Source: Escherichia phage kaaroe. From it: a stretch of 64,000 bases of DNA. The translations under genes were made by a program, and so were the position numbers. Positions 1-64,000 of this stretch are shown piece by piece; the first letter of the stretch is position 1, and each line of letters begins with the position of its first letter. The notes under the pieces were generated by a model. That model ran no database searches and was not told the DNA's origin. It saw nothing but the letters and a program-made list of their open reading frames with translations. The DNA is taken from sequence record MN850574.1. The stretch is one strand, 5' to 3'.

Positions 1-422
1 AGACCAAATATATGACGATTAAAACTCATGAGTTAGCGAGTAAGGTCTATGGTCTTGAACGAGCCGATCCGAGTAAACCAGTGTATTTCTTAGAAGGTCC
101 GATCGATTCATTGTTTATTGATAACGGGTGTGCAATTACTGGCGGTACTTTGGGATTAGATGAAATTCCTTTCCCTGATCAGCGAGTGTTTGTACTTGAT
201 GCGGAACCACGGTCTGCCGATACAATGCACCGACTGGAAAAGTTTATCAATGCAGGGGAAAAGATTGTATTGTGGGACCGTTGCCCGTGGCATTCTAAAG
301 ACGTTAACGCCATGATTCAAGACGAGGGCGCTACACGCGACCAGATCATGGAATATATCAAAGAGAACACCGTACAAGGTCTGATGGCTAAAATGCGGTT
401 TATGAAATATTGTAAATTTTAA
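1..422 (+). CDS. 61: DNA primase gp61, C-terminal part (5' end lies outside window)
   Basis: ORF open to window start; Toprim-like acidic motifs (FLEGPIDS, VLDAEPR); position next to gene 56 as in T4-like genomes. Confidence 0.65.
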   Translation, partial: TKYMTIKTHELASKVYGLERADPSKPVYFLEGPIDSLFIDNGCAITGGTLGLDEIPFPDQRVFVLDAEPRSADTMHRLEKFINAGEKIVLWDRCPWHSKDVNAMIQDEGATRDQIMEYIKENTVQGLMAKMRFMKYCKF

Positions 423-436
423 TTAATGAGGTGAAT

Positions 437-955
437 ATGTCAGAATTTAATTCTTGTGCTGGTCTGGTTAACGAAAAAGATATTAACGCGGCTATCGCCG
501 CATATCATCACGCGATTGCAGAAGGTAAAGATCCGTTTCAGGTGATGCTCGAAATGCAAACTGGTTTGCAGGTTGCATTATCCGAAAAATTTGATTGGGT
601 CCCAAATCCAACTAAGCTAGAGACTTGCGGTGAAATGCTGGATTGGATGCAACGGATGGATGACGCTATCGCAGACGAAACACGAGAGCTTTACACATCG
701 CTGGGTGGAATGTCCAATGGTAAAGATGCAAGTGCAATCTGGAAAATGTGGAAAAAGAACCACGGAGAAGCGCGAGCGCGTAAATTCTCTGAACTGTCAC
801 CGGAAGATCAGCTTGAAGTGAAATTTGAATTTGTGGACGCGATCCACTTCATTCTGTCAAAGATGATCCCGCTGGGTATTGACGCTCAAGAACTCTTTAT
901 TCTGTACTATCTGAAAAATGCTGAAAACTTCGCCCGTCAAGAACGCGGCTACTAA
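437..955 (+). CDS. 56: dCTP pyrophosphatase (dCTPase) gp56
   Basis: KDPFQVMLEMQ, MSPEDQLEVKFE, YYLKNAENFARQERGY closely match T4 gp56; SD GAGGTG before ATG 437. Confidence 0.9.
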   Translation: MSEFNSCAGLVNEKDINAAIAAYHHAIAEGKDPFQVMLEMQTGLQVALSEKFDWVPNPTKLETCGEMLDWMQRMDDAIADETRELYTSLGGMSNGKDASAIWKMWKKNHGEARARKFSELSPEDQLEVKFEFVDAIHFILSKMIPLGIDAQELFILYYLKNAENFARQERGY

Positions 956-991
956 AAATTAGTTGACACTACTCTATAATGGTTTTATTAT

Positions 992-1024
992 GCCTCCCGT
1001 CGAAAGATTGGAGGCTTTTTTATT
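992..1024 (+). terminator. rho-independent terminator (hairpin GCCTCC..GGAGGC + T-run)
   Basis: GC stem followed by TTTTTTATT directly after gene 56; GGAGG of stem may double as SD for ATG 1025. Confidence 0.6.
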
Positions 1025-1528
1025 ATGCAATTTACACCAGAAGAACTTAACATCATTGATGAAGTGATGAACTCTAAAGAAAATATCGATATGTCGATCC
1101 TTAATGGATTGATCGAAAAGACTGAGCGGTTAGTGCATCATGAAGCCTTGTATCGCGGTGTGAGCAAAAGAGAAGGCCGTAAGCTGGATACCTTAATTGT
1201 TGGTGATTCTTTCGTTGTAGAGCGTCCTATGAGCTTTACGCCACTGCAATCAACAGCAGAGGACTTTGCAACCGATGTTTATGCAACAGGAAAGATTATT
1301 GCAATAAAACCTACCAAGCCTTGCATGAATTATTACGAACATGCTATTGACCGAGTGGTGTCTAAAGAGTATGACAATCCGACTACTCGACTGTCTTTGT
1401 ATGCTATGTTGGCAGATGAGCGCGAGTGCATATACAAGACAGGGACGACCATGATCCTTGATGAGATCGAGGAAGTTTACGCGTGTAACGGCGATCTGAT
1501 AGAGATTTACAAATTTTCTTTAATTTAA
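1025..1528 (+). CDS. putative ADP-ribosyltransferase (ModA/ModB-like)
   Basis: R-S-ExE-like triad (ALYRG ... MSFT ... ERECIY) resembling the Alt catalytic motifs in this window; position between 56 and dda as modA/modB in T4. Confidence 0.5.
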   Translation: MQFTPEELNIIDEVMNSKENIDMSILNGLIEKTERLVHHEALYRGVSKREGRKLDTLIVGDSFVVERPMSFTPLQSTAEDFATDVYATGKIIAIKPTKPCMNYYEHAIDRVVSKEYDNPTTRLSLYAMLADERECIYKTGTTMILDEIEEVYACNGDLIEIYKFSLI

Positions 1529-1531
1529 GTG

Positions 1532-1560
1532 TTGACAGGACAAACCAGATAGACAATAAT
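1532..1560 (+). promoter_or_regulatory. sigma70-type early promoter
   Basis: TTGACA-17-AATAAT, then conserved leader ACACACATACC..AAGGAGAATCAA and ATG 1590. Confidence 0.6.
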
Positions 1561-1589
1561 ACACACATACCAACTAAGGAGAATCAATT

Positions 1590-2345
1590 ATGAAACTGTT
1601 TGCTTTTAAATCTAACGAAGAATTGGCGCTGGTTGTTTTCCGGCTGAACTCTATCATGGCTGGCGCTTCACGTCGCAACAAAGACTTCTCTATGAGCTTA
1701 GTCACTGTGCGTAACATTTACCGTCAGACTCATTGCGCCTATTCAGGTGAAGCGTTCGGTGAAGGTGATGATGGACTCTCCTTAGAGCGCATTGATTGCA
1801 ATCTGGGATATGTTGATGGCAATGTAATTCCGGTTAAACTGAAATACAATTCTTTCCGTGGAAATCACACTATCGAATCTCTTAAAGAGATCCAGGAACT
1901 GGGAACTAACGGTAAACTTTCTGATGATGAAATTGCCCTACGTGCGAAGTACATCGAGTGGATCGAACTTAACGAGAATCGCATCAAAAATCAGGAAATG
2001 GCAATCGAAGAAAAGAAATTAGCAATCGAGCGCCACAAAAAGCACAACGAACCGGAGAAAGCAGAGGCAGCCGAGCGAGCGATTAAAAATACTCTCTTCC
2101 GTATGGAAGAACGTTATCAGAAAATTGCAGATCTCAAGCAAGCACTTAGCGAAATCAACAAGAAAGAAGAAAAACTTAAGGCTATTGCAAACAATACCGA
2201 AATCGTGCTAAAATATACCAGCGTTTTGATTGAATCTCTTTCTAAGTATGAGAACTTAACGCCAGCACAAAAAGAACGCGTGAAATACGGGCTTCCGATT
2301 GATGCGTCGTGGATTGAATTGATGAAAGCGAAGGTAGGTTTATAA
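1590..2345 (+). CDS. hypothetical protein (srd-position); degenerate HNH-like N-terminus plus K/E-rich coiled-coil C-terminus
   Basis: Complete ORF with promoter and SD; CAYSGE...ERIDCNLGYVDGNVIPV resembles an inactivated HNH motif. Confidence 0.55.
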   Translation: MKLFAFKSNEELALVVFRLNSIMAGASRRNKDFSMSLVTVRNIYRQTHCAYSGEAFGEGDDGLSLERIDCNLGYVDGNVIPVKLKYNSFRGNHTIESLKEIQELGTNGKLSDDEIALRAKYIEWIELNENRIKNQEMAIEEKKLAIERHKKHNEPEKAEAAERAIKNTLFRMEERYQKIADLKQALSEINKKEEKLKAIANNTEIVLKYTSVLIESLSKYENLTPAQKERVKYGLPIDASWIELMKAKVGL

Positions 2346-2659
2346 TGCATGTATTTGCTGTATGTTATCGTGATAAAGACGGATTCTTTCAATACTCAGT
2401 GGACGCGAAAGGTCGCGTCCTAACTTGCGAAACACATGATGCTGCGTTAGCGTCAATGTGTGATCAGATAGATTATTGTGAGAGTCTATTGGCGGGTGAA
2501 CCGAAATACAAGGTTGTACCTAAACGAAAATTTGGCATAATCCGGTCTTCTGAAATTGTTCGGGATGGTATCGAATATAAAATTCCTGAATATGAAAAAG
2601 AACGGGTACGGCGAGAACTCAATACTATCTGTGTTCGCAAGGTGAGGATTTTAGGATAA
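2345..2659 (+). CDS. hypothetical protein
   Basis: ORF start overlaps upstream stop (ATAATG); coupled to dda. Confidence 0.5.
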   Translation: MHVFAVCYRDKDGFFQYSVDAKGRVLTCETHDAALASMCDQIDYCESLLAGEPKYKVVPKRKFGIIRSSEIVRDGIEYKIPEYEKERVRRELNTICVRKVRILG

Positions 2660-4050
2660 TGAGCAGAGTATTAACTTTCGATATGTTAACAGACGGGCAA
2701 AAACATGCTTTTGATGTTCTAATGAAACGCATTGAACAAAAGAAGCATACAACTGTCCGTGGTGCGGCGGGTACTGGTAAAACCGCAATGATGAAATTCA
2801 TTGTTCAGGAAATGGTCCGCCGTGGTGTAACTGGTGTGGTTTTGGCAACGCCTACCCACCAGGCTAAAAAAGTTTTGAGTAAAGCGGTAGGTCGTCAAGC
2901 ATTTACTTTACATGCACTACTGCGACTAAACCCGACCAACTATGAAGATACTCAAGTATTTGAGCAAAAAGATACTCCTAAGCTAGATGATGTTCAGATC
3001 ATCATTGTTGATGAAGCGAGTATGGTCGATAAGAAACTATTTGATATTCTCATGAAGAGTATCAACGGTCGAATTGTTATTATTGCCGTGGGTGATCTGT
3101 ACCAGTTACGACCAGTTGATCCGAGCGGTGCAACGTCGATCTCTCCTTTCTTCACCGATGAAAGGTTTCAGAATGTAGAACTTACAGAGATTAAACGATC
3201 TAATGCGCCAATAATTGATGTGGCGACCGCTGTCCGTAATGGTAAATGGGTATTCGAAAAGCAGTGCGGTAACGAGGGTGTATTCCATAGCTCAACTCTG
3301 CCGGAGTTTATGAAGCATTATTTCGAAACCGTTAAAACGCCGGAAGACCTTCTAGAAAACCGTATTCTGGCCTACACTAACAAGAGCGTCGAAAAACTCA
3401 ATGAAATTGTGCGTAAGCGCGTTTATAACACCGATGAACCAGTGATTGTAGATGAAATTCTGGTTACTCAGGAACCATTGATCGAATATCTGCGAGATGA
3501 ACGCGGGAAGAAGATTCCCAATGTTATTTTTAACAATGGTGAGATGATCCGAGTTAAAGAGGTCATCCCGCGTGAATTTACATTACGTTGCACGGGGGTA
3601 GATCCGCAACCAGTTTTAGGATATACTCTGAAAGTGGAAAGCGTCGATGATGACGAAGACAAAGAAATCCTAAATCAGAAAGTCGGTTTAGATGCAGTCG
3701 GAATCACTACAGATAAACCAGATTTAGTAGAAATCAACATTCTGACAGAACAACGTCAGAAGAACATTTTCTCTATCTATCTGAATACGGTCGCCGGACA
3801 ATATCGCGAAATGAAGAAAGAGAATCCAAAATTTAAACCAGATTGGGATTCCTTCTGGACGATGAAGCGTATGTTCTTGAATGTAAAAGCATTACCAGCT
3901 TGCACCATTCATAAGTCACAAGGGATCAGCGTAGACCGCGTGTTCCTGTATACTCCTTGCATGTGTACAGACAATGTTGACTTTGAACTGGCAATGCAGT
4001 TATTATATGTGGGTGTTACCCGTGCGCGGTATCGAGTAGACTATATTTGA
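2659..4050 (+). CDS. dda: Dda DNA helicase (SF1)
   Basis: Walker A GAAGTGKT, APTHQAKKVL, TEIKRSNAPIIDVATAVRNGKW, LLYVGVTRARY match T4 Dda. Confidence 0.93.
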   Translation: MSRVLTFDMLTDGQKHAFDVLMKRIEQKKHTTVRGAAGTGKTAMMKFIVQEMVRRGVTGVVLATPTHQAKKVLSKAVGRQAFTLHALLRLNPTNYEDTQVFEQKDTPKLDDVQIIIVDEASMVDKKLFDILMKSINGRIVIIAVGDLYQLRPVDPSGATSISPFFTDERFQNVELTEIKRSNAPIIDVATAVRNGKWVFEKQCGNEGVFHSSTLPEFMKHYFETVKTPEDLLENRILAYTNKSVEKLNEIVRKRVYNTDEPVIVDEILVTQEPLIEYLRDERGKKIPNVIFNNGEMIRVKEVIPREFTLRCTGVDPQPVLGYTLKVESVDDDEDKEILNQKVGLDAVGITTDKPDLVEINILTEQRQKNIFSIYLNTVAGQYREMKKENPKFKPDWDSFWTMKRMFLNVKALPACTIHKSQGISVDRVFLYTPCMCTDNVDFELAMQLLYVGVTRARYRVDYI

Positions 4051-4060
4051 GGAAATTATT

Positions 4061-4228
4061 ATGATTATGCGAAGTATCCCAGAATTTAATGATGTGACGG
4101 TAAGCCGTCACAATGGAACTGTTACCATGTGCTTTAGATGGGGTCTATACGGCTGGAACGTGTCCGGCGATAGTGAAGCTGCATGTATCAATAAAATGAT
4201 CGAGCATTTCACTAAGCGAGGGTTTTGA
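4061..4228 (+). CDS. hypothetical small protein (55 aa)
   Basis: ATG 4061 after SD GAGGAA; below the ORF-track size cutoff, translated manually. Confidence 0.4.
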   Translation: MIMRSIPEFNDVTVSRHNGTVTMCFRWGLYGWNVSGDSEAACINKMIEHFTKRGF

Positions 4229-4229
4229 T

Positions 4230-4472
4230 ATGGTTGTTATTAATAATGTGGCTAATGTAATACATCTACAATCAATTGTCGCGTGGAACCGTCAAAAGAT
4301 TCATTGTGACTATGCACAACATGTAATGAATTTTAACAACAAAGTACGCGCATACATGGCAACGGAACGACTGTTAACCGATAATTACGGTAACGGGATT
4401 ATTGATTGTAGCGGTTTCATTCTGGATAAAAACGATCTGGAGTTGTTCCGGCATATCGCGGAGGATATTTAA
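4230..4472 (+). CDS. hypothetical protein
   Basis: ORF tightly packed between small ORF and dexA. Confidence 0.45.
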   Translation: MVVINNVANVIHLQSIVAWNRQKIHCDYAQHVMNFNNKVRAYMATERLLTDNYGNGIIDCSGFILDKNDLELFRHIAEDI

Positions 4473-4473
4473 A

Positions 4474-5142
4474 ATGCTTCCAGTGGATTTAATGATTGAC
4501 TTTGAAAGTTTAGGTTATCCGCCTGATGGGGCGGTTATCAATATGGCGGCAATCGGATTTAAAGAAGATCCGCACAATCCACCTACATTTAAAGAACTGG
4601 TTGGCAATTCCTTTCTGGTAAAATTTGATATTCCTTCCCAGAAAGGTGTAAGGGTGTTTGATCATGGTGTGGTTGAATGGTGGAAGAATACCACCTCAGA
4701 AGGCATGAGAAAGCAATTAATCACAAATGGTACGGAAGTATCAACTAAAGAAGGTTTAGCGCGTTTTAACGCATTCTGTGAAGCCGTAGGAGTAGATCCG
4801 GTTAAATCCGTATTGTGGTCACGCGGTAATGCGTTTGATATTCCGTTACTAGTTGATATGATCCGCCGTGCACACAATACACGAGAGACGTTCAGCCTTG
4901 AACCTGTGCGATTCTGGAATATCCGAGATGTTCGCACCGCCATTGAGCGTACATTGATGCATCGCGGGATGTGTGAGTGTCCGTTACCAATGGGTACGCT
5001 AGATGGTTTTATCGCACATGATGCAATTCATGATTGCGCTCGCGATATTCTTATGCTAATCTATGCACAACGTTATGCTATGGGTCTGGAAGACCTACCA
5101 GAAAATCCAGATCCAAATTCAGTTAAGAAACAAAGGGGATAA
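4474..5142 (+). CDS. dexA: exonuclease A (DexA)
   Basis: DFESLG, KFDIPSQKG, VEWWKN, FDIPLLVDMIRR match T4 DexA (DEDD exonuclease). Confidence 0.88.
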   Translation: MLPVDLMIDFESLGYPPDGAVINMAAIGFKEDPHNPPTFKELVGNSFLVKFDIPSQKGVRVFDHGVVEWWKNTTSEGMRKQLITNGTEVSTKEGLARFNAFCEAVGVDPVKSVLWSRGNAFDIPLLVDMIRRAHNTRETFSLEPVRFWNIRDVRTAIERTLMHRGMCECPLPMGTLDGFIAHDAIHDCARDILMLIYAQRYAMGLEDLPENPDPNSVKKQRG

Positions 5143-5143
5143 T

Positions 5144-5317
5144 ATGCCATTATACGATTATTCTTGTGAAGAACACGGTCAATTTCAGAAAATCCGCAAA
5201 ATTTCCGAGCGTGAAAAGGCAGAATGCCCTGAATGCGGTAAAGAATGCAAACAGGGATTGACTGCCCCGCGCGGGATTAATGGCGGGTACTATGATAAAA
5301 ATGTGCGCGTGTCATGA
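5144..5317 (+). CDS. FmdB-like zinc-ribbon protein
   Basis: MPLYDYSCEEHG...CPECG: CxxC...CxxC zinc ribbon; start overlaps dexA stop. Confidence 0.55.
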   Translation: MPLYDYSCEEHGQFQKIRKISEREKAECPECGKECKQGLTAPRGINGGYYDKNVRVS

Positions 5318-5416
5318 GTCATATACTTGACAATCACTCAATTTTTAATATGATTGTTGCAGCCGTCTTTGTGGCGGTTGCAGTAAGTTATGGTTATGTT
5401 ATGAAGAGGTTTAATA

Positions 5417-7240
5417 ATGAGTGAGTTTCGCATTTTATCTGATCGTGAACATGTCCTTAAGCGTGCAGGAATGTATATAGGATCAACAACTTACGAAGAA
5501 CATCAACGTTTCCTGTTCGGTAAATGGACAAAAATTTCATACGTTCCTGGACTGGTTAAAATCATTGATGAGATCATCGACAACTCTGTAGACGAGGCGA
5601 TCCGCACTAACTTTGAATTTGCCAATGTGATTAGCGTCGATATCCAAAACAATATTGTTACTGTAACAGACAATGGTCGCGGTATTCCTCAACATATGGT
5701 TACTACCCCAGAGGGTACGCAGATTCCGCAACCTGTCGCCGCATGGACACGAACAAAAGCAGGGTCTAACTTTGATGATACCAATCGATTAACGCAAGGG
5801 ATGAACGGTGTGGGGTCGTCGTTGTCAAATTTCTTTAGCGATTGGTTTACTGGTGTGACCTGTGACGGCGAAACAGAAATGACCGTTCAATGTACAAACG
5901 GTGCTGAAAATATCACATGGTCATCGAAACCATCAAAATTGAAGGGAACAAAGGTTACATTTTGCCCAGACTTCGACCACTTCGAAGGTTATATGATGGG
6001 CAACTCTGTTTTAGATATTGTTCATGATCGTCTGCAATCATTGAGCGTAATATTTCCTAAGATCACGTTTAAGTTTAATGGTAAACGTATTGTTAGTAAG
6101 TTCAAGGATTATGCTAAACTATACAATGATGATCCGTTTGTCATTGAAGATAAAAACTTTTCACTTGCCCTAGTTCCTGCGGTCGAGGGAGAAGGTTTTA
6201 AATCAGTATCCTTTGCTAATGGTCTGTTTACCAAAAACGGGGGAACACACGTTGATTATGTGACAGATGATCTTTGTGAAGAGATTGTAAAACGAATCAA
6301 GAAAGAATATAAGGTTGATGTTACTAAAGCTGCGGTTAAGTCTGGATTGACCTGTATTCTTATTGTTCGTGAATTGCCTAACCTTCGTTTTGATTCACAG
6401 ACAAAAGAACGATTGACTAATCCAACTGGTGATATCAAGCGTCATATTGATCTTGATTTTAAAAAGCTGGCTAAAGTCATTGCTAAGAAAGAAAACATTA
6501 TCATGCCTATTATTGCTGTAGTCCTGGCACGCAAAGAGGCAGCAGATAAAGCGGCAGCGACTAAGGCAGCAAAGGCAGCGAAACGGGCTAAGGTGGCAAA
6601 ACACGTTAAAGCTAACCTTATTGGAACTGACGCAGAAACTACCCTGTTTTTGACGGAAGGTGATTCCGCGATCAACTATCTGATCTCTGTACGTGATCAA
6701 GATTTACATGGAGGTTTCCCGTTGCGAGGCAAAACTCTTACAACGTGGGAACAACCGGAGGCAAAGATCGTTAAGAACGCCGAAATTTTTAACATCATGG
6801 CGATCACTGGCTTGCAATTTGGTGTTGATGCATTGGAAGTTATGCAATACAAAAATATTGCGATTATGACCGACGCTGATACTGACGGGATCGGGTCTAT
6901 TAAACCTAGTCTGATCTCTTTCTTTGCACGTTGGCCTGAATTGTTCGAAGATGGACGAATCCGGTTTATCAAAACACCTATTATCATTGCGGAACCAAAG
7001 AAAGGTGATGATGTTCGATGGTATTATGACCTAGAAGATTTCGAGAACGACCGAGATAATATCAAAGGTTACAACATTCGATATATCAAAGGTTTAGCAT
7101 CGCTCACAGAATCAGACTATCATCGCGTGATCAACGATCCTGTCATGGAGATCATCACGTTACCGGAAAACTATAAAGAGCTATTCGATTTGCTCTATAG
7201 TGAAGATGCAGATCAGCGCAAAATTTGGATGCAATCATAA
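5417..7240 (+). CDS. 39: DNA topoisomerase II large subunit, fused gp39+gp60 (GHKL ATPase + Toprim)
   Basis: N-terminal GyrB-like ATPase motifs (IDNSVDE, DNGRGIP, GLNGVG-like) and C-terminal Toprim (EGDSA, DADTDG) in one 607-aa ORF. Confidence 0.93.
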   Translation: MSEFRILSDREHVLKRAGMYIGSTTYEEHQRFLFGKWTKISYVPGLVKIIDEIIDNSVDEAIRTNFEFANVISVDIQNNIVTVTDNGRGIPQHMVTTPEGTQIPQPVAAWTRTKAGSNFDDTNRLTQGMNGVGSSLSNFFSDWFTGVTCDGETEMTVQCTNGAENITWSSKPSKLKGTKVTFCPDFDHFEGYMMGNSVLDIVHDRLQSLSVIFPKITFKFNGKRIVSKFKDYAKLYNDDPFVIEDKNFSLALVPAVEGEGFKSVSFANGLFTKNGGTHVDYVTDDLCEEIVKRIKKEYKVDVTKAAVKSGLTCILIVRELPNLRFDSQTKERLTNPTGDIKRHIDLDFKKLAKVIAKKENIIMPIIAVVLARKEAADKAAATKAAKAAKRAKVAKHVKANLIGTDAETTLFLTEGDSAINYLISVRDQDLHGGFPLRGKTLTTWEQPEAKIVKNAEIFNIMAITGLQFGVDALEVMQYKNIAIMTDADTDGIGSIKPSLISFFARWPELFEDGRIRFIKTPIIIAEPKKGDDVRWYYDLEDFENDRDNIKGYNIRYIKGLASLTESDYHRVINDPVMEIITLPENYKELFDLLYSEDADQRKIWMQS

Positions 7241-7244
7241 CACT

Positions 7245-7271
7245 TGACATACAAGGGAGATTCTCTATAAT
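7245..7271 (+). promoter_or_regulatory. sigma70-type early promoter
   Basis: TTGACA-15-TATAAT; inverted repeat GGGAGA/TCTCCC flanks the -10. Confidence 0.45.
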
Positions 7272-7305
7272 GGGAGTCTCCCTTTTCTTTTATGAGGATT
7301 TAACG

Positions 7306-7605
7306 ATGAGCAAAAAGAATAACATGATGATGAGTATGGCAAAGTTCATGGAAGCAGACCTGATCAAAAATACAGTACAGCATGAACGCCAGCGAGAAGC
7401 CGCAGTGATTGCAGAACAAGGTTTTCAGGTTATCCGCAATCCACCTAAAGATACGATTAAATCGAAATACAGAGAAGATCTGAAAGACCATGAAGTACGG
7501 GAACTGGTTAATGATCTGCGTGACATTGCCATCAAATATCATGGTTATCAGTGCTTACGAGAACTGATCGCAGAGCGAGTAATGGATGCATTGAAAAAAG
7601 ATTAA
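7306..7605 (+). CDS. hypothetical protein
   Basis: ATG 7306 with SD GAGGA; preceded by promoter. Confidence 0.55.
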   Translation: MSKKNNMMMSMAKFMEADLIKNTVQHERQREAAVIAEQGFQVIRNPPKDTIKSKYREDLKDHEVRELVNDLRDIAIKYHGYQCLRELIAERVMDALKKD

Positions 7606-7612
7606 AAATCTG

Positions 7613-7641
7613 TTGACACTGGATCGGGGATATATCATAAT
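7613..7641 (+). promoter_or_regulatory. sigma70-type early promoter
   Basis: TTGACA-17-CATAAT with GGGGAT/ (A)TCCCC dyad around -10. Confidence 0.55.
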
Positions 7642-7671
7642 GTCCCCATCGAAAACAAAAGGTTGACTTAT

Positions 7672-7866
7672 ATGAAACCGTTTAAGAATGAAGAAACTCA
7701 AAAATTTTGTGAAAAAATTGCAGAAATCTACTTGACAGGGAATAAGGAAAAAGCTAATATTATGTTCAAAGAGTCAGTTTCCATGATGAAAGTAGCACGC
7801 TGGGAACTGATCGCAATGCAAGACCAAATTCGTTATCTAGTAACAAAGGAGAATCAAAATGCGTAA
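7672..7866 (+). CDS. hypothetical protein
   Basis: ATG 7672 downstream of promoter. Confidence 0.5.
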   Translation: MKPFKNEETQKFCEKIAEIYLTGNKEKANIMFKESVSMMKVARWELIAMQDQIRYLVTKENQNA

Positions 7867-8053
7867 CCATTACATCGAATTGGCAAGCCGTAAAGTTTCA
7901 GACCTGAAAGGCGTAATTGCTTACTATGAAGAAGTCCTGAAAAACGAAATTGCCGAGTGGGAACGTAAAGAATACAGCAAGTGCTTAGAGAAAAGCCGCG
8001 CTGAACTGGTTGACGCAGAAGCCCATCTGCAATGGGTAATTGAAAATGTATAA
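7859..8053 (+). CDS. hypothetical protein
   Basis: SD AAGGAGA before ATG 7859; overlaps previous stop. Confidence 0.5.
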   Translation: MRNHYIELASRKVSDLKGVIAYYEEVLKNEIAEWERKEYSKCLEKSRAELVDAEAHLQWVIENV

Positions 8054-8064
8054 GGAGTAGAAAA

Positions 8065-8322
8065 ATGAGTCGAAGTTTTGATTTTATGATCGCCAAGTGT
8101 CATAGAGAAAAGAAATCGATGGACCTATTTATGAAATGTCTGAGATATGAATATGCGCACCTTCGTAAACACAAAATTGACCCGCAAGTTTCCTACGAAA
8201 ACATCAAGAAATATGCGAAAGAAGTGATTGACAACGATTGCACCGTGACATATAATGCGTTTATTGATTTATGGGCGTGGGATGTAATCTACGCAGAGAT
8301 GGACAAAGAAGATTTTAATTAA
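8065..8322 (+). CDS. hypothetical protein
   Basis: SD AAGGAG before ATG 8065. Confidence 0.5.
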   Translation: MSRSFDFMIAKCHREKKSMDLFMKCLRYEYAHLRKHKIDPQVSYENIKKYAKEVIDNDCTVTYNAFIDLWAWDVIYAEMDKEDFN

Positions 8323-8336
8323 GTGAGGATTATATT

Positions 8337-10445
8337 ATGAAAATGCATATTGATAATGAAGAAGTATTTGGCAGTGACTTGAGCGGTGCGGTTGATTTTT
8401 CACTGAAAGCAAGTAGCAAGGCTTTTATGGTGCTTTCTAAGAACACTTATCAATATTGTGAACGTGCTTGCGTCCGTGAGTATTCGTGCAATGCTACCGA
8501 CACTCACAAAGAAGCCGGAACCTTAGATCGTCCGTTTGATATTCATTTACCGACTGCAATCGAACCGTATTTTTCTGTGCGTGATTATGGTACTGGTATT
8601 CCGTCTAAGAAAGAATTAGAACAACTGTTTACGGTTTACTTTGAATCAACAAAAGACCAGACTAATGATTATATCGGATCTTTTGGTTTAGGTGCGAAAT
8701 CTGCTTATAGCTATACCGACACCTTTACAATCGTAAACTATTACAATGGTCGCGCTTATGGCTTTACGGCATTTGTGCAAAACTCTATGCCGAAAATGGT
8801 GCAGATTTTCGACGAACCGACCTATGAAGACAACGGTCTGAAAATCACTATTCCGGTGAAAGAAAAAGACATTCAGACATGGCATCGAGAAGCGCAATTT
8901 GTACTGCGTCATTTTGGGGAACACAAACCTAATATCAATGCAATCGAAATTAATTATTTCCCTAGCTTTGATAATTATTATGTGTGTAATGGGCGTGATA
9001 ACGATTCCTATGTAGTATATGCAATCATGGGTAAGATCCAGTATCCGATCCCGTATGAATATGTTCGCGGAACATGGTTAGAAGCTGTAAACCGCCAGCA
9101 CCAGACCATTTACATTAATTTTGAGTTGGGTGATCTGGACCTTATGCCATCGCGTGAAGAAGTTCACTTGTCAATTGAGACTAAAGCGAACATCGAAAAA
9201 CGCATTGCAGAAATCAATGAAATGATGTTGGAAAAGGTTAAAGAAAAGATCGCCAACATTAAAACAGAGCGTAAACTTGCGCAATTTATGAGCGAGTATT
9301 CATCGACTCAACGCAATATTATTAGCAAGATGGGTAAGATCGGACAATGGGACGATCCGGTAGCAATCTATAATAAGTTTGTTAATGCGGGTAAAGATTC
9401 GCCTAATGACGTAGAAGGTCAGGTGTATACTCTGTATCGTACTCGTCACACAATAAGTAAATTGCGCCCTGCTTTCGTTAGCAGTCAATACAACATTACG
9501 CATTTTGTATGGATGCATAAAGAAGATATTACGTGTCTTATTGATGATACCGATAAACCGAAACTGCGTGCACTGACTCTTAACGGCATGGTCCAGGAAT
9601 ACGGCATCAATAAAAAGGTACTGGTGTTCCGTCAGAAAAACGAAAAACATATGGAGACTTTCGAGTACATCAAACAGTATTATGATGATTCTGAAATGAC
9701 CGTGATTAAAGTGTCTGAGGCCGATGATCTGCGTGCTAAAGCAGTTAAACCGGAGAAGACCGAGCGTACACAACGTGAAGCGACTCCTAAGCTGCCTAAC
9801 GTGTATATCATGGAAAAGATTGGTGACAGTTGGCATAAAACCAGCCATCACATGAAAGCGGCAGAGATTCGCGAGTTATCAGGCTTGCACATGTTCCGCG
9901 TAGGTGATGCATTCGAAAGCCGTAGTCGTAAATCGATCCATAGTGAAAATACATTACACACGGCGCTTGACTACTTCGGGGTAACAAAGTATATTATTAC
10001 TCGAAACGAGACACAAAAATATCTCGTTGACGAACAATTGGAATGTGCGCTAGAATTTGTTCGCGGTAAGCTGGCTGGTCTGGCTAAGAAGGTTAAGACC
10101 AATCATCTGGGGTATGGCGAATATCTGGGTGTGATCACTATGTTGTTTCATGACGATGAACTAGAACGCTGTGTTCCAGAATTTATTGACAGACTGTACG
10201 GTCGTCATTATAATAAAGAGGTTTCCAAGTTACTCCTTCGTACTCGTTGGATTATGGACGCAGAAACTAAAAAGATTTGTGATGAAAAATTCACGGTAGC
10301 AAACGAACGAATTAAAGCAGTTTGTGCGAAGTTTAAAGAGAATAGCCCGTTACTGTATGATATTGTAGATAACTGGTATCGTATTCTGCATAATGACAAA
10401 CGCGCACAAGACTTTATGAAACTGGTTAAGAATGTTAAATTTTAA
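8337..10445 (+). CDS. rIIA: rIIA membrane-associated protein (GHKL ATPase-like)
   Basis: 702 aa (T4 rIIA ~725); N-terminal HATPase-like motifs (DYGTGIP, GSFGLGAKSAY); followed by rIIB. Confidence 0.85.
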   Translation: MKMHIDNEEVFGSDLSGAVDFSLKASSKAFMVLSKNTYQYCERACVREYSCNATDTHKEAGTLDRPFDIHLPTAIEPYFSVRDYGTGIPSKKELEQLFTVYFESTKDQTNDYIGSFGLGAKSAYSYTDTFTIVNYYNGRAYGFTAFVQNSMPKMVQIFDEPTYEDNGLKITIPVKEKDIQTWHREAQFVLRHFGEHKPNINAIEINYFPSFDNYYVCNGRDNDSYVVYAIMGKIQYPIPYEYVRGTWLEAVNRQHQTIYINFELGDLDLMPSREEVHLSIETKANIEKRIAEINEMMLEKVKEKIANIKTERKLAQFMSEYSSTQRNIISKMGKIGQWDDPVAIYNKFVNAGKDSPNDVEGQVYTLYRTRHTISKLRPAFVSSQYNITHFVWMHKEDITCLIDDTDKPKLRALTLNGMVQEYGINKKVLVFRQKNEKHMETFEYIKQYYDDSEMTVIKVSEADDLRAKAVKPEKTERTQREATPKLPNVYIMEKIGDSWHKTSHHMKAAEIRELSGLHMFRVGDAFESRSRKSIHSENTLHTALDYFGVTKYIITRNETQKYLVDEQLECALEFVRGKLAGLAKKVKTNHLGYGEYLGVITMLFHDDELERCVPEFIDRLYGRHYNKEVSKLLLRTRWIMDAETKKICDEKFTVANERIKAVCAKFKENSPLLYDIVDNWYRILHNDKRAQDFMKLVKNVKF

Positions 10446-10456
10446 GAGGTGATATT

Positions 10457-10588
10457 ATGACTAAACTGACCGCTATCCAGAAAGAAACCATCCGTAAACA
10501 ATACGCTCGCGGCTTGACTAAAGGCGAACTGGCACGAATCTATAATGTATCAGACCGCACAATCCGCAAGGTTGTCGAAGCAAAATAA
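10457..10588 (+). CDS. small helix-turn-helix protein (43 aa)
   Basis: TKGELARIYNVSDRTIRKVV HTH-like; manually translated, below ORF-track cutoff. Confidence 0.4.
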   Translation: MTKLTAIQKETIRKQYARGLTKGELARIYNVSDRTIRKVVEAK

Positions 10589-10650
10589 TTCTGGTATAAT
10601 GATGTGAATCGGGCGGCGATAGTCGCCCAACTAATAGAGGAATGAATACT

Positions 10651-11643
10651 ATGACTAAAGCAAAAATCACCGTCTCTGACCGTAACGTTCAATGCCTGGA
10701 TTCTGAAAAACAAATCAAACTGGCTAAACAGTGGGGCGAAGGTAAGTTTACTACCCGCGAAGCACTTGCGGCAGCATTTGGGGTATCTCGTCGTACTGCC
10801 TCCCGTGTATTACTGATTCAGAAAGACGCAGTAGCGGAAGGTCGCAAGGCACTAGAAAAACGTAAAGCACGCCGTAAAACCAGTAAAGGAAAAGGCGGTG
10901 AACGCGCAAAAAAGCCCGTGACTACTTCCTCAAAAATCGTAGCAATAGCCTCAACTAAGTTTATTACTATTACATGTGGTGACATTGTTTATACTGCTGA
11001 TCCATCGCATGTTAACTTTAATGAAGCACTGGAAGCGATTAAACATAATGATTTCATCAAAGCTATTACGCTGATTGACATTAAGAAAGCGGTTGAAGTA
11101 TATTATCACGGCGCTTTCCGTATCGAAAATGGTATTGTGTATTATCATAATATTGTTCTTGATAATAATCTGACTCGTCGAGTTGTGGAGTCGATTAAAG
11201 AGAATAAGCCATATACGCACTATCTGAACTTCTTTGAGAAGTGCAAGAAGAATCCTAGCCGTAAGGCGGTAGATCGTCTGTTTGACTTCTTAGAGCACAA
11301 CGACATTGAGATCGGGGAAGATGGTTGTTTCTATGCATGGAAACGTGTTGATGTTGATTATAAAGATTTCTTTACGCATACGTTTGATAATAGCCCAGGG
11401 CGCACGGTTAAAATGAAGCGTAAAGACGTGGACCCAGATGATGATCGCACTTGCTCTAATGGCCTCCACGTTGCAGCGAAACACTATATTCCTCACTATG
11501 GCGGTGGACGAGGCCGAATCATTAAATGCAAAGTTGATCCGCGTCACGTTGTAAGTATCCCGAAAGATTATGCGAATGCCAAAATGCGCTGCCATCGTTA
11601 CTATGTGGTTGAAGATGTAACCGAAGGTTTTAGCCATTACTAA
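10651..11643 (+). CDS. rIIB: rIIB protein
   Basis: SRLFDFLEHNDIEIGEDGCFYAWKRV, FDNSPGRTVKM, VSIPKDYANAKMRCHRYYVVEDVTE match T4 rIIB; alternative ATG at 10642. Confidence 0.93.
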   Translation: MTKAKITVSDRNVQCLDSEKQIKLAKQWGEGKFTTREALAAAFGVSRRTASRVLLIQKDAVAEGRKALEKRKARRKTSKGKGGERAKKPVTTSSKIVAIASTKFITITCGDIVYTADPSHVNFNEALEAIKHNDFIKAITLIDIKKAVEVYYHGAFRIENGIVYYHNIVLDNNLTRRVVESIKENKPYTHYLNFFEKCKKNPSRKAVDRLFDFLEHNDIEIGEDGCFYAWKRVDVDYKDFFTHTFDNSPGRTVKMKRKDVDPDDDRTCSNGLHVAAKHYIPHYGGGRGRIIKCKVDPRHVVSIPKDYANAKMRCHRYYVVEDVTEGFSHY

Positions 11644-11657
11644 CAGAGGAATTAATT

Positions 11658-11984
11658 ATGGTTGATATGAAAGTTACTTGCGAAAGTGCACATGTTGAAG
11701 TTGAAAGTAGCCAATATTCATTGCGTCCGTCCGGTCGCGTTACTGTGACTATGGATGATGTTGATTTGGTTAATAATGTTAGTGTTGAAGATATCGTTAA
11801 TGAGTATGATCATAGCGAACTACTAGACGCAATTCCTGAACATGTTGTGATCCAGCACGTAGTAAGCAATAATGATCCATCGACTTTCATTAAAGAATAT
11901 GGCGCTGATGAAATGCTCGATGAAATTGGCGAAAAGATTGTTATTGCATGGCTTGAAAACAACGGTTATACTGTAGAACAATAA
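11658..11984 (+). CDS. hypothetical strongly acidic protein
   Basis: About 23 D/E versus about 5 K/R in 108 aa. Confidence 0.5.
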   Translation: MVDMKVTCESAHVEVESSQYSLRPSGRVTVTMDDVDLVNNVSVEDIVNEYDHSELLDAIPEHVVIQHVVSNNDPSTFIKEYGADEMLDEIGEKIVIAWLENNGYTVEQ

Positions 11985-11992
11985 TCAACATA

Positions 11993-12015
11993 GGCCGCTT
12001 TGCGCGGCCTTTCTT
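11993..12015 (+). terminator. rho-independent terminator
   Basis: GGCCGC-TTTG-GCGGCC hairpin followed by TTTCTT. Confidence 0.55.
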
Positions 12016-12029
12016 AGAGGGAATACATT

Positions 12030-12323
12030 ATGACGGTCACGGTTATTACCAAATACGACGACGAAAATGTGATTTACGGTGACGTGGTTGTTGTTCACGG
12101 TCGTAGCATGAAAGTTACTGGTAATTGTAAAGATGGTGCTATTATTTGCGGTGAATTGGTGAGAACAGTCAATCCTATCACCGACGAACAAAAGCGAGTC
12201 ATTATCAGAAAACTTAAAGACAGTGGATATTGTAACGTCGTGGTGATTCAAGAAAAAATTGAAGTAGGTCACTTATACACAAATCAGAAAACAATTCCTG
12301 TATCAATGGTTAAAGGCGGTTAA
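12030..12323 (+). CDS. hypothetical protein
   Basis: SD GAGGGAA before ATG 12030. Confidence 0.5.
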   Translation: MTVTVITKYDDENVIYGDVVVVHGRSMKVTGNCKDGAIICGELVRTVNPITDEQKRVIIRKLKDSGYCNVVVIQEKIEVGHLYTNQKTIPVSMVKGG

Positions 12324-12325
12324 TA

Positions 12326-12688
12326 ATGCTAGGTCATTCTAAAATAGAAGATTGCTCATTCAGAGCAATGAAAGATGATTTTTCGGTCCTGTACGCGTCT
12401 ATCCGAGAGTTGTTTGTAGATTTTAAGCAATTCAGAGAATACAAAGGCGTTAAGATGCGGGAGTGGGTATTCTGGCCTTTCTATATCATTACTCTGTTTT
12501 CTATGGTATTTTGTTTTGTCGGGATCACTATCGCTAGTTTTGTCACTTGCGTTTTCCTGATTATCAGGTGTATCATGTTTGCTTTGATTGCTGCCCCGTT
12601 TATTGTGTCAATCCTTCCGTTAAAATGGCTATTGGATTGGGCTGATAAATCTGATAAAGTAAAGAATGTGATTTGTAAGCGTGTATGA
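12326..12688 (+). CDS. hypothetical membrane protein
   Basis: Long hydrophobic segments (FYIITLFSMVFCFVGITIASFVTCVFLIIRCIMFALIAAPFIVSILPL). Confidence 0.5.
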   Translation: MLGHSKIEDCSFRAMKDDFSVLYASIRELFVDFKQFREYKGVKMREWVFWPFYIITLFSMVFCFVGITIASFVTCVFLIIRCIMFALIAAPFIVSILPLKWLLDWADKSDKVKNVICKRV

Positions 12689-12695
12689 GGTGAAG

Positions 12696-14042
12696 ATGAA
12701 TAAATCAGTTACTTACCGCAGCCTTGAAAGCATTGTACATAATGAAGCTAAGGAATATGCGATCTATTCTGCCGAGGAACGCGGGATTCCTCAATTAGTG
12801 GATGGGCTTAAACCAGTGCAACGCTTTGTTATGGAGTGCGCACTTCAAAAGAGTAAAGGTGACCGTAAGAAATTCCGTAAGATGGCAGATATTGGATCTG
12901 GTGTTGCTGAGTTGGGGTATCACCACGGCGAAACTAATGCCGTAGAAGCCGGATCACTCATGGCGAATACATGGAGCAATAATACTCCACTGCTTGACGG
13001 TCAAGGTAACTTCGGATCGCGTTTAGTCCAGAAAGCAGGTGCGGCACGTTATATCTTTGCTCGCGTGCATGAAAACTTCTTTAAAATCTATAAAGATATG
13101 AATTGCGCACCTAAGCACGAAGATCTGGAACACATCCCGCCAGCGTTCTACTTGCCAGTTGTGCCAATGGTATTGGCTAACGGTATTAGTGGTATTGCTA
13201 CAGGGTATAAAACTGACATTTTACCGCATTCACTGGAAAGCCTTATTGAATGCACAGAGCTAGCACTTGCCGGAAAACTGGATAAAGAACCTAGTGTTCA
13301 ATTCCCGAAATTCACGGGTAAAGTTATCCCGCGAGATGATCGCGATGGTGTGATTCTTGAGGGTACATATGAACTAAACGGCAAGACTAAACTGACAATA
13401 TCAGAAGTTCCTTATAAGTTCGACCGTGAAGAATATGTAGCGGTACTGGATGCACTGGAAGAAAAAGATCTGATTGTATCGTATAATGACCGTTGCTCTA
13501 AGGACGGATTCAGATTTGAAGTAACACTGAAACGCGATTATTTCAAAAGCGAAGATGAATCCGCTCGACATGAGCAAATCATGAAGGATTTTAAACTAAC
13601 GCAGTTAGTAGCCCAGAATATCGTAGTAGTTAACGAACGTGGTTTAGTAGAAGTATTCGAGAAAGCGAGCGATCTGATCCGTCGATTCGTCGAAATCCGA
13701 TTAGGGTATGTCGATAAACGCATTGAATTGATGCAAGCGGAAACGCTGGAAGCATACAATTATGCAATGGCTAAAGCCGAATTTATCGATCGCGTAATTA
13801 AGGGCGAAATCGAGCTACAGGGCAAGAAAAAGGCCGAGGTAATGCAATCCATCAATGGACATGAAAAACTGCGTCCATACGCCGATAAGCTAGTTTCTAT
13901 GCCATTGTATAGCGTTACTCAAGAAGAGTATGATCGACTGGTCAAAGATGCCGATAAACATCATAGTGAATATGAGTATTGGACAAAGACGACCGCAATG
14001 AAGGAATATAAGAAAGATCTTAAAGAACTTAAGAAGGGTTGA
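12696..14042 (+). CDS. 52: DNA topoisomerase II medium subunit gp52 (GyrA-like)
   Basis: KPVQRFV, GYHHGE, LLDGQGNFGSR, ARYIFARV, IPPAFYLP match T4 gp52. Confidence 0.93.
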   Translation: MNKSVTYRSLESIVHNEAKEYAIYSAEERGIPQLVDGLKPVQRFVMECALQKSKGDRKKFRKMADIGSGVAELGYHHGETNAVEAGSLMANTWSNNTPLLDGQGNFGSRLVQKAGAARYIFARVHENFFKIYKDMNCAPKHEDLEHIPPAFYLPVVPMVLANGISGIATGYKTDILPHSLESLIECTELALAGKLDKEPSVQFPKFTGKVIPRDDRDGVILEGTYELNGKTKLTISEVPYKFDREEYVAVLDALEEKDLIVSYNDRCSKDGFRFEVTLKRDYFKSEDESARHEQIMKDFKLTQLVAQNIVVVNERGLVEVFEKASDLIRRFVEIRLGYVDKRIELMQAETLEAYNYAMAKAEFIDRVIKGEIELQGKKKAEVMQSINGHEKLRPYADKLVSMPLYSVTQEEYDRLVKDADKHHSEYEYWTKTTAMKEYKKDLKELKKG

Positions 14043-14044
14043 TT

Positions 14045-14242
14045 ATGAAAGAATATCCAGAAGGCGGTTATATTGCATTTGTGTACAACAATAAAAAGAT
14101 TGTGCCAATGGTCGTTGAGACTATGGAAGAAGCCAACCGGATCACTATTGAATCTCTGAGCAAATTAGCAGAGATGACAAACACACCAGAACACAGAGCA
14201 AAGATCGACAGCTTGATGAAAGAATTTTCAGAGAGGAAATAA
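14045..14242 (+). CDS. hypothetical protein
   Basis: ATG immediately after gene 52 stop. Confidence 0.45.
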   Translation: MKEYPEGGYIAFVYNNKKIVPMVVETMEEANRITIESLSKLAEMTNTPEHRAKIDSLMKEFSERK

Positions 14243-14245
14243 ATT

Positions 14246-14641
14246 ATGACTGAACGACGCATTACTTCAAATGGTTTGGGTACTCATCATGCCTGGATGG
14301 TTGACCCAGACAAAAATCCTTATAAACTTTACGATACAACGATTAAACCGTGGAATAATGGCGTATGGAAAACACCACCCACAACAGCACCTATTATGAC
14401 TGATCAGAAACCGTTTAGCCCGATGGCGGAACCAGTACAGATTAAGCCGTTACCTTACCAGATAACGACGAATAGCATCACCAACAAACAAGAAAATGAT
14501 ATTGATATGATCTACGAGATGATTAAACTTTGGCGTGATGTTTATCTGGGTGTTCTCTGCAACACAGATAAAAGTGCACATGCGGCAGCGGTACTGGCAT
14601 CTCATGCAGTAGACGAAGCCAAAAAGAAATTTAGTAAGTAA
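14246..14641 (+). CDS. hypothetical protein
   Basis: SD AGAGGAAA before ATG; followed by terminator. Confidence 0.5.
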   Translation: MTERRITSNGLGTHHAWMVDPDKNPYKLYDTTIKPWNNGVWKTPPTTAPIMTDQKPFSPMAEPVQIKPLPYQITTNSITNKQENDIDMIYEMIKLWRDVYLGVLCNTDKSAHAAAVLASHAVDEAKKKFSK

Positions 14642-14651
14642 CTGATTATTA

Positions 14652-14680
14652 AGCCGATCCTTGTGGTCGGCTTTTTTATT
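14652..14680 (+). terminator. rho-independent terminator
   Basis: GCCGATCC..GGTCGGC hairpin followed by TTTTTTATTTT. Confidence 0.7.
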
Positions 14681-14690
14681 TTAAAAGTTG

Positions 14691-14719
14691 TTGACTTCCA
14701 TAATCCATCATTGCATAAT
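14691..14719 (+). promoter_or_regulatory. sigma70-type early promoter
   Basis: TTGACT-17-CATAAT plus conserved leader ACACACATACC..AGGAGAATCAAAG, ATG 14751. Confidence 0.6.
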
Positions 14720-14750
14720 ACACACATACCAAACAAAAGGAGAATCAAAG

Positions 14751-15023
14751 ATGAACAACGAAAACAGCAAAGTGTTGGCAATTGCAGATAAAGTAGGTTA
14801 CTGGAAATGCTGGGATGATATGGAGAAATTAGGCGGTCGCTATCTCGATAACTTAGAGTTGCATTATTGCCAAGCGCGTAATGCAGAAGTTGCGGGAGTA
14901 GCAATCGAAGATATTCCGTCTAAAGTCTTCGGATTCTCTAAAGATGATACTCTAGAATATGTTTTCAAGGCTGTTATGGATCAAGCATGGGAAGACGCAG
15001 AGACACGCGCTCTTGACTGGTGA
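14751..15023 (+). CDS. hypothetical protein
   Basis: ATG 13 nt after conserved RBS cassette. Confidence 0.55.
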   Translation: MNNENSKVLAIADKVGYWKCWDDMEKLGGRYLDNLELHYCQARNAEVAGVAIEDIPSKVFGFSKDDTLEYVFKAVMDQAWEDAETRALDW

Positions 15024-15027
15024 TAAT

Positions 15028-15198
15028 ATGAACTGGTATAAAATTTGGAAAAATCAGGTGGAGGCTTATCTAGGGTATAAGCCAACCGACGAAGAATTAC
15101 TTGAAGCAATGTACGAAGACGGCTTAAATCCGAAAGTAGCCGCGCAAGAATACGCGGAATGGGTGAAGGTCGAAGATAACCTAAAGGGGAAACTATGA
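15028..15198 (+). CDS. hypothetical protein
   Basis: ATG 15028 just after upstream stop. Confidence 0.45.
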   Translation: MNWYKIWKNQVEAYLGYKPTDEELLEAMYEDGLNPKVAAQEYAEWVKVEDNLKGKL

Positions 15199-15395
15199 AG
15201 AAAATGATTGCGATTGCTTTGCTGGCTAGTGCATGTACGGTAAATGCTAATACCGCAGCGATGGTCGCGGCTGTAACTGCTGCAAATGCGTCTGTTATGG
15301 CATCGCAAGAGGCAGCACGCCAGCAAGCACAACAAGAAGCCCAGCGAAAAGCACATGAGGCGACGAAAAATTTCACGAAAATAACAAAAAACTAG
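15195..15395 (+). CDS. hypothetical secreted small protein
   Basis: N-terminal signal-peptide-like MKKMIAIALLASACTVNA; start overlaps upstream stop. Confidence 0.5.
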   Translation: MKKMIAIALLASACTVNANTAAMVAAVTAANASVMASQEAARQQAQQEAQRKAHEATKNFTKITKN

Positions 15396-15396
15396 T

Positions 15397-15425
15397 TGAC
15401 GCCAAAGGTCATCGGTAGTATTATA
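15397..15425 (+). promoter_or_regulatory. sigma70-type early promoter
   Basis: TTGACG-17-TATTAT, leader CATACCGAAACGAACTGGAGG, ATG 15459. Confidence 0.55.
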
Positions 15426-15458
15426 CTCCCATACCGAAACGAACTGGAGGAAATAAAA

Positions 15459-15701
15459 ATGGTTAAAGTTAATGTTATCGAAGTTGCACTGTACGACGCT
15501 GGGATCTTCCTGAATGAAAAAGAAGCTGCCGTCCTCGACGAACTGAAAACTGTTTTTGTTCCTGTAGTAGAAGACGTAGAAGCAATCAAAATCGCTTCTC
15601 GTAAACTGTCCCGCGAAGCATTCGACATGATTGATCCGGTTTTCAAAGTTATGCACGAATGCGCGGTTATGATGACCGAAGAAGAAGCGAAAAATTTCTA
15701 A
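15459..15701 (+). CDS. hypothetical protein
   Basis: ATG after conserved leader. Confidence 0.55.
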   Translation: MVKVNVIEVALYDAGIFLNEKEAAVLDELKTVFVPVVEDVEAIKIASRKLSREAFDMIDPVFKVMHECAVMMTEEEAKNF

Positions 15702-15708
15702 AAACTAG

Positions 15709-15737
15709 TTGACGTAAAGATAAGGGAGTAGTAACAT
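15709..15737 (+). promoter_or_regulatory. sigma70-type early promoter with dyad over -10
   Basis: TTGACG-17-TAACAT; inverted repeat GGGAGTA/TACTCCC brackets the -10; ATG 15767. Confidence 0.55.
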
Positions 15738-15766
15738 ACTCCCATACCAAACGAAAGGAGAATCAC

Positions 15767-15976
15767 ATGAAATCTATCGAGCAAGTAGTAACAGAGTTTA
15801 TGAGCTACGAAGGAAACCGCATCTTTGGACGTTCTCAAGTTCGCGAGATCGTAGAAGAAGTTGCTGGAGAGTTTGCGGAATCTGGTCACATTATCACGCA
15901 AGAACGTAAAGAAGAAGCAGTAAACCAGATCATGGCTATACAGAAAATGCGTATTAATGCACGAGCGGGGGCTTAA
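15767..15976 (+). CDS. hypothetical protein
   Basis: ATG after AGGAGAATCA RBS. Confidence 0.55.
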   Translation: MKSIEQVVTEFMSYEGNRIFGRSQVREIVEEVAGEFAESGHIITQERKEEAVNQIMAIQKMRINARAGA

Positions 15977-15977
15977 A

Positions 15978-16277
15978 ATGAATTTTACCGATAAAGTTTT
16001 TGAAATTAGTCGCACTACTTCAATTAAAAATCTTAGGGCGGCTGCATTTATGGTTGATAAAGGGTTTAATATGGCATCGTCTGACGGTGTACCGTACTTT
16101 GCACCAACTTTCGTTGGCTGGATGACTGATCGTAAACGTGATTACACTAAAGCATATCCGCATATGGTACTTAGTAAAATTATCACTAAAGTGTATCCAC
16201 ATATGGTACTTAATGACGTTATCACGGACCACGATCACTTTACAAACTTTATTGTTTCCGGTGAATGGCGAAAATAA
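15978..16277 (+). CDS. hypothetical protein with internal direct repeat
   Basis: AYPHMVLSKIITKVYPHMVLNDVIT repeat; ATG 15978. Confidence 0.45.
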   Translation: MNFTDKVFEISRTTSIKNLRAAAFMVDKGFNMASSDGVPYFAPTFVGWMTDRKRDYTKAYPHMVLSKIITKVYPHMVLNDVITDHDHFTNFIVSGEWRK

Positions 16278-16288
16278 TTTAAAACTAG

Positions 16289-16317
16289 TTGACACCGGAT
16301 TAAGGGAGTAGTAACAT
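16289..16317 (+). promoter_or_regulatory. sigma70-type early promoter with dyad over -10
   Basis: TTGACA-17-TAACAT, GGGAGTA/TACTCCC dyad, ATG 16352. Confidence 0.55.
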
Positions 16318-16351
16318 ACTCCCATCAAGACAAAACACTGAGGAATATATT

Positions 16352-17110
16352 ATGAAAAACATTATCGCTGCTATCGTTCTTTCTGCTACTGCTTTCGGTG
16401 CTAACGCTGCGTCCTTTGATTGCGCTAAAGCTACTACCAAATCAGAGAAGTTTATTTGTGCTAATGAGTCTATCTCCGCACTGGACTCTAAACTTCATGA
16501 GGTGTATGTTAAGGCTGTTAAGATTGATCCGTCTCTGAAACAAGAGCAACGAAACTGGAATAAAACTGTTCGTGATACAATGATCAATATAGGGCAGATT
16601 CAGCCACTGGAGGCTGTATATAACGCTCAAATCCAAAACTTGATGAATGTATTACCTAAAGAAGAAACCGCGTCAGAAAGCGATTCAGAGACTTCTGCGA
16701 AGGTTGAAGAAGAACAACCGAAACAGGAAGCAAAAGTGGTAGAAGAACCGAAGGTCGAAACTTTTACCTATCAATGTACCGTTCGTTATGAGTGGAGTAT
16801 GAAAGATGGAATTTCCACAAAAATTAAAGAGGCTCCACTGTATGCAAAATATGGAAACCAGCCAGGGGATCTTAAAGTAACCATTAAAAATGGGAAGATG
16901 GTTGATTTTGTATACACTGATGAATACAACGTACACAAAGCAAACGTACAAGAAACCGTTATGACTAAAGGCGGGTTTTATAAGAATGTTGGCAAGAAAG
17001 ATCTATATGAATACTCCGTTTTCGAACCAAACGACGGAACTATTCGATTTGAAAAACGTCATCCTACATTCGGTGGAGCAATTGATGTAGATCAATACGT
17101 TTGCAAGTAA
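16352..17110 (+). CDS. secreted protein with LprI/DUF1311-like N-terminal domain
   Basis: Signal peptide MKNIIAAIVLSATAFGANA; FDCAKA..FICANE..LD..L..VY...Q..W...RD pattern. Confidence 0.6.
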   Translation: MKNIIAAIVLSATAFGANAASFDCAKATTKSEKFICANESISALDSKLHEVYVKAVKIDPSLKQEQRNWNKTVRDTMINIGQIQPLEAVYNAQIQNLMNVLPKEETASESDSETSAKVEEEQPKQEAKVVEEPKVETFTYQCTVRYEWSMKDGISTKIKEAPLYAKYGNQPGDLKVTIKNGKMVDFVYTDEYNVHKANVQETVMTKGGFYKNVGKKDLYEYSVFEPNDGTIRFEKRHPTFGGAIDVDQYVCK

Positions 17111-17121
17111 GAGGTTAAATT

Positions 17122-17409
17122 ATGCAATTCAATAACATGAAGATTACAAAAGATTGGTGGAAGGCGATGCAAGATACTCCAGAAACCAAATTAAGCGAGA
17201 CAACAACCACAATACAAGTTGATTACGAAGATCCGAAAGACATATACAGAGAGATTTTAATCAGAGAGCTTATAAAAGCTGGAAACTATCAAACACCAGA
17301 TGGCCTTATTGACATGATGGTTAAAGGTCTGTATAGTGGTAAAAATCCAGATATTTTACCGTGGTACGAGGGATATTTTAAAACATATCGTGACCACAAC
17401 CGAAAATAA
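17122..17409 (+). CDS. hypothetical protein
   Basis: SD GAGG before ATG 17122. Confidence 0.5.
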   Translation: MQFNNMKITKDWWKAMQDTPETKLSETTTTIQVDYEDPKDIYREILIRELIKAGNYQTPDGLIDMMVKGLYSGKNPDILPWYEGYFKTYRDHNRK

Positions 17410-17432
17410 GTTGTTGACGTGAGGATTATATT

Positions 17433-17624
17433 ATGGTAATTTTTAATCGCGATGGTATCATAGTTCGGCAGCATCCATTCCTTGAATACTATCAGGTTGA
17501 ACAATGGGGATATGGAGATTGCAACCGCTCATACGGTCAAAGCTGGGGATACCGTACAGTTTTTGAATCAACTAATATTGACAAAGTACGACAGAAAGTT
17601 TTAGAACTTCTTAACGATAAGTGA
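17433..17624 (+). CDS. hypothetical protein
   Basis: Preceded by recurrent GTGAGGATTATATT-ATG initiation cassette. Confidence 0.5.
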   Translation: MVIFNRDGIIVRQHPFLEYYQVEQWGYGDCNRSYGQSWGYRTVFESTNIDKVRQKVLELLNDK

Positions 17625-17634
17625 GGATTACATC

Positions 17635-18003
17635 ATGGAAATTCAAAACAATTACGAAAAATGTGTTATTATCAATGATTTGCAACGTCAATTGCACAAC
17701 TACGAAACCGATTATAAAACAGCAACCAAAACTGGAAAGCTGAAAGTGTGGGAAGTCTGGTATAACCGGAACTATCTGGGAAGCATCCACAAACTTGATC
17801 GCAGTGATGTTTATACAATGCATGTAGGCGCTTGTGGTGAATCGGATGTAGCATTTAATTTCATGGAAGCACTTGCATTCTATGTAGAATATCTGGTAGA
17901 CTATATCGAGTTGGAAGAGGAAGTTGTAGAATTGCTTCCTCCACCGGAAGAAGCGCCGGAAGCAACGATCCTGAAAGCATTAAAGAAAATCTTTGTTAAG
18001 TGA
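17635..18003 (+). CDS. hypothetical protein
   Basis: GTGAGGATTACATC-ATG cassette; acidic proline-rich C-terminus. Confidence 0.5.
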   Translation: MEIQNNYEKCVIINDLQRQLHNYETDYKTATKTGKLKVWEVWYNRNYLGSIHKLDRSDVYTMHVGACGESDVAFNFMEALAFYVEYLVDYIELEEEVVELLPPPEEAPEATILKALKKIFVK

Positions 18004-18011
18004 GGTGAACT

Positions 18012-18344
18012 ATGAAAAATGTACTGATTGTGTGGGAACTGATTCCAGAAACTACTGAATTATACATGGTACAGGTTGACAATAAAGAATTTGAAATTCT
18101 GAAACGCGTCAACTGCAAATATATTAACATTGATGACATGACCCCAGAAATGGACTATGTAAACTATGCTCTCATGCAGCCTAGTTGGATTATGGATGAA
18201 ACTAAAGCAGACGCCGAATCGCTGGGTGTACCGGAAGAAGTATTAGCGAAATGGCATCAATTCAAAGTTGAAATAAAAGAGGGCGAACCGTTTATTCCTA
18301 GCGGTAAGATCGATGCGGTGATCGTAACAGGTTTTCATCTGTAA
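18012..18344 (+). CDS. hypothetical protein
   Basis: SD GAGGTGAA before ATG. Confidence 0.5.
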   Translation: MKNVLIVWELIPETTELYMVQVDNKEFEILKRVNCKYINIDDMTPEMDYVNYALMQPSWIMDETKADAESLGVPEEVLAKWHQFKVEIKEGEPFIPSGKIDAVIVTGFHL

Positions 18345-18356
18345 GGAGATTATACA

Positions 18357-18689
18357 ATGTTTAACTATGACAAATATGAATCATGGAAAGCGACCGAATT
18401 GAAAGAGGCAGCGCGGTTAATCACACCGCGTCTTTATCCGGTGTTGTTTAGCGCAGATAAAGTAACAAGGGAAGTAAACGAGGCGCTATCGGTTTTAGGC
18501 TATCTGATCGATAAAGTAGAGAAAACATCGGTATTCACAAATAGCGTAGAATATACCCGGTATCGAGTGTTTTTAGATTCCTTGCTCGTTGTCATTAAGG
18601 CACTAAATGATCATAACTACACCATGAACATGACGAAAATAATCGACGAAGCAAGAATTATGACAGAGAATATTTTCGGTAAATTTTGA
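18357..18689 (+). CDS. hypothetical protein (paralog of 18804-19127)
   Basis: Shares EVN.A.., AR...EN.(F/Y)GKF C-terminal motifs with the next-but-one ORF. Confidence 0.5.
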   Translation: MFNYDKYESWKATELKEAARLITPRLYPVLFSADKVTREVNEALSVLGYLIDKVEKTSVFTNSVEYTRYRVFLDSLLVVIKALNDHNYTMNMTKIIDEARIMTENIFGKF

Positions 18690-18803
18690 TTATGAAAGAT
18701 GATGAATCATTGAAAATTGCACTGGTTATGCTATTACAAGGTATAGAATTAGCAAACCACGAAAAAATGTTGAAACAACAGCGTGAAATTATGAGAGGTG
18801 ATT

Positions 18804-19127
18804 ATGATCGAGTTTGAAATTGACAACTTTCACGAAAAAGCAGAAGACCTAACCAAAATTTTGATTAGTCGAGGTGCATATAATACGAAAGATATTATAA
18901 AAGAAGTTAATGTAGCGATGGACGCGATCCGAAAGGAATTTAAACATATTTCAGCGATTGGAGAAAATGGTCATCTTGAAGATGTTGAGCTGGTAGCACT
19001 GCGACGCTATTACTTCTTTGTTGATTGCATCATTGATCTAGCTAAAAATTATAGTCATTACATGAAAGATATTGTAAAAGATGCACGTAAGCTGGCAGAG
19101 AATGTTTACGGGAAGTTTCCAGAATGA
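18804..19127 (+). CDS. hypothetical protein (paralog of 18357-18689)
   Basis: ATG 18804 after SD GAGAGGTG; similar length and C-terminal motif. Confidence 0.5.
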   Translation: MIEFEIDNFHEKAEDLTKILISRGAYNTKDIIKEVNVAMDAIRKEFKHISAIGENGHLEDVELVALRRYYFFVDCIIDLAKNYSHYMKDIVKDARKLAENVYGKFPE

Positions 19128-19372
19128 AATTAGAACAAGCGATTGTATACTTTGAGATGGGCTATGATATTGCTCGTGTAGAGTGGGAAGATGGTGATTT
19201 TGTCCGATTGATTGATCTTCCAGAAACAGCTATTGCACTGGTCAAAGTAGAAAACGGCGTACAACGAAATTACGCGTTTTCTGACGAAGACAAACAAGCC
19301 GATGACTGGTACGCTACCTGTTTTCATCATACAGCGTCAAAATGCGATTCAGGCGCGTCTATGCGCCAATAA
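19124..19372 (+). CDS. hypothetical protein
   Basis: Start overlaps upstream stop (ATGA). Confidence 0.45.
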   Translation: MKLEQAIVYFEMGYDIARVEWEDGDFVRLIDLPETAIALVKVENGVQRNYAFSDEDKQADDWYATCFHHTASKCDSGASMRQ

Positions 19373-19375
19373 AAA

Positions 19376-19402
19376 GAAGGGGAGGCCGAAAGGCTTCCCC
19401 TT
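19376..19402. terminator. bidirectional hairpin terminator between convergent genes
   Basis: AGGGGAGGCC-GAAA-GGCTTCCCCT between + ORF (stop 19372) and minus-strand holin (stop 19407), T-runs on both sides. Confidence 0.6.
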
Positions 19403-19406
19403 TAAG

Positions 19407-20063
19407 TTATCTAATCCTTCCGAGGATTCTGGCAGATTGATTGCAAAGAGTATCTAAATTCTCAATGTCAATATCCGGTTTATTCTTCCATGAAATGGCG
19501 ATACTACCAGAATAGACATTATCGAGATTGAATATAGGACAAGAATACATGAAACCTATATCGATATTCTCTAATTTCTTTTCTCTTGATGGAATATACT
19601 GGAAATCTTTATCGGTAAAATATGATTTACCTAAAAGATGCCTACGATATTCTTCACTCGTTTTATTGATAGGGAATCCGCCTAAATTTTTTTCATCGAT
19701 TGTGTGAGGTAGCTTTCCTTCATATGCCACCAAATCAACAAAATAGTTTAGGTTTTTCGGACGAAAACTAAAAACAGCAGAAAAATCGGCATCAGCCGAC
19801 ACATGAACTATCTGTAACTGCTCCTGTGCTGCATTATCAAAATTGCGGTCTTTCTCTACCTGGAGAATGTGAGCATAAGTCTCATAACGAGTCTCTTTAT
19901 AAAGCGCAAATAACTCGTTTTTACTATAAACGACAAATGCTAATATGGACAACACGACGGCAGCAAAAACACGAAGTACGAGCAACTCCGTGCTTTTAGT
20001 TGTGAAAATAGCGCGCAGGACATTTGAGATAGCAAAGTCTTTCCCTTTTTCAGAAACTTGCAT
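19407..20063 (-). CDS. t: holin (T4 gpt family)
   Basis: LEQLQIVHVSADADFSAVFSFRPKNLNYFVDLVAYEGKLP, MYSCPIFNLDN, ICNQSARILGR match T4 holin T. Confidence 0.93.
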   Translation of the reverse strand: MQVSEKGKDFAISNVLRAIFTTKSTELLVLRVFAAVVLSILAFVVYSKNELFALYKETRYETYAHILQVEKDRNFDNAAQEQLQIVHVSADADFSAVFSFRPKNLNYFVDLVAYEGKLPHTIDEKNLGGFPINKTSEEYRRHLLGKSYFTDKDFQYIPSREKKLENIDIGFMYSCPIFNLDNVYSGSIAISWKNKPDIDIENLDTLCNQSARILGRIR

Positions 20064-20096
20064 ATAATGCCCTAAGATAACTATGACAGTGTACTC

Positions 20097-20336
20097 TTAT
20101 TTAGGTAGTTGACTATCACTAGGTTTATCTTGCTCGTTACTATCTTCTGACTGATCTTTATTAAACTCCTTATAAAGTTCTTCCACAAAACGATCATCAA
20201 TTGGCGTATTGGTATAAGCCGCAAGACGACGAGCGCAATAGAAGAAAATTTTAGTGAGCATCTTTTCACTAATTAACTTTGACAATAATTTCATTCCGAA
20301 ATTAGACAAAGCACCAATGACGATATTATAGACCAT
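20097..20336 (-). CDS. hypothetical small protein between gene 37 and holin
   Basis: SD AAGGAGA; hydrophobic N-terminus; occupies the position of gene 38 but is only 79 aa. Confidence 0.5.
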   Translation of the reverse strand: MVYNIVIGALSNFGMKLLSKLISEKMLTKIFFYCARRLAAYTNTPIDDRFVEELYKEFNKDQSEDSNEQDKPSDSQLPK

Positions 20337-20376
20337 AGCCGTTTCTCCTTAGTAGTTCCCTTCCCTGGGAGTTTCC

Positions 20377-23139
20377 TTAATTCTTTTTAAGTTCCGCTAG
20401 TTCAGCTTTAACGGCATTCAATTCTTCGCTCATTTCCTGAAACGCCTTAATTAAAAGAGCGTTGACAGCAGAGTTAGAAATTGTTAAGATCTCTTCTGGC
20501 TTATCGGGATCGCCGATGTTAGAAGTTGTTACTGCTTCCGGTAATTCTTTTTCAAGATCCTGAGCAATAATACCAACTTCATGAGCAATGACAGTACGGT
20601 CGGTTAAAGATTTAACCTTGTCATAGGTGTATACCGTCAAGCGATTAACTTTATCAGTGGCATTCTCCTTATACTCTTCCTTGTTGATTTTAAGGCGAGC
20701 ATCAGAGCGAATGTAAACGTCGTTAAAGTTACCATTGCGTCCAGCTTGGAAATCGCCGTTTTTATAGAAGGTAGTATTAGATTCAACACCAGAACCTTTA
20801 ACATGAACTCGCCATGAACCTTCATTAAGAAGCATACCCAACGAGAATGTTACTGCACCTTGAACATAACGTTGCTTGATCAAAGGAACATATGTAGACG
20901 CATCACCACGGTCTAAACGTTGGAAAATAGGTGCTTTGACGTTATCATCATGTTGAGATGCAAAAGAACCAGCACCCGCAGAACCAGAATCTATAGTAAT
21001 GACGCTAGCGCCGCGTTGAATAGCATTACCAAAATTCAGACTACCGCCTACGTTAGCATCGCTTCCGCTATAGAAAGAACCTGCAACAGAGAACTTAACC
21101 GGACCAGTTCCACCCGCAGTACGTTCGGTATACCAATGATAACTTGTTGCATCCGTACATTCAAAAACTTGTTTTCGTGATTCATTACCCCATGTATGGA
21201 GACTAAATTGCGAAGAAGAACCACGGTTAGCATGGAATGTAATTTCGCCAGATTCTACACGCACAAATCCTTTAAATCGCGCAGTAATTTCACCGGTTGC
21301 CATTTTACGTTCAGTTGTGAAGTGTGCACCGCTATTGTCTTCAAACTGCAAAATGTTATCACGGGCGTTATTGCTATCACCCCAATGGTTGATTTTAAAG
21401 AAATCACGAGATCCTAATCGTCCACTAGAGAAATGAAGGAAACCTTTTTCTACATAAACATCACCCGTAAAACGAGCGGCTTTGCTTGCACGTTCTAACG
21501 TTAATGCAGCTTCGTTACCGTCACCGCCTAATTGAACGTTACCGGAAGTCAAATCGTAAATGAATGGTCGGTTGCCGTTCCACCCACCAAAACGATCATT
21601 TTCGGCAGTAGAAAGAAGATAAACTTTAGTGCCGTCATTACGCCAGAATGCACCATAATTACCAAAGATCATACGGTATGCATCAGAATTGGCAGCTACA
21701 TATTGACCATTAGTGTATACAATTTTGGTTGCACCTGCGCTTAAAGATACTTGACCACTTGCTTCTAGCTTAACAAAGTTTTTACCTTCGTCACTATACC
21801 ATTGAAAATCGTTGGTTTCTGTAGAACCAAAACCAAACCAGCCTTGACGTTTATTAGCCCCGTCTCGCTGATCCATATATTCAAAATAGTTACTACAACC
21901 AGTAGGACGCCACATACGAATCGCGTTATTGCCTTGCAGATGAAGTCTATTGACAAATAAACCATCACTACCAACAATTTTTAATACTTCTTTTTGGTCG
22001 GTGGAACCAGTAGCCAAACGATACACATCACCTTGAACAGTTTCATGCCATATTGTTTCCGCCGCACGACTGCGGAATTTACGCATATATTTTTTATTGT
22101 TGTCTGGTACGTTATTAAGGCTCACAATATCATAGGTTGCTTGTGAGTTATTATCAAACATCAACGTTCCGGCTTTGTTTTCTGTGTTGAACATCGTAAT
22201 AACACGAGCATCAAATTTAGTTCCGGTTGCTGGTGCAGTCGCCGAAAATTCAGGAACATCATAAACAGTCAATGCGACGTCAACAGTTTTTCCAAACTCT
22301 ACAATAACGTTATCGGTGTAACGACCATAGTTAACATAAATGTCATAGTTATCACCGGAAGTATTAATTGCAAATACTTCATGGACGTTCAAAGAATTTC
22401 GACGATATGCAGCAATAGTAACACCTTTAGGATTTCCATTCCCACCACGAATCACGATTTCAAGGAAATCCACCTGGTCGTAGGATTTAACATTAAATCC
22501 GTTTCCACCATAGATACGAATAAATGCCATTTTTCCTTGCTGGGGGATCATTGCGGTTGCAATCTTAAAGTAGCCACGAGTTGCGTCACCGGAAGGAACA
22601 GACATTTTAACGTTCTTAACAAACATACGGTCAATTTCTTGTTTGCTATAAACGTTCAATTCTCCTGGAGTTGGTTTATCACCTTCGTGATACATTTTAT
22701 AACTAAATGCTTTTTGACCTTCTCTATTATAGCCATAAGTTTCTACACGCGATCCAGTGTGCCCATACTGGAAAGTAAATCCTCGACCATGTTGGACACC
22801 GGAAGAGTGAGGAACGTTTAGCGTGAGTTCGAGAAGACCATCAAGACCATTGGTACGGAAAGCGCCAAAGTAGTTAAGATCTCTCGCTGTCTGATCTTCC
22901 AGATAGTTAGCGGTTTTACTTAAGATATAATTATTACCTTTAACCTTACCCGCCATTGTAACATCGCGGTCATAAACCGGAGGACAACTTAAATTGATAA
23001 TAGTACCGGAATCATTTTTAGTAAGAAGATATTGATCCGCAAGGTTGATTGCCAATTCCCCCGGATTCATCGTACTAGCATCAGGTTTACGACCTTTAGT
23101 GCTAGTGCGTTTAAATTGGATTCTGCTTAAATCTGCCAT
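20377..23139 (-). CDS. 37: long tail fibre distal subunit gp37 with C-terminal intramolecular-chaperone-like domain
   Basis: N-terminus MADLSRIQFKR..GELAINL and GAGSFASQ..ASTYVPLIKQRYVQG match T4 gp37; C-terminal 100 aa resemble S74-type autoproteolytic chaperone domains. Confidence 0.9.
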   Translation of the reverse strand: MADLSRIQFKRTSTKGRKPDASTMNPGELAINLADQYLLTKNDSGTIINLSCPPVYDRDVTMAGKVKGNNYILSKTANYLEDQTARDLNYFGAFRTNGLDGLLELTLNVPHSSGVQHGRGFTFQYGHTGSRVETYGYNREGQKAFSYKMYHEGDKPTPGELNVYSKQEIDRMFVKNVKMSVPSGDATRGYFKIATAMIPQQGKMAFIRIYGGNGFNVKSYDQVDFLEIVIRGGNGNPKGVTIAAYRRNSLNVHEVFAINTSGDNYDIYVNYGRYTDNVIVEFGKTVDVALTVYDVPEFSATAPATGTKFDARVITMFNTENKAGTLMFDNNSQATYDIVSLNNVPDNNKKYMRKFRSRAAETIWHETVQGDVYRLATGSTDQKEVLKIVGSDGLFVNRLHLQGNNAIRMWRPTGCSNYFEYMDQRDGANKRQGWFGFGSTETNDFQWYSDEGKNFVKLEASGQVSLSAGATKIVYTNGQYVAANSDAYRMIFGNYGAFWRNDGTKVYLLSTAENDRFGGWNGNRPFIYDLTSGNVQLGGDGNEAALTLERASKAARFTGDVYVEKGFLHFSSGRLGSRDFFKINHWGDSNNARDNILQFEDNSGAHFTTERKMATGEITARFKGFVRVESGEITFHANRGSSSQFSLHTWGNESRKQVFECTDATSYHWYTERTAGGTGPVKFSVAGSFYSGSDANVGGSLNFGNAIQRGASVITIDSGSAGAGSFASQHDDNVKAPIFQRLDRGDASTYVPLIKQRYVQGAVTFSLGMLLNEGSWRVHVKGSGVESNTTFYKNGDFQAGRNGNFNDVYIRSDARLKINKEEYKENATDKVNRLTVYTYDKVKSLTDRTVIAHEVGIIAQDLEKELPEAVTTSNIGDPDKPEEILTISNSAVNALLIKAFQEMSEELNAVKAELAELKKN

Positions 23140-23185
23140 TTTATAAAATCCTTAAACGGTTATTAGAATAATATTATTTAGAAAA

Positions 23186-23204
23186 GCGGGGATTGTCTCC
23201 CCGC
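23186..23204 (-). terminator. hairpin (possible attenuator) between genes 36 and 37
   Basis: GCGGGGAGACAATCCCCGC followed by TTTTC on minus strand. Confidence 0.4.
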
Positions 23205-23209
23205 TAAAA

Positions 23210-24700
23210 TTAGAAAGTACCAAAATCAATCACCGCATTAAGTGGAACTGCGCCAACATCAGCCGGAGTAGGTTTATTACCTTCATGATAAAGCTGATAG
23301 CGGTCCACGGTTTGAGTATTGTTTCTAGAACGGAAAAACACGACCTTTGAGTCGTGGGTGATCCCCAGCTTTTCGGTCCCTTTAATATCACTAATGCGGT
23401 GAATCATAGCAGTACCATCAGCACCGCTTAACGCCGCATAACAGTTATCCCCGTTATAGTTAGTTTTAGCTGTTCTAACACCGTTTGCAGCCGGAACAGT
23501 TAACGGTCCTGTCATGGTATCGCCAGTGACGTTAACATAGCGAATATCAGCCAATTTACGGTGATCTACATAGTTCCATGCAGTCCATGATTCATTAGAA
23601 CACGAACGCCAGCACATCGGATGGTCAATAGATTCAGGATAATACACCTGAACAATTCGACGAGTACCAACAGCATCTTCTGGGCGATATACCATCAAAA
23701 CGCCGTTATAATAGCTATCAGACGGTTTATTAGTACCTGATCCAGCATTTTCCACACGATAGATACCGCGATTAATAAGAGTGTTCCAATCAACGTTTCC
23801 AATGATGGTTGGATTTGCTACCATTGATTTTCTCTCAAAGTAGCTCAAACGAACCAATTCATTAGGACCAGCAGGATCGTTTGTCGCCAACATTCTAGGC
23901 GCTTGCAAGTTACCTTCCATAATATCACCAGCACGTTTAACCTGTGCATCATTGGTGACATTGCCTAGCCCAACATCGGCTTTAGTTGGTTTATTGTTGG
24001 TGTGATAAAAACGACCTTCTCTGCCATTAACAAAAATGGTAGGCTCATCTTTACTTCGGAAGACCAACGTGTCAAGAACGTTACCATAATAGATCTTAGT
24101 CGCATCAAAATTAATTAAATCACGTTCCCTTGCAATTAATTTCGAATCAACCGATAGTTTAACAGTGACAGTGTTTAAATTATATGTTCCTGTGAGGGTA
24201 TCACCGCGACGAGACACCAAATCTAAATCATTATTCGTTGGTTTATTAACAGGGCTATAGACGCGTTGACCTGTGTCTTTAATGGTTGTCCCTTCGATAG
24301 TCCCTTTAGACTTAAATTCGCCCGTTGTGGTGTCAATATACGCCATAATAACGCCATCACGGGCATTAACAAAGCCGATTGACTTCCATGAATGCAAACC
24401 CCAGCTTACGCCGTCAAAATTAGCAGCGTCGCTCTGACCTTTAAAGATACCATTCTTTTTGGTTTCTCCAGCCGATGCGCTACCTACGCTTAAACCTTCC
24501 TCGAAATGAACTTGCTTTTGAAATGTGCCACCTTCGGATGCACTAACAGCATCAAAATCGGTAGCCGAAGGTCTATCAAAAGCGGTATAGATTTTATGAC
24601 CTTTGTAGAAAAGCTGATCCCCCGCTGGCTGGATCGTCAAGTTTCCTTGCGTCCAAATGGGAGATCCACCTACAGTAGATCCATATTTCAAATCTGCCAT
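23210..24700 (-). CDS. 36: long tail fibre subunit gp36 (extended, 496 aa)
   Basis: N-terminus MADLKYGSTVGGSPIWTQGN..PAGD matches T4 gp36 N-terminus. Confidence 0.85.
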   Translation of the reverse strand: MADLKYGSTVGGSPIWTQGNLTIQPAGDQLFYKGHKIYTAFDRPSATDFDAVSASEGGTFQKQVHFEEGLSVGSASAGETKKNGIFKGQSDAANFDGVSWGLHSWKSIGFVNARDGVIMAYIDTTTGEFKSKGTIEGTTIKDTGQRVYSPVNKPTNNDLDLVSRRGDTLTGTYNLNTVTVKLSVDSKLIARERDLINFDATKIYYGNVLDTLVFRSKDEPTIFVNGREGRFYHTNNKPTKADVGLGNVTNDAQVKRAGDIMEGNLQAPRMLATNDPAGPNELVRLSYFERKSMVANPTIIGNVDWNTLINRGIYRVENAGSGTNKPSDSYYNGVLMVYRPEDAVGTRRIVQVYYPESIDHPMCWRSCSNESWTAWNYVDHRKLADIRYVNVTGDTMTGPLTVPAANGVRTAKTNYNGDNCYAALSGADGTAMIHRISDIKGTEKLGITHDSKVVFFRSRNNTQTVDRYQLYHEGNKPTPADVGAVPLNAVIDFGTF

Positions 24701-24734
24701 AAAGTAACCTCAAAAAATTAGTTATAGTTCCGAG

Positions 24735-24742
24735 TATTTATA
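24735..24742 (-). promoter_or_regulatory. T4-type late promoter (TATAAATA)
   Basis: Minus-strand TATAAATA about 35 nt upstream of gene 36 ATG. Confidence 0.7.
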
Positions 24743-24872
24743 GAATGTTAACAAAATATCGCTTCGCGACGTGCCGTAGGCACTGGCTATTTTTTAACCG
24801 AAACAAATTTCTATTATTCTAAAGATCTTTCTTCGTTTTGGTTACATTTTAACCAACTGTATAAAAAATAAA

Positions 24873-24896
24873 GCCGACCACATGGGTCGGCTTGTT
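24873..24896 (-). terminator. rho-independent terminator after gene 35
   Basis: GCCGACCCATGTGGGTCGGC hairpin followed by TTTATTTTTT on minus strand. Confidence 0.7.
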
Positions 24897-24903
24897 AAAA
24901 ATG

Positions 24904-26043
24904 TTAATCAACATCGAACTCTTTAAAGTTGTTGGATGTGATGTGTTTATTATCTCTGGGTAGTTTAAGAAGACTCATTACAGGGTTAGTAAAATCACCG
25001 TTATCCTGAATATGAGTTGTTCTAACACCATTAACACCAAATGAAGTAGGACCAGTAGTTTTGACAACTCCACTGATCGGCGTTATTAGTATGTTTCTAA
25101 TTTTAACAATACCTTCATTGGAGTTGGTTGGATATCTGATACAACCAGTTACTACACTATCAACTCCTTCCGGTACGGTATAGACGGCTTCAAACTTTTC
25201 CCATTGGTCTTTTTTGCTGGCATTGTATCGAACACCAGTTTGATATTGTCCATCGGTGAAGTAGTTGTGATAGAAACGCGCTGTTACGTTGGCTGCGGCT
25301 GCGGCACTATCACGGAACAATTCAAAGGATATTGATAGTTTGTCACCTGCCTTTATGTTAAAATCCTCAAGTGGGGCGCTGGTCTCATCATGAGGCCATT
25401 GTATTAGCTCGAAATGTTCGGCATCTTCGCTAACATACTCAACCGGATAATCTAAAAATCGTTGTGGTGTTCCTGTTATAGCAAGATCATCTATAGTATC
25501 ATAGACTTTCTCAATTTGTATAGATGAATCTTGTCCTTCCCCGTGAGTTGCTTGCATCCCTTCGCACACAATTTTACCCATTTTAGTAGAATAAATTGCT
25601 GCATATGATACACGAGGCATTTGCTGTAGCAAAATGTGATTCGGGAATGATACAGATCCCAGCTTAGAGAATACACCATCACTGATCGGATCTGCAAACA
25701 ATTCTCCATGCGTTGCCATCGCAATGATATAGTCACCTTTCAGCAAAGAAAGATAATCACGCATTGCCAAAACAGCACCGCGACCATAGAATACCTTTTC
25801 TTCGTGTAGTTGTCCAGTTGGAGTAAGAACTTTAAAATTTAGGCCATTTTCATAGCCAGTGCCAACGATCTCCACTCCATTAAATCTAATCCTTGCTGGT
25901 TTGGTAGAATCCGCATTAGATCCGCGCACTTCCAGCTTATACATCACAGAGTTATTTTCTGAAATGCTGGTAAATGTCGCAGAGTCTTCGTCGAAATGCG
26001 CAAACCTAATTCCAGTGTTGCGTAATTCTATATCTTGTGTCAT
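24904..26043 (-). CDS. 35: long tail fibre hinge protein gp35
   Basis: SVMYKLEVRG, VSYAAIYSTK, SFGVNGVRT resemble T4 gp35; position between 34 and 36. Confidence 0.75.
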   Translation of the reverse strand: MTQDIELRNTGIRFAHFDEDSATFTSISENNSVMYKLEVRGSNADSTKPARIRFNGVEIVGTGYENGLNFKVLTPTGQLHEEKVFYGRGAVLAMRDYLSLLKGDYIIAMATHGELFADPISDGVFSKLGSVSFPNHILLQQMPRVSYAAIYSTKMGKIVCEGMQATHGEGQDSSIQIEKVYDTIDDLAITGTPQRFLDYPVEYVSEDAEHFELIQWPHDETSAPLEDFNIKAGDKLSISFELFRDSAAAAANVTARFYHNYFTDGQYQTGVRYNASKKDQWEKFEAVYTVPEGVDSVVTGCIRYPTNSNEGIVKIRNILITPISGVVKTTGPTSFGVNGVRTTHIQDNGDFTNPVMSLLKLPRDNKHITSNNFKEFDVD

Positions 26044-26051
26044 AATAACCC

Positions 26052-26067
26052 CATAGGGGGCTTTCGC
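26052..26067 (-). other. GNRA-tetraloop hairpin GGGGGCGAAAGCCCCC between genes 34 and 35
   Basis: Perfect 6-bp G/C stem with GAAA loop on the minus strand; identical element at 37780-37795 (+). Confidence 0.5.
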
Positions 26068-26076
26068 CCCCTTTAA

Positions 26077-29000
26077 TTAGTCTTCCCAGATAAAGTCTAC
26101 GGTACGAGTCAGATTATTGGCGATGATTTTAACATTACCAACTTTGATCCAATCACGAACCGTCATAGAGTTCATTAAACCACCTTCTGCAACTACTGCC
26201 CCGATTTCCTGAGCGGTAGGCTTATTCTGTTTGGTGTAAATTTCACCCCATGCTGTCCATTGACCACCAGTACCGGAACGGATATAATGTTTATGAGTAC
26301 CATCAGGGGACCAAAGCTGGGTAAGCCCGTCCGCGTCAGTACCCCATTGCATCAGAGTACCGTTTTTCTTCTCTGGATAAGTTTCTTTGATGTTCTGGGT
26401 AGTAACTCGCATATTCCAGAAACCGATGTTACCGATTGCCGGAGCGGTTGCCGCGCTAGCTTCATGCTTAACAGAAACAATAGGCGCATTATCCATAGTC
26501 AGCTTACCGACCATTGTATCGCCAGCATTCTTAACAAACTGACGGTTAAGAACTTCGTCGGCGTTTCCTGCGTGTACGATCTGATATTTCTGTCCGGCGA
26601 TCTCTGTAGTTAACGTTTGATGACCTGCCTTGATGTTAACACTTCCACCGTGACCGATATTCAGCATACCATCTGAGGAACGAGTCATTGCCGGATTAGA
26701 CTGGTCAACTATGTATAAACCGCCTTGTTTCGCATACAGGTTACGACCTGCAATAAAGTCTCTATATGCTGTCGCGTCGCCATTGTGTTTCATAGCAAAG
26801 GCGTAATGCTCAACGACTCCACCATCATTGATTTTACCGAAAGCGATAGCATCACTATCAACAACTTGCGCTGTTCCAGTACCACCAACGATAATAGACC
26901 AAGAGTTTTTCATGCCTTCCGATGCGGTTGTGCCATGCAGAGTAATTCCGGTGTGACCGTCAACTCCACGCTCACCCAACACCAGATGACCATTACTCGG
27001 AACATCGGTCGAGTTCTTAGTCACAGACAGAGTTTCAAAGGAACCTGATTTTAAGCACTCTAAATCGCCCTTCACGTTAACGTTTTTATTAAACGTGTAA
27101 TTGCTCTCTATGGTCTGATCAATGTCTCTACGCGCCCATTTAGCGGCCTCTACGTTACCCAATTTCAAACTATTCTGAGCGGTTGCCATCTTAGGTAAGA
27201 AATTAGCAAGTGCGTAGTTTAATCCTTTAGGGGTAACAGCAATTCCGTCATGCTGGTAGTTTCCTAGTTCTTGAGTAGAACCTTGCAGATTATCACCAAC
27301 AAAACAGTTTTCCTGAGTAGCAACTTTCAAGAAGCCACGACGCGCTTCGGTTGCTTTCCATGTATCCTCTGTCTGAACAACATATTTGAAGTTCTTCGGA
27401 GAAATTGCTACATTGTCCATAATACCAGCCACGGTTTCGGCTTGAGTACCAACTCGGATAATACCTTCTTTACCTTCGGTGGCCTTTTTGCCTTGCAGCT
27501 TTTTAGGCGTGATGATTGTAGTATCATCTTGACCAGCGTCAGTAAGCTGAGTAGTCGCAACTTTAGCGACACCTTTTGTATCTTCGGTTGCATCCAGACC
27601 GCTGATCATGATACCTTGCCACAAATCACCAGTAAGGTTAAGCCCCTGAGTCGGATCTACTTTCAAACGCTGTGCATTCTCAAAGAAGGTTTTAATCTTC
27701 AATGGGGTAGAAATGCGATCATCGTCACGACCTGCGTCAAATTCCGGCTGAGTTGCAATTTCTGCTAAACCGTGTAAAGTTTCCGTTGCGCGGCGAGTAT
27801 GCAACTTTTTAGGCGTGATGATATGGTTATCACTTTGACCTAAGTTTGTTTCTTCCTGAGTTGCAATTTCAGCGATACCAGTGCGCGATTCGGTAGCAGT
27901 ACGTTTCGTTAGCGTGCGAGTCGTGATGAGTAAAGCATCTTGCTGGGTTGATTCTGTAGCCCCTTGCACTTCCGCGTCAGTTGCCAGATAGCCAACACCA
28001 CGGGAAGTTTCGGTCGCCTTGACTTCGTTGATGTTTTTTGGCGTAACAATTTTAGCATGGTCATTGATGTTATAGATCCCTGTACCAGCTTCGCCACGTC
28101 GAGCGGCAGCACTGCCGCCAGCCTGAACAATTTCAGCAATACCAGCGAGATCTTCGGAAGCGCGACGTTCTTCTAATTTCTTAGGAGTAATAGCGCGGGT
28201 ATCGTCTAAACCTTCATTGGTTTCGTGCTGGGTTGCAATTTCCATCACACCACGACGGGCTTCGGTAGCAACACAGTCATTTAACTTTTTAGGCGTAACG
28301 ATAACATCATCCAGGAAGTTGGAACCAGTATCTTGATGCGTTTCCGCTTGAGTCGCAATGCGAGCAATACCGCGTCGAGTTTCGTTGGCGGTTTTATTAG
28401 CCAGCATTTTTGGTGTTACTGCAACTTCGTCGCTAGGATTCTCTTCATGGTTTTTATTCGTTTCAGTTTGGGTAGCCAGTGCAATTACACCAACACGATC
28501 TTTACGAGTCGGATCTACTCGTTCTACAATCGGGTGAGCATGTGCCACCAACCAGTATTTCTTACCATCATCACCTTCTGAATAAGAGAACTCCAGATAA
28601 GGTACATAATCATTTGCAGCGTTGAAAGACAATTCAGATACTCCCGTCCATGTATCGGTCCCATTGAATGGGTACTCGCTACGCTTAGGAAACTGAACCA
28701 TGTTTTTCTGCATAAGGATTTTTGTATCCTCTGTGGCGGTGATAATACGGCAATTCTGGTTTCCGTTCATATACTGCATAGAAACTTGAATACGATCACC
28801 CGGCTCGACATTGGTCGGCAGCGTCAGAGTAACATCACGACCACCAAATACAGCAACATAGCTATTAGGTTGCAAGCGAGTGTCATCGATGATCGGTTTA
28901 AGACGAACAGACTGATCACCATCCCACAAACGCCATAAGTTTTCCGTCTTGTCAAAGATGAATACACCATGACCGCTACGCTTACCGATAATCTCTTTTA

Positions 29001-29817
29001 GACCGGACGTGCCAATTGATTGTTCTTCTGCGTGCTCATGAACTTTAACCGTAACGTGGTTGGTTGCGGTTAATCCGTCAAGGTCTGTAGTCTGGATCAT
29101 GTCGCCATTGTTGGCAAACTTAGGAAGCACTAAGGTAATATTACCCAACGAACTACGACGAAATACCTGATCACCATTCTGCATTTGAATAGCATCAATC
29201 GCTGGCTGTGCGTACACACCGCGTGGCTCTGTTCCTGTCTGATAAACATGCCAACGATTACGAACAAAGATGAAATAGTTCATTGCATACGGGGTAGTGC
29301 AATACCATTTTCGGTTGTACACATTACCGTTATGGTAAAACTCATGTCCTGTACTCAAGAACGATAATTCGTTAACACCACACTTGCCACCGATATCTTT
29401 TACTGTTATAGTGTCTCCCTCTGCTGGTTTAGTTGGCATAGAGAAAGTCAAGTTTGCAAATTGACCATCTGCTGCGATATAATCACCAGACTGTAAAGGA
29501 GTATCACCGGAAGTTGCTGCAATATAATCCCAACGTGGGTCCGTGCGCAGTGCTTGCCATTTAGTCGGGTCAAAATCACCTGCTGGCTTTGTGATATCTT
29601 CTTTTGCATAATACGGACGGTTTTGATAGATTGTAGTTCCGTATTGATCATAACCGCGAGTTGTGTCATACTGAGTAATACCATTATGGTAATTGAAAAA
29701 TTCAACGTTGACCGCATCGGTGTTGACATTCTTATCAGCCAATGCTACATTGACGACCTTTTCATTACCAGCGTCAAAGCCAAATGTGGCCTTGAAATGT
29801 TGAGAAAAATCTGCCAT
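26077..29817 (-). CDS. 34: long tail fibre proximal subunit gp34
   Basis: KPAGDFDPTKWQALRTD, LTLPTNVEPGD, FPKRSEYP, RRGIARIATQ, ISTPLKIKT and C-terminal VKIIANNLTRTVDFIWED match T4 gp34. Confidence 0.93.
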   Translation of the reverse strand: MADFSQHFKATFGFDAGNEKVVNVALADKNVNTDAVNVEFFNYHNGITQYDTTRGYDQYGTTIYQNRPYYAKEDITKPAGDFDPTKWQALRTDPRWDYIAATSGDTPLQSGDYIAADGQFANLTFSMPTKPAEGDTITVKDIGGKCGVNELSFLSTGHEFYHNGNVYNRKWYCTTPYAMNYFIFVRNRWHVYQTGTEPRGVYAQPAIDAIQMQNGDQVFRRSSLGNITLVLPKFANNGDMIQTTDLDGLTATNHVTVKVHEHAEEQSIGTSGLKEIIGKRSGHGVFIFDKTENLWRLWDGDQSVRLKPIIDDTRLQPNSYVAVFGGRDVTLTLPTNVEPGDRIQVSMQYMNGNQNCRIITATEDTKILMQKNMVQFPKRSEYPFNGTDTWTGVSELSFNAANDYVPYLEFSYSEGDDGKKYWLVAHAHPIVERVDPTRKDRVGVIALATQTETNKNHEENPSDEVAVTPKMLANKTANETRRGIARIATQAETHQDTGSNFLDDVIVTPKKLNDCVATEARRGVMEIATQHETNEGLDDTRAITPKKLEERRASEDLAGIAEIVQAGGSAAARRGEAGTGIYNINDHAKIVTPKNINEVKATETSRGVGYLATDAEVQGATESTQQDALLITTRTLTKRTATESRTGIAEIATQEETNLGQSDNHIITPKKLHTRRATETLHGLAEIATQPEFDAGRDDDRISTPLKIKTFFENAQRLKVDPTQGLNLTGDLWQGIMISGLDATEDTKGVAKVATTQLTDAGQDDTTIITPKKLQGKKATEGKEGIIRVGTQAETVAGIMDNVAISPKNFKYVVQTEDTWKATEARRGFLKVATQENCFVGDNLQGSTQELGNYQHDGIAVTPKGLNYALANFLPKMATAQNSLKLGNVEAAKWARRDIDQTIESNYTFNKNVNVKGDLECLKSGSFETLSVTKNSTDVPSNGHLVLGERGVDGHTGITLHGTTASEGMKNSWSIIVGGTGTAQVVDSDAIAFGKINDGGVVEHYAFAMKHNGDATAYRDFIAGRNLYAKQGGLYIVDQSNPAMTRSSDGMLNIGHGGSVNIKAGHQTLTTEIAGQKYQIVHAGNADEVLNRQFVKNAGDTMVGKLTMDNAPIVSVKHEASAATAPAIGNIGFWNMRVTTQNIKETYPEKKNGTLMQWGTDADGLTQLWSPDGTHKHYIRSGTGGQWTAWGEIYTKQNKPTAQEIGAVVAEGGLMNSMTVRDWIKVGNVKIIANNLTRTVDFIWED

Positions 29818-29845
29818 TATTGGGTCTCCTTTTATAGTATGTTCA

Positions 29846-29853
29846 TATTTATA
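29846..29853 (-). promoter_or_regulatory. T4-type late promoter (TATAAATA)
   Basis: Minus-strand TATAAATA about 30 nt upstream of gene 34 ATG in the divergent 34/rnh intergenic region. Confidence 0.7.
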
Positions 29854-29891
29854 AAATAAGGCTTGATAGAAACAAAAGAGGATGATATATT

Positions 29892-30077
29892 ATGGTTAAA
29901 GTTGATTTGTCAGAAGGTGCAAAATGGGTAGTTGACAGAATCCCTGATAAGGATTACAATTATTTCCGCGCCGAATTAAACAATGCAATTCTGCGAGTTA
30001 TGGAGAAGTACGGGTATGACCGTGAAGTATCTAACTCGTTTGGCGAATATGTTGTTGTGAGAGTGGAGAGAACTTAA
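29892..30077 (+). CDS. hypothetical protein
   Basis: SD AAGAGGATGA before ATG. Confidence 0.45.
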   Translation: MVKVDLSEGAKWVVDRIPDKDYNYFRAELNNAILRVMEKYGYDREVSNSFGEYVVVRVERT

Positions 30078-30079
30078 TT

Positions 30080-31027
30080 ATGACGTATAACCCATTTACA
30101 AAAACGACCGCTACACTTAATGATTTCTTCGATGATCCAGAAGATAAACTGCCGGAAGGTGTGCATTTGATTGATATGTCGCAGCTTATGATTGCTACTA
30201 TCTCACATACCTTTAAACCGGAAGATCCTATTAATGAAGGTATGATCCGTCATCTTATCCTTGACACCATGCGTTATAATATGACAAAATTCAAAGAGCA
30301 ATACCCAATTACGGTACTTGCCTTTGATTCAAGCAAAGGTTACTGGCGACGTGATATCGCACCTTACTATAAACGCAACCGTAAGGAAAAACGAGACGCA
30401 GATCCGCGTGATTGGGAGATGATCTTTGCTGCGATCAATAAGATCACCGAAGAGTTTAAAGAGAACATGCCTTATCACGTTATTAAGGTTGACAAAGTTG
30501 AAGCGGATGATATAATCGCTGTGTTAACTAAAAAGTTTTCTGTCGAAGGTCGCCAGGTGCTGATCAACTCAGGCGATGGTGACTACACACAGTTACACAA
30601 ATACAAAAACGTGAAACAGTGGTCGCCAGTACAGAAAGCGTGGAAGAAATGCAAATATGGTAGCCCTTACAAAGACCTTATGGTAAAATGTGTTAAGGGT
30701 GACGCAAAAGACGGTGTAGCTTCTATCAAGTGCCGTAGTGATTTCATTATCTCACGACTGGAAGGAGAACGAGCTAAACCAATTGCAACCAAATGGTTAG
30801 AGCAAATTTTCGATGCCGAAGATCCAAAGTCTTTGATGACAGAGGAAGAAGCACGACGCTTTGACGAAAACCGCGAACTTATTGATTTTGAATTTATTCC
30901 TGATAACATCGAATATGAAATTTTGTTAGCATGGGAGAAATCTAAACCAGCACCACGCGGTAAAATTTATAACTATTTTGTAACAAATGCGTTAGTTAAA
31001 ATGTTGCAGAAAATTGGTGAGTTCTAA
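30080..31027 (+). CDS. rnh: RNase H / 5'-3' exonuclease (FEN family)
   Basis: KGYWRRDIAPYYKRNR, MPYHVIKVDKVEADDIIAVL, GDGDYTQLHKYKNVKQWSP, PRGKIYNYF match T4 RNase H. Confidence 0.93.
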   Translation: MTYNPFTKTTATLNDFFDDPEDKLPEGVHLIDMSQLMIATISHTFKPEDPINEGMIRHLILDTMRYNMTKFKEQYPITVLAFDSSKGYWRRDIAPYYKRNRKEKRDADPRDWEMIFAAINKITEEFKENMPYHVIKVDKVEADDIIAVLTKKFSVEGRQVLINSGDGDYTQLHKYKNVKQWSPVQKAWKKCKYGSPYKDLMVKCVKGDAKDGVASIKCRSDFIISRLEGERAKPIATKWLEQIFDAEDPKSLMTEEEARRFDENRELIDFEFIPDNIEYEILLAWEKSKPAPRGKIYNYFVTNALVKMLQKIGEF

Positions 31028-31037
31028 GGGTTGATAT

Positions 31038-31634
31038 ATGAAAGAACTTGAATTAAAATACTATGCACACTCACAAATTGGCGTCGAAACAATCTGTGAT
31101 TTGTGGGTAGCAATGTATGACGGGTACAATCTAGTAGATCGTGCTAACACTCTAAAACACGAATTTTATTATGATACCGAAGATCATGCACTGCGTCGAA
31201 AAGGAATTTATGCTCGACTTGACGTTAATAGATCATTGATCATGGTCAAAATAGGTGATAGTGAATCTGGACTCTTCAACCGAGAAGAAATTACTTTTTC
31301 AACAATGGATGATTTCTATCATTATGTTGATAGTCTAGGCGTAAACTCCGACCTTATCGTTCCTTTATTGCAAGTAATGACATACCGCAAGTCATTGACA
31401 CTTGACCTTGAGGGTGCTATAGTGGAAATGTGCAAAGACACTTTCTATTATTGCAAAGTCGGCGAAAGAATGGGAGAGGCTCACTATGAACTTGAGTTCG
31501 AGTTAAAATCAGGTGATGAAAAAGCACTTGACATTATCCGAGAAATGATGCTAGAATATGTTGGTGACGATTTAAGTCCTAGCGAATTTTCAAAAGCTGA
31601 ACGTGGTTTTCAATTAATGACGAAAGAGGGTTAA
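31038..31634 (+). CDS. hypothetical protein
   Basis: 198-aa ORF with no T4 counterpart recognised between rnh and dsbA. Confidence 0.5.
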   Translation: MKELELKYYAHSQIGVETICDLWVAMYDGYNLVDRANTLKHEFYYDTEDHALRRKGIYARLDVNRSLIMVKIGDSESGLFNREEITFSTMDDFYHYVDSLGVNSDLIVPLLQVMTYRKSLTLDLEGAIVEMCKDTFYYCKVGERMGEAHYELEFELKSGDEKALDIIREMMLEYVGDDLSPSEFSKAERGFQLMTKEG

Positions 31635-31638
31635 TATT

Positions 31639-31914
31639 ATGACTGAACAGAAAAAAGAAAAAGTAGTATTTGACGAAGCAGTGCACGGAAATACCCTGGC
31701 ACAACTGATTAAAGAAGCCAGCGATCAGAAAACCATTCAAGAAGCATATGGCGATAAGATCAAAGAGATCAAACAGCGTGCTAAAGAAGAATTAGGCGTA
31801 GATGGTAAAATGTGGGGCATTCTGTTTAAACTGTATCACCAGCAACAGCGCGAAACCTTCGAAGCAGAACGCGATGAAGCAGTAGAACTCTATGATCGGG
31901 TGTTCAATGCTTAA
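31639..31914 (+). CDS. dsbA: putative dsDNA-binding protein DsbA-like
   Basis: About 90 aa, position rnh-dsbA-33-59 as in T4; ELGVDGKMW and VELYDRVF recalled as DsbA-like. Confidence 0.5.
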   Translation: MTEQKKEKVVFDEAVHGNTLAQLIKEASDQKTIQEAYGDKIKEIKQRAKEELGVDGKMWGILFKLYHQQQRETFEAERDEAVELYDRVFNA

Positions 31915-32161
31915 TGAACATGCGGTAAAAGCCGCGAATAAAACAGCAAACGGTCTTGCAATCGAAAAACTGGTTGTTGAAGAGGGATTGACTTATCTTG
32001 AAGCGACAACTCAGTTTGTAGAGGAAAACTCTATAGAATATGGTCACTATCAGAAATATATTCCGGTGTCCATTATTGACAAGATCACACAAGAATGTAT
32101 AGTAAATAGAACGCTCAGGAAGGGAGTGATCGACGAACCGACCAACACTCTCGATATTTAA
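31907..32161 (+). CDS. 33: putative late transcription co-activator gp33 (position-based)
   Basis: Small ORF immediately upstream of gene 59, as gene 33 in T4; no sequence confirmation. Confidence 0.4.
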   Translation: MLNEHAVKAANKTANGLAIEKLVVEEGLTYLEATTQFVEENSIEYGHYQKYIPVSIIDKITQECIVNRTLRKGVIDEPTNTLDI

Positions 32162-32170
32162 GGGGTATGT

Positions 32171-32851
32171 ATGATCAGAAACCGTCTTCCTCCAGATCCA
32201 GATATGCGAATTAATGCTAAATCTGTGTATATGTTATATTGCATGATGAAAGCTCATATGAACGGGCGTTATGATTGCGTAAAATACAATTGGAGGATGC
32301 GGTTATCTGATGCCGCATTCAATAAACGCAGAGATAAGTATTATTTCGCGAAATTAGCGGAAAAGTACAATCTAAGAGAATTATACTTCCTATTCCTAAG
32401 CAATCTGGTAGCTAATACCGATGCATGGGTAGGTGAAATCACCGATGTTGACGCATACGGGTTTTACATGGAGTACATCGGTAAAATCACTGATGCGGCA
32501 ACACGATTTGACGATGACATTAAAAGTCTTGTATACTTCTCAGAGAAACGCGGGGTTACTCTTAAAGAGCTAATTACATACAATCCCGCAACCGAAACTA
32601 GCGGTATATTTAAACTACTGCAAAATCGGATTATATCGTTTGAGTCGTTTATGTTGTTAGATAGCTTTCTAAATATAATCGACGAACACGACAAGGTAGC
32701 CAAAGACTTGATTTGGCAAACTTATAGTGTTAAAATGAAGGCGTACAAGAAACTACTTGTTATTGACGCCGCAAAAGCAAGAGCATTATTTGTTAAAGTA
32801 GTTAAAGAGTGTAAAGAAATATCTCAATTAAAAGCCGAAACAAATAGTTGA
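32171..32851 (+). CDS. 59: helicase loader gp59
   Basis: KSVYMLYCMMKAHMNGRYDCVKYNWRMRLSDAAFNKRRDKYYF, LVANTDAWVGEI, ISFESFMLLDSFLNIIDEHD match T4 gp59. Confidence 0.93.
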   Translation: MIRNRLPPDPDMRINAKSVYMLYCMMKAHMNGRYDCVKYNWRMRLSDAAFNKRRDKYYFAKLAEKYNLRELYFLFLSNLVANTDAWVGEITDVDAYGFYMEYIGKITDAATRFDDDIKSLVYFSEKRGVTLKELITYNPATETSGIFKLLQNRIISFESFMLLDSFLNIIDEHDKVAKDLIWQTYSVKMKAYKKLLVIDAAKARALFVKVVKECKEISQLKAETNS

Positions 32852-32875
32852 CAAGTAAATTTAAATCTGTATAAT
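32848..32875 (+). promoter_or_regulatory. sigma70-type promoter upstream of gene 32
   Basis: TTGACA-16-TATAAT about 37 nt upstream of ATG 32912. Confidence 0.6.
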
Positions 32876-32911
32876 AGTCTAGTAAATTAATCAAAAGAAG
32901 GAATAGTGAAT

Positions 32912-33880
32912 ATGTTTAAACGCCAAGATTCTTCCAAACTGCAAGCTCAACTGGCCGCACTGAAAGGTGGCAACGGTTTCTCCAAAGAAGATCCGAAAGA
33001 GTGGAAGATTAAGACTGATGCAGCAGGTAACGGTGAAGCCCTGATTCGCTTCCTGCCGTCTAAGACAGAAGACGGTCTGCCGATTGTGAAACTGGTAAAC
33101 CATTCCTTCAAAGTTAATGGCAAATGGTATTGGGAAAACTGCTCAAGCACCCACGGTGATTTTGATTCTTGCCCTGTGTGCAAATATATTAACGAAAAAG
33201 ACTTGTACAATACCGATAAAACCGAATGGCAACTGATTAAGCGTAAAGCGTCTTACTACGCAAACATTCTGGTACTGAAAGATCCTCAAGCACCAGAAAA
33301 TGAAGGTAAGGTATTCAAATTCCGCTTCGGTCAGAAAATTTATGATAAGATCGTTGCAATGGTGAACGTGAATACCGATATGGGCGAAGTTCCGGTAGAT
33401 GTAACTTGTGTGTTCTCTGGTGCTAACTTCCTCCTGAAAGCTAAGAAGGTTGATAAACACCAGAACTATGATGATTCTCGTTTCATGCAGCAATCACAGC
33501 TTCCGAAAATTGAAGACGAAGCATATCAGAAATATCTGATGGAAAACATGGTTGATCTGAGTGAGATTGTAGCGCCTAGCCAGTTTAAACCGTTCGATGA
33601 ACTGGAAACCAAATTTAAGAAAACTATGGGCGTTTCTATGGTAGCTGGTGCTGCGGCTTCCAGTGCTGCGGCAGCGATTAACAGCCAGCTTGACGATTTT
33701 GACGCACAGATGAATGCATTCGATTCTGGTATGACCGCAGCTAGCACTGTAGTTGGTATTAACGCAGCTAGCACGGCGTTAGATTCTTCCGCTGATGACC
33801 TGATGGCATCTCTGGACCTGGGTGGCGGTACTTCCTCCGCTTCTGATCTGGATGATCTTGACGCTCTGTTAGGGATGTAA
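32912..33880 (+). CDS. 32: ssDNA-binding protein gp32
   Basis: [66 protein letters not shown] match T4 gp32; acidic C-terminus. Confidence 0.95.
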
Positions 33881-33891
33881 TGAATTTTACA

Positions 33892-33916
33892 GCCTCCCTT
33901 CGGGGAGGCTTTTTAT
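33892..33916 (+). terminator. rho-independent terminator after gene 32
   Basis: GCCTCCC-TTCG-GGGAGGC followed by TTTTTATT. Confidence 0.75.
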
Positions 33917-33942
33917 TGCCTAAAATTTTATGAAAAAAGATG

Positions 33943-33970
33943 TTGACATGTTGGCGAGGTAATGTATAAT
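33943..33970 (+). promoter_or_regulatory. sigma70-type promoter
   Basis: TTGACA-16-TATAAT, then SD GGAGGA and ATG 34001. Confidence 0.55.
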
Positions 33971-34000
33971 GAACTCATCGAAACAACGGAGGATAAAAAT

Positions 34001-35245
34001 ATGAAAACTTACTTTGCAAAAGATGTTTGTTATATTATCAAAAATAAATCCGTCTCAAAAACACCAGAACATTACGAGAATCGCTCAATAAATTATGCAT
34101 TGTCTCATGGTTTCGTTTATTTGGGGTTTATTGGAGAATATTCTGGATGCCAAACCTTGTCAAATTTTGAATGTAAAAGACATGGAACGTTTGCGGTCAG
34201 AGTACAAAATCTAAATCATGCTAAACATGGTTGCCCAAAATGTGCCATTGAGGATAGGGCAGAAAAAAGAAAATTGAGTATAGAAAAGATTTATAACGAC
34301 ATAAATCGAATCTGTGACGAGAACGGAACTATAGAATTAACAGAAATTAAAGGTGGGTATAAAACAACAAAAACACGAAATTTATTTTTTAAATGTAAAT
34401 TGTGTAATGGCATGTTTAATACATCACATGATCATTTAAAACGAGGTCAAGCATGTCCAAAATGTCGGTATAAAAAAATTTCTGTGTGTAATACTAGAAA
34501 CCAACTTGATATTGAACTTGACATAAAAATAGAATGTAAAAAAAGAAAAACCGTTGAATTTGTAGAATTTGAAAATGGATATTGCAGATACAAGTCAAAA
34601 AATTTAATAATGAGATGTTTGCGTGGACACGGAAATTACACAACAACAGCAAACGACTTTTTTAAGGGACGTGGTTGTCCTACATGCGGAGGAACGAAAA
34701 GACTAACAGAAAAACAAGCATCTGAACAAATGATAAAAGAGTGTGAAATTAGAGGTTATGATTTTTTGGGATTTTTTAATGGGTATAAAAAGTCGGCAGA
34801 ACCTAATGCAAAATTAAAATGTAAACGCAGTGGGGTAGTTTTTTATACATCACACAACAATTTTATGAAAGGACAAAACTGTAAGTGTTGCTCTGAATTT
34901 GGATATAGAACAACGAAATCTGGTGTTTTCTATGTACAGAAACTGTTAGAAAATAATATTTTTTGTGGTGTTAAATTTGGTGTAACCAATAGAACAACAA
35001 AAGAACGAATTGGAGGTCAATCTCGCCTTTCCAAATTCGACCACGAGATCTTTTATGAACTTACTTTACAAGACGGTCAAAAGATCTTAGACTTAGAGAA
35101 CAAGATCAAGGAAGCGATGAAAGGTAAAACTTCCTATATCTCAAAAGAAGATATGCCGGATGGCTACACAGAAACAGTAGCGCCGTCAGAATTGAGCACT
35201 ATCATGTATATCGTAAAAACTTTTGAAAAAGAGTTGACAGCGTAA
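34001..35245 (+). CDS. multi-zinc-ribbon protein with C-terminal GIY-YIG/T5orf172-like domain (putative homing endonuclease)
   Basis: Four repeats of HG.F...N...GCPKC-type CxxC ribbons; C-terminal GVFYV..KFGVTNR..R motif; inserted between genes 32 and frd. Confidence 0.6.
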   Translation: MKTYFAKDVCYIIKNKSVSKTPEHYENRSINYALSHGFVYLGFIGEYSGCQTLSNFECKRHGTFAVRVQNLNHAKHGCPKCAIEDRAEKRKLSIEKIYNDINRICDENGTIELTEIKGGYKTTKTRNLFFKCKLCNGMFNTSHDHLKRGQACPKCRYKKISVCNTRNQLDIELDIKIECKKRKTVEFVEFENGYCRYKSKNLIMRCLRGHGNYTTTANDFFKGRGCPTCGGTKRLTEKQASEQMIKECEIRGYDFLGFFNGYKKSAEPNAKLKCKRSGVVFYTSHNNFMKGQNCKCCSEFGYRTTKSGVFYVQKLLENNIFCGVKFGVTNRTTKERIGGQSRLSKFDHEIFYELTLQDGQKILDLENKIKEAMKGKTSYISKEDMPDGYTETVAPSELSTIMYIVKTFEKELTA

Positions 35246-35261
35246 CGCAATAGTGTATAAT
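35234..35261 (+). promoter_or_regulatory. sigma70-type promoter
   Basis: TTGACA-16-TATAAT overlapping 3' end of the endonuclease-like ORF; ATG 35293. Confidence 0.5.
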
Positions 35262-35292
35262 GTACATATCGAAACAAAGAGAGGATTATATT

Positions 35293-35622
35293 ATGTGGAC
35301 TGTAGAACAAATCGTAGATGAAAAAGTAAGTATTATCTCATGTGGCACTATTGAAGAATGCCTAAAAGCCGCCAATCGTGAATGTATTACGGTTTATGAA
35401 GCCCGTCGCGGGGATGGTACTGTGTTAACCAGCGACTATCGATATGAACCAAAAATGATTACCTTTCGTTTCTGGGAAAATGGTGTTAATGTTGGGGTAT
35501 CTCACTTAAAACGTTTTCGTGATTATTCTGACCGTTATTTCATCACACCGGATAACGGTCAAGAATTTAAGACAGCAATCACAGAAGAAAATGTAAACGA
35601 AAACTATTTCAAACTGATTTGA
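35293..35622 (+). CDS. hypothetical protein
   Basis: GAGAGGATTATATT-ATG cassette. Confidence 0.5.
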   Translation: MWTVEQIVDEKVSIISCGTIEECLKAANRECITVYEARRGDGTVLTSDYRYEPKMITFRFWENGVNVGVSHLKRFRDYSDRYFITPDNGQEFKTAITEENVNENYFKLI

Positions 35623-35637
35623 TGGGAGATTTATATT

Positions 35638-36207
35638 ATGATTCAATGTGTATTTGCGATTGGTGACACTAAAATGTCAGATGAAAACTGGGCTTTTGGT
35701 TTTAAAGGCGGTTTACCGTGGGGTCGTCCAATCAAAAAGGACATGGAAAACTTTAAAATGCGCACTATGGGAGATGTTGATCTTGCGGCGGTAGTAATGG
35801 GACGTAATACCTTTGAAAGTCTGCCTAAAGCACTGGAAGGTCGTCTTAATGTGGTTATTAGTACCGATGCCAGCAAGCCGACACCGAAAGCCAAAAACGG
35901 CGACCAGCCTAATGTGTATACTGGAATTGAATTAAAGGATCTGTTAAAAGTCCTGGAGAAAACGCAAGGTTTGGTAAGTGTTATCGGCGGACCTTCCCTG
36001 ATTGAAAAAGCGGTTGACTTTGCGGATCGTATTGTGTTAACGTATGTTCAACGTTCAGGAATCAACGATCCATTTGAATATGATGTTGGTATCTCTAAGG
36101 AAATGATTCAGGAATTATATTTTGACTTTGTAACCAAAGAAGAACATAATTACTTCCTTGATGATTACCTGATCAGCGAACAAATTTTAGAACGTAAGAA
36201 GGCGTAA
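35638..36207 (+). CDS. frd: dihydrofolate reductase
   Basis: AFGFKGGLPWG, MGRNTFESLP, VIGGPSL motifs of DHFR. Confidence 0.88.
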   Translation: MIQCVFAIGDTKMSDENWAFGFKGGLPWGRPIKKDMENFKMRTMGDVDLAAVVMGRNTFESLPKALEGRLNVVISTDASKPTPKAKNGDQPNVYTGIELKDLLKVLEKTQGLVSVIGGPSLIEKAVDFADRIVLTYVQRSGINDPFEYDVGISKEMIQELYFDFVTKEEHNYFLDDYLISEQILERKKA

Positions 36208-36208
36208 C

Positions 36209-36298
36209 ATGAAAATTCTGACAGATTATGAGTGCAAACATTGTGGTGAATCTTTGATGTTTGCTGGTAGTCGGTGTTTACACTGCGGACGGGAACAA
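36209..36298 (+). CDS. tiny zinc-ribbon peptide (29 aa)
   Basis: MKILTDYECKHCGESLMFAGSRCLHCGREQ; ATG overlaps frd stop; manually translated. Confidence 0.3.
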
Positions 36299-36300
36299 TA

Positions 36301-36570
36301 ATGAAAGTCGGTATTATTCAATTATGGACGGCTACCAGTGAAAACTACGCAGTAGCCGTAGATTATTACGGTTTACAATATCTCTATGATGAAGCGAGCG
36401 CATCATGGCTTCCTGTGCAAGAAAATAGCGATATATCAAGACCTGCTACTATATTCGACCGTGGCGTTGTCTTTATCGATATTGACGAGACAGTAGCAAA
36501 ACTGCGTAAGAAAGCAATCAATAAGAAAAAGGTGATGTGGGATGAAAGAATATTTGAAACTATTGCGTGA
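36301..36570 (+). CDS. hypothetical protein
   Basis: ATG 36301; 3' end overlaps td start. Confidence 0.4.
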   Translation: MKVGIIQLWTATSENYAVAVDYYGLQYLYDEASASWLPVQENSDISRPATIFDRGVVFIDIDETVAKLRKKAINKKKVMWDERIFETIA

Positions 36571-37774
36571 TGTTCTTGATAATGGATGGCCTCGTGAAGA
36601 CCGAACTGGGGTAGGTACGCTATCTAAATTCGGCGCAGAGATGCGAATTGATTTAAGCAAGGGTTTCCCATTACTGACCACTAAAAAGATGGCTACAGCC
36701 TCTGTAATTGGCGAATTGCTATGGTTTATGGAGGGATCACTTGACCGCCGTCGCTTACAGGAAATTACACGCGGTAAGTTTGACGAAGAAGCCTTCGACA
36801 TTTGGCGCGGCAACTGTCTTGATATGAAAGAAAAGAATCCTTTGCGATTCAATGGTTATAATGTCGGCAATATGTATGGTATGGCATGGCGACGCAAACC
36901 GATTCATCCACACGGTGAAATCAAAATTAAGCGCGTTAAGAGCAAATATGCACATACATTTAAGCACCCGTGGGTAGAAGACTTTACGCCAACCAATGAA
37001 ACAGAAGACCGTTTATGTGCTATCTGGCGTGGTATGCGTTATGAAGAGTTTGATTCTGAATATAATCAATTCTTAGTAGCAGACCACTGGAAGACTCAAT
37101 CTAATTTTGTTAATGATGCATATTGCTTGTGGGGATTCCAGGAATGGGTAGATGATGGTTATTTCGGTTATCTGCTTGATAGTGATTATCTGGGCGGGGA
37201 TATTTTAGCGCCAGATACCACGATCTTTGCTAGTATGGACGTAGACACATCGAGCACTAAAGACGATGAAGAATATGTCTATCGACCGAAGATTTGGGAA
37301 GACCAGTTACAAAACGTGATTGAACAAATTAAAAACAATCCAACGGATCGACGTATCATCATTGACTCATGGAACGTACAAGGAACACATAATGCTGTAT
37401 TAGGTGTATGTCATCCTTTCGTGCAATTCTACGTCAATGAAGGTAAACTGTCTTGTATGTGGTTTCAGCGAAGCGTAGACAGCTTTTTAGGCTTGCCCTT
37501 TAACGTCGCCAGCTATGCGCTGTTAACTCACATCATAGCGAAAATGTGTGATCTTGAGGTAGGAGAACTGATTTTCTCTGGTGGAGATACTCACATTTAC
37601 AAAAACCATTTTGATCAAGTTATGGAACAGTTAAGCCGTGTTCCGTTTGATAAACCAACGATTGAGTTGCCGGAATTTAAATCTTTAGATGAGGTATTGA
37701 CAAAGACTCCGAAAGACTTTAAAATTCACAACTATCAAAGCCATCCAGCAATCACCGCTCAAATGGCAGTATAA
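36542..37774 (+). CDS. td: thymidylate synthase with ~105-aa in-frame insertion, no intron
   Basis: DRTGVGT, LLTTKK, DRRIIIDSWN, CHPFVQFYV, QRSVDSFLGLPFNVASYALL, SGGDTHIYKNH conserved; 410 aa versus 286 in T4. Confidence 0.93.
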   Translation: MKEYLKLLRDVLDNGWPREDRTGVGTLSKFGAEMRIDLSKGFPLLTTKKMATASVIGELLWFMEGSLDRRRLQEITRGKFDEEAFDIWRGNCLDMKEKNPLRFNGYNVGNMYGMAWRRKPIHPHGEIKIKRVKSKYAHTFKHPWVEDFTPTNETEDRLCAIWRGMRYEEFDSEYNQFLVADHWKTQSNFVNDAYCLWGFQEWVDDGYFGYLLDSDYLGGDILAPDTTIFASMDVDTSSTKDDEEYVYRPKIWEDQLQNVIEQIKNNPTDRRIIIDSWNVQGTHNAVLGVCHPFVQFYVNEGKLSCMWFQRSVDSFLGLPFNVASYALLTHIIAKMCDLEVGELIFSGGDTHIYKNHFDQVMEQLSRVPFDKPTIELPEFKSLDEVLTKTPKDFKIHNYQSHPAITAQMAV

Positions 37775-37779
37775 ACAAA

Positions 37780-37795
37780 GGGGGCGAAAGCCCCC
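37780..37795 (+). other. GNRA-tetraloop hairpin GGGGGCGAAAGCCCCC downstream of td
   Basis: Perfect stem-loop without a T-run; identical to the minus-strand element at 26052-26067. Confidence 0.5.
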
Positions 37796-37842
37796 AATAT
37801 GGAGGATAAACTTGTTCCTGCTAAAATATGAAGTGAGGTAAT

Positions 37843-40086
37843 ATGATTAAAAATGTTGTTAAGTCTTCCGGTCTGACTGTTCCTTTTGAAAAAGAAAAAG
37901 TAATGAAAATTCTGGAAGCGGCAGCCGAAGGTCATAACGTTGATCCATATGAATTGTTTGATATGGTTGAACCACTTCTGACAGAAGGTATGTCTACCAA
38001 CGATATCCAGAAAGTATTGATTAAGGTCGCAGCAGATAACATTACTGTAGAAACACCCGATTATCAATATGTAGCAAGTAACCTTGCAATGTTCGCGCTT
38101 CGCAAATCAGTATACGGTCAATTCCAACCGATTGATTTTTACAGCCATATTGAGCGTAATATTGCAACCGGAAAATATGATCGCGAAATTCTGCAAAAGT
38201 ATTCCCGTGAAGAAGTGGAATATCTGGAGAAATTCATCGACCATAAACTTGATTTTAAAATGACCTATGCTGGTGCGATGCAGTTAAAAGAGAAATATCT
38301 TGTTCAAGATCGCAGCACTAAGAAAATCATCGAAACACCGCAATTTGCGTATATGCTGATCGGTATGTGCTTGCATCAAGAAGAGACAGAAAATCGACTT
38401 GAACATGTGATTGATTTTTATAATGCGGTTGCGAATAAGCAAATCTCTCTGCCTACTCCGATTATGGCAGGTGTGCGTACCCCAACACGCCAATTTAGTT
38501 CGTGTGTGGTGATTGAAAGTGATGACTCATTGCAGGGTATTAATGAAACCGCAAATGCAATCATCAAGTATATTAGCAAGCGTGCTGGTATCGGTATCAA
38601 CGCTGGCATGATTCGCGCGGAAGGATCTAAGATCGGGCATGGTGAAGTTCGTCATACTGGAGTTATCCCATTCTGGAAACATTTTCAGACTGCCGTTAAG
38701 TCATGCTCACAAGGCGGTATTCGTGGCGGGGCAGCGACACTCTATTACCCAATGTGGCATTTAGAGTTTGAAAGTCTGATTGTGTTAAAGAACAATAAGG
38801 GCGTGGAAGATAACCGCATTCGCCATCTTGACTACGGCGTACAGATTAATAACCTGATGGTAGAGCGATTCCTTAAACGGGATTACATTACTCTGTTTAG
38901 TCCAGATGTTGCGGGTGGCTTGTTGTGGGATCTGTACTTCCGAGACGAGGAAGGTTTCCGCCAACTTTACGAAAAACTGGAAAAAGATCCGAGTGTTCGT
39001 AAAACTCGTGTTAAAGCCGAAGACCTGTTTTTAGCGGTGGCAATTGAACGTTTTAACACTGGTCGAATCTATCCAACGTTCACAGACAACATGAACAATC
39101 ACGGGGCGTTTATTCGTAATGTAGCACCGATTAAACAATCTAACCTGTGTTGTGAAATTGCTCTGCCTACTAAACCGATGGGTCGTGATGATTCAGAGAT
39201 CAGCCTATGTACTTTGGCAGCATATGTTTTAGGAAACTTTGATATCGAAAATATGGAAGAAGTAGAACGCATTGCTATGGTTATGGTGCGTGCACTTGAC
39301 AACCTGTTAGATTATCAGGATTATCCTGTAGAGCAAGCTATGACAGCCAAAAAACGTCGCTCTCTGGGTGTTGGGGTGACTAACTTTGCATCGTATCTCG
39401 CGGATAATTTCTTCACATATGAAGACGCTAACGAGTTTACGCATAAAACGTTTGAACGCTTGCAATATGCTCTGATTAAGGCTAGTGTGCAACTGGCTAA
39501 AGAGAAGGGTGCTTGCGAACTGATGCACGAAACCCGCTATGGTCGCGGTGAACTGCCTATCGACTGGTACAAAAAGACAGTAGATGAACTGGTTGATCCG
39601 GTGTATGAGATGGATTGGGAAGAACTGCGCGAAGACCTGAAAAAATATGGCATTCGTAATAGTACGCTTTCGGCTCTGATGCCTTGTGAGTCGTCTTCTC
39701 AGGTATCTAACAGCACAAACGGTATTGAACCACCTCGCGGGATTGTATCGGTTAAAGGATCGAAAGAAGGGCAATTTAATCAGGTTATTCCGAACGTAGA
39801 GAATAATGCTGATGTTATTGACCTGCTTTGGACACTGATCAAGAAAGGTAACAAGCCCTATCTGACACTGGCAGCGATCATGCAGAAGTTTGTAGATCAG
39901 GCGATTAGTTCCAATACATCCTATGATCCAAGCACTTATAAGACTGGTAAAGTCGATATTGCTGATGTGTTAGATGATATGTTGTTCGCTCAACATTACG
40001 GTCTGAAAACCCTGTATTATGCGAACGTTCGCGACGGTGCAGATGGTACGGAAGACGCTAGCGAGTGCTCATCTTGCAAGCTGTAA
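37843..40086 (+). CDS. nrdA: ribonucleotide reductase large subunit (class Ia NrdA)
   Basis: ATP-cone N-terminus, SSCVVIE-like, ESSSQVSNSTNGIEP and other NrdA motifs; 747 aa. Confidence 0.95.
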   Translation: MIKNVVKSSGLTVPFEKEKVMKILEAAAEGHNVDPYELFDMVEPLLTEGMSTNDIQKVLIKVAADNITVETPDYQYVASNLAMFALRKSVYGQFQPIDFYSHIERNIATGKYDREILQKYSREEVEYLEKFIDHKLDFKMTYAGAMQLKEKYLVQDRSTKKIIETPQFAYMLIGMCLHQEETENRLEHVIDFYNAVANKQISLPTPIMAGVRTPTRQFSSCVVIESDDSLQGINETANAIIKYISKRAGIGINAGMIRAEGSKIGHGEVRHTGVIPFWKHFQTAVKSCSQGGIRGGAATLYYPMWHLEFESLIVLKNNKGVEDNRIRHLDYGVQINNLMVERFLKRDYITLFSPDVAGGLLWDLYFRDEEGFRQLYEKLEKDPSVRKTRVKAEDLFLAVAIERFNTGRIYPTFTDNMNNHGAFIRNVAPIKQSNLCCEIALPTKPMGRDDSEISLCTLAAYVLGNFDIENMEEVERIAMVMVRALDNLLDYQDYPVEQAMTAKKRRSLGVGVTNFASYLADNFFTYEDANEFTHKTFERLQYALIKASVQLAKEKGACELMHETRYGRGELPIDWYKKTVDELVDPVYEMDWEELREDLKKYGIRNSTLSALMPCESSSQVSNSTNGIEPPRGIVSVKGSKEGQFNQVIPNVENNADVIDLLWTLIKKGNKPYLTLAAIMQKFVDQAISSNTSYDPSTYKTGKVDIADVLDDMLFAQHYGLKTLYYANVRDGADGTEDASECSSCKL

Positions 40087-40094
40087 AATAAGTG

Positions 40095-40123
40095 TTGACG
40101 CGGGGAGAAATCCCCGCTATAAT
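40095..40123 (+). promoter_or_regulatory. sigma70-type early promoter with palindromic spacer
   Basis: TTGACG-17-TATAAT; spacer is CGGGGAGAAATCCCCG. Confidence 0.6.
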
Positions 40124-40154
40124 ACAACCATCAAAAACAAGTGAGGATTTTATT

Positions 40155-40323
40155 ATGACCAAATTAAAATGTGTTGCTGTAGATTTTTGAACTAGCTGAT
40201 AGCTTTGTTGTTGGTGATGAATATGATGCTCAACATGATGGGACTTGCTACTACGTCGAGGATGAATATGGTGTAGAATGGGCGATTCTTCCTGATGATA
40301 AATGTTTTGAGGTTGTCGGATAA
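40155..40323 (+). CDS. small ORF interrupted by +1 frame change at TTT-TGA (programmed frameshift or homopolymer error)
   Basis: MTKLKCVAVDF stops at UGA after UUU; +1 frame continues ELADSFVVGDEYDAQHDGTCYYVEDEYGVEWAILPDDKCFEVVG with no start codon of its own. Confidence 0.4.
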
Positions 40324-40496
40324 TGGCTACTGTATGGTTATTGATTGCAATCAGCAATTCAATGTATAATTACGGAAATATGTCAAGCATTGAATTTGCA
40401 ACAAAGCAGGATTGCGTTAAAGCTCGCGAGATTATCCGCGAAGACAATAAACGCTTTATGAATCTATATTGCGTTGAAAAACAAAAGGTGAACTAA
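40323..40496 (+). CDS. small hydrophobic-N-terminus protein (57 aa), tandem paralog A
   Basis: MATVWLLIAISNS...; start overlaps upstream stop (TAATG). Confidence 0.5.
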   Translation: MATVWLLIAISNSMYNYGNMSSIEFATKQDCVKAREIIREDNKRFMNLYCVEKQKVN

Positions 40497-40663
40497 TGGC
40501 TACATTATGGTTATTGCTTTCCGTTAGCGTAGGCTCATATAATAAAGGAACTGTTACCAGCGTGGAGTTTTCATCACATCAAAGCTGTTTTGAAGCCGTG
40601 CAGGAATTGCAACAGGATAACGAAATAAACAGAAATACTAAGTTCTTTTGTGTTAAAAAGTGA
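40496..40663 (+). CDS. small hydrophobic-N-terminus protein (55 aa), tandem paralog B
   Basis: MATLWLLLSVSVG..., same length and conserved Cys spacing as paralog A; TAATG overlap. Confidence 0.5.
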   Translation: MATLWLLLSVSVGSYNKGTVTSVEFSSHQSCFEAVQELQQDNEINRNTKFFCVKK

Positions 40664-40678
40664 TAGTGAGGTGAATTA

Positions 40679-41839
40679 ATGAGCGTATTTAACCGCGAAC
40701 ATGTTGATATTATGAACGAACCAATGTTTCTGGGTAGTGGGTTGGGTATCGCTCGCTATGATATTCAGCGTCATCAAGTATTTGAAGAACTGATCGAAAA
40801 GCAATTGTCATTTTTCTGGCGTCCAGAAGAAATTTCACTTGCAACCGACCGCATTCAATATCTTAATATGGGTGACGTTGAAAAGCGTTTCTTTACTGAA
40901 AACTTGAAGTATCAGACATTACTTGATTCTATTCAAGGTCGCGCACCGTCCGCAGCATTTGGTCCAATTGTATCTGATCCAACTCTCGATACATGGTTGC
41001 AAACATGGACATTCAGCGAAACGATTCATAGCCGAAGCTATACACACATTATGCGTAACTGTTTCATTGATCCGGCTAGTGAGTTCGACCAGATCATCGA
41101 TAACCCTGCTATCATGAAGCGAGCGGAATCTATCGGGAAATATTATGATGATGTTCTTTATTGGATTCGTAAGTATGAGAATGCAAAAGAAGATCTCCGC
41201 TATTGGGAAGAACGAGACGACCAGACAGCATTAGATGATGCAAGAAGATTTTTTGAAGATACAAAACGAGATCTGATGGCTTCGATTTATCTGTGTGCAC
41301 ACTGCGTCAATGCACTGGAAGCAATTCGTTTTTATGTGTCCTTTGCATGTACTTTCAGCTTTGCCGAACGTGGTTTACTGGAAGGTAACGCGAAGATCAT
41401 GAAATTTATTGCGCGTGATGAACAACTTCACTTAAAAGGCACACAATACATTATTCGTCAATGGCAAACGGGGGTTGATGGTGATGAGTGGAAACAGATT
41501 GCGGAAGAACTTGAAGGCGAAGCAACGAAAATCTTTCTGGATGTTGTCGAGCAAGAAAAAGAATGGGTAGACCACCTATTCGCAATGGGGGCAATTCCTA
41601 ACCTGTCACCGGAAATTCTGAAAACCTATGTAGAATACCTGGCAGATTCCCGTATGCGTGCTGCCGGACTGAAAAGCCCGTTTAGTGTTCGTCGTCATCC
41701 GTTACCGTGGATGCGTAAATGGTTGAACTCTGACGAAGTACAGAATGCAGCGCAGGAAGTAGAGATTATGTATCTGGTATCTCAGGTTAATACCGATTTA
41801 ACAGATGACGACTACAACCGATTCGGGAAATATCTATGA
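40679..41839 (+). CDS. nrdB: ribonucleotide reductase small subunit (NrdB)
   Basis: Diiron/tyrosyl radical motifs (FSETIHSRSYTHI, FACTFSFAERG, ARDEQLH); 386 aa, uninterrupted. Confidence 0.95.
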   Translation: MSVFNREHVDIMNEPMFLGSGLGIARYDIQRHQVFEELIEKQLSFFWRPEEISLATDRIQYLNMGDVEKRFFTENLKYQTLLDSIQGRAPSAAFGPIVSDPTLDTWLQTWTFSETIHSRSYTHIMRNCFIDPASEFDQIIDNPAIMKRAESIGKYYDDVLYWIRKYENAKEDLRYWEERDDQTALDDARRFFEDTKRDLMASIYLCAHCVNALEAIRFYVSFACTFSFAERGLLEGNAKIMKFIARDEQLHLKGTQYIIRQWQTGVDGDEWKQIAEELEGEATKIFLDVVEQEKEWVDHLFAMGAIPNLSPEILKTYVEYLADSRMRAAGLKSPFSVRRHPLPWMRKWLNSDEVQNAAQEVEIMYLVSQVNTDLTDDDYNRFGKYL

Positions 41840-42312
41840 TATATTTTGTCGATTTAGATTTTACGATCACAGATCCAACACATCGACTAGCAAAGATGCC
41901 AACCGAAAATCTTGATAAAGTCGAGTCATGGATCGAATATAACAAAGCATGTGGGGGAGATTCCCCCATTTACGATGTAATTCGTGTTATTAATGCTCTT
42001 TCCGACAACGGGCATTTGATTTACATCCTCACCGGACGAAGTTCACATGCTTACATGGAAACAATTGATTGGTTAATTTCTAACGGGGTGTGTTTTGATA
42101 AAATCTTTATGAGAGGCCGTACCGATTCCCGTAAAGATTATCACATCAAATTAGAGGTAATTAAATCCTTTGATAAAGATGAAGTTGTCGGAGTCTTTGA
42201 GGATAACCCAGAAGTGATTAAAGTTTTGCGTGAAAATGGTTATCGTGTCTTTGACGTAGGAAATCACAAAGATAAGACGCGAGCGGATATTGCAAATCAC
42301 GGTCATGATTAA
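41836..42312 (+). CDS. HAD-superfamily phosphatase-like protein
   Basis: N-terminal DxDxT motif (FVDLDFTIT); start overlaps nrdB stop. Confidence 0.6.
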   Translation: MIYFVDLDFTITDPTHRLAKMPTENLDKVESWIEYNKACGGDSPIYDVIRVINALSDNGHLIYILTGRSSHAYMETIDWLISNGVCFDKIFMRGRTDSRKDYHIKLEVIKSFDKDEVVGVFEDNPEVIKVLRENGYRVFDVGNHKDKTRADIANHGHD

Positions 42313-42323
42313 TGTTTGTTCAA

Positions 42324-42348
42324 AGTCGCCCATAGTGGCGACTTTTTT
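42324..42348 (+). terminator. rho-independent terminator
   Basis: GTCGCC-CATAGT-GGCGAC followed by TTTTTTGTT. Confidence 0.7.
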
Positions 42349-42359
42349 GTTATTGGGTG

Positions 42360-42388
42360 TTGACAATCTGATCTTGCCATAGCATAAT
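42360..42388 (+). promoter_or_regulatory. sigma70-type early promoter
   Basis: TTGACA-17-CATAAT, leader ACGCACATCGAAACGGAGGAA, ATG 42413. Confidence 0.6.
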
Positions 42389-42412
42389 ACGCACATCGAA
42401 ACGGAGGAACAT

Positions 42413-42631
42413 ATGGAAACAGAAGAACAAGTCATTGCATATTTTCATCGTAAAAAGATGAAACTTAGAATTGAAAAGCAGTACATCAATCACTACATTG
42501 ACCGAGTTCACTTAACAAGTACACCTTACCTATTCCGGTTGATAAACCCTAGAAAACGGTGGGAGAAGTTGGATAGAAACACAAAAATAATTGATAAGCT
42601 CACCCAGTGGTGGAATGAATACAACAAGTAA
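42413..42631 (+). CDS. hypothetical protein
   Basis: ATG after conserved leader. Confidence 0.55.
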   Translation: METEEQVIAYFHRKKMKLRIEKQYINHYIDRVHLTSTPYLFRLINPRKRWEKLDRNTKIIDKLTQWWNEYNK

Positions 42632-42638
42632 AAAGTAG

Positions 42639-42667
42639 TTGACACTGAATAACGGGGGTAGTAAGAT
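42639..42667 (+). promoter_or_regulatory. sigma70-type early promoter with dyad over -10
   Basis: TTGACA-17-TAAGAT; GGGGGTA/TACTCCC dyad; ATG 42701. Confidence 0.55.
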
Positions 42668-42700
42668 ACTCCCATCGAAACGAAACAAAGGAGAATCAAA

Positions 42701-42919
42701 ATGAAATTTACTTGCACCGACTCTATCAGCAAACACTTTGTAGTAGGCGAAGTATACGAATCTACTACCATTCGCCAGCGTGACCTGATGGGTCGCCTTT
42801 ACAATCAGCCAGTATTCATTATTGGCGAAGAATTGTTCTACATTGAAAACCGTCCGTGGGTTGCTTTCAATAAACGAGGACGCAAGGTAGCAAAATTCGA
42901 ACTTGTCATTAAAAAGTAG
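42701..42919 (+). CDS. hypothetical protein
   Basis: AGGAGAATCAAA-ATG cassette. Confidence 0.55.
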   Translation: MKFTCTDSISKHFVVGEVYESTTIRQRDLMGRLYNQPVFIIGEELFYIENRPWVAFNKRGRKVAKFELVIKK

Positions 42920-42948
42920 TTGACAGCATGAAACGGGGGTAGTAATAT
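42920..42948 (+). promoter_or_regulatory. sigma70-type early promoter with dyad over -10
   Basis: TTGACA-17-TAATAT; GGGGGTA/TACCCCC dyad; ATG 42987. Confidence 0.55.
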
Positions 42949-42986
42949 ACCCCCATCGAAACGAAATACACTTTAAGGAGAATCAA

Positions 42987-43136
42987 ATGAACAACTTTGA
43001 CGCGGTACTGAAAATGGCAATCGAAACTTACGCGGAGATCTCCGGCGAGAAAGTAGAGGACATTATCAAAGAATGTCAGAACTTTGAAAGCCAGACAGCC
43101 AAGAATGTTCAAATGTTGATGTTTGCGGTTGCATAA
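42987..43136 (+). CDS. hypothetical small protein (49 aa)
   Basis: AGGAGAATCAA-ATG cassette; manually translated. Confidence 0.45.
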   Translation: MNNFDAVLKMAIETYAEISGEKVEDIIKECQNFESQTAKNVQMLMFAVA

Positions 43137-43144
43137 AAAAGCAG

Positions 43145-43173
43145 TTGACAGCATATCACGGGAGTAGTAAGAT
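43145..43173 (+). promoter_or_regulatory. sigma70-type early promoter with dyad over -10
   Basis: TTGACA-17-TAAGAT; GGGAGTA/TACTCCC dyad; ATG 43207. Confidence 0.55.
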
Positions 43174-43206
43174 ACTCCCATACCAAAACAACTAAGGAGT
43201 ATCAAG

Positions 43207-43605
43207 ATGATTAAATTTCAAACTCGCAAAGATGTTCTGGACTTCGTTAAAGTTTTCGGTTACGCTGCATTGCAACATGCAATGGACAAAATGACCATCT
43301 CCCCAGATCAGACTATGCTGATCCGTATGGTTAAAGCAACCGCCTACAAAAACGACATTACCCTCTCAGAAATCAACGACGGTAATACTGTTCGCGAGGT
43401 AATTGTTTCTTTCGAATCACCGAAAATTGGCGGTTTTCATACCACGATGTTAGGTGAAATCACTGTCACTGTATACGGGCAAGGTGGCGGAGTGTTTACC
43501 GTCAAAGAAGCAATGGAAAATGGAACGCTGAACAAAGAAAAACTGGAATTTGTCCTGAAAATCATCAAGGAGCGTAACGAAGCTCGCGATATTCTGGAAA
43601 GTTAA
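43207..43605 (+). CDS. hypothetical protein
   Basis: AAGGAGTATCAAG-ATG cassette; followed by terminator. Confidence 0.55.
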   Translation: MIKFQTRKDVLDFVKVFGYAALQHAMDKMTISPDQTMLIRMVKATAYKNDITLSEINDGNTVREVIVSFESPKIGGFHTTMLGEITVTVYGQGGGVFTVKEAMENGTLNKEKLEFVLKIIKERNEARDILES

Positions 43606-43611
43606 TAAGGT

Positions 43612-43637
43612 GGGCGGGAGAAATCCCGCCTTTGTTG
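43612..43637 (+). terminator. rho-independent terminator
   Basis: GGGCGGGA-GAAA-TCCCGCC followed by TTTGTTG. Confidence 0.65.
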
Positions 43638-43655
43638 TGACGTGAGGAAAGGATA

Positions 43656-44117
43656 ATGATTAATGAGCTAATAGAAAACTATGGATTCGTTAAATATTCA
43701 TGTTTAGAGTGTAAAGATGGTGATGTGATTCTGCCGCCTCAGAAGAACCGTTTAAATGTTCTTTACGCTATTGTTGTTGATGATGAACTGGTATACATTG
43801 GTCAGACTGTCAATCTCAGAAAGCGGATCAATTATTACCGGACTAGCATTAACAGACAAACACCAACAGCGGATACTCGCAAGAGTAAGAATATTCATAA
43901 GGCGCTAGAGGAAGGTAAGACAGTAACATTCTATTACCGACAGTGCTTTGAGTTGTACATCGAGAATCCAACGGGTAAGGATATTATAAGCACTGCCGAT
44001 ATCGAAGAACCTGTTTTGATCACCAAATTTAAACCAGAATGGAACACAAATTATGTCAACAAAAGAAAACAACAAAAAAGTTTTAGCATTGTTCAAAAAT
44101 CTGATGGCACTATGTGA
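43656..44117 (+). CDS. GIY-YIG endonuclease (Seg-like homing endonuclease, short form)
   Basis: LYAIVVDDELVYIGQTVNLRKRINYYR contains GIY..YIG..NLRKR motif; 3' end overlaps rnlA by ~65 nt. Confidence 0.65.
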   Translation: MINELIENYGFVKYSCLECKDGDVILPPQKNRLNVLYAIVVDDELVYIGQTVNLRKRINYYRTSINRQTPTADTRKSKNIHKALEEGKTVTFYYRQCFELYIENPTGKDIISTADIEEPVLITKFKPEWNTNYVNKRKQQKSFSIVQKSDGTM

Positions 44118-45222
44118 CGGATCTGATACGTTCTATTACAAAGATGAAATTACGGCGATGCAAACCCGTATGCGCATTTTTAGTTATCTGTACTTGAGCA
44201 AACCGGAAATGTGGAATAAACCAGATGCGTTAGAGTGTCGCGGGATCATGTTTGAAATTGACGATAAAGGTCGTCCGGTCCGCATCGCATCTCGTCCTAT
44301 GGAGAAGTTTTTTAATTTGGGTGAGAATGATCGCGCTCGCTTTAAGCCGGAAGATGTGGAAATGGTCATGGACAAAATGGACGGTAGTCTAGTAAGCACA
44401 TACATTGATAACGGCTATGTTCAGTTGAAGTCTAAAGCGGCCTTGTACTCAAGCCAGGCAGAGAGAGCAAACGGTCTTCTGTATTCAGAGAAGTATGCGG
44501 ATCTACGCGCTAAGATTGCTGATATTGGGTCTGATTATACTTTCAACTTTGAATATACAGCGCCCAGCAACCGAATTGTTGTAGAATATTCTGAACCGTC
44601 GCTAACACTTCTGAATGTACGCCATAACGTCACAGGAGAGTACGTACCGCATCAAATGCTATTTTCTGACGCAATCCTACGTCCTCATCTGGTAAATGCG
44701 TTACAGGTTGATTCAGCGCGTTTTAGCAATATTCTTGATGAAGTTCGGACCGCAGAAGGTATCGAAGGAATTGTTGCACGCACTAAAGACGGTCAAATGT
44801 TCAAAGTGAAGAGTGAATGGTATATTGGTGTGCATAACATTAAAAACACATCGATGTTTCCTAATAACCTGATCTACTATGTCGTAGAAAGCGAAACCGA
44901 TGATTTGCGTGCTGCATATGAAGGCGAACCGGAAGCACTGGAACGAATCGAGCTATTCGAGGAAGCATTCAGGTCTATTCTTCGCAATGCCTTCACGACA
45001 GCAACAGAATTTTATAACGCACACGCGGGAGAAGACAGAAAGACATATGCATCAAATGCGACTATCGAATCACGTAAACATGGTGATGCACAAGCATATA
45101 TTTTCATGTGTCTGATGATTGCATTTGATGGTCTTGATTATGACCGTATTCTGGATTCAATGAAAACTTACTATCTACGGAATTATAAGAAACTTATTCC
45201 GGCTGATAAGATTGATTGGTAA
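44053..45222 (+). CDS. rnlA: RNA ligase 1 (Rnl1, gene 63)
   Basis: ALECRGIMFE, PVRIASRPMEKFFNLGEN, KMDGSLVSTY, NFEYTAPSNRIV, DRKTYA match T4 Rnl1. Confidence 0.93.
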   Translation: MSTKENNKKVLALFKNLMALCDGSDTFYYKDEITAMQTRMRIFSYLYLSKPEMWNKPDALECRGIMFEIDDKGRPVRIASRPMEKFFNLGENDRARFKPEDVEMVMDKMDGSLVSTYIDNGYVQLKSKAALYSSQAERANGLLYSEKYADLRAKIADIGSDYTFNFEYTAPSNRIVVEYSEPSLTLLNVRHNVTGEYVPHQMLFSDAILRPHLVNALQVDSARFSNILDEVRTAEGIEGIVARTKDGQMFKVKSEWYIGVHNIKNTSMFPNNLIYYVVESETDDLRAAYEGEPEALERIELFEEAFRSILRNAFTTATEFYNAHAGEDRKTYASNATIESRKHGDAQAYIFMCLMIAFDGLDYDRILDSMKTYYLRNYKKLIPADKIDW

Positions 45223-45228
45223 TAATAA

Positions 45229-45252
45229 GCGGGGCTAGTTCCCCGCCTTTTG
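45229..45252 (+). terminator. rho-independent terminator
   Basis: GCGGGG-CTAGTT-CCCCGC followed by CTTTTGTCG. Confidence 0.6.
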
Positions 45253-45266
45253 TCGTTGGGGGTAAT

Positions 45267-45590
45267 ATGTCAAAGCTGATATACATTGTTATCATCTCTG
45301 TGTTGCTAGGGGTAGGTGGTAATATGTGGTGGGAAAATAAAAAGGAGGTAGATCGACTGAATCAGGAATTTACAGAGTATAAGAAAAAGACAGATGAAAA
45401 GATGAAGGTCGTAGACTCACTACAAAAGGAGATGTACGGAATAAGAACTAAGTTTGCAGAAGAACAAAACAAAGCAATGAAAGACGCTACACGAGGCTAT
45501 GTAGTAGCACAAAAACCAAAGTTGGTAGAGAAACAGCTTAATGATTCATTTAAGGAGTTTACCGAAGAATTAAAGGAGGCTACTAAATGA
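45267..45590 (+). CDS. putative i-spanin (type II membrane protein with periplasmic coiled coil)
   Basis: N-terminal TM LIYIVIISVLLGVGG then K/E-rich helical region; adjacent to pseT as the T4 spanin pair. Confidence 0.5.
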   Translation: MSKLIYIVIISVLLGVGGNMWWENKKEVDRLNQEFTEYKKKTDEKMKVVDSLQKEMYGIRTKFAEEQNKAMKDATRGYVVAQKPKLVEKQLNDSFKEFTEELKEATK

Positions 45591-46039
45591 GCATAGAAAT
45601 ATTGCCTACACAAGAGCAGATAAGCAATTTTAATCTGGTTGATTATCTGTGGATAGGTGCAAGCATTATTATCCTGATGGTGTTTTCAATTTTCGTGATA
45701 CACTGGATGTTTAAGAAAGCACATAAGAATTTTCAGACCTCCATAATCCATGTCTTCGCTTTGCCTATTGTATTTGCGCTTTCTTCGTGTACAATGGACC
45801 ATTATTCACAGGAACCGAAATTACATCCTCCACTACCAGCACCAATAGAAAAAGTTGACATTGACCTGAAAGTGGATACAATAGACGGTAAACCTAGAGT
45901 TTCTATGTCGTGGGAGGACTCCCAAAAATTCAGAGTCTGGCTTGCGGATATTAAGAGATATACACTTGAAAGTAAGTTGATCATGTGTTATTATCGAAAA
46001 GAACTTAATGAGGAACGGTGCAAACCGAAGGAGAAATAA
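45587..46039 (+). CDS. putative o-spanin-like membrane/lipoprotein
   Basis: ATGA overlap with upstream ORF; hydrophobic segments and lipobox-like FALSSC; ends overlapping pseT start. Confidence 0.4.
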   Translation: MSIEILPTQEQISNFNLVDYLWIGASIIILMVFSIFVIHWMFKKAHKNFQTSIIHVFALPIVFALSSCTMDHYSQEPKLHPPLPAPIEKVDIDLKVDTIDGKPRVSMSWEDSQKFRVWLADIKRYTLESKLIMCYYRKELNEERCKPKEK

Positions 46040-46917
46040 TGCCGAAATGTGAAGTGATTTTAACCGTTGGTTGTTCTGGGTCCGGTAAAACTACATGGGC
46101 TATGGAAACGTGTAAACGGTTTAGTAATTATCGTAATGTGAATCGTGATGATCTTCGTCTTATGTTGTTTGGTGTTGACTCACATTTGAAATACAAGTAT
46201 ACTAAGGAAAAAGAAAAGCTGGTAGAGTCTATTCAGAGAATGATTGCTCGTGAGACTCTATCACGCGGATTGAGTATCATTATCTCCGATACCAACCTGA
46301 AAGAAAAACATCGTGTATTCTACAAAGAACTTGCAAAAGAATTTAACGCGGTGTATACTGAACAAGTGTTCAATGAATCATTTGAGACACTAAAGAAACG
46401 TAATTTCTATCGCGGCGAGAAAGCAATTCCACTTTCTCATTTGCGCAACCAATTTTATCTGATGCAGGAATATATGGGTCAAGAAGTATACAAACCGAAT
46501 ACTATGCTGCCAAAGGCAGTGATCTTTGATATTGATGGAACATTAGCGGATAAGGGCGGTCGTCATCCGTTTGACTGGACAAAGGTCAAAGAAGATAAAC
46601 CACGTCCGCAAGTGATCGAAATGCTTAAACTGTATCGTGATAATGGCTATCGTATCATTACATGCTCAGGTCGTGAGGATGTTTGCGAAGAAGATACTCT
46701 GCAATGGTTGCGTGAACAGGGTATTGAACCTAGTGATCACTTTCAACGTGAAACTAATGATCGTCGTCCTGATCATGAAGTAAAGAAAGAGATTTTCTTC
46801 TCTGAAATTGCACCGCGATATCATGTTGTTTTGGCAGTAGATGACCGTGATCAAGTGGTTGACATGTATCGCTCAATTGGTGTAGAATGTTTTCAGGTTA
46901 ACTACGGAGACTTTTAA
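46039..46917 (+). CDS. pseT: polynucleotide 5'-kinase / 3'-phosphatase
   Basis: GCSGSGKTTWA P-loop, IISDTNL, AVIFDIDGTLA HAD motif, AVDDRDQVVDMYRSIGVECFQV match T4 Pnkp. Confidence 0.93.
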   Translation: MPKCEVILTVGCSGSGKTTWAMETCKRFSNYRNVNRDDLRLMLFGVDSHLKYKYTKEKEKLVESIQRMIARETLSRGLSIIISDTNLKEKHRVFYKELAKEFNAVYTEQVFNESFETLKKRNFYRGEKAIPLSHLRNQFYLMQEYMGQEVYKPNTMLPKAVIFDIDGTLADKGGRHPFDWTKVKEDKPRPQVIEMLKLYRDNGYRIITCSGREDVCEEDTLQWLREQGIEPSDHFQRETNDRRPDHEVKKEIFFSEIAPRYHVVLAVDDRDQVVDMYRSIGVECFQVNYGDF

Positions 46918-47120
46918 TGTTTACCGATAAACTCAAGCAATTAGGCGAAGCACTTGCTAAACGTGGTTTTAATGTTGAAATTGAACCAGCACCAGTTAAC
47001 CCGTTTAGTGATGAGCGTCGCAGTGTGTATGTCATTATGAGCAATGATCATGGCGTGAATACATTCAATGTAAAACAGTATAGCGACGGATCAGTAGAAT
47101 ACTTTCGCGTATACGGTTAA
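46917..47120 (+). CDS. hypothetical protein
   Basis: ATG overlaps pseT stop (TAATG). Confidence 0.45.
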   Translation: MFTDKLKQLGEALAKRGFNVEIEPAPVNPFSDERRSVYVIMSNDHGVNTFNVKQYSDGSVEYFRVYG

Positions 47121-47141
47121 TTAATATGTGAGGATTATATT

Positions 47142-47648
47142 ATGTTGTCACAAACTTACATGCAGATCGCTTATCTAATCGCAAAGAACTCTAAATGCGT
47201 TTCGTGGAAGGTAGGCGCACTGATCGAAAAAGACGGGCGAATCATTTCTACTGGATTTAATGGCACTCCAGCAGGGCAAGTAAATTGTAGCTGTCATGCA
47301 CATAAAAGCGGTTGGCTGGATGATGACGGAAAAATGATCCCAGAAAAACGACCAGAACATAGTGCATGGTCACAGAAAAACGAGATCCATGCTGAATTAA
47401 ATGCTATTTTGTTTGCTGCCCGTAGCGGTGTATCGATTGAAGGCGCTAGTATGTGGTGTACTGCTTCACCGTGTCCAGATTGCGCTAAAGCAATTGCAAA
47501 CAGTGGTATTAAACATCTATACTATTGCGACACATATGATCGAAATGGTGGGCGTGATTGGGCTGATATTTTGGATAAAGCCGACATTACGGTTACTCGT
47601 ATTCCAAAAGCATTATTGTCTGATTTGAAGGTTATTGATAATGACTGA
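47142..47648 (+). CDS. cd: dCMP deaminase
   Basis: CDA zinc motifs HAE and CTASPCPDCAKAI. Confidence 0.9.
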   Translation: MLSQTYMQIAYLIAKNSKCVSWKVGALIEKDGRIISTGFNGTPAGQVNCSCHAHKSGWLDDDGKMIPEKRPEHSAWSQKNEIHAELNAILFAARSGVSIEGASMWCTASPCPDCAKAIANSGIKHLYYCDTYDRNGGRDWADILDKADITVTRIPKALLSDLKVIDND

Positions 47649-47955
47649 ACAAGTTGATAATATCGCACTTCGTGAAGCACTAAAGAAAATGTTTTCGGTC
47701 GGTACTCACTCTTTGCAGTTTACTAAGAAAGATGGTACTGTCCGTGAGATGATCGCCACGCGAGATCCGGCACTGATGCCTTTCGAAACATACGAAAAGT
47801 GGTTAGTTCCTAATGTTGAAAAACCGCGTAAAGAATCAGAAACATCTTTGCCAGTATATGAAATTGCAGTTGAAGGTTTCCGTAGTTTTGGGCTTGATAG
47901 TCTGATTAATGTAGACGGGCTGACTCCAGCGCAGATCGTCGAAATTTATAAATAA
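47641..47955 (+). CDS. hypothetical protein
   Basis: ATG 47641 overlaps cd stop. Confidence 0.45.
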   Translation: MTEQVDNIALREALKKMFSVGTHSLQFTKKDGTVREMIATRDPALMPFETYEKWLVPNVEKPRKESETSLPVYEIAVEGFRSFGLDSLINVDGLTPAQIVEIYK

Positions 47956-47996
47956 TTCATCATTAAACTGTATTGATTTGAAGAGGTAATAAAATT

Positions 47997-48320
47997 ATGA
48001 CCGTTAAAACTCCTAAAGCACTTGGTGACTATGTGATCATTGAAGCTAAAGCAGAAAGCGCAGGGACAGAAGTAAAAAGCTCTATGGGGATCATTATTGA
48101 GCAAAAGCGCACTATGGGCGAGATTCCGCTGGTAGGTAAGATTATTGATATCGGTGAAACGGTAGATAAAGAATTGCTGGGTAAAACTGTTTTACTGCCA
48201 CATGGCAAGATGAATAAAGTTCCTCATCCAGACGTTATTAACGGCGTTAAGAAGGAAGAAGAGATCGACCTGAAATGGACTGTAACGCACAAACAGAATA
48301 TTGTGGTAGTTTACGGTTAA
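47997..48320 (+). CDS. 31: co-chaperonin gp31 (GroES-like)
   Basis: GDYVIIEA, KVPHPDVI and ~110 aa as T4 gp31; position between cd and ligase. Confidence 0.8.
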   Translation: MTVKTPKALGDYVIIEAKAESAGTEVKSSMGIIIEQKRTMGEIPLVGKIIDIGETVDKELLGKTVLLPHGKMNKVPHPDVINGVKKEEEIDLKWTVTHKQNIVVVYG

Positions 48321-48330
48321 TGATTTTAAA

Positions 48331-48358
48331 CGGCGGGAAATAATCCCGCCTATATTTT
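48331..48358 (+). terminator. rho-independent terminator
   Basis: GGCGGGA-AATAA-TCCCGCC followed by TATATTTTG. Confidence 0.6.
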
Positions 48359-48403
48359 GACTATATGATTTTGTAAGTTATTGATTATTAAGGAAATTTT
48401 ATT

Positions 48404-48568
48404 ATGAAAACTATGAATGTAAACATCCACGAAATCCATACCGAAGTATTCACCGAAGAAGACCAGTTTGGTGTATGGGTAAACCCTCATTCGATTACTA
48501 TCGATATTCCTAATGACGATTATGATCCGTTCTCTCTGATTAGCGAGATTAGTTTCAATGACTTCTGA
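48404..48568 (+). CDS. hypothetical small protein (54 aa)
   Basis: ATG after AAGGAAATTTTATT; manually translated; 3' end overlaps NADAR ORF. Confidence 0.35.
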   Translation: MKTMNVNIHEIHTEVFTEEDQFGVWVNPHSITIDIPNDDYDPFSLISEISFNDF

Positions 48569-49037
48569 AATTGATATCTATGCGGGTGGACCTTATCCAT
48601 CGGGTGAATTGAGTAATTTCAATAAAAGACCATTCCGTCTATTTGGTTGCGATATTAACAGCACAGAAGGATTTTTACAGGGGCTAAGATTTAAGAACCC
48701 TCAGAGACAAAGAGAAATCTTTTTGATGCACGGTGGCAAAGCAAAAAGAACCGGAAGAACTGAAAAGATTGAGAATCACATGTTATATTTTCAGGGTCGC
48801 CAGATTCATCGAATGAGTGAGCATTATTACAGACTGGTACATCTGGCATTTGTTACGATGGCACGGAATAACCCAGAATTTTGTAAAGCATTACTCTCTA
48901 CCGGAAATAAGAAATTACGTCATAGCATAGGTGGAACTGATCCGTTAAAGACTATATTGACTGAATCGGAATTTTGTAGTATCCTCAATGATATTCGTGA
49001 ACGTTTAACAAAACGAGGTGAAAATGTCAATTCTTAA
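48558..49037 (+). CDS. NADAR-domain (YbiA/DUF1768-like) protein
   Basis: IDIYAGGPYPSGELSNFNKRPFRLFGCDINSTEGFLQGLRF parallels the YbiA N-terminal SNF...EH.FQ..KF core. Confidence 0.65.
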   Translation: MTSEIDIYAGGPYPSGELSNFNKRPFRLFGCDINSTEGFLQGLRFKNPQRQREIFLMHGGKAKRTGRTEKIENHMLYFQGRQIHRMSEHYYRLVHLAFVTMARNNPEFCKALLSTGNKKLRHSIGGTDPLKTILTESEFCSILNDIRERLTKRGENVNS

Positions 49038-50520
49038 TATCATTAATCAGCTTGCAGCAACAGACAAAACATCGCTGAAAGAAAAGATTCTGAAAGAATC
49101 CGCGAGCAATGAAACGCTGAAAGAATGCTTTTATCTGGCATATTGCAAACAGGTTACGTTTGGCGTAAAGAAATACGATAAACCGTCTCGCTATTCGTCT
49201 GTATTGTCTTTATCCGGTGCATTACAGGTCTTTAAAAATAAACTTGCCACGCGTCAAGTAACTGGTAATGCAGCATTACAGCTAGTTACCGATACTCTGA
49301 CTTGCTTGTCAGAAAATGATGCTAAAGTTGCAATGATGGTCCTGAATCGTGATCTGGAATGTGGTTGTTCCGCTACTACTGCAAACAAGGTATGGAAGAA
49401 ACTGATCCCTCAGCAACCGTGCCACCTTGCATCGTCATGTTCTGATAAGACTATTGCTAATATCAAGTATCCGGCGTATGCACAACTTAAAAGCGATGGC
49501 GCTCGTGGTATGGCTGATATTGACGGGGAAACATTAGCAATCTATACCCGCTCAGGTAATACCTATCAAGGGCTTGATGATTTGTTTGCGGTTTTAGAGC
49601 GTCTACGAGGCCGTGGAATTGTTCTAGATGGCGAATTGGTATATATGCCTACCCTTTCGCAAACACCAGCGCAGAACTTCGTTGAAAGCGTTTATGATGG
49701 TACTCTGTCATGGATATTTGAAGAAGAGGAAATGCCATTAACGCCAGTAGCGGAAGCAGTGAAAGAATCCGTTGTTGCAGATCGTCAGACCGGAAATGGT
49801 ATCCTCAACAAATCACTTAAAGGAACTATTCCAAAAGAAGAAGCCCAATGTATTGTTTACACTGTCTGGGATGTTATCGACCGTGATGTGTATTACGGAA
49901 ACGAGAAAGCAACGAAGCAATATAAAGATCGATTCGAAGAACTAAAACAGATTGTTGAAGAACTTAACGATCCTCGTGTTCAGATCATCGAAAACACTGT
50001 AGTTAACAATATCGATGAAGCTCGCGAAGTATATCATCGTTATGTCAACATGGGCTTAGAAGGTATTATCCTTAAAAATTTACATGGTGTATTTGAAGAT
50101 CGCCGTAGTAAAGATCAGGTTAAATTTAAAGAAGTGATTGACTTCGACGCGGAAATTGTTGATGTATATCCGCATAGTAAAGACCCCAATAAGGTAGGCG
50201 GTTTTACTGTCCGTAGTGCGTGCGGACGAATGATGACTAACACCGGATCGGGATTAACCGACACTACAACCGAAAAAGGTGATGATGGTATCGAACGTGT
50301 AATTCCGTTCGATCGTCGAAATGAACTCGACCGAGAAATGTTATGGGCTGACCGTCATAACCTGATTGGAAAAGTCATTGAGATGACATGCAACGGGTAT
50401 ATCCGCAGCAAATCACGTAAAGAAGATGAACCGGAGTTCTCTTTATTTCTCCCAATCATCAAACGTATTCGCTACGACAAGACCACTGCAAATACAGTAA
50501 AAGAGGTATTCGATGTGTGA
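49024..50520 (+). CDS. 30: ATP-dependent DNA ligase gp30
   Basis: AQLKSDGARG, LDGELVY, ANKVWKKLIPQQP, GLEGIILKN, GSGLTD match T4 DNA ligase. Confidence 0.93.
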   Translation: MSILNIINQLAATDKTSLKEKILKESASNETLKECFYLAYCKQVTFGVKKYDKPSRYSSVLSLSGALQVFKNKLATRQVTGNAALQLVTDTLTCLSENDAKVAMMVLNRDLECGCSATTANKVWKKLIPQQPCHLASSCSDKTIANIKYPAYAQLKSDGARGMADIDGETLAIYTRSGNTYQGLDDLFAVLERLRGRGIVLDGELVYMPTLSQTPAQNFVESVYDGTLSWIFEEEEMPLTPVAEAVKESVVADRQTGNGILNKSLKGTIPKEEAQCIVYTVWDVIDRDVYYGNEKATKQYKDRFEELKQIVEELNDPRVQIIENTVVNNIDEAREVYHRYVNMGLEGIILKNLHGVFEDRRSKDQVKFKEVIDFDAEIVDVYPHSKDPNKVGGFTVRSACGRMMTNTGSGLTDTTTEKGDDGIERVIPFDRRNELDREMLWADRHNLIGKVIEMTCNGYIRSKSRKEDEPEFSLFLPIIKRIRYDKTTANTVKEVFDV

Positions 50521-50989
50521 TAATGAAGGGGCGAAAGCCCCTAAACCTAAAAAATTGTCAAAGAAAGAGCAACGCCAGATCCTGAAAATGAAATATGGTG
50601 GACGTTGTGCCTATTGTGGCGAGGAACTAGGGGATCGCTGGCACGCGGACCACATCAAACCAGTATTGCGACGCTCAAAGGTAGTCTATGATGAAAATGG
50701 ACGAATTGCCCGTAATGATGATGGATCATGGAAATATAAGGTTGTAGGAATGCATAAACCGGAGCATGATATACTTGATAACATGAATCCGGCGTGTGTG
50801 CAATGCAATCTTTATAAAAGCTGTATGGGCTTAGAATACTGGCGTAAGTGTATACGCGAGAACTTCCAGAAGTACATTCAGCGCAATATGGGATTGCGAG
50901 CGGCTAAACGCTTTGGCTTGCTGTCAATCCACGACCAGCCAGTAGAATTTTATTTCGAAAAGTACGATCGCGAGCATCAAGAAAAATAA
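50513..50989 (+). CDS. HNH endonuclease
   Basis: CAYCGEEL...HADHIKPV...N...CVQCNLYK zinc-finger HNH motif; start overlaps ligase stop. Confidence 0.75.
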   Translation: MCDNEGAKAPKPKKLSKKEQRQILKMKYGGRCAYCGEELGDRWHADHIKPVLRRSKVVYDENGRIARNDDGSWKYKVVGMHKPEHDILDNMNPACVQCNLYKSCMGLEYWRKCIRENFQKYIQRNMGLRAAKRFGLLSIHDQPVEFYFEKYDREHQEK

Positions 50990-51002
50990 TTCAAAAAGTT
51001 GT

Positions 51003-51031
51003 TGACAGGGGATCGGTGATCCCCTATACTA
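51003..51031 (+). promoter_or_regulatory. early promoter cassette with palindromic spacer
   Basis: TTGACA-GGGGATCGGTGATCCCC-TATACT, conserved leader, ATG 51076. Confidence 0.65.
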
Positions 51032-51075
51032 CACACATCAAAACGAAACACACTTTCTTAAACGGAGAATCAAAA

Positions 51076-51387
51076 ATGAAATACATCGTAACGCTGCCAA
51101 TGATTGACTTCGACGGAACCATGAACACCCAGAAGACCATGAGCGCGGAGAACCAACTGAAAAACGCTACCCTGATTCGTGAAGTTCGCAAGGCACTGGC
51201 AAAAGAATTTAACACCAAAATTCATTCTGTAACTGGCGAACGTTTCGCGGATCATCTTGATATCAACATCAAACCAGTGCGCAACGGTGTTATCTCTGTA
51301 ACAACCAGCCGCCCACATGCTGACGCTGATAATCTGACCGCTCGCGCAGAAGATGTAATTATGACCGTTATCATGGAAAAACTTTAA
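51076..51387 (+). CDS. hypothetical protein
   Basis: GGAGAATCAAAA-ATG cassette. Confidence 0.55.
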   Translation: MKYIVTLPMIDFDGTMNTQKTMSAENQLKNATLIREVRKALAKEFNTKIHSVTGERFADHLDINIKPVRNGVISVTTSRPHADADNLTARAEDVIMTVIMEKL

Positions 51388-51395
51388 AAAAGTTG

Positions 51396-51424
51396 TTGAC
51401 AGGGGATCACCGATCCCCTATACT
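51396..51424 (+). promoter_or_regulatory. early promoter cassette with palindromic spacer
   Basis: TTGACA-GGGGATCACCGATCCCC-TATACT, ATG 51459. Confidence 0.65.
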
Positions 51425-51458
51425 ACACACATACCGAAACGAACTAGGAGAATCAATT

Positions 51459-51638
51459 ATGAACTTCAACGAAATCATCGCTAAAATCCGCTACAACGAA
51501 GAAACCATTGAACTGATGCAAAACAATATCACCAATGGCTATATGATTGCAGCGTCACAAGAAATCATTGATTTGACGGTAGCAGAAAATGCTCAGTTGA
51601 AACATCAACTTTCAACGGCTGGCGTGATTGTTATGTAA
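51459..51638 (+). CDS. hypothetical small protein (59 aa)
   Basis: Conserved leader/RBS then ATG 51459. Confidence 0.5.
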   Translation: MNFNEIIAKIRYNEETIELMQNNITNGYMIAASQEIIDLTVAENAQLKHQLSTAGVIVM

Positions 51639-51655
51639 TAAAGAGAGGTGACTAA

Positions 51656-51958
51656 ATGGCAAAAGTTCAGGTAGGTGAGGTCTTCAAAATGGAAGACCAC
51701 ACCGTGGAAGAGATGAAAGGCGCAGTATTGAAAGTAATTAATTCAATGTGGCGTAGTGTGCTTTACATCAACTTTATCGACGGTGATGTGTGGTGGGCTA
51801 GCGATAGCGATAAATGGGATATCAAGTTCTACAAAGGTCATACTCACTGGTTAGGATCAGAGGATGTTGTAGAAGTTCTTGCGGTTGATGTTATGCCAGG
51901 AGAGATCGAGAATCTTAGCGGAACAGCAAAAGAAGCATTGACACGCCATTTTGCGTAA
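51656..51958 (+). CDS. hypothetical protein, member of HxHW...AVDV paralog family
   Basis: GHTHWLGSEDVVEVLAVDV motif shared with four other ORFs (53007, 53709, 54034, 54731). Confidence 0.55.
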   Translation: MAKVQVGEVFKMEDHTVEEMKGAVLKVINSMWRSVLYINFIDGDVWWASDSDKWDIKFYKGHTHWLGSEDVVEVLAVDVMPGEIENLSGTAKEALTRHFA

Positions 51959-52014
51959 TGTAGTATAACAATAATCGGGAGGGTAATACTCTCCCACAAA
52001 TTGAGGATAATATT

Positions 52015-52206
52015 ATGTGTGGTCTTAAAATGGTTGCTGAATATAAGCGAACTGGTAATGTTATGATGTATCGACGCAATACCAACGAAGAATGGAAACC
52101 TTCAAACCGCATTAAATCCATCCAGACGTTTATGAATAACATAAAAGAAAACCTTTTCGTTAAGCGTGCTGGTGTTGGACATTGGGAAGTTTACGAAGCT
52201 GTATAA
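52015..52206 (+). CDS. hypothetical protein
   Basis: TTGAGGATAATATT-ATG cassette; upstream dyad GGGAGGGTAATACTCTCCC. Confidence 0.5.
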   Translation: MCGLKMVAEYKRTGNVMMYRRNTNEEWKPSNRIKSIQTFMNNIKENLFVKRAGVGHWEVYEAV

Positions 52207-52222
52207 TTTTGAGGAAAATACT

Positions 52223-52516
52223 ATGGAACATACTAATTTGTTTGTAGCCGAACCTTTCGTTGAAGGCAATAAAAATCTGGCTAATACCGTTATTCTTTAT
52301 GAAGATTGGATCTTTTACATCGACGAGCATTTAGATGTATTTTGTCGCACAGATAAAAGTGACCAATTTCCAATTGAAAAAAATCGAACATCAAATCATT
52401 GGTACGGCGGGAATGACGAAACCGACCTAGCTATTGTTCTAGAATCAGGCGTAGAATCTGAACATGCCAATGAAGTGGCAGACAAATTTATGAAATACGC
52501 ATATAAAGCATTATAA
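52223..52516 (+). CDS. hypothetical protein
   Basis: SD GAGGAAAATACT then ATG 52223. Confidence 0.5.
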   Translation: MEHTNLFVAEPFVEGNKNLANTVILYEDWIFYIDEHLDVFCRTDKSDQFPIEKNRTSNHWYGGNDETDLAIVLESGVESEHANEVADKFMKYAYKAL

Positions 52517-52521
52517 AGTTG

Positions 52522-52550
52522 TTGACAGGGGATCGGTGATCCCCTATAAT
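52522..52550 (+). promoter_or_regulatory. early promoter cassette with palindromic spacer
   Basis: TTGACA-GGGGATCGGTGATCCCC-TATAAT, ATG 52583. Confidence 0.65.
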
Positions 52551-52582
52551 GCACACATACCAACGAGATAGGAGAATCAAAA

Positions 52583-52750
52583 ATGTTCCAGACTAAAGCA
52601 GAATGCGAAGCATACATTGTAGCAAACCACGGTGAAGACTACCTGAAATTCGATATCGTAGTAGCACAGAAGATCACCGGAATGGTTGCAAAATATCTGG
52701 GTGTTAAAGAAGGTTACTATCCGAGCAACGCACCGGAAATCAACAAATAA
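52583..52750 (+). CDS. hypothetical small protein (55 aa), near-identical paralog of 55863-56030
   Basis: MFQTKAECEAYIVANHGEDYLKFDIVVAQKITGMVAKYLGVKEGYYPSNAPEINK versus MFETKAACEAYIIETHGEDYLKFDIVVAQKIVGMVAKYLGVKEGYYPSNAPEINK. Confidence 0.55.
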   Translation: MFQTKAECEAYIVANHGEDYLKFDIVVAQKITGMVAKYLGVKEGYYPSNAPEINK

Positions 52751-52753
52751 TAG

Positions 52754-52782
52754 TTGACAATGATTAAAGGGAGTAGTAAGAT
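52754..52782 (+). promoter_or_regulatory. early promoter cassette
   Basis: TTGACA-17-TAAGAT with GGGAGTA/ TACTC remnant dyad, ATG 52815. Confidence 0.55.
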
Positions 52783-52814
52783 ACTCACATCAAGACAACA
52801 AACGGAGAATCAAA

Positions 52815-52994
52815 ATGAAAGCTATCGAAGTTCAGAAGTACATGGAACTCATCATTGAAGGTAAAGCACATACAGTATTGACTACCCACGTAGGATATGA
52901 TAAAAATGTGCATATGCTGGTAGACAATATCGGCTGGATGAAGTTTAACCCTAACGAGAACGTACAAGCTCAAGAAATGACCATCCCTTTCTAA
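52815..52994 (+). CDS. hypothetical small protein (59 aa)
   Basis: GGAGAATCAAA-ATG cassette. Confidence 0.5.
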   Translation: MKAIEVQKYMELIIEGKAHTVLTTHVGYDKNVHMLVDNIGWMKFNPNENVQAQEMTIPF

Positions 52995-53006
52995 GAGGAA
53001 TATATT

Positions 53007-53285
53007 ATGATGCGAATTACTGCAACGCTGGATAAGACACACAAAGAAAGATTTTTCGGTATGATCTTAAAAACGCCGATTTTCGATAATTACCTTTATG
53101 TTGACTATGAAGGTCACATTAGCTATAAATGTAAAAATGATATTCGTGATTCCTTTGGTGATAAATCACAAGCTGATATTCATGACCACTGGTGGAACCA
53201 TGACGAACCTTTACGAGTTATCGCAGTTGATGTAAAAACAACAAAAGAAGCTGATAAGGTAGTGAATGATTATGAGCAAATTTAA
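53007..53285 (+). CDS. hypothetical protein, HxHW...AVDV paralog family
   Basis: IHDHWWNHDEPLRVIAVDV motif. Confidence 0.55.
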   Translation: MMRITATLDKTHKERFFGMILKTPIFDNYLYVDYEGHISYKCKNDIRDSFGDKSQADIHDHWWNHDEPLRVIAVDVKTTKEADKVVNDYEQI

Positions 53286-53529
53286 AGAATACAAAGCATA
53301 TCAACAGATCCTGCGAGTATACGCACCAGAGTTCGCCGAAAAGATGATGGAAGATGCATCAAAATGCCCGTCCTTTTCTGGAAACAAAAACCATTATTCT
53401 ACTCGTATTGTATCATGGAAAGAAACATGTTACACTCAACAGTGGATAAACGTTTTCTCAAAAACAATTGGTTGGAATGGTGTTAATTATGGGTATTCAG
53501 AGTCAATTCAAAGATTATCGAGTGTATAA
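53266..53529 (+). CDS. hypothetical protein (paralog pair with 53489-53707)
   Basis: FKEYKAY...AEKMMEDASKCPSF...NK..IV.W shared with next ORF. Confidence 0.5.
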   Translation: MIMSKFKEYKAYQQILRVYAPEFAEKMMEDASKCPSFSGNKNHYSTRIVSWKETCYTQQWINVFSKTIGWNGVNYGYSESIQRLSSV

Positions 53530-53707
53530 AGAAATCTGTGCTGTATTTGATGAGAAAACAGCAGATAAAATGATGAAAGAAGCGTCACAATGTTCATCTT
53601 TTGTTGATAACAAAGATTTAAGAGTAAATGAGATCGTGTGCTGGAGCGACACGAAACATGAAATTGTATGGCGTACCGTGTACTATAGCCGCGACCGAGG
53701 ATTATAA
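53489..53707 (+). CDS. hypothetical protein (paralog pair with 53266-53529)
   Basis: FKDYRVY...ADKMMKEASQCSSF; ATG 53489 inferred from paralog alignment. Confidence 0.45.
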   Translation: MGIQSQFKDYRVYKEICAVFDEKTADKMMKEASQCSSFVDNKDLRVNEIVCWSDTKHEIVWRTVYYSRDRGL

Positions 53708-53708
53708 A

Positions 53709-54029
53709 ATGAAATTAACTAAAAAGATTTTCCCAGAATTGCGTAACTGTCTGTTACTGGTTACTGAATATAAACCTTATACGATCTATTTGTACGTTGA
53801 TGAAAATCTGAAAATCCGTTACTATGATTATACGTCTCCAGTGATGAAATCATTTGCTCACTCGATCGCAAATAACTGTATGAATCACAATCATTGGGTA
53901 TCAGAAACGGATGACGATGCGTCAGAAGTTGTAGTGGTTGCATGGAATCTATCACCAGCGGAAGCAGATCAAGCACGCATTAAGCATTATGCGAAAAACA
54001 ATTGGTTTGACCTTATAAATGAGGACTAA
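53709..54029 (+). CDS. hypothetical protein, HxHW...AVDV paralog family
   Basis: MNHNHWVSETDDDASEVVVVAWNL motif variant. Confidence 0.5.
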   Translation: MKLTKKIFPELRNCLLLVTEYKPYTIYLYVDENLKIRYYDYTSPVMKSFAHSIANNCMNHNHWVSETDDDASEVVVVAWNLSPAEADQARIKHYAKNNWFDLINED

Positions 54030-54033
54030 TATT

Positions 54034-54312
54034 ATGTTCAAAGTAGGTGATAAGTTTATTCTTAGTCGTGATATTCTCCCTAATCTGAAAGGTTGTATCA
54101 TCAATCCTAGTAAAAATTCATGGTTTTATCTGTTTATCGATGATGATCTAAATGTACGCGCCGAATATAAAGAAGGTCTTCGTACTGGTCTTGGTTTCTT
54201 TCACGATCATGACCATAGCCATTGGCTAAACGGTGGATTCGAAGCAACGGTGATAGCGGTTGATGTGGATTACACAAACATCATAGAAAAATATCAAAAA
54301 ATTATTTTATAA
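54034..54312 (+). CDS. hypothetical protein, HxHW...AVDV paralog family
   Basis: HDHDHSHWLNGGFEATVIAVDV motif. Confidence 0.55.
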   Translation: MFKVGDKFILSRDILPNLKGCIINPSKNSWFYLFIDDDLNVRAEYKEGLRTGLGFFHDHDHSHWLNGGFEATVIAVDVDYTNIIEKYQKIIL

Positions 54313-54318
54313 AAAGTG

Positions 54319-54347
54319 TTGACATAAGATCGGGTGTATAGCATAAT
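54319..54347 (+). promoter_or_regulatory. early promoter cassette with dyad over -10
   Basis: TTGACA-17-CATAAT; perfect inverted repeat GGGTGTAT/ATACACCC brackets -10; ATG 54394. Confidence 0.6.
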
Positions 54348-54393
54348 ACACCCATCGAAACGAGATACACTTTCTAACTAGGAGAATCAAATT

Positions 54394-54681
54394 ATGGCAT
54401 ACATTACTATCACTCTGAAAGTTAACAAATTTGCTCACGCTGCACACGAAACCGATAATGCAATCCGTAACAACAAGTTCGCACGTCTGGTACGCGATGC
54501 AGTAGCTAAAGAGTTCAACTTCAAATTTGCAGATGGTAAAGTTATCACTAAATGGACTCATGACGGCGAAACTAAAGTAGAACTTGCTGACAACTTCGCA
54601 AATCAGGAATATGCACACCGTCGCATTAATGAAATCATCAGCGATGAACTCTACTACGGTGTACAGGAAGGACTGTTTTAA
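54394..54681 (+). CDS. hypothetical protein
   Basis: Conserved leader/RBS, followed by terminator. Confidence 0.55.
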   Translation: MAYITITLKVNKFAHAAHETDNAIRNNKFARLVRDAVAKEFNFKFADGKVITKWTHDGETKVELADNFANQEYAHRRINEIISDELYYGVQEGLF

Positions 54682-54684
54682 TAT

Positions 54685-54708
54685 ACGGGGCGTTAAGCCC
54701 CCTTTTCA
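54685..54708 (+). terminator. rho-independent terminator
   Basis: GGGGCGTTAAGCCCC hairpin followed by CTTTTCATC; same hairpin recurs at 58887. Confidence 0.65.
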
Positions 54709-54730
54709 TCCAACTATTGAGGATAATACT

Positions 54731-55039
54731 ATGAAAGATAATATCTTTGAATTTACCCGCGAAAATCTCCCAATGTTCCGAAAGTCTCTGCTTAAACTAG
54801 AGAACAGCAATTACGATGTATATTTTTACATCACCGAAGATCTAGAGATCCTTTACGCTGATTACCCAGGTCCGATCCGTACCTTCGAAGAAGCATCGCA
54901 GTATAAAAATGTTCACGGTCATGAGCACTGGTTACGAGAAAACCCAGGTCGCAAGAAAGCACGCGTTAAAGTGATTGCGATTGACGTAACACCAGCATAC
55001 GCCGACCGGATTGCACTGAATGATTATTTGTCTAAATGA
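54731..55039 (+). CDS. hypothetical protein, HxHW...AVDV paralog family
   Basis: HGHEHWLRENPGRKKARVKVIAIDV motif. Confidence 0.55.
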   Translation: MKDNIFEFTRENLPMFRKSLLKLENSNYDVYFYITEDLEILYADYPGPIRTFEEASQYKNVHGHEHWLRENPGRKKARVKVIAIDVTPAYADRIALNDYLSK

Positions 55040-55047
55040 TTTTATTA

Positions 55048-55075
55048 GCCGACCTTAGCGTCGGCTTTTTTATTG
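55048..55075 (+). terminator. rho-independent terminator
   Basis: AGCCGACC-TTAG-CGTCGGCT followed by TTTTTTATT. Confidence 0.75.
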
Positions 55076-55095
55076 CATAAAATTAAAAAAAAGAA

Positions 55096-55124
55096 TTGAC
55101 ACCAGATCACGCCTATAGCATAAT
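55096..55124 (+). promoter_or_regulatory. early promoter cassette
   Basis: TTGACA-17-CATAAT, leader ACACCCATCGAAACGAG.., ATG 55165. Confidence 0.6.
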
Positions 55125-55164
55125 ACACCCATCGAAACGAGATACCACTTAGGAGAATCAAACA

Positions 55165-55434
55165 ATGGCACTGACTAAAACCACTACCAACTTTGCAAAA
55201 CGTCACGGCTTCGACATTGAAATCAATAGCTTTAACGATTACACTCTTCTGTGTGTATATGAAATCGAAAATGATTGCGAGTGGATGTTCAGCTATCGCG
55301 TAAACGAAGACGGATCTTTCACTTGGAACGGAAATATCTATCTTGCACAGGAAGTAAAAGAAGAACTTCCGGCGAATATCAAAGATGAGAAACATTTACG
55401 TCAAGTTTTAAAATTTATTTCTGAAAATATCTAA
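55165..55434 (+). CDS. hypothetical protein
   Basis: AGGAGAATCAAACA-ATG cassette. Confidence 0.55.
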   Translation: MALTKTTTNFAKRHGFDIEINSFNDYTLLCVYEIENDCEWMFSYRVNEDGSFTWNGNIYLAQEVKEELPANIKDEKHLRQVLKFISENI

Positions 55435-55442
55435 AAAAGTTG

Positions 55443-55471
55443 TTGACACCAAAGTAAGAACATAGCATAAT
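55443..55471 (+). promoter_or_regulatory. early promoter cassette
   Basis: TTGACA-17-CATAAT, ATG 55505. Confidence 0.6.
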
Positions 55472-55504
55472 ACACCCATACCGAAACGAACTGGAGAATC
55501 AAAA

Positions 55505-55786
55505 ATGAAATTCATCAAAGCAACCGAAATCCTGAAAAACAAAGAAGCATACATCGGAAACATCGTTGGTATGAACATTCGCGGCGCTGGTAGCCAGTGG
55601 ACCAAACTGGTTGATGTTAAAGCTAAAGGCGATAAAATTGAGTTCACTGTAAAAATGCTTACTCATAACGCACATATGGGTATCAAGACAAAAACGATGG
55701 CAGCAGATAAAAGCATTAACTATCAGGGTCTGGGTGATTGGCTGAACTGGTGCAAAATGCACAATATCGAAACTAATCACGAATAA
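55505..55786 (+). CDS. hypothetical protein
   Basis: Conserved leader/RBS. Confidence 0.55.
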   Translation: MKFIKATEILKNKEAYIGNIVGMNIRGAGSQWTKLVDVKAKGDKIEFTVKMLTHNAHMGIKTKTMAADKSINYQGLGDWLNWCKMHNIETNHE

Positions 55787-55800
55787 TTTTAAAAAAGTTG

Positions 55801-55829
55801 TTGACGGGGATCGGGAGATCCCCTATAAT
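55801..55829 (+). promoter_or_regulatory. early promoter cassette with palindromic spacer
   Basis: TTGACG-GGGATCGGGAGATCCCC-TATAAT, ATG 55863. Confidence 0.65.
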
Positions 55830-55862
55830 ACACACATAACGAAACGAAATAGGAGAATCAAA

Positions 55863-56030
55863 ATGTTCGAGACTAAAGCAGCATGTGAAGCATATATCAT
55901 TGAAACCCACGGCGAAGATTATCTGAAATTTGACATTGTAGTAGCACAGAAGATTGTAGGGATGGTTGCAAAATATCTGGGTGTTAAAGAAGGTTACTAT
56001 CCGAGCAACGCACCAGAAATTAACAAATAA
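55863..56030 (+). CDS. hypothetical small protein (55 aa), near-identical paralog of 52583-52750
   Basis: See 52583 entry; about 90 percent identical at protein level by eye. Confidence 0.55.
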   Translation: MFETKAACEAYIIETHGEDYLKFDIVVAQKIVGMVAKYLGVKEGYYPSNAPEINK

Positions 56031-56044
56031 TTTTATAAAAAGTA

Positions 56045-56073
56045 TTGACAGGGGAGGATAACTCCCCTACAAT
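56045..56073 (+). promoter_or_regulatory. early promoter cassette with palindromic spacer (operon 56114-58346)
   Basis: TTGACA-GGGGAGGATAACTCCCC-TACAAT, ATG 56114; no further promoter until 58355. Confidence 0.65.
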
Positions 56074-56113
56074 ACAACCATCAAGACGAGATACCACTTA
56101 GGAGAATCAAACA

Positions 56114-56365
56114 ATGGCTAACATCGAAACCGCAAAGAAAATCGCTAAAGACCTGAACGTTAAAGGCTTCCGTAAACTGAAATTACAGCGTGTACGCTAC
56201 ACCATCGGCAAACAGTGCTCTTTCATGAGCGAAGAAGTTGCTAACAGCCTCATTGATAACCTGATTGCGGCTGGCTGGGAAGTTGCGGATCTGAAAACTT
56301 GCCGCGAACTGGCTAACAAAGGTCTTTTAGATTCTGTTACTATCAAACCAATGGGGGCAGCGTGA
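56114..56365 (+). CDS. hypothetical protein (operon gene 1)
   Basis: Conserved leader/RBS. Confidence 0.55.
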   Translation: MANIETAKKIAKDLNVKGFRKLKLQRVRYTIGKQCSFMSEEVANSLIDNLIAAGWEVADLKTCRELANKGLLDSVTIKPMGAA

Positions 56366-56607
56366 AAAGAAAATTAATTAAACGCAATAAGGAATTTCTT
56401 AATAACTGCATTAAGGCCGCTAATGGTTGGCCTTTGTGCCTCTTCCTTTATGATTGGTATTCTAAACAATCAGTTGAGGAAACACGACACTATAAGAAGA
56501 TCAGAAAAGAATCATATACAAAACAAGGCCGCATTAACGGACTTTACTTAATGTGGCACGGCAAAGAACCTTCTAAAATCTGCGTTGGATTAAAGGGGCG
56601 TATATGA
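56362..56607 (+). CDS. hypothetical protein (operon gene 2, GTG start)
   Basis: GTGA overlap with upstream stop; ORF track 56362-56607. Confidence 0.45.
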   Translation: MKRKLIKRNKEFLNNCIKAANGWPLCLFLYDWYSKQSVEETRHYKKIRKESYTKQGRINGLYLMWHGKEPSKICVGLKGRI

Positions 56608-57320
56608 AACAAAAATTAATATTCTGTAACTTTGACGGATCGGGGATAATGGGGCTAGAATGGGCTAAAGCAGGTCATAAGGTGATCTGCTTTAATGCTG
56701 ACGATGGCGACCACGGCACATACAAAAAGTATAATACCAGATTTGAACACCCAAACATTACCTATGTAAACACATGGATTGATTTGAACTGGCTAGAAAG
56801 AGCAATGGACCTTGAATGGGGGAAACCGGATATTATCTTTGCATTCCCACCGTGCACCAATTTAGCTGTTAGTGGCGCTGCACACTTTGAACGAAAGAAA
56901 CGAGAACAAGGACCATTGATTCAAGTTCATGATGTAAGGGCAGCTAAAATAACCGCTTATTTGGGTGAATGGCTAGGAGTTCCCTACATGATAGAGAATC
57001 CTGTAAGCGTTATCTCTAGCATGTGGCGTAAGCCTGATTACATGTTCCACCCGTGGGAATATGGCGGTTATTTGCCGGAAGATGATAAACATCCTACTTT
57101 TCCTGAGTATATCGCCGCCCGTGATATGTACCCGAAAAAGACTTGCTTATGGACCGGACAAGGCTTTATAATGCCAGAAAAGAAACCGTTGCAGATTAAT
57201 AAAGGGTACAGTAAACAGCATTCTAAGCTAGGCGGGAAAGGAACGAAAACAAAGACTATCAGGTCACTTACCCCGCGAGGATTCGCAAAGGCAGTATTTG
57301 AAGCAAATAAGGATCTATGA
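56604..57320 (+). CDS. C5-cytosine-methyltransferase-like catalytic core protein (operon gene 3)
   Basis: Motif-I-like FDGSGIMG, motif-IV-like FPPCTNLAVSG, motif-VI-like IENPVS; 238 aa, no obvious target-recognition domain. Confidence 0.45.
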   Translation: MKQKLIFCNFDGSGIMGLEWAKAGHKVICFNADDGDHGTYKKYNTRFEHPNITYVNTWIDLNWLERAMDLEWGKPDIIFAFPPCTNLAVSGAAHFERKKREQGPLIQVHDVRAAKITAYLGEWLGVPYMIENPVSVISSMWRKPDYMFHPWEYGGYLPEDDKHPTFPEYIAARDMYPKKTCLWTGQGFIMPEKKPLQINKGYSKQHSKLGGKGTKTKTIRSLTPRGFAKAVFEANKDL

Positions 57321-57655
57321 TGAGATTGTTTAAGTATTCGCTAACGTCAAATTACGATAAACAAGGTCATTGCATCCGTTGCCCTGATTGTCATAGCCAT
57401 AACATCGAAAGCAAGATCACCGATCATATTGATGGACTTTGGTCGCCAGCAAGTGAAATAGAATACTATTGCGCTGATTGTGGAATTGTAGTAGCATATT
57501 GGGCATACGGATCATATGATCCATACTTCCAGATGGGAGAACGTTCAATCCCTGCGCTTATCTGGAGAATTAAGAACAATATCCGCTATTCATGGGATGA
57601 GTTCTTAAAAGATATTGATTTACGTGATGATCCATTCAGGAGAACTATATTATGA
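57317..57655 (+). CDS. zinc-ribbon protein (operon gene 4)
   Basis: CIRCPDCHSH ... CADCG; ATGA overlap with upstream stop. Confidence 0.5.
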   Translation: MMRLFKYSLTSNYDKQGHCIRCPDCHSHNIESKITDHIDGLWSPASEIEYYCADCGIVVAYWAYGSYDPYFQMGERSIPALIWRIKNNIRYSWDEFLKDIDLRDDPFRRTIL

Positions 57656-57831
57656 TAACACCACAACTACACGGTAAAGAGATTTGCGATCTTACTTGGG
57701 AAGAGTTGGTCATGTATCGCGACACCTACAAATGGTTTGAATCCATGAAAGAATTTGTAGCAGCAGTACGAGAAGAAATGAGCATTCGCCAGTATGCGGA
57801 CGCATATATTGAAAAGGTAAGCACACTATGA
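57652..57831 (+). CDS. hypothetical small protein (59 aa, operon gene 5)
   Basis: ATGA overlaps at both ends; manually translated. Confidence 0.4.
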   Translation: MITPQLHGKEICDLTWEELVMYRDTYKWFESMKEFVAAVREEMSIRQYADAYIEKVSTL

Positions 57832-58346
57832 ACCGTTTAACGCCTAAACGCCGTTACTATACCAATACTAAAAACTTTGTCATCTCTGTTTATGAGGCGT
57901 GGTTAGAAGATGGCTTTATCAACATGAACCCAGATTATCAGCGTCCTTTGGTATGGGACACCGAAAACAAACGTATGTTTATCGAAAACCTGATTAATGA
58001 TTTTCCGGTTGGTGCTATCGCAATGGCTAAGATTGATGATGGCTCTCGCTATGAGATCGAAATCGTGGACGGTAAACAGCGTTTAAACGCAATATTCTCC
58101 TTCATGAAGGATGAGTTTAGCATTGCTGGTAATGATGATTCTATGTTGTATTACAGTGATTTTACGCCAGCAGAAAAGCGACGTTTCCGAAATCTCGGAC
58201 TACCCGCGATCATGATGGAAGAGAGCACACGAGAAGACCGATTAGAGTATTTCTACAAAACAAACTTTTTCGGTGTGCCTCAATCGGAAGAACATCGCCA
58301 GCATGTGATTGCCCTATTGCAAGATGAGCAATTAAAAAATAACTAA
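57828..58346 (+). CDS. DUF262/ParB-like nuclease-domain protein (operon gene 6)
   Basis: NPDYQRPLVW and IVDGKQRLNAIF (DGQQR-type) motifs typical of DUF262, the GmrSD N-terminal domain. Confidence 0.6.
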   Translation: MNRLTPKRRYYTNTKNFVISVYEAWLEDGFINMNPDYQRPLVWDTENKRMFIENLINDFPVGAIAMAKIDDGSRYEIEIVDGKQRLNAIFSFMKDEFSIAGNDDSMLYYSDFTPAEKRRFRNLGLPAIMMEESTREDRLEYFYKTNFFGVPQSEEHRQHVIALLQDEQLKNN

Positions 58347-58354
58347 AAAAGTTG

Positions 58355-58383
58355 TTGACAGGGGATCATCGATCCCCTATAAT
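58355..58383 (+). promoter_or_regulatory. early promoter cassette with palindromic spacer
   Basis: TTGACA-GGGGATCATCGATCCCC-TATAAT, ATG 58418. Confidence 0.65.
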
Positions 58384-58417
58384 ACACACATACCGAAACG
58401 AACTAGGAGAATCAAAC

Positions 58418-58597
58418 ATGAAACACTTAACCATCGAATCGGCAATCATCGCAATCGCTAAAGTTCAAGCGGCTTATAATTGCACTGACATTGAAGCCAT
58501 TTCAAAAATGCAAGCAGAAGCAGCAAAAGCGGGTGACGAGAAATCTTTAGATGTTCTCTGCGAAATCAAAGCAGAATTGATTTCAAAAATGTTCTAA
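58418..58597 (+). CDS. hypothetical small protein (59 aa)
   Basis: Conserved leader/RBS. Confidence 0.5.
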   Translation: MKHLTIESAIIAIAKVQAAYNCTDIEAISKMQAEAAKAGDEKSLDVLCEIKAELISKMF

Positions 58598-58603
58598 AAG
58601 TTG

Positions 58604-58632
58604 TTGACATAACAGAGGGTGTATATCACAAT
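58604..58632 (+). promoter_or_regulatory. early promoter cassette with dyad over -10
   Basis: TTGACA-17-CACAAT; inverted repeat GGGTGTAT/ATACACCC; ATG 58669. Confidence 0.6.
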
Positions 58633-58668
58633 ACACCCATACCGAAACGAACTACTAAGGAGTATCAA

Positions 58669-58881
58669 ATGGCTAACATCGAAATCATCATTACCGACGT
58701 AACTTATGACCGCATTAACGAAATCGGTACTGCATTACTGGAAGATGGAACAACTCGTACCATCAACTACGCAGAATACGTTGAAATGCGCGGTTGTATT
58801 AAACGAGTAGGAAAATATATCCTGATTGAAAAAGACTATTCAGGATACACCTTAGAGCAATTGCTCGATGGTGCATTATAA
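58669..58881 (+). CDS. hypothetical protein
   Basis: AAGGAGTATCAA-ATG cassette. Confidence 0.55.
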   Translation: MANIEIIITDVTYDRINEIGTALLEDGTTRTINYAEYVEMRGCIKRVGKYILIEKDYSGYTLEQLLDGAL

Positions 58882-58885
58882 TAAA

Positions 58886-58908
58886 TGGGGGCGTTAAGCC
58901 CCTTTTTC
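58886..58908 (+). terminator. rho-independent terminator
   Basis: GGGGCGTTAAGCCCC hairpin followed by TTTTTCAT. Confidence 0.7.
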
Positions 58909-58948
58909 ATAAATATAGGTTTATAGGTTATCAACTAGAGGATATAAA

Positions 58949-61000
58949 ATGTTTAACTTAGAAATCGACGATCTAATGATTGAATCTTTCGAGAAATGGC
59001 TGTTGACGGAAGAGGAAGAAAACTTTGGCAGTATTGCTCCGGTACAGTGCTTAAAGCCTAAGCAGAATCCTAAACAGCTTTTTGCAGTACAGACACGCGA
59101 TAAAGATGTGATTGTCCGTCTTTGTAACTTCACCAACAAAACACCTAAAATCATTCGTATGGGTGACAAGACCGCACATGTTGTACTGTGCGAAATGAAC
59201 AAAAGCGGTCGTATTGTACAGCTTAAAAATGGTCTAGGCGATAACCCGATTGCAGTTATGTCAAGTGCTTTTGATGTGGTTATGGAAACAGCCCGTAAAG
59301 CGCAATTAGACGCTGTTATGTTCCGTTTTAACGTATCCCGCATGAAAGGTAAGACCGAACTGGTTAAGCGCGTTATAGAGCGTTTGGTGCGTCGTACACC
59401 GAAGTTTGAAGTATTCCAGCAGGAAGTAATGACCAGCAAAAAGATCGCTTTAGTTGTTGTCAAGCGTCGCGGGATGGCGATTGATAAGATTAAAGGTATT
59501 AAACTTGATGAATCCTTGTTCACTAAAGTAGAAAGTGATTTAGGTGATCGCTGGGTATCTAAGGCTACTGGTGAATCTCTGACTAAAGATGAGGCATATG
59601 CGGCTAGTCTTGTGTCAGAAGAAGAACGAAACGCGGAAGCAGAACAACGCGTAGCGGCTAAATCTCGTTTGACTAAAGAAGAAATGCTGAAAACTCAAGC
59701 GACATATAACAGCGACTACGTGAATCATCCAGAAAAAATTAATCTTAAACCGGAAGAAGATATCACCGAAGCAGAACCTAAGAAACAGTTTAATACTCTG
59801 ATTGACCGTCAAGCCTTAGAACGTTCAACCGCCCGTTCTCTGAATGACTGGACAAGTGATATTATCACTCGCTATGGTTTCATGCGTACTATTTTTGAAA
59901 GCGAAGCCGATGCAAAATACGCAGTAAGCGAACTGGTAAAAGTTCAGGATCAATATGATCCATTGTCTGCGGAAGTTATCGCAGCCTCGGTCAAACGCTT
60001 AAAAGAAATCATGAGCGAGGAAGTATTCGAAAACAAGATCACCGCCCTGGCAATGGATCGAGTAGACCAGTCTATGCCAGCAGATGTAAAAGCTGAAATG
60101 CTGCGTAGTCATATCACCCAGATTAAAACAGATGCCCTACGTAATATTGCCTCCGGTATGTTTGAAGCAATTGCTAGCAACATGGGTGAAATGATGGCAG
60201 ATATTGATCTTGATCTGCCGGGCGCGGAAGGTTTTGTGTTGAGCGAATATGCCGATGCAGCATACATCAATATGAACAACTTCCTAACCGACCGTAAGCT
60301 GGAAGAGTTTGAAGGCATCGCAGATCCAGAAGAATTGGTCAAGATGTGCGATGCACTGGATAATGCCTTCTCCAACTATGGCGTTAAACTTGATCCGGGT
60401 ACTATTCTGTATCGTGGTATGGACTTCCGGTCGCAAATGTGGGAAACTGCACGTAAGCAAAAAGCGTTTTACTTTAAAAACTATGTGAGCACTTCCCTTG
60501 CACCTAACATTTTTGGCGGCTGGAATGCAAACGTGGCTAGTGCCGTTGCTGGTGTTGATTCTATGGCTGGCTCTCGCGGTGAAGGTGGCGCTAATGTTGC
60601 TTTCTCCATTGCTGGCGCGGAAAACATCCCTGTATTGCCAGTAGGTAACAAAGCATTTGCTTACAAAGAATGCGAGATTTTACTTCCTCGCGGTGTTGTG
60701 TTATCCTTTGATACGGTAACTCGTGCTACGGCATCGACGGATTCACAAGAAACTTATTACATCGAGGCACATATTATGAACAAAAATGAACTGGCAGCAT
60801 TACAAGAATCTGGCGAGATGATCGCGGACGGTGATGCATTCATCCGTGAAGGTGTTGTTAAACCGGCTTCTGACCTGTCTTTCTCCAGCTTCATTAGCGA
60901 AGCTAAAACCGAACGTAAGAAAGCAGATAAGGCAACTCTACGTCAGCTTATCGCTGATCTGGTATCTGTAGACGCAATGCCAGATAAATTTAAAATGTAA
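58949..61000 (+). CDS. alt: ADP-ribosyltransferase Alt (virion-packaged)
   Basis: 683 aa (T4 Alt 682); SLFTKVESDLGD, LYRGMDFRS, FYFKNYVSTSLAPNIFGG, ECEILLPRG (R-S-ExE) match T4 Alt. Confidence 0.9.
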   Translation: MFNLEIDDLMIESFEKWLLTEEEENFGSIAPVQCLKPKQNPKQLFAVQTRDKDVIVRLCNFTNKTPKIIRMGDKTAHVVLCEMNKSGRIVQLKNGLGDNPIAVMSSAFDVVMETARKAQLDAVMFRFNVSRMKGKTELVKRVIERLVRRTPKFEVFQQEVMTSKKIALVVVKRRGMAIDKIKGIKLDESLFTKVESDLGDRWVSKATGESLTKDEAYAASLVSEEERNAEAEQRVAAKSRLTKEEMLKTQATYNSDYVNHPEKINLKPEEDITEAEPKKQFNTLIDRQALERSTARSLNDWTSDIITRYGFMRTIFESEADAKYAVSELVKVQDQYDPLSAEVIAASVKRLKEIMSEEVFENKITALAMDRVDQSMPADVKAEMLRSHITQIKTDALRNIASGMFEAIASNMGEMMADIDLDLPGAEGFVLSEYADAAYINMNNFLTDRKLEEFEGIADPEELVKMCDALDNAFSNYGVKLDPGTILYRGMDFRSQMWETARKQKAFYFKNYVSTSLAPNIFGGWNANVASAVAGVDSMAGSRGEGGANVAFSIAGAENIPVLPVGNKAFAYKECEILLPRGVVLSFDTVTRATASTDSQETYYIEAHIMNKNELAALQESGEMIADGDAFIREGVVKPASDLSFSSFISEAKTERKKADKATLRQLIADLVSVDAMPDKFKM

Positions 61001-61017
61001 TTTTTAAGAAATAATGG

Positions 61018-61046
61018 TTGACTCAAACGGGGACTAGTTTTATACT
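61018..61046 (+). promoter_or_regulatory. promoter with dyad flanking -10
   Basis: TTGACT-17-TATACT; CGGGGACTAGT / ACTAGCCCCG inverted repeat; ATG 61079. Confidence 0.55.
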
Positions 61047-61078
61047 AGCCCCGTTTTCTGTTATATGGGAGGTTTAAA

Positions 61079-61903
61079 ATGTTCAAGAAATTACAGGATT
61101 TTCGTCTTTCAGAAGAATCACGCGAATCAATGATGGAACGTATGGATAATTACATCGAAACATATGACATTGAGGGGATTAATGGTTACATGATCACTGA
61201 GATGATCAGCGATCAGATTAACTTTGATGATTATGTGAAGGTTATCCGCTTCCTTGAGCGCGAGACACAAGATTATGGATTTGTAAAGAAAATCATTAAT
61301 GTGATGTATGAAGTACACTCCGAAGACTTTGGAGATAATGTATTCAAACATTACAAACATAACAACATAACCCCAGCAGAATATAATGCAATCTGTGATT
61401 ATGTGTCTGAACAATACGAATGGGTAAATGGTGCTCTCTTAGGGGAAGAAGACATGACCGATGAGATATCAGAGATTGTTGATTTGATGGATTGTGTCAT
61501 GGATAAAACCGAAAAGTTAAACGGTACTCTTTATCGAGGTCAACATCTTGACATTCAGACAATAGAGCGTATCATTGAAGATAAGGAGTTTACCTTTAAA
61601 AACTTTGTATCTACCAGCATGACACCGATCATCTTTGGAGGATGGCTATCAAACAGCACTAGCCTTTATTGTGAGAATCGATATGAATCAATGACCGGAA
61701 AGATGCAACATTCTTGTAATGTATCATGGGTAATTGACGTAAAAGATCATAAAGGTTTTGTTGTTGGGTCAATTGCATGGAACCCTTGCGAATGTGAAGT
61801 AATTTTACCGCGAGGGACTTGCGTCAAGGTAAACGACGTAGTAGAATCTTTCGGCGATGAGAATCGTAGACAATTTACAATTTTCGGTGAGGTGACTAAA
61901 TGA
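61079..61903 (+). CDS. second ADP-ribosyltransferase (Alt/Mod-like paralog)
   Basis: LYRGQHLD, FKNFVSTSMTPIIFGG, ECEVILPRG triad aligned to the Alt C-terminal domain. Confidence 0.75.
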   Translation: MFKKLQDFRLSEESRESMMERMDNYIETYDIEGINGYMITEMISDQINFDDYVKVIRFLERETQDYGFVKKIINVMYEVHSEDFGDNVFKHYKHNNITPAEYNAICDYVSEQYEWVNGALLGEEDMTDEISEIVDLMDCVMDKTEKLNGTLYRGQHLDIQTIERIIEDKEFTFKNFVSTSMTPIIFGGWLSNSTSLYCENRYESMTGKMQHSCNVSWVIDVKDHKGFVVGSIAWNPCECEVILPRGTCVKVNDVVESFGDENRRQFTIFGEVTK

Positions 61904-62385
61904 AAATGATTAAACTGATTGGTCTTGCGGCTGCATTCATGCTTACTGGTTGTGCCAACATGGAAGCTATGATGAATGCTAAATCAGATCCGGTTTTCTT
62001 GCTTCGTGAATGTAAAGCAGCATATGCAAGTGATGATCAGATCGAATCATGCTTTATTTCTAAAATGGAACGTCGAGACGTAGATCGAGTTAAAGTTGGT
62101 TTAGCACCACAAACGCAGATGTTCAAGGAGGCAATCAAAGAAGCGCGGGAAGAGAAAGCACAAGAAGAAAAGAAGCGTCAAGAAGAATTGCGCAAGCAGA
62201 AAGAAGAGTCTATACAACTTGAGAAGATGAAAGCGCGGGATCGCTGTATTATCATGTCTGACATGCAGATAGAGCAAGAAGCAAGAAAGGCAGCATTAAA
62301 CGGTGATTATGACCGTTATGAAGAACTTAACAGCGCAGAATTTCAAACTAAGGCACTAAAATATTGCAATGATTTAGCAAAATAA
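61900..62385 (+). CDS. putative lipoprotein with K/E-rich C-terminus
   Basis: Signal peptide with lipobox LTGC (MKMIKLIGLAAAFMLTGC); ATGA overlap with upstream ORF. Confidence 0.55.
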   Translation: MKMIKLIGLAAAFMLTGCANMEAMMNAKSDPVFLLRECKAAYASDDQIESCFISKMERRDVDRVKVGLAPQTQMFKEAIKEAREEKAQEEKKRQEELRKQKEESIQLEKMKARDRCIIMSDMQIEQEARKAALNGDYDRYEELNSAEFQTKALKYCNDLAK

Positions 62386-62388
62386 AAA

Positions 62389-62412
62389 GGCGGGGATAAT
62401 CCCCGCCTTTCG
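62389..62412. terminator. bidirectional hairpin terminator between convergent genes
   Basis: GGCGGGGA-TAA-TCCCCGCC flanked by A-run upstream and TTTCGC downstream; between + ORF and minus-strand gene 54. Confidence 0.7.
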
Positions 62413-62416
62413 CTTA

Positions 62417-63349
62417 TCAGAACCAGTTAGTGACAGTATTCACCACACGCCCACCAACGCCATTTAGACGCGATAAAGCATTACCAGCAGCAGATAACCC
62501 ACTATCAAGTAAATTATTGCCGAAAGTGTTTGTTATTGCGTTTATTGCCTTATCCTCAATCCATTCTCGCGCGGCTTGCTCTCCTACAGCACCAGTTTGC
62601 ATAGTCCTATACGCAAAAGTAACATCGAATGTTGTAATTTCGTTGTTATTTTCATAGGTTAATTCCGGTGCACTCACACCAACAGGAACACAACCATTAA
62701 ACATCATGATCGTGTGAGGAACTCCCATTCGGTTATGTAAGTTAACCTGAATATCTGCTTCAACGTCAACAGGAAGCGCACGAAGCCCTGTAACGGGGTC
62801 TTCTACTGAGTTAACCCAATCCTGCATTGCTCTATAGTTTGATGCGCTAGAGTCCATTCTAAAGCTCAATACAAGCGGATCGAAATCACGTCCGGTAATT
62901 CGAATGTTTGGCGCATTGTGGTTACGGTCCATTTCATAATTCAATCTGTTTTCTGGAACCTTAACAGCATACACCAGAAGACCGCTTGTCTTATATGCCA
63001 TATTGAACCAGTCAAGCGCATATGTACCAACATCAAATTGCCCCAGAAGAGATTGAACTACGCGGGATGACATTGCACCTAAAAGATACTTTTTGACACC
63101 GGATGAATCAACAGCACGCCTAACACCCTGTACAGCAAGATTTGTTAATGCGTCAGTATAATCACCACGAGTAATCCCGAAATAGTCATTTAATGCATTT
63201 GGTATAATATCATATACCGCACCGCCCATACTTTCTAGGATCGCTTGTGTCTTATTACTTGGAGTGGTGGCAAATGCCACGCTGAATAAGTTAGATCGCT
63301 GAAAGTCAAGGTTAGCGGCTTGTTCGTTAAAATCATTTAAATCAAACAT
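62417..63349 (-). CDS. 54: baseplate tail-tube initiator gp54
   Basis: FNMAYKTSGLLVYAVKVPENRLNYE, NIRITGRDFDPLVLSFRMDS, NYRAMQDWVNSVEDPVTGLRALP match T4 gp54. Confidence 0.93.
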   Translation of the reverse strand: MFDLNDFNEQAANLDFQRSNLFSVAFATTPSNKTQAILESMGGAVYDIIPNALNDYFGITRGDYTDALTNLAVQGVRRAVDSSGVKKYLLGAMSSRVVQSLLGQFDVGTYALDWFNMAYKTSGLLVYAVKVPENRLNYEMDRNHNAPNIRITGRDFDPLVLSFRMDSSASNYRAMQDWVNSVEDPVTGLRALPVDVEADIQVNLHNRMGVPHTIMMFNGCVPVGVSAPELTYENNNEITTFDVTFAYRTMQTGAVGEQAAREWIEDKAINAITNTFGNNLLDSGLSAAGNALSRLNGVGGRVVNTVTNWF

Positions 63350-64000
63350 TATACCACACTCCCAAATATAGTACCACGGGAAAGTGTCAAGATCTCTCTA
63401 AATGATACTTCCAGAACAAATGTACTAGGCAAGTTAGGAGAAATAGCAAGGCCATTAAACTTACCATCAGGCGACTTGTCCAGACGTACACTTGAGATCT
63501 GAGCGGGACCAAATGCATCGCTACGCCCTTCAAACGATGTACGCTTGCCGAAGTTAGAGATCATCCATATTGTCGGGTTAGATACAGTAATTGCGTTTGA
63601 TAGAAAATCGGTGATCCCTTCAAACAGAGTATCATTTCTCTTCGCTTCCTCTGGGGTGGATTTTCTCAATAGTGTATTTTTATACCACGCATCAACTTCC
63701 GCTTTTAATTCTTTTGCGGTGCTGGAAATACCACTAGACCCATAAGACAACTCTAAAAACGTTTCGTATATGATCAGAATATTGCGAAGGTCTTCAATAC
63801 TACGTGGGGTTAGATGCCATACGTAGTTTTTAGTTCGTGCGTCAGCACCAGCATACATGCTTCGCGCAGTATTATAAATCTGTTCACCGTGATCGGCAAG
63901 GTATCCACCAGTAATACTTTCGATACCACCAAAAACGGCAGTAGATGCCATATTAGAAAGAGCACCGCCTAAAGTACCACCACCGCGAGAAATAACAGAT
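63349..64000 (-). CDS. 48: baseplate tail-tube cap gp48, C-terminal part (N-terminus outside window)
   Basis: Minus-strand frame stays open to the window edge; stop overlaps gene 54 start (TAATG); position as gene 48 in T4. Confidence 0.6.
   Translation of the reverse strand, partial: SVISRGGGTLGGALSNMASTAVFGGIESITGGYLADHGEQIYNTARSMYAGADARTKNYVWHLTPRSIEDLRNILIIYETFLELSYGSSGISSTAKELKAEVDAWYKNTLLRKSTPEEAKRNDTLFEGITDFLSNAITVSNPTIWMISNFGKRTSFEGRSDAFGPAQISSVRLDKSPDGKFNGLAISPNLPSTFVLEVSFREILTLSRGTIFGSVV

Follow-up and report, generated by a model that had tools for sequence, protein, structure and literature searches.

The locus described here lies on the + strand of a 64-kb window (the whole stretch of DNA analysed) from an RB49-like (Krischvirus) coliphage. 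It is 99.4% identical to its counterpart in Krischvirus FL04 and 98% identical to that in RB49. It comprises six open reading frames (ORFs) at positions 56114–58346, where the initial annotation had placed them. Gene 1 (56114–56365; 83 aa) is the homolog of RB49p190, gene 2 (56362–56607; 81 aa) of RB49p189.1, gene 3 (56604–57320; 238 aa) of RB49p189, gene 4 (57317–57655; 112 aa) of RB49p188 and gene 6 (57828–58346; 172 aa) of RB49p187. These counterparts are found in the same order in RB49 (NC_005066), between the ligase gene and alt. Gene 5 (57652–57831; 59 aa) is absent from RB49, in which it corresponds to a clean indel (a gene-sized gap in the alignment), whereas the window and FL04 carry it between the zinc-ribbon and DUF262 genes.

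Organization of the operon and its flanking cassettes

In T4-like genomes, small genes commonly overlap in long runs, and phage Cronuts has an eight-gene overlapping run adjoining its DUF262 homolog. In the operon studied here, five successive start and stop codons overlap by four nucleotides (GTGA at 56362; ATGA at 56604, 57317, 57652 and 57828), and a purine-rich Shine-Dalgarno-like stretch is present 5' of each overlapping start. In a crude gene model of all 64 kb, the exact four-nucleotide overlap was found at 9 of the 88 same-strand junctions, five of these nine being in this operon, and the six genes formed the longest coupled run of the window, the runner-up comprising four genes; the packing of these genes thus exceeds chance.

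The unit is preceded by a cassette (56030–56113, + strand) consisting of an AT-rich stretch, a promoter and a leader. The promoter (56045–56073; TTGACA-17-TACAAT) is of the sigma-70 type, with 11 of 12 matches in the promoter scan, its –35 box (TTGACA) lying at 56045–56050 and its –10 box (TACAAT) at 56068–56073. A stem-loop, GGGGAG-gataa-CTCCCC, occupies the promoter spacer (56051–56067; listed by the scan on the – strand), and the Shine-Dalgarno sequence of gene 1 (AGGAG) is located at 56100–56104. A second cassette (58347–58417, + strand) closes the unit and opens the next gene; it contains a –35 box (TTGACA, 58355–58360), a stem-loop (GGGGATCATCGATCCCC, 58361–58377) and a –10 box (TATAAT, 58378–58383), with 12 of 12 matches. 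The promoter scan revealed no comparable promoter cassette between those at 56045–56073 and 58355–58383. The proposed six-gene coupled operon behind a single promoter can, therefore, be read directly from the sequence, in the ORFs, the five overlaps and the promoter at 56045–56073.

The same cassette pattern recurs at 55096, 55443, 55801 and 58604. Such promoter-early stem-loop (PeSL) elements have been described for RB49 and phi1, and transcription termination by their stem-loops has been demonstrated (PMC2839356). The flanking cassettes display all the features of these elements: a strong sigma-70-like promoter, a G/C stem-loop within or close to the spacer, an AT-rich upstream stretch, a Shine-Dalgarno sequence with a start codon, and a position between genes of the hyperplastic region. 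The promoter cassette and the neighboring one-promoter-one-gene arrays pointed out in the initial annotation are real, but they had already been published as PeSL elements (PMC2839356). An apparent insertion of ~900 bp in FL37, ELT3 and ELT4, suggested by a three-piece BLAST match, was found to be a second match to an upstream PeSL repeat, the operon in these phages having the RB49 form.

The encoded proteins

Gene 3 is, on the basis of its sequence, a member of an already characterized family of phage cytosine methyltransferases (phage Dcm-family C5-cytosine DNA methyltransferases). It matches PHROG 757 over residues 1–237 (2.1e-90), a full-length family match, and has 7310 homologs of about 225–260 aa. 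Motif I (FDGSG, residues 10–14; F10, G12, S13 and G14), motif IV (P82-P83-C84) and motif VI (E131-N132-P133) are invariant in 35 diverse homologs, as are, past motif VI, the WR and KK that include Arg142 and Lys178-Lys179. The motifs from motif I through a C-terminal IX/X-like segment are all present on one protein, the predicted fold of which is a DNMT3-like C5-methyltransferase catalytic-domain fold. The match to Pfam PF00145 is below the cut-off (14.4 bits, against the required 22; E 0.027) and is limited to residues 10–100, no NCBIfam model was matched, and phmmer gave no meaningful match among PDB sequences. About 75 residues separate WRKP (~141) from IRSLTPRG (~219); their sequence is strongly conserved throughout the family rather than variable, and this speaks for a specificity that is intrinsic and fixed.

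The Dcm of phage K42 (711 bp; residues C82, E128, K175 and K176), when expressed alone from a plasmid, has been reported to increase the 5mC content of msDNA, as measured by LC-MS, and to trigger the retron Ec86 (bioRxiv 10.1101/2023.08.16.553469). Its placement in the gene 3 family is suggested by gene length and these four residue positions; 711-bp ORFs from phage contigs of about 51 kb have Cys82, Glu128 and Lys175-176, and are 55–56% identical to gene 3 over their full length. The CCWGG specificity of K42 Dcm was assumed from the host Dcm and is backed by msDNA mutagenesis only (bioRxiv 10.1101/2023.08.16.553469). Gene 3 had been considered far too short to include a target-recognition domain (TRD). 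Only ~75 residues are indeed available at this position, but this shortness does not imply a missing partner, because K42 Dcm, of the same length, is reported to be active alone. BL21(DE3), a derivative of E. coli B, carries a native Ec86 retron (bioRxiv 10.1101/2023.08.16.553469), and the growth of Krischvirus phages on E. coli B would be hard to account for if Ec86 were triggered by their Dcm.

No modified nucleosides were detected by HPLC-MS in the DNA of Krischvirus TB34, though this phage has gene 3; m5C at rare sites could lie under the detection limit of this method. Cytosines are modified in SAP but not in TB34, both of which are Krischvirus phages (PMC13390438). The operon was considered as a possible cause of this difference and rejected: it does not differ by a single base between these phages and cannot, therefore, explain their different modification, the only local difference being a 79-bp PeSL duplication downstream of the operon. 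Depletion of CCWGG sites (25 observed versus 64 expected) was also dropped as an indication of self-methylation or of its absence, given its lack of specificity: counts of GGWCC and GGCC are low too.

Gene 6 encodes a stand-alone DUF262 protein (GmrSD_N, ParB/sulfiredoxin fold; Pfam DUF262, 5e-20) carrying the NPDYQR and DGKQR signatures, in agreement with the GmrS-type DGQQR motif. The motifs named in the initial annotation for gene 6, like those for gene 3 (FDGSG, PPC and ENP), are thus present, and those of the mini-DUF262 family are strictly conserved. In GmrSD, NTP is bound by the ParB-like DUF262 domain, and the nuclease domain is DUF1524/HNH. Gene 6 yielded no match to DUF1524/HNH or to a second Pfam domain at E values up to 1, its closest relatives likewise terminate with the DUF262 domain, and the N-terminal extensions of relatives of 250–360 aa match no Pfam family. 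The description of gene 6 as a DUF262 nuclease-like protein therefore holds for the DUF262 domain, but not for the nuclease, and the protein, as encoded, cannot alone be a GmrSD-type restriction enzyme. A phmmer search of PDB sequences gave nothing meaningful. The protein is structurally similar to the N-terminal domains of BrxU and SspE, and its PADLOC matches are DUF262-containing defence proteins, all of 360–600 aa, aligned over their N-terminal part only. Seven relatives were obtained in a word-indexed protein search, and because these were few, relatives were taken from a full HMMER scan. The protein most likely binds nucleotide, together with DNA or a partner protein.

Gene 4 encodes the zinc-ribbon protein that had been proposed at this position: it belongs to PHROG 2993, its four cysteines (Cys22, Cys25, Cys52 and Cys55) are invariant in six homologs, and it matches Pfam Zn_Ribbon_TF at 6e-4, under the cut-off. 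Translation may start at the second ATG (57320), with a one-nucleotide overlap, in place of 57317; the second ATG is the start used in the RB49 annotation and in L090, a related metagenomic contig. A hidden HNH or endonuclease-VII-like nuclease (CxxC...CxxC with a nearby histidine) was considered and rejected: only the four cysteines are invariant, His26 and His28 not being conserved in the six homologs. The protein is a structural Cys4 zinc ribbon that probably binds nucleic acid or protein. A word-indexed protein search yielded a single relative.

The three remaining genes are small. Gene 1 matches PHROG 14908 (5e-59) and, weakly, the C-terminal part of RT_UG35 in PADLOC (E 2.6e-5); its tblastn matches are confined to Krischvirus, plus a copy in L090 with 72% identity. 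Gene 2 (PHROG 7065) has a basic N-terminus and a GTG start, which is backed by an ATG at the same codon in the L090 homolog; 121 of the phage records containing this gene are distant (<60% identity), from JS98-like and PG7-like phages and Salmonella/Escherichia phages of ~105–115 kb. Gene 5 was found by tblastn in FL04 alone among phage records and is 67% identical to the L090 copy; it is missing from RB49 and most Krischvirus.

Gene distribution and interpretation

All Krischvirus genomes examined keep the six genes together (only five of them in most cases), in a tightly coupled arrangement. In agreement with the initial annotation, T4 lacks a module of this kind. The operon is not, however, the new composite modification, anti-restriction or exclusion system for which that annotation considered it a candidate: it is conserved, with its genes already annotated, in RB49 and some 55 further genomes of Krischvirus. 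The genes differ considerably in their distribution (56, 169, 1521, 91, 1 and 301 phage records by tblastn for genes 1 to 6, respectively). None of the 79 gene 3 homolog loci outside Krischvirus has a homolog of gene 1, 2, 4, 5 or 6 within 6 kb in single-sequence tblastn searches, from which very divergent small partners could escape. Homologs of gene 6 from further Straboviridae and from metagenomic phages, and those of gene 4 in four unrelated groups (Nonagvirus 9g, Gorganvirus, an Autographivirales phage and Mooglevirus), have other neighbors, without the rest of the operon. L090 has the same PeSL leader sequence as the window and carries, in unchanged order, genes 1, 2, 4, 5 and 6 (56–72% protein identity), without gene 3, gene 2 directly overlapping gene 4. 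Judging from these comparisons of sequences, the six genes are independently distributed accessory genes and not one composite system; the initial annotation had itself named such a distribution in related phages as evidence against its reading of the genes as one system. Some functional linkage may nevertheless exist among the non-methyltransferase genes. Tight translational coupling in the hyperplastic region of a T4-like phage is, thus, insufficient alone to indicate a functional system.

We consider it probable, with good confidence, that the locus is a PeSL-bounded polycistronic early unit of separate accessory cassettes, in which gene 3 is an autonomous Dcm-family methyltransferase, gene 6 a nuclease-less DUF262 protein and gene 4 a Cys4 ribbon. 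The unit lies in the hyperplastic region between the DNA ligase gene and alt; host sigma-70 RNA polymerase would initiate at 56045–56073, translation of the six ORFs would be coupled, and the unit would be terminated by the next PeSL stem-loop (58361–58377). Gene 3 would act as an autonomous minimal methyltransferase, with Cys84 as the nucleophile and Glu131 protonating N3, and the ~75 residues between motifs VIII and IX would form a minimal target-recognition element conserved across the family. We infer that this enzyme would methylate the otherwise unmodified cytosines of the phage at a fixed short motif (that of its characterized relative, K42 Dcm, being assumed to be CCWGG), such that progeny DNA would resist m5C-sensitive restriction; the price would be recognition of the enzyme by some retron systems.

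Two other readings concern the unit as a whole. For target recognition or loading, the gene 3 core might depend on a subunit supplied by gene 4, gene 6 or both, making the operon a single multi-subunit modification or anti-restriction system. The five successive coupled junctions, the co-conservation of the genes in all Krischvirus records and the ~75 residues found where other enzymes carry a large TRD are consistent with such a machine, and two-subunit m5C methyltransferases (M.AquI, M.EcoHK31I) and ParB-domain/methyltransferase fusions exist. However, 79 of the 79 non-Krischvirus gene 3 loci are devoid of gene 4 and gene 6 homologs within 6 kb, these two genes occur elsewhere without gene 3 as a neighbor, and L090 keeps both in its absence; the reported activity of K42 Dcm on its own and the family-wide conservation of the inter-motif region point in the same direction. 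This first reading appears to be largely refuted by the distribution of the genes, and we regard it as quite improbable. Genes 1, 2, 4, 5 and 6 might, alternatively, form a module of their own around the mini-DUF262 protein (for anti-defence or host takeover, for example), into which the Dcm gene was later inserted as a passenger. The conserved order and coupled junctions of L090 favor this possibility, as do the presence of gene 5 in L090, FL04 and the window, suggesting that this gene is ancestral to the array, and the strict conservation of the family motifs, which implies a selected activity. L090 is, however, probably a moderately diverged relative, given its shared PeSL leader, and its synteny may reflect simple descent; genes 2, 4 and 6 each occur separately in many further phages, and gene 5 is missing from RB49 and most Krischvirus. 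We consider such a module unlikely.

The other two readings bear on gene 6. With its strong DUF262 match, its structural likeness to BrxU and SspE and its PADLOC matches to defence proteins, this protein could be imagined as a GmrSD-type modification-dependent nuclease, with which a phage with unmodified cytosines would attack co-infecting T-even phages, destroying their hydroxymethylated or glucosylated DNA; TB34 DNA is unmodified, and such a weapon would therefore spare its owner. At only 172 aa, however, the protein ends with its DUF262 domain, as its closest relatives do at the same point; there is no DUF1524/HNH match, the adjoining zinc ribbon lacks conserved His/Asn residues for catalysis, and only the N-terminal part of the much longer defence proteins aligns. 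This interpretation is very improbable. There is a slim chance that gene 6 is a new type of phage counter-defence or regulatory factor, possibly with genes 1, 2, 4 and 5, with which it is found in L090; it might, for example, serve as a decoy poisoning host DUF262 immune nucleases, or enable the growth of Dcm phages on retron-Ec86-positive E. coli B. The clean presence or absence of the Dcm gene would then reflect a trade-off between restriction evasion and retron triggering.

The reading of the locus as a unit of separate accessory cassettes makes it possible, in about 55 genomes of Krischvirus, to give names to "hypothetical protein" entries: C5 methyltransferase of the phage Dcm family, zinc ribbon of the Cys4 type and stand-alone protein with a DUF262 domain. 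It also connects a reported trigger of retrons with Krischvirus phages, including some used in phage therapy collections, and predicts that these phages may be sensitive to retron Ec86/Eco1 and protected against m5C-sensitive restriction.

Comparison with known systems

GmrSD, BrxU and SspE are modification-dependent nucleases combining DUF262 and DUF1524; gene 6 shares their N-terminal ParB-like DUF262 domain with (D)GxQR, but is devoid of their C-terminal DUF1524/HNH nuclease half. Gene 3 is about 90–100 residues shorter than M.HhaI, E. coli Dcm and the DNMT3A/B catalytic domain (PF00145), and the large target-recognition region of canonical PF00145 enzymes is cut to about 75 conserved residues. 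In split C5 methyltransferases (M.AquI/M.EcoHK31I type), two adjacent, always co-occurring genes jointly supply the ten motifs, whereas gene 3 has its motif set on one protein and no conserved neighbor outside Krischvirus. A close parallel is K42 Dcm, the reported trigger of retron Ec86/Eco1 from KarlJaspers-like Drexlerviridae, which has 236 aa versus the 238 of gene 3 and the same predicted DNMT3-like fold, its C82, E128, K175 and K176 corresponding to C84, E131, K178 and K179. K42 is a T1-like siphovirus, whereas the phage carrying gene 3 is a T4-like myovirus with the gene inside a coupled early operon, and this operon is bounded by cassettes of the same promoter-stem-loop type as the PeSL elements of RB49 and phi1 (PMC2839356).

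Organization and conservation of the locus

The six ORFs and five 4-nt overlaps described in the initial annotation were all found when the sequence was read directly: genes 1 to 6, all on the + strand, occupy positions 56114-56365, 56362-56607, 56604-57320, 57317-57655, 57652-57831 and 57828-58346, respectively. A crude whole-window gene model identified an exact 4-nt overlap at 9 of 88 same-strand junctions; five of these nine lie in the six-gene locus, which is the longest coupled run of the window. Other T4-like phages, too, commonly have extended series of small genes that overlap. For the GTG start of gene 2, support comes from an ATG at the homologous codon of a related metagenomic contig (L090), and gene 4 may start one codon downstream, as in the RB49 annotation. 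Escherichia phage FL04, which also has the six-gene form, shares 99.4% identity with the 2.3-kb locus, and about 98% identity is seen with RB49 and with some 55 further Krischvirus genomes. In RB49, it is flanked by the genes for DNA ligase (gp30) and the Alt ADP-ribosyltransferase, and its genes are annotated as RB49p190, 189.1, 189 (‘DNA methyltransferase’), 188 and 187. Given these matches and the RB49 annotation, the locus is conserved within a known phage genus and was annotated previously.

The promoter proposed at 56045-56073 was confirmed as TTGACA-17-TACAAT, with a GGGGAG/CTCCCC stem-loop in its spacer, and the next such cassette is located at 58355-58383. [quoted passage not shown] Near-consensus cassettes are found at 54319, 55096, 55443, 55801, 56045, 58355 and 58604 (window 54000-58640), the spacer of every one containing a G/C-rich stem-loop, and a single small ORF follows most of them. 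Two further elements within gene 3, identified by consensus match only, do not have the PeSL architecture: a promoter-like TTGACG-18-TAGAAT (10/12) at the 5' end of the gene (56632-56661) and a weak terminator-like hairpin (57041-57063). Directly downstream of the small-gene arrays are two successive Alt-like ADP-ribosyltransferase genes (58949-61000 and 61079-61903), homologous to RB49p184 and RB49p183.

The Dcm-family methyltransferase and its possible role

Gene 3 (56604-57320) matches PF00145 in its N-terminal part only, with a sub-threshold Pfam score of 14.4 bits, and PHROG 757 (‘DNA methyltransferase’) over its full length (2e-90). It has 7310 homologs of about 230 aa and is found in 1521 phage records from many genera. 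FxGSG, PPC, ENP, WR, KK and LGGK..TK.IRSLTPRG are invariant in an alignment of 35 diverse members, and AlphaFold models the protein with confidence (pLDDT 90.7). According to a 2023 preprint, retron Ec86 is triggered by a 711-bp ‘Dcm’ gene from the Drexlerviridae phage K42, which, when expressed alone, increased 5mC in msDNA, and a C82A/E128A/K175A/K176A mutant of which was inactive (bioRxiv 10.1101/2023.08.16.553469). Phage contigs of about 51 kb carry ORFs of exactly 711 bp encoding Cys82, Glu128 and Lys175-176, with 55-56% identity to gene 3, in which the equivalent residues are C84, E131, K178 and K179. The PHROG match, the invariant motifs and these K42-like ORFs with equivalent residues place gene 3, at the sequence level, in a phage methyltransferase family, one member of which has been studied experimentally and works without a partner. 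The shortness of gene 3, considered in the initial annotation to leave no room for a target-recognition domain, is a family trait and not the mark of a missing subunit.

Most probably, transcription begins early, from the PeSL promoter, and ends at the following PeSL stem-loop. Gene 3 would methylate cytosine at C5 in a fixed short motif, the phage DNA being otherwise unmodified, and this methylation may shield progeny DNA from m5C-sensitive restriction. Genes 4 and 6 would each function on their own, as small accessory proteins that bind nucleic acids or nucleotides. The motif of the K42 relative was assumed to be CCWGG, with support from msDNA mutagenesis only (bioRxiv 10.1101/2023.08.16.553469). 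CCWGG occurs 25 times in the window (1-64000), versus about 64 expected under a third-order Markov model, but this depletion is not specific to Dcm/EcoRII sites, because GGWCC (36) and GGCC (26) are likewise low, whereas the counts for CGWCG and GCWGC are about 85. Host records show that Dcm-carrying Krischvirus phages have been propagated on E. coli B (PMC2839356). According to the K42 paper, a native retron Ec86, triggered by phage Dcm, is present in BL21(DE3), which derives from E. coli B (bioRxiv 10.1101/2023.08.16.553469). Given growth on E. coli B, either the Krischvirus Dcm does not trigger Ec86, or the retron is ineffective against these phages or is countered by them.

Cytosine modification has been described in this genus: the DNA of phage TB34 is unmodified, whereas that of SAP, 99.96% identical to TB34, contains hydroxymethyl and glucosyl-methyl cytosines, for which no pathway is known (2026 study, PMC13390438). 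Both phages have the operon, and it cannot explain this difference, because it is identical base for base in the two. The sole local difference is a 79-bp tandem PeSL duplication in SAP, directly downstream of gene 6 (at about 3616-3694 of the SAP locus, L095, against that of TB34, L094; window equivalent 58347-58417).

Distribution of the six genes

The initial annotation interpreted the coupled genes as a candidate modification, anti-restriction or exclusion system. Its domain calls were largely correct; the ‘system’ reading is unsupported, as the six genes are independently distributed, the outcome that the annotation itself had set against it. Genes 1 to 6 have homologs in 56, 169, 1521, 91, 1 and 301 phage-collection records, respectively, and no homolog of genes 1, 2, 4, 5 or 6 was detectable within 6 kb of the gene 3 homolog in any of 79 non-Krischvirus viral loci. 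Different neighbours surround the gene 4 homologs of Nonagvirus, Gorganvirus, an Autographivirales phage and Mooglevirus, and the same holds for the gene 6 homologs of other Straboviridae and of metagenomic phages. Contig L090 (ENA ERZ27254724 k141_110561, 1-2573) carries genes 1, 2, 4, 5 and 6 at 56-72% identity, with their order unchanged and the same leader sequence in front of them; the methyltransferase gene is absent from this array, the gene 2 homolog overlapping the gene 4 homolog directly, by ATGA. Gene 5 is missing from RB49 and most of its relatives, leaving a gene-sized gap as clean as that of gene 3 in L090. These two absences and the unlinked homologs elsewhere show single genes entering and leaving the array at coupled boundaries, which is what independent cassettes would be expected to do. 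Genes 1, 2, 4, 5 and 6 could, with low probability, constitute a separate module, given their joint persistence in L090, but this contig is probably a diverged relative.

Accessory genes and the stand-alone DUF262 protein

Gene 1 (56114-56365) is restricted to Krischvirus; its residues 12-75 weakly resemble positions 722-785 of the 938-position RT_UG35 (DRT) model in PADLOC (E 2.6e-5, 20.6 bits). Distant homologs of gene 2 (56362-56607) occur in several further groups of phages, and gene 5 (57652-57831) is found elsewhere in one sequenced phage and one metagenomic contig. Gene 4 (57317-57655) is a predicted structural zinc ribbon, with invariant cysteines at positions 22, 25, 52 and 55; an HNH nuclease was ruled out, as no His or Asn is conserved alongside them.

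Gene 6 (57828-58346) matches GmrSD_N (DUF262) at residues 27-122 (5e-20), and no other domain was found in the Pfam search. The closest structural matches to its model (pLDDT 76.7) are the N-terminal domains of BrxU and SspE, ParB-N domains and sulfiredoxin. A full HMMER scan yielded 6097 relatives, the closest of which are either 160-190 aa or 250-290 aa long; the longer ones have the domain at their extreme C-terminus and an additional N-terminal part without a Pfam match. None of this closest set has the DUF1524/HNH nuclease half by which GmrSD enzymes are defined. With its lone domain, these structural similarities and such relatives, gene 6 is a nuclease-less ParB-fold protein, probably nucleotide-binding. 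YQR..VW, DGKQRL and GVPQSEEH are invariant in this mini-DUF262 family, the last as part of a C-terminal N-x2-G-V-P-Q-S-E-E-H motif, the invariance of which suggests a conserved activity.

One component of the locus, the stand-alone DUF262 protein, is still poorly understood; the locus itself belongs to already known kinds, as a phage Dcm family enzyme within a PeSL-bounded hyperplastic-region operon.

Follow-up and report, generated by a model that had tools for sequence, protein, structure and literature searches.

The 64,000-nucleotide stretch of Escherichia phage kaaroe analyzed here (MN850574.1; hereafter the window) carries three genes that almost certainly encode ADP-ribosyltransferases (ARTs): a full-length alt, a short alt-derived gene immediately downstream of it, and a gene of the ModA/ModB type. 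The set as a whole is probably best read as Alt, an early and non-packaged catalytic ART derived from Alt, and one early Mod-type ART. The window is 98.6-99.4% identical at the nucleotide level to 58 Krischvirus records, and its source is an RB49-like (Krischvirus) T4-type coliphage, another isolate within that genus. The three genes, their paralogy and the promoter cassette of the short gene are already present in databases and the literature (RefSeq names all three RB49 proteins ADP-ribosyltransferases), and they do not constitute a new kind of object. What is added here is the terminator and the late-like CATAAATA upstream of alt, together with the conservation of the promoter cassette of the short ART gene, its selection pattern and its constant lipoprotein neighbor.

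Phages use ARTs to reprogram transcription and translation in the host, and T4 ModB has reportedly been shown in recent work to attach RNA to proteins, which gives the set of ARTs in a related phage some interest. Krischviruses have three such enzymes, as does T4 (Alt, ModA and ModB), but would have arrived at this number by another route (Alt, an Alt-derived fragment and one Mod), which would make the short ART a reasonable candidate for target discovery. A literature search found no expression, proteomic or enzymatic data on any Krischvirus ART, and a search for the virion proteome of an RB49-like phage likewise returned none.

Three ADP-ribosyltransferase genes

The initial annotation had placed three ART-like open reading frames in the window, and all of them are found at 58949-61000 (683 aa), 61079-61903 (274 aa) and 1025-1528 (167 aa). 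The arginine, S-T-S (or S-F-T) and E-x-E triad is intact in each protein, at LYR489G, S514-T-S516 and E574-C-E576 in the 683-aa protein, LYR153G, S178-T-S180 and E238-C-E240 in the 274-aa protein, and LYR44G, S70-F-T72 and E132-R-E134 in the 167-aa protein. Loss of the catalytic arginine or glutamates from the two smaller proteins would have spoken against the proposal, and alignments show that both of these proteins keep them. The occurrence of the triad in three reading frames is more than chance because it is accompanied by family matches in Pfam (PF03496, ADPrib_exo_Tox, cut-off 23.4 bits; 683-aa protein, 37.3 bits, 2.4e-9; 274-aa protein, 59.3 bits, E 4.3e-16) and in PHROG (Alt family, PHROG 802, 1.6e-179 for the 683-aa protein; ADP-ribosyltransferase family, 2.6e-198; Mod family, PHROG 832, 1e-20 for the 167-aa protein). 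An NCBIfam scan of five proteins gave no matches. Arginine-specific members of the ART group have E-x-E, as here, in place of Q-x-E. The features of the alt region, with the evidence for the two ART genes in brackets, are as follows.

58887..58907, + strand: intrinsic-terminator-like hairpin GGGGGCGTTAAGCCCC with T5, found by scan and predicted to end the upstream early transcription unit before alt
58908..58915, + strand: T4-type late-promoter-like motif CATAAATA, 33 nt 5' of the alt start codon
58949..61000, + strand: alt, full-length Alt ART, 683 aa (BLASTP, PHROG, Pfam, annotation)
61018..61062, + strand: PeSL cassette, a sigma-70-type promoter interleaved with a terminator hairpin and T-rich tail TTTTCTGTT
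61067..61072, + strand: Shine-Dalgarno sequence GGGAGG of the short ART gene, ending 6 nt before the ATG at 61079
61079..61903, + strand: short Alt paralog, 274 aa, equivalent to RB49 ORF183c / NP_891754.1 (Pfam, hhalign, AF2, Foldseek, synteny)
61900..62385, + strand: lipoprotein-like gene, 161 aa, overlapping the short ART stop codon by ATGA, in the same transcription unit
62385..62411: bidirectional terminator hairpin separating the lipoprotein gene from gp54, which is read convergently

The alt gene and its upstream signals

The 683-aa protein matches T4 Alt at a BLASTP E value of 2e-61, with 27% identity over residues 31-681 in a full-length collinear alignment, and on this evidence alt is an ortholog of the T4 gene; the RB49 and GEC-3S records annotate its counterpart as alt. 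Upstream of the start codon, CATAAATA matches TATAAATA at 7/8 positions, and these phages show poor conservation of the first T in the late motif (PMC1524935). The window contains just 5 copies of the form HATAAATA compared with an expectation of 18 +/- 4, and within 57-64 kb the copy upstream of alt is the sole one. The distant relative L005 has AATAAATA at the matching position, preceded by an equivalent hairpin and T-run, indicating that the arrangement of terminator followed by motif is conserved.

The consensus of prohead-protease cleavage sites is (L/I)-x-E, and Alt contains L19-T-E21, although the motif is too short to count as evidence of processing. T4 expresses alt late (PMC9697503), and the product is a head protein present in about 40 copies from which gp21 removes a small N-terminal peptide (PMC9958956). 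The window's alt would likewise be read late, from the predicted late-type promoter, and by analogy with T4 its product may be packaged into the head, trimmed at the N-terminus by the prohead protease and injected with the DNA, after which it would ADP-ribosylate arginines of host proteins (e.g., the RNA polymerase alpha subunit).

A short paralog with the catalytic half of Alt

The tandem arrangement of Alt and an Alt-derived ART is borne out by pairwise and profile comparison and, for the 274-aa protein, by structural comparison. Residues 65-273 of this protein align with Alt 395-610 in hhalign at a probability of 99.9, and its identity to T4 Alt is 31% over 181 aa (E 1e-23); the first ~390 and last ~75 residues of Alt are absent. 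An alignment of the 274-aa family with two Alts and two other Alt-like proteins shows no variation in the R, S-T-S and E-x-E columns, and within the short ART family all catalytic residues remain invariant down to 41% identity. The AF2 model (pLDDT 82.4, pTM 0.81) has a C3/iota-like fold and recovers C3bot, iota, CDTa, C2-I, Vis and Certhrax from the PDB with Foldseek at E 1e-11 to 1e-9; it also contains a long, low-confidence loop after the STS motif (residues 187-208).

The N-terminal region had been described as distinct from that of Alt, and this holds for residues ~1-64, which have no Alt alignment in profile-profile comparison, but not for the remainder of the protein, which is the Alt catalytic half. 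These ~64 residues are helical, family-specific and fast-evolving. An exhaustive phmmer search of 1.8 billion representative proteins found no relatives of residues 1-95; one match, to a repeat-rich protein of 592 aa (P0013), was judged a compositional artefact, and the other was just a piece of the short ART itself.

An early-type promoter within a terminator

The proposal that the short ART gene has its own promoter is supported at the level of a consensus match (-35 TTGACT at 61018-61023, a 17-nt spacer and -10 TATACT at 61041-61046) and can be refined, in that the promoter is of the early type and lies inside the known PeSL class of promoter/terminator elements, whereas that of alt is predicted to be of the late type. 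PeSLs are defined by a sigma-70-like promoter with a stem-loop between or over the -35 and -10 elements, in an intergenic position and followed by a Shine-Dalgarno sequence and start codon (PMC2839356), and both 61018-61078 and 963-1024 (upstream of the Mod-type gene) have all of these components. For other PeSLs of RB49 and phi1, promoter and terminator activity has been demonstrated with lacZ fusions (PMC2839356). The hairpin arms at the short ART gene occupy 61027-61037 and 61045-61054, and transcription is predicted to start inside the 3' arm or immediately beyond it, so that RNA begun at this promoter could not form the terminator, while read-through from alt could. Five relatives with 41-83% identity in the short ART retain the element, the outer stem CTAG/CTAG being swapped among them for another pairing sequence (TCAG/CTGA in L013), and the GEC-3S record annotates a promoter at this position. 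In L015, nucleotide identity to the window falls sharply exactly at the PeSL. An early promoter is in itself compatible with packaging of the product.

The short ART and lipoprotein-like genes would thus be co-read from an early sigma-70-type promoter set within the terminator that ends alt, and the short ART may be a cytoplasmic, early-made, arginine-specific enzyme acting on host proteins after infection, closer in its timing to T4 ModA and ModB though its catalytic domain is Alt-like. That it is early and non-packaged, as judged from its promoter and domain content, is somewhat favored over the alternatives, and the suggestion that its target or packaging differs from that of Alt is a reasonable one. 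The best-surviving alternative, that the protein is a second packaged and injected effector with a different N-terminal targeting or processing signal, is nevertheless unlikely. It would fit with the position of the gene beside alt and virion genes, with an (L/I)-x-E motif in the first ~15 residues (L10-S-E12 in the window, and similar in 5/6 family members by reading of the alignment), and with the report that about 44% of phage ARTs occur in contexts suggesting head packaging (PMC9503650). However, the motif is short and common by chance, the ~390 N-terminal residues shared among Alts and their conserved C-terminal tail are missing, and the promoter is early-type, with no late-promoter motif at the short ART gene in the HATAAATA scan of 57-64 kb.

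The lipoprotein-like neighbor

The 161-aa protein carries a signal peptide and a lipobox (L-T-G-C18), together with four other cysteines that are invariant in six family members, and the record of phage W115 calls its counterpart a "putative lipoprotein". In all relatives for which sequence farther downstream was recovered, the gene lies 3' of the short ART gene. It has no similarity to T4 alt.-3, so the two genes are unrelated despite occupying the same slot. The transcription unit is closed by the hairpin at 62385-62411, whose counterpart is annotated in GEC-3S as a terminator on both strands.

The overlap by ATGA, the shared transcription unit and the constant association raise the idea that the short ART and the lipoprotein work as a joint unit, perhaps to exclude superinfecting phages or as a toxin paired with its protector. 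Dedicated partners are known for some ART toxins (PDB matches 6dre and 8za7), and at its N-terminus the lipoprotein has a weak match to the Cor exclusion protein (E 0.006). This resemblance is confined to the signal peptide, however, and genes commonly overlap in T4-type genomes. The signal peptide, lipobox and conserved cysteines point to export of the lipoprotein to the envelope, a different compartment from that of the short ART, which lacks a signal peptide and would be cytoplasmic, and a joint function is accordingly quite improbable.

Conservation and origin of the short ART gene

The short ART gene is present, intact and full length in 58/58 Krischvirus records, always at the same locus and with 97-100% identity to the 274-aa protein. 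Its differences from RB49 (16) and GEC-3S (11) are all synonymous, giving 27 synonymous and 0 non-synonymous changes, and the gene is under strong purifying selection. Metagenomic relatives that are 41-83% identical keep the order of alt, short ART, lipoprotein gene and opposite-strand gp54. The short ARTs group as a separate clade in a distance tree, about equidistant from all Alts, which argues for an ancient duplication; by phylogeny and domain content, the 274-aa gene is an old, conserved alt paralog that keeps only the catalytic half. This agrees with the listing of RB49ORF183c as a paralogous duplication of alt (Nolan et al. 2006; PMC1524935) and with the RefSeq annotation of NP_891754.1 as [quoted passage not shown].

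Alt-derived fragments do occupy the alt-gp54 slot in other T4-type phages (alt.-1 and alt.-2 of T4 correspond to residues 1-62 and 63-117 of Alt, and the second alt copy of the T4-like contig L008 is split into ORFs of 273 and 415 aa), but a decaying duplicate of this kind, with no function of its own, is a very improbable reading of the 274-aa gene given its intactness, its invariant catalytic residues, a model that folds confidently and a conserved dedicated promoter and ribosome-binding site, and the selection pattern leads to rejection of a pseudogene.

A single Mod-type gene

The proposed Mod-type gene at the modA/modB position is upheld by both pairwise and profile comparison. It and its surroundings are arranged as follows, with the genes in the order known from T4.

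963..1021, + strand: PeSL-type promoter with hairpin and T6, upstream of the mod gene
1025..1528, + strand: single ModB/ModA-type ART gene, 167 aa (BLASTP, PHROG, invariant catalytic columns, synteny)
1590-2345: Srd (phrog_1400, 6e-74), 3' of the mod gene
2345-2659: gene in the dda.1 position
2659-4050: 463-aa helicase reading frame in the T4 dda position, assigned by position and motifs

The promoter consists of TTGACA (963-968), a 17-nt spacer and TATTAT (986-991), followed by the hairpin GCCTCC...GGAGGC (992-1015), and the gene may be expressed early. BLASTP matches the 167-aa protein to T4 ModB at 8e-11 and to ModA at 2e-6, and R44, S70, E132 and E134 are invariant with ModA (R72, E163 and E165, numbered from the alignment made here) and ModB (R73, E171 and E173); ModB has been inactivated by mutating R73 (PMC10468400). 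GenBank names the RB49 counterpart modB, near-identical cluster representatives carry a precomputed PF26816 assignment, and RB49 has one Mod-like locus compared with two in many T4-type phages. The protein has no Pfam match in the local library (PF03496 included), its AF2 model from a 4-sequence alignment is unusable (pLDDT 46), the Mod-family profile finds nothing significant in the PDB (best E 0.45, to the ExE region of XopAI), and hhalign aligns the Mod profile with the Alt-type profile at a probability of 2.3%, although in the correct register. It is consequently the homology to ModA and ModB that carries the assignment, and on that homology the gene is the single Mod-type ART of the phage, nearest to ModB.

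Krischviruses have only one Mod gene. It can be speculated, at low probability, that in Krischviruses the short ART took over the role of ModA, completing the modification of RNA polymerase alpha begun by Alt, with its fast-evolving N-terminal ~64 residues and post-STS loop setting a target range unlike that of Alt, and that the ART-lipoprotein pair might move as a module. The sharp drop in identity in L015 bears on such a pair as a PeSL-bounded mobile recombination module.

Comparison with known systems

The 683-aa protein has the same R/STS/ExE residues and the same C-terminal tail (DGD...MPxKF) as T4 Alt (P12726), and its gene occupies the same slot next to gp54 with a late-type promoter, predicted in the window. 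The 274-aa protein shares the catalytic half of T4 Alt but differs from it in its early-type promoter and in a ~64-aa N-terminus with no relation to Alt; it does not differ in substance from RB49 ORF183c / NP_891754.1. In its predicted structure it has the fold and catalytic motifs of the C3/iota/CDTa/VIP2/Vis toxins (TM about 0.6-0.7 on the target), but its identity to the clostridial-type R-S-E toxins is 12-19%, it lacks a secretion or binding component, and the long loop modeled after STS sets it apart from the C3/iota-type toxins.

The target of ModA is RNA polymerase alpha, and ModB acts on ribosomal protein S1 and carries out RNAylation; as far as its sequence tells, the 167-aa protein may act like either of them. 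It is homologous to both, with R, S and ExE invariant, and its gene has an early-type promoter and lies upstream of srd-dda.1-dda, but there is one gene instead of two and the N-terminus is about 30 residues shorter. The cassette of the short ART gene has the same strong sigma-70-like promoter with a G/C-rich stem-loop as the PeSLs of RB49 and phi1, and differs from them in its full T-rich tail and in a position that is kept across deep relatives instead of flanking a shuffled ORFan.

Genomic context of the ADP-ribosyltransferase genes

Region 58600-62500 matches 58 phage records at 98.6-99.4% identity with the entire query covered (megablast), and since all 58 near-identical records are Krischvirus (including RB49, phi1, JSE, and GEC-3S), the window represents an RB49-like T4-type coliphage. 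The ORF list places the following genes on the + strand:

58949-61000, +, alt (683 aa)
61079-61903, +, short ADP-ribosyltransferase (ART) gene, an alt paralog (274 aa)
61900-62385, +, lipoprotein-like gene (161 aa), in ATGA overlap with the short ART stop codon
1025-1528, +, Mod-like gene (167 aa), followed by ORFs of 251, 104, and 463 aa

The three ARTs reported in the initial annotation are correctly identified and already known. RefSeq RB49 lists NP_891755.1 as Alt and NP_891754.1 as [quoted passage not shown], the paralogy of alt and the short ART was published in 2006 (PMC1524935), and the promoter cassette in 2010 (PMC2839356).

The product of the lipoprotein-like gene carries a lipobox (L-T-G-C18) plus four additional cysteines that are invariant. 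In each relative with sequence available downstream, the gene sits behind the short ART; its evolution is fast, with identities of 29-48% among relatives, and it is unrelated to T4 alt.-3, the occupant of the same slot. In the window, convergent baseplate/tail-tube genes come next. A 172-aa ORF at 57828-58346 (+) contains the motifs ...DYQRPLVWD... and ...VDGKQRLNAI..., which we take to resemble the DUF262/ParB-like N-terminal domain of GmrSD-type enzymes, and PHROG assigns it only to families of unknown function (phrog_1583, 1.5e-52). Downstream of the Mod-like gene, T4 gene order is kept over three genes: Srd (phrog_1400, 6.4e-74), a 104-aa protein at the dda.1 position, and, where T4 has dda, a 463-aa ORF identified as a helicase from its location and sequence motifs.

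Catalytic motifs and family membership

The catalytic motifs quoted in the initial annotation were located in all three proteins:

Alt (683 aa): LYR489G, S514-T-S516, E574-C-E576
Short ART (274 aa): LYR153G, S178-T-S180, E238-C-E240
Mod-like protein (167 aa): LYR44G, S70-F-T72, E132-R-E134

These matches did not arise by chance. Pfam PF03496 (ADPrib_exo_Tox; cut-off 23.4 bits) scores 59.3 bits for the short ART and 37.3 bits for Alt, and PHROG matches Alt to the Alt family (1.6e-179), the short ART to ADP-ribosyltransferase (2.6e-198), and the Mod-like protein to "RNA polymerase ADP-ribosylase" (1e-20). The alignment of T4 Alt with the 683-aa protein spans residues 31 to 681 (E 2e-61). The short ART matches the catalytic core of the neighbouring Alt (37% over 109 aa, E 1e-16) and, rather better, T4 Alt (31% over 181 aa, E 1e-23). 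The Mod-like protein hits both T4 Mod enzymes, ModB at E 8e-11 and ModA at E 2e-6. The catalytic Arg and Glu residues are conserved in the second and third proteins, because their columns are invariant in both relevant alignments: R, STS, and ExE where the short-ART family is aligned with two Alts and two additional Alt-like proteins; and R44, S70, E132, and E134 of the Mod-like protein against T4 ModA and ModB. The equivalents of R44, E132, and E134 are R72, E163, and E165 in ModA and R73, E171, and E173 in ModB; according to PMC10468400, both Mod enzymes have the R-S-EXE motif typical of arginine-specific ARTs, and R73 was the position changed to inactivate ModB. Independent support for an ART fold of the Mod-like protein came neither from its AlphaFold2 model (pLDDT 46) nor from profile comparisons, in which solved ARTs and the profile of Alt gave no significant match.

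Structure of the short ART and its relation to Alt

An AlphaFold2 model of the short ART built from ten sequences (mean pLDDT 82.4, pTM 0.81) places seven helices at the N-terminus ahead of a beta core, with pLDDT below 50 only in the loop after the STS motif (residues 187-196 and 203-208). Foldseek searches of the PDB with this model retrieved Certhrax, CDTa, C3bot1/2, C2-I, Vis, iota, and Plx2a (E 1e-11 to 1e-9), and the predicted fold is thus the C3/iota-type R-S-E fold.

In a profile-profile comparison of the short-ART family with four Alts, short ART residues 65-273 pair with residues 395-610 of the window Alt (probability 99.9, E 2.5e-34). Since the pairing is limited to this stretch, two portions of Alt are absent from the short ART: the N-terminal ~390 residues, of which the first ~230 are the best-conserved stretch of Alt beyond the catalytic core, and the C-terminal ~75-residue tail bearing the conserved DGD...MPxKF motif. 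The distinct N-terminal region initially proposed for the short ART therefore holds for the first ~64 residues, which have no alignment to Alt in this comparison, and not for residues 65-273, which do align. An exhaustive phmmer search of 1.8 billion representative proteins with residues 1-95 retrieved nothing beyond a fragment of the short ART itself and a repeat-rich protein, the latter taken as a compositional artefact. The PHROG 802 alignment begins at residue 8; it is probably the core that sustains this long profile alignment.

Maintenance and origin of the short ART

The short ART is full length in 58 of 58 Krischvirus records (95.3-99.9% nucleotide and 97.1-100% protein identity). The window copy differs from RB49 and GEC-3S by 16 and 11 synonymous changes, respectively, and no non-synonymous ones; the corresponding synonymous/non-synonymous counts are 17/4 and 26/4 for alt and 0/2 and 4/4 for the lipoprotein-like gene. 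Every catalytic residue is kept in metagenomic relatives of the short ART at 83, 63, 48, 44, and 45% identity, as is the arrangement of the locus, with alt first, then the short ART, a 155-170-aa gene, and convergent gp54. The sequence comparisons point firmly to a maintained gene; a relic is ruled out by the intact copies, the substitution pattern, and the kept catalytic residues and gene order.

The alt-gp54 slot holds alt-derived material in other T4-type phages too. In T4, alt.-1 corresponds to Alt residues 1-62 (56% identity) and alt.-2 to residues 63-117 (62%); RefSeq also carries a note on this relation. In a T4-like metagenomic contig (L008, 3083-7248), a second alt copy lies behind a full one and is broken into two overlapping ORFs, one of 273 aa for the N-terminal part and one of 415 aa for the C-terminal part, the latter with its ART domain and tail intact; T4 alt.-1 and alt.-2 resemble decayed remnants of that N-terminal ORF. 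PMC1524935 counts RB49ORF183c, 44RRORF188c, and T4 alt.-1/alt.-2 among the paralogous duplications of alt and gives 44RRORF187c as a duplicate of full length. In a distance tree of catalytic cores the short ARTs form their own clade, about equidistant (0.70-0.83) from Krischvirus Alts, T4-type Alts, and second copies, so the duplication is old and the short ART is no recent copy of its neighbour. Against window 59187-62700, another relative (L015) is a mosaic with its break at the promoter cassette: nucleotide identity is 87-99% across alt and the cassette, shows a sudden drop to 69-75% over the 5' half of the short ART, returns to 84-89% in the catalytic half, and is 61-69% in the lipoprotein gene and ~90% again in gp54.

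Predicted promoters and terminators

Predicted signals flanking the ART genes are as follows:

58887-58907, +, hairpin and T5 upstream of alt
58908-58915, +, late-promoter-like CATAAATA, 33 nt before the alt start codon
61018-61046, +, promoter TTGACT-17-TATACT between alt and the short ART
61027-37 and 61045-54, +, arms of a hairpin interleaved with that promoter, with tail TTTTCTGTT
963-1021, +, promoter-early stem-loop (PeSL) upstream of the Mod-like gene

The octamer HATAAATA is strongly under-represented in the window, which holds mostly early genes (5 copies versus 18 +/- 4 expected from shuffles), and within 57-64 kb it occurs at 58908-58915 only. In the distant relative L005 the equivalent place is taken by a hairpin, a T-run, and AATAAATA; PMC1524935 describes weak conservation, among these phages, of the T that opens the late motif. 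T4 alt is a late gene (PMC9697503), and the T4 head contains about 40 copies of Alt, from which gp21 cleaves an N-terminal peptide (PMC9958956).

A consensus match supports a promoter of its own for the second Alt-like gene, as initially proposed. The 60-nt cassette is nearly invariant in five relatives whose short ART proteins are only 41-83% identical, and its outer stem CTAG/CTAG is swapped for other pairing sequences (e.g., TCAG/CTGA in L013); GGGAGG and the short ART ATG follow the tail. Transcription is estimated to start ~6-8 nt past the -10 box, in or after the 3' hairpin arm, and therefore transcripts from this promoter could not form the terminator, whereas read-through from alt could. 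This layout is that of the PeSLs known from RB49 and phi1; strong sigma-70 promoter activity and termination have been shown for others of the class (PMC2839356; PMC4122927). A scan found about twenty PeSL-type elements on the + strand of the window (e.g., at 7244, 16289, 42639, 42920, 43145, 51002, 51396, 52522, 52754, 56045, 58355, 58604, and 61018), early-type promoters bearing a G/C-rich inverted repeat (class as in PMC2839356). The repeat exactly fills the 17-nt spacer in some (GGGGATCnnnGATCCCC at 51002, 51396, 52522, and 58355), and in others the -10 hexamer lies in the hairpin loop. In the Mod-like gene's PeSL, the Shine-Dalgarno GGAGG lies within the 3' arm of hairpin 992-1015, followed by T6, and the predicted start of its own promoter is at the end of the 5' arm; termination and a hidden ribosome-binding site would be expected only for read-through transcripts.

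Proposed roles and comparison with T4-type phages

The best-supported reading combines a late Alt, an early cytoplasmic short ART, and an early Mod-type enzyme. Alt would be synthesized late, packaged, and injected; the short ART would be made early from the PeSL promoter together with the lipoprotein-like protein, remain cytoplasmic, and ADP-ribosylate arginines of host proteins; and the Mod-type enzyme would likewise be early. Homology, catalytic residues, fold, selection, and signal motifs are direct results of the comparisons, and the timing, absence from the virion, arginine specificity, and targets are inferred. The main uncertainty is whether the short ART is packaged, since an early promoter is compatible with packaging. 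The prohead protease has the cleavage consensus (L/I)-x-E, and most short-ART family members have this tripeptide near the N-terminus, a motif too short to be strong evidence. RB49 has one Mod-like locus, named modB in GenBank, whereas many T4-type phages have two, and as a modest hypothesis the short ART may substitute for the missing second Mod enzyme.
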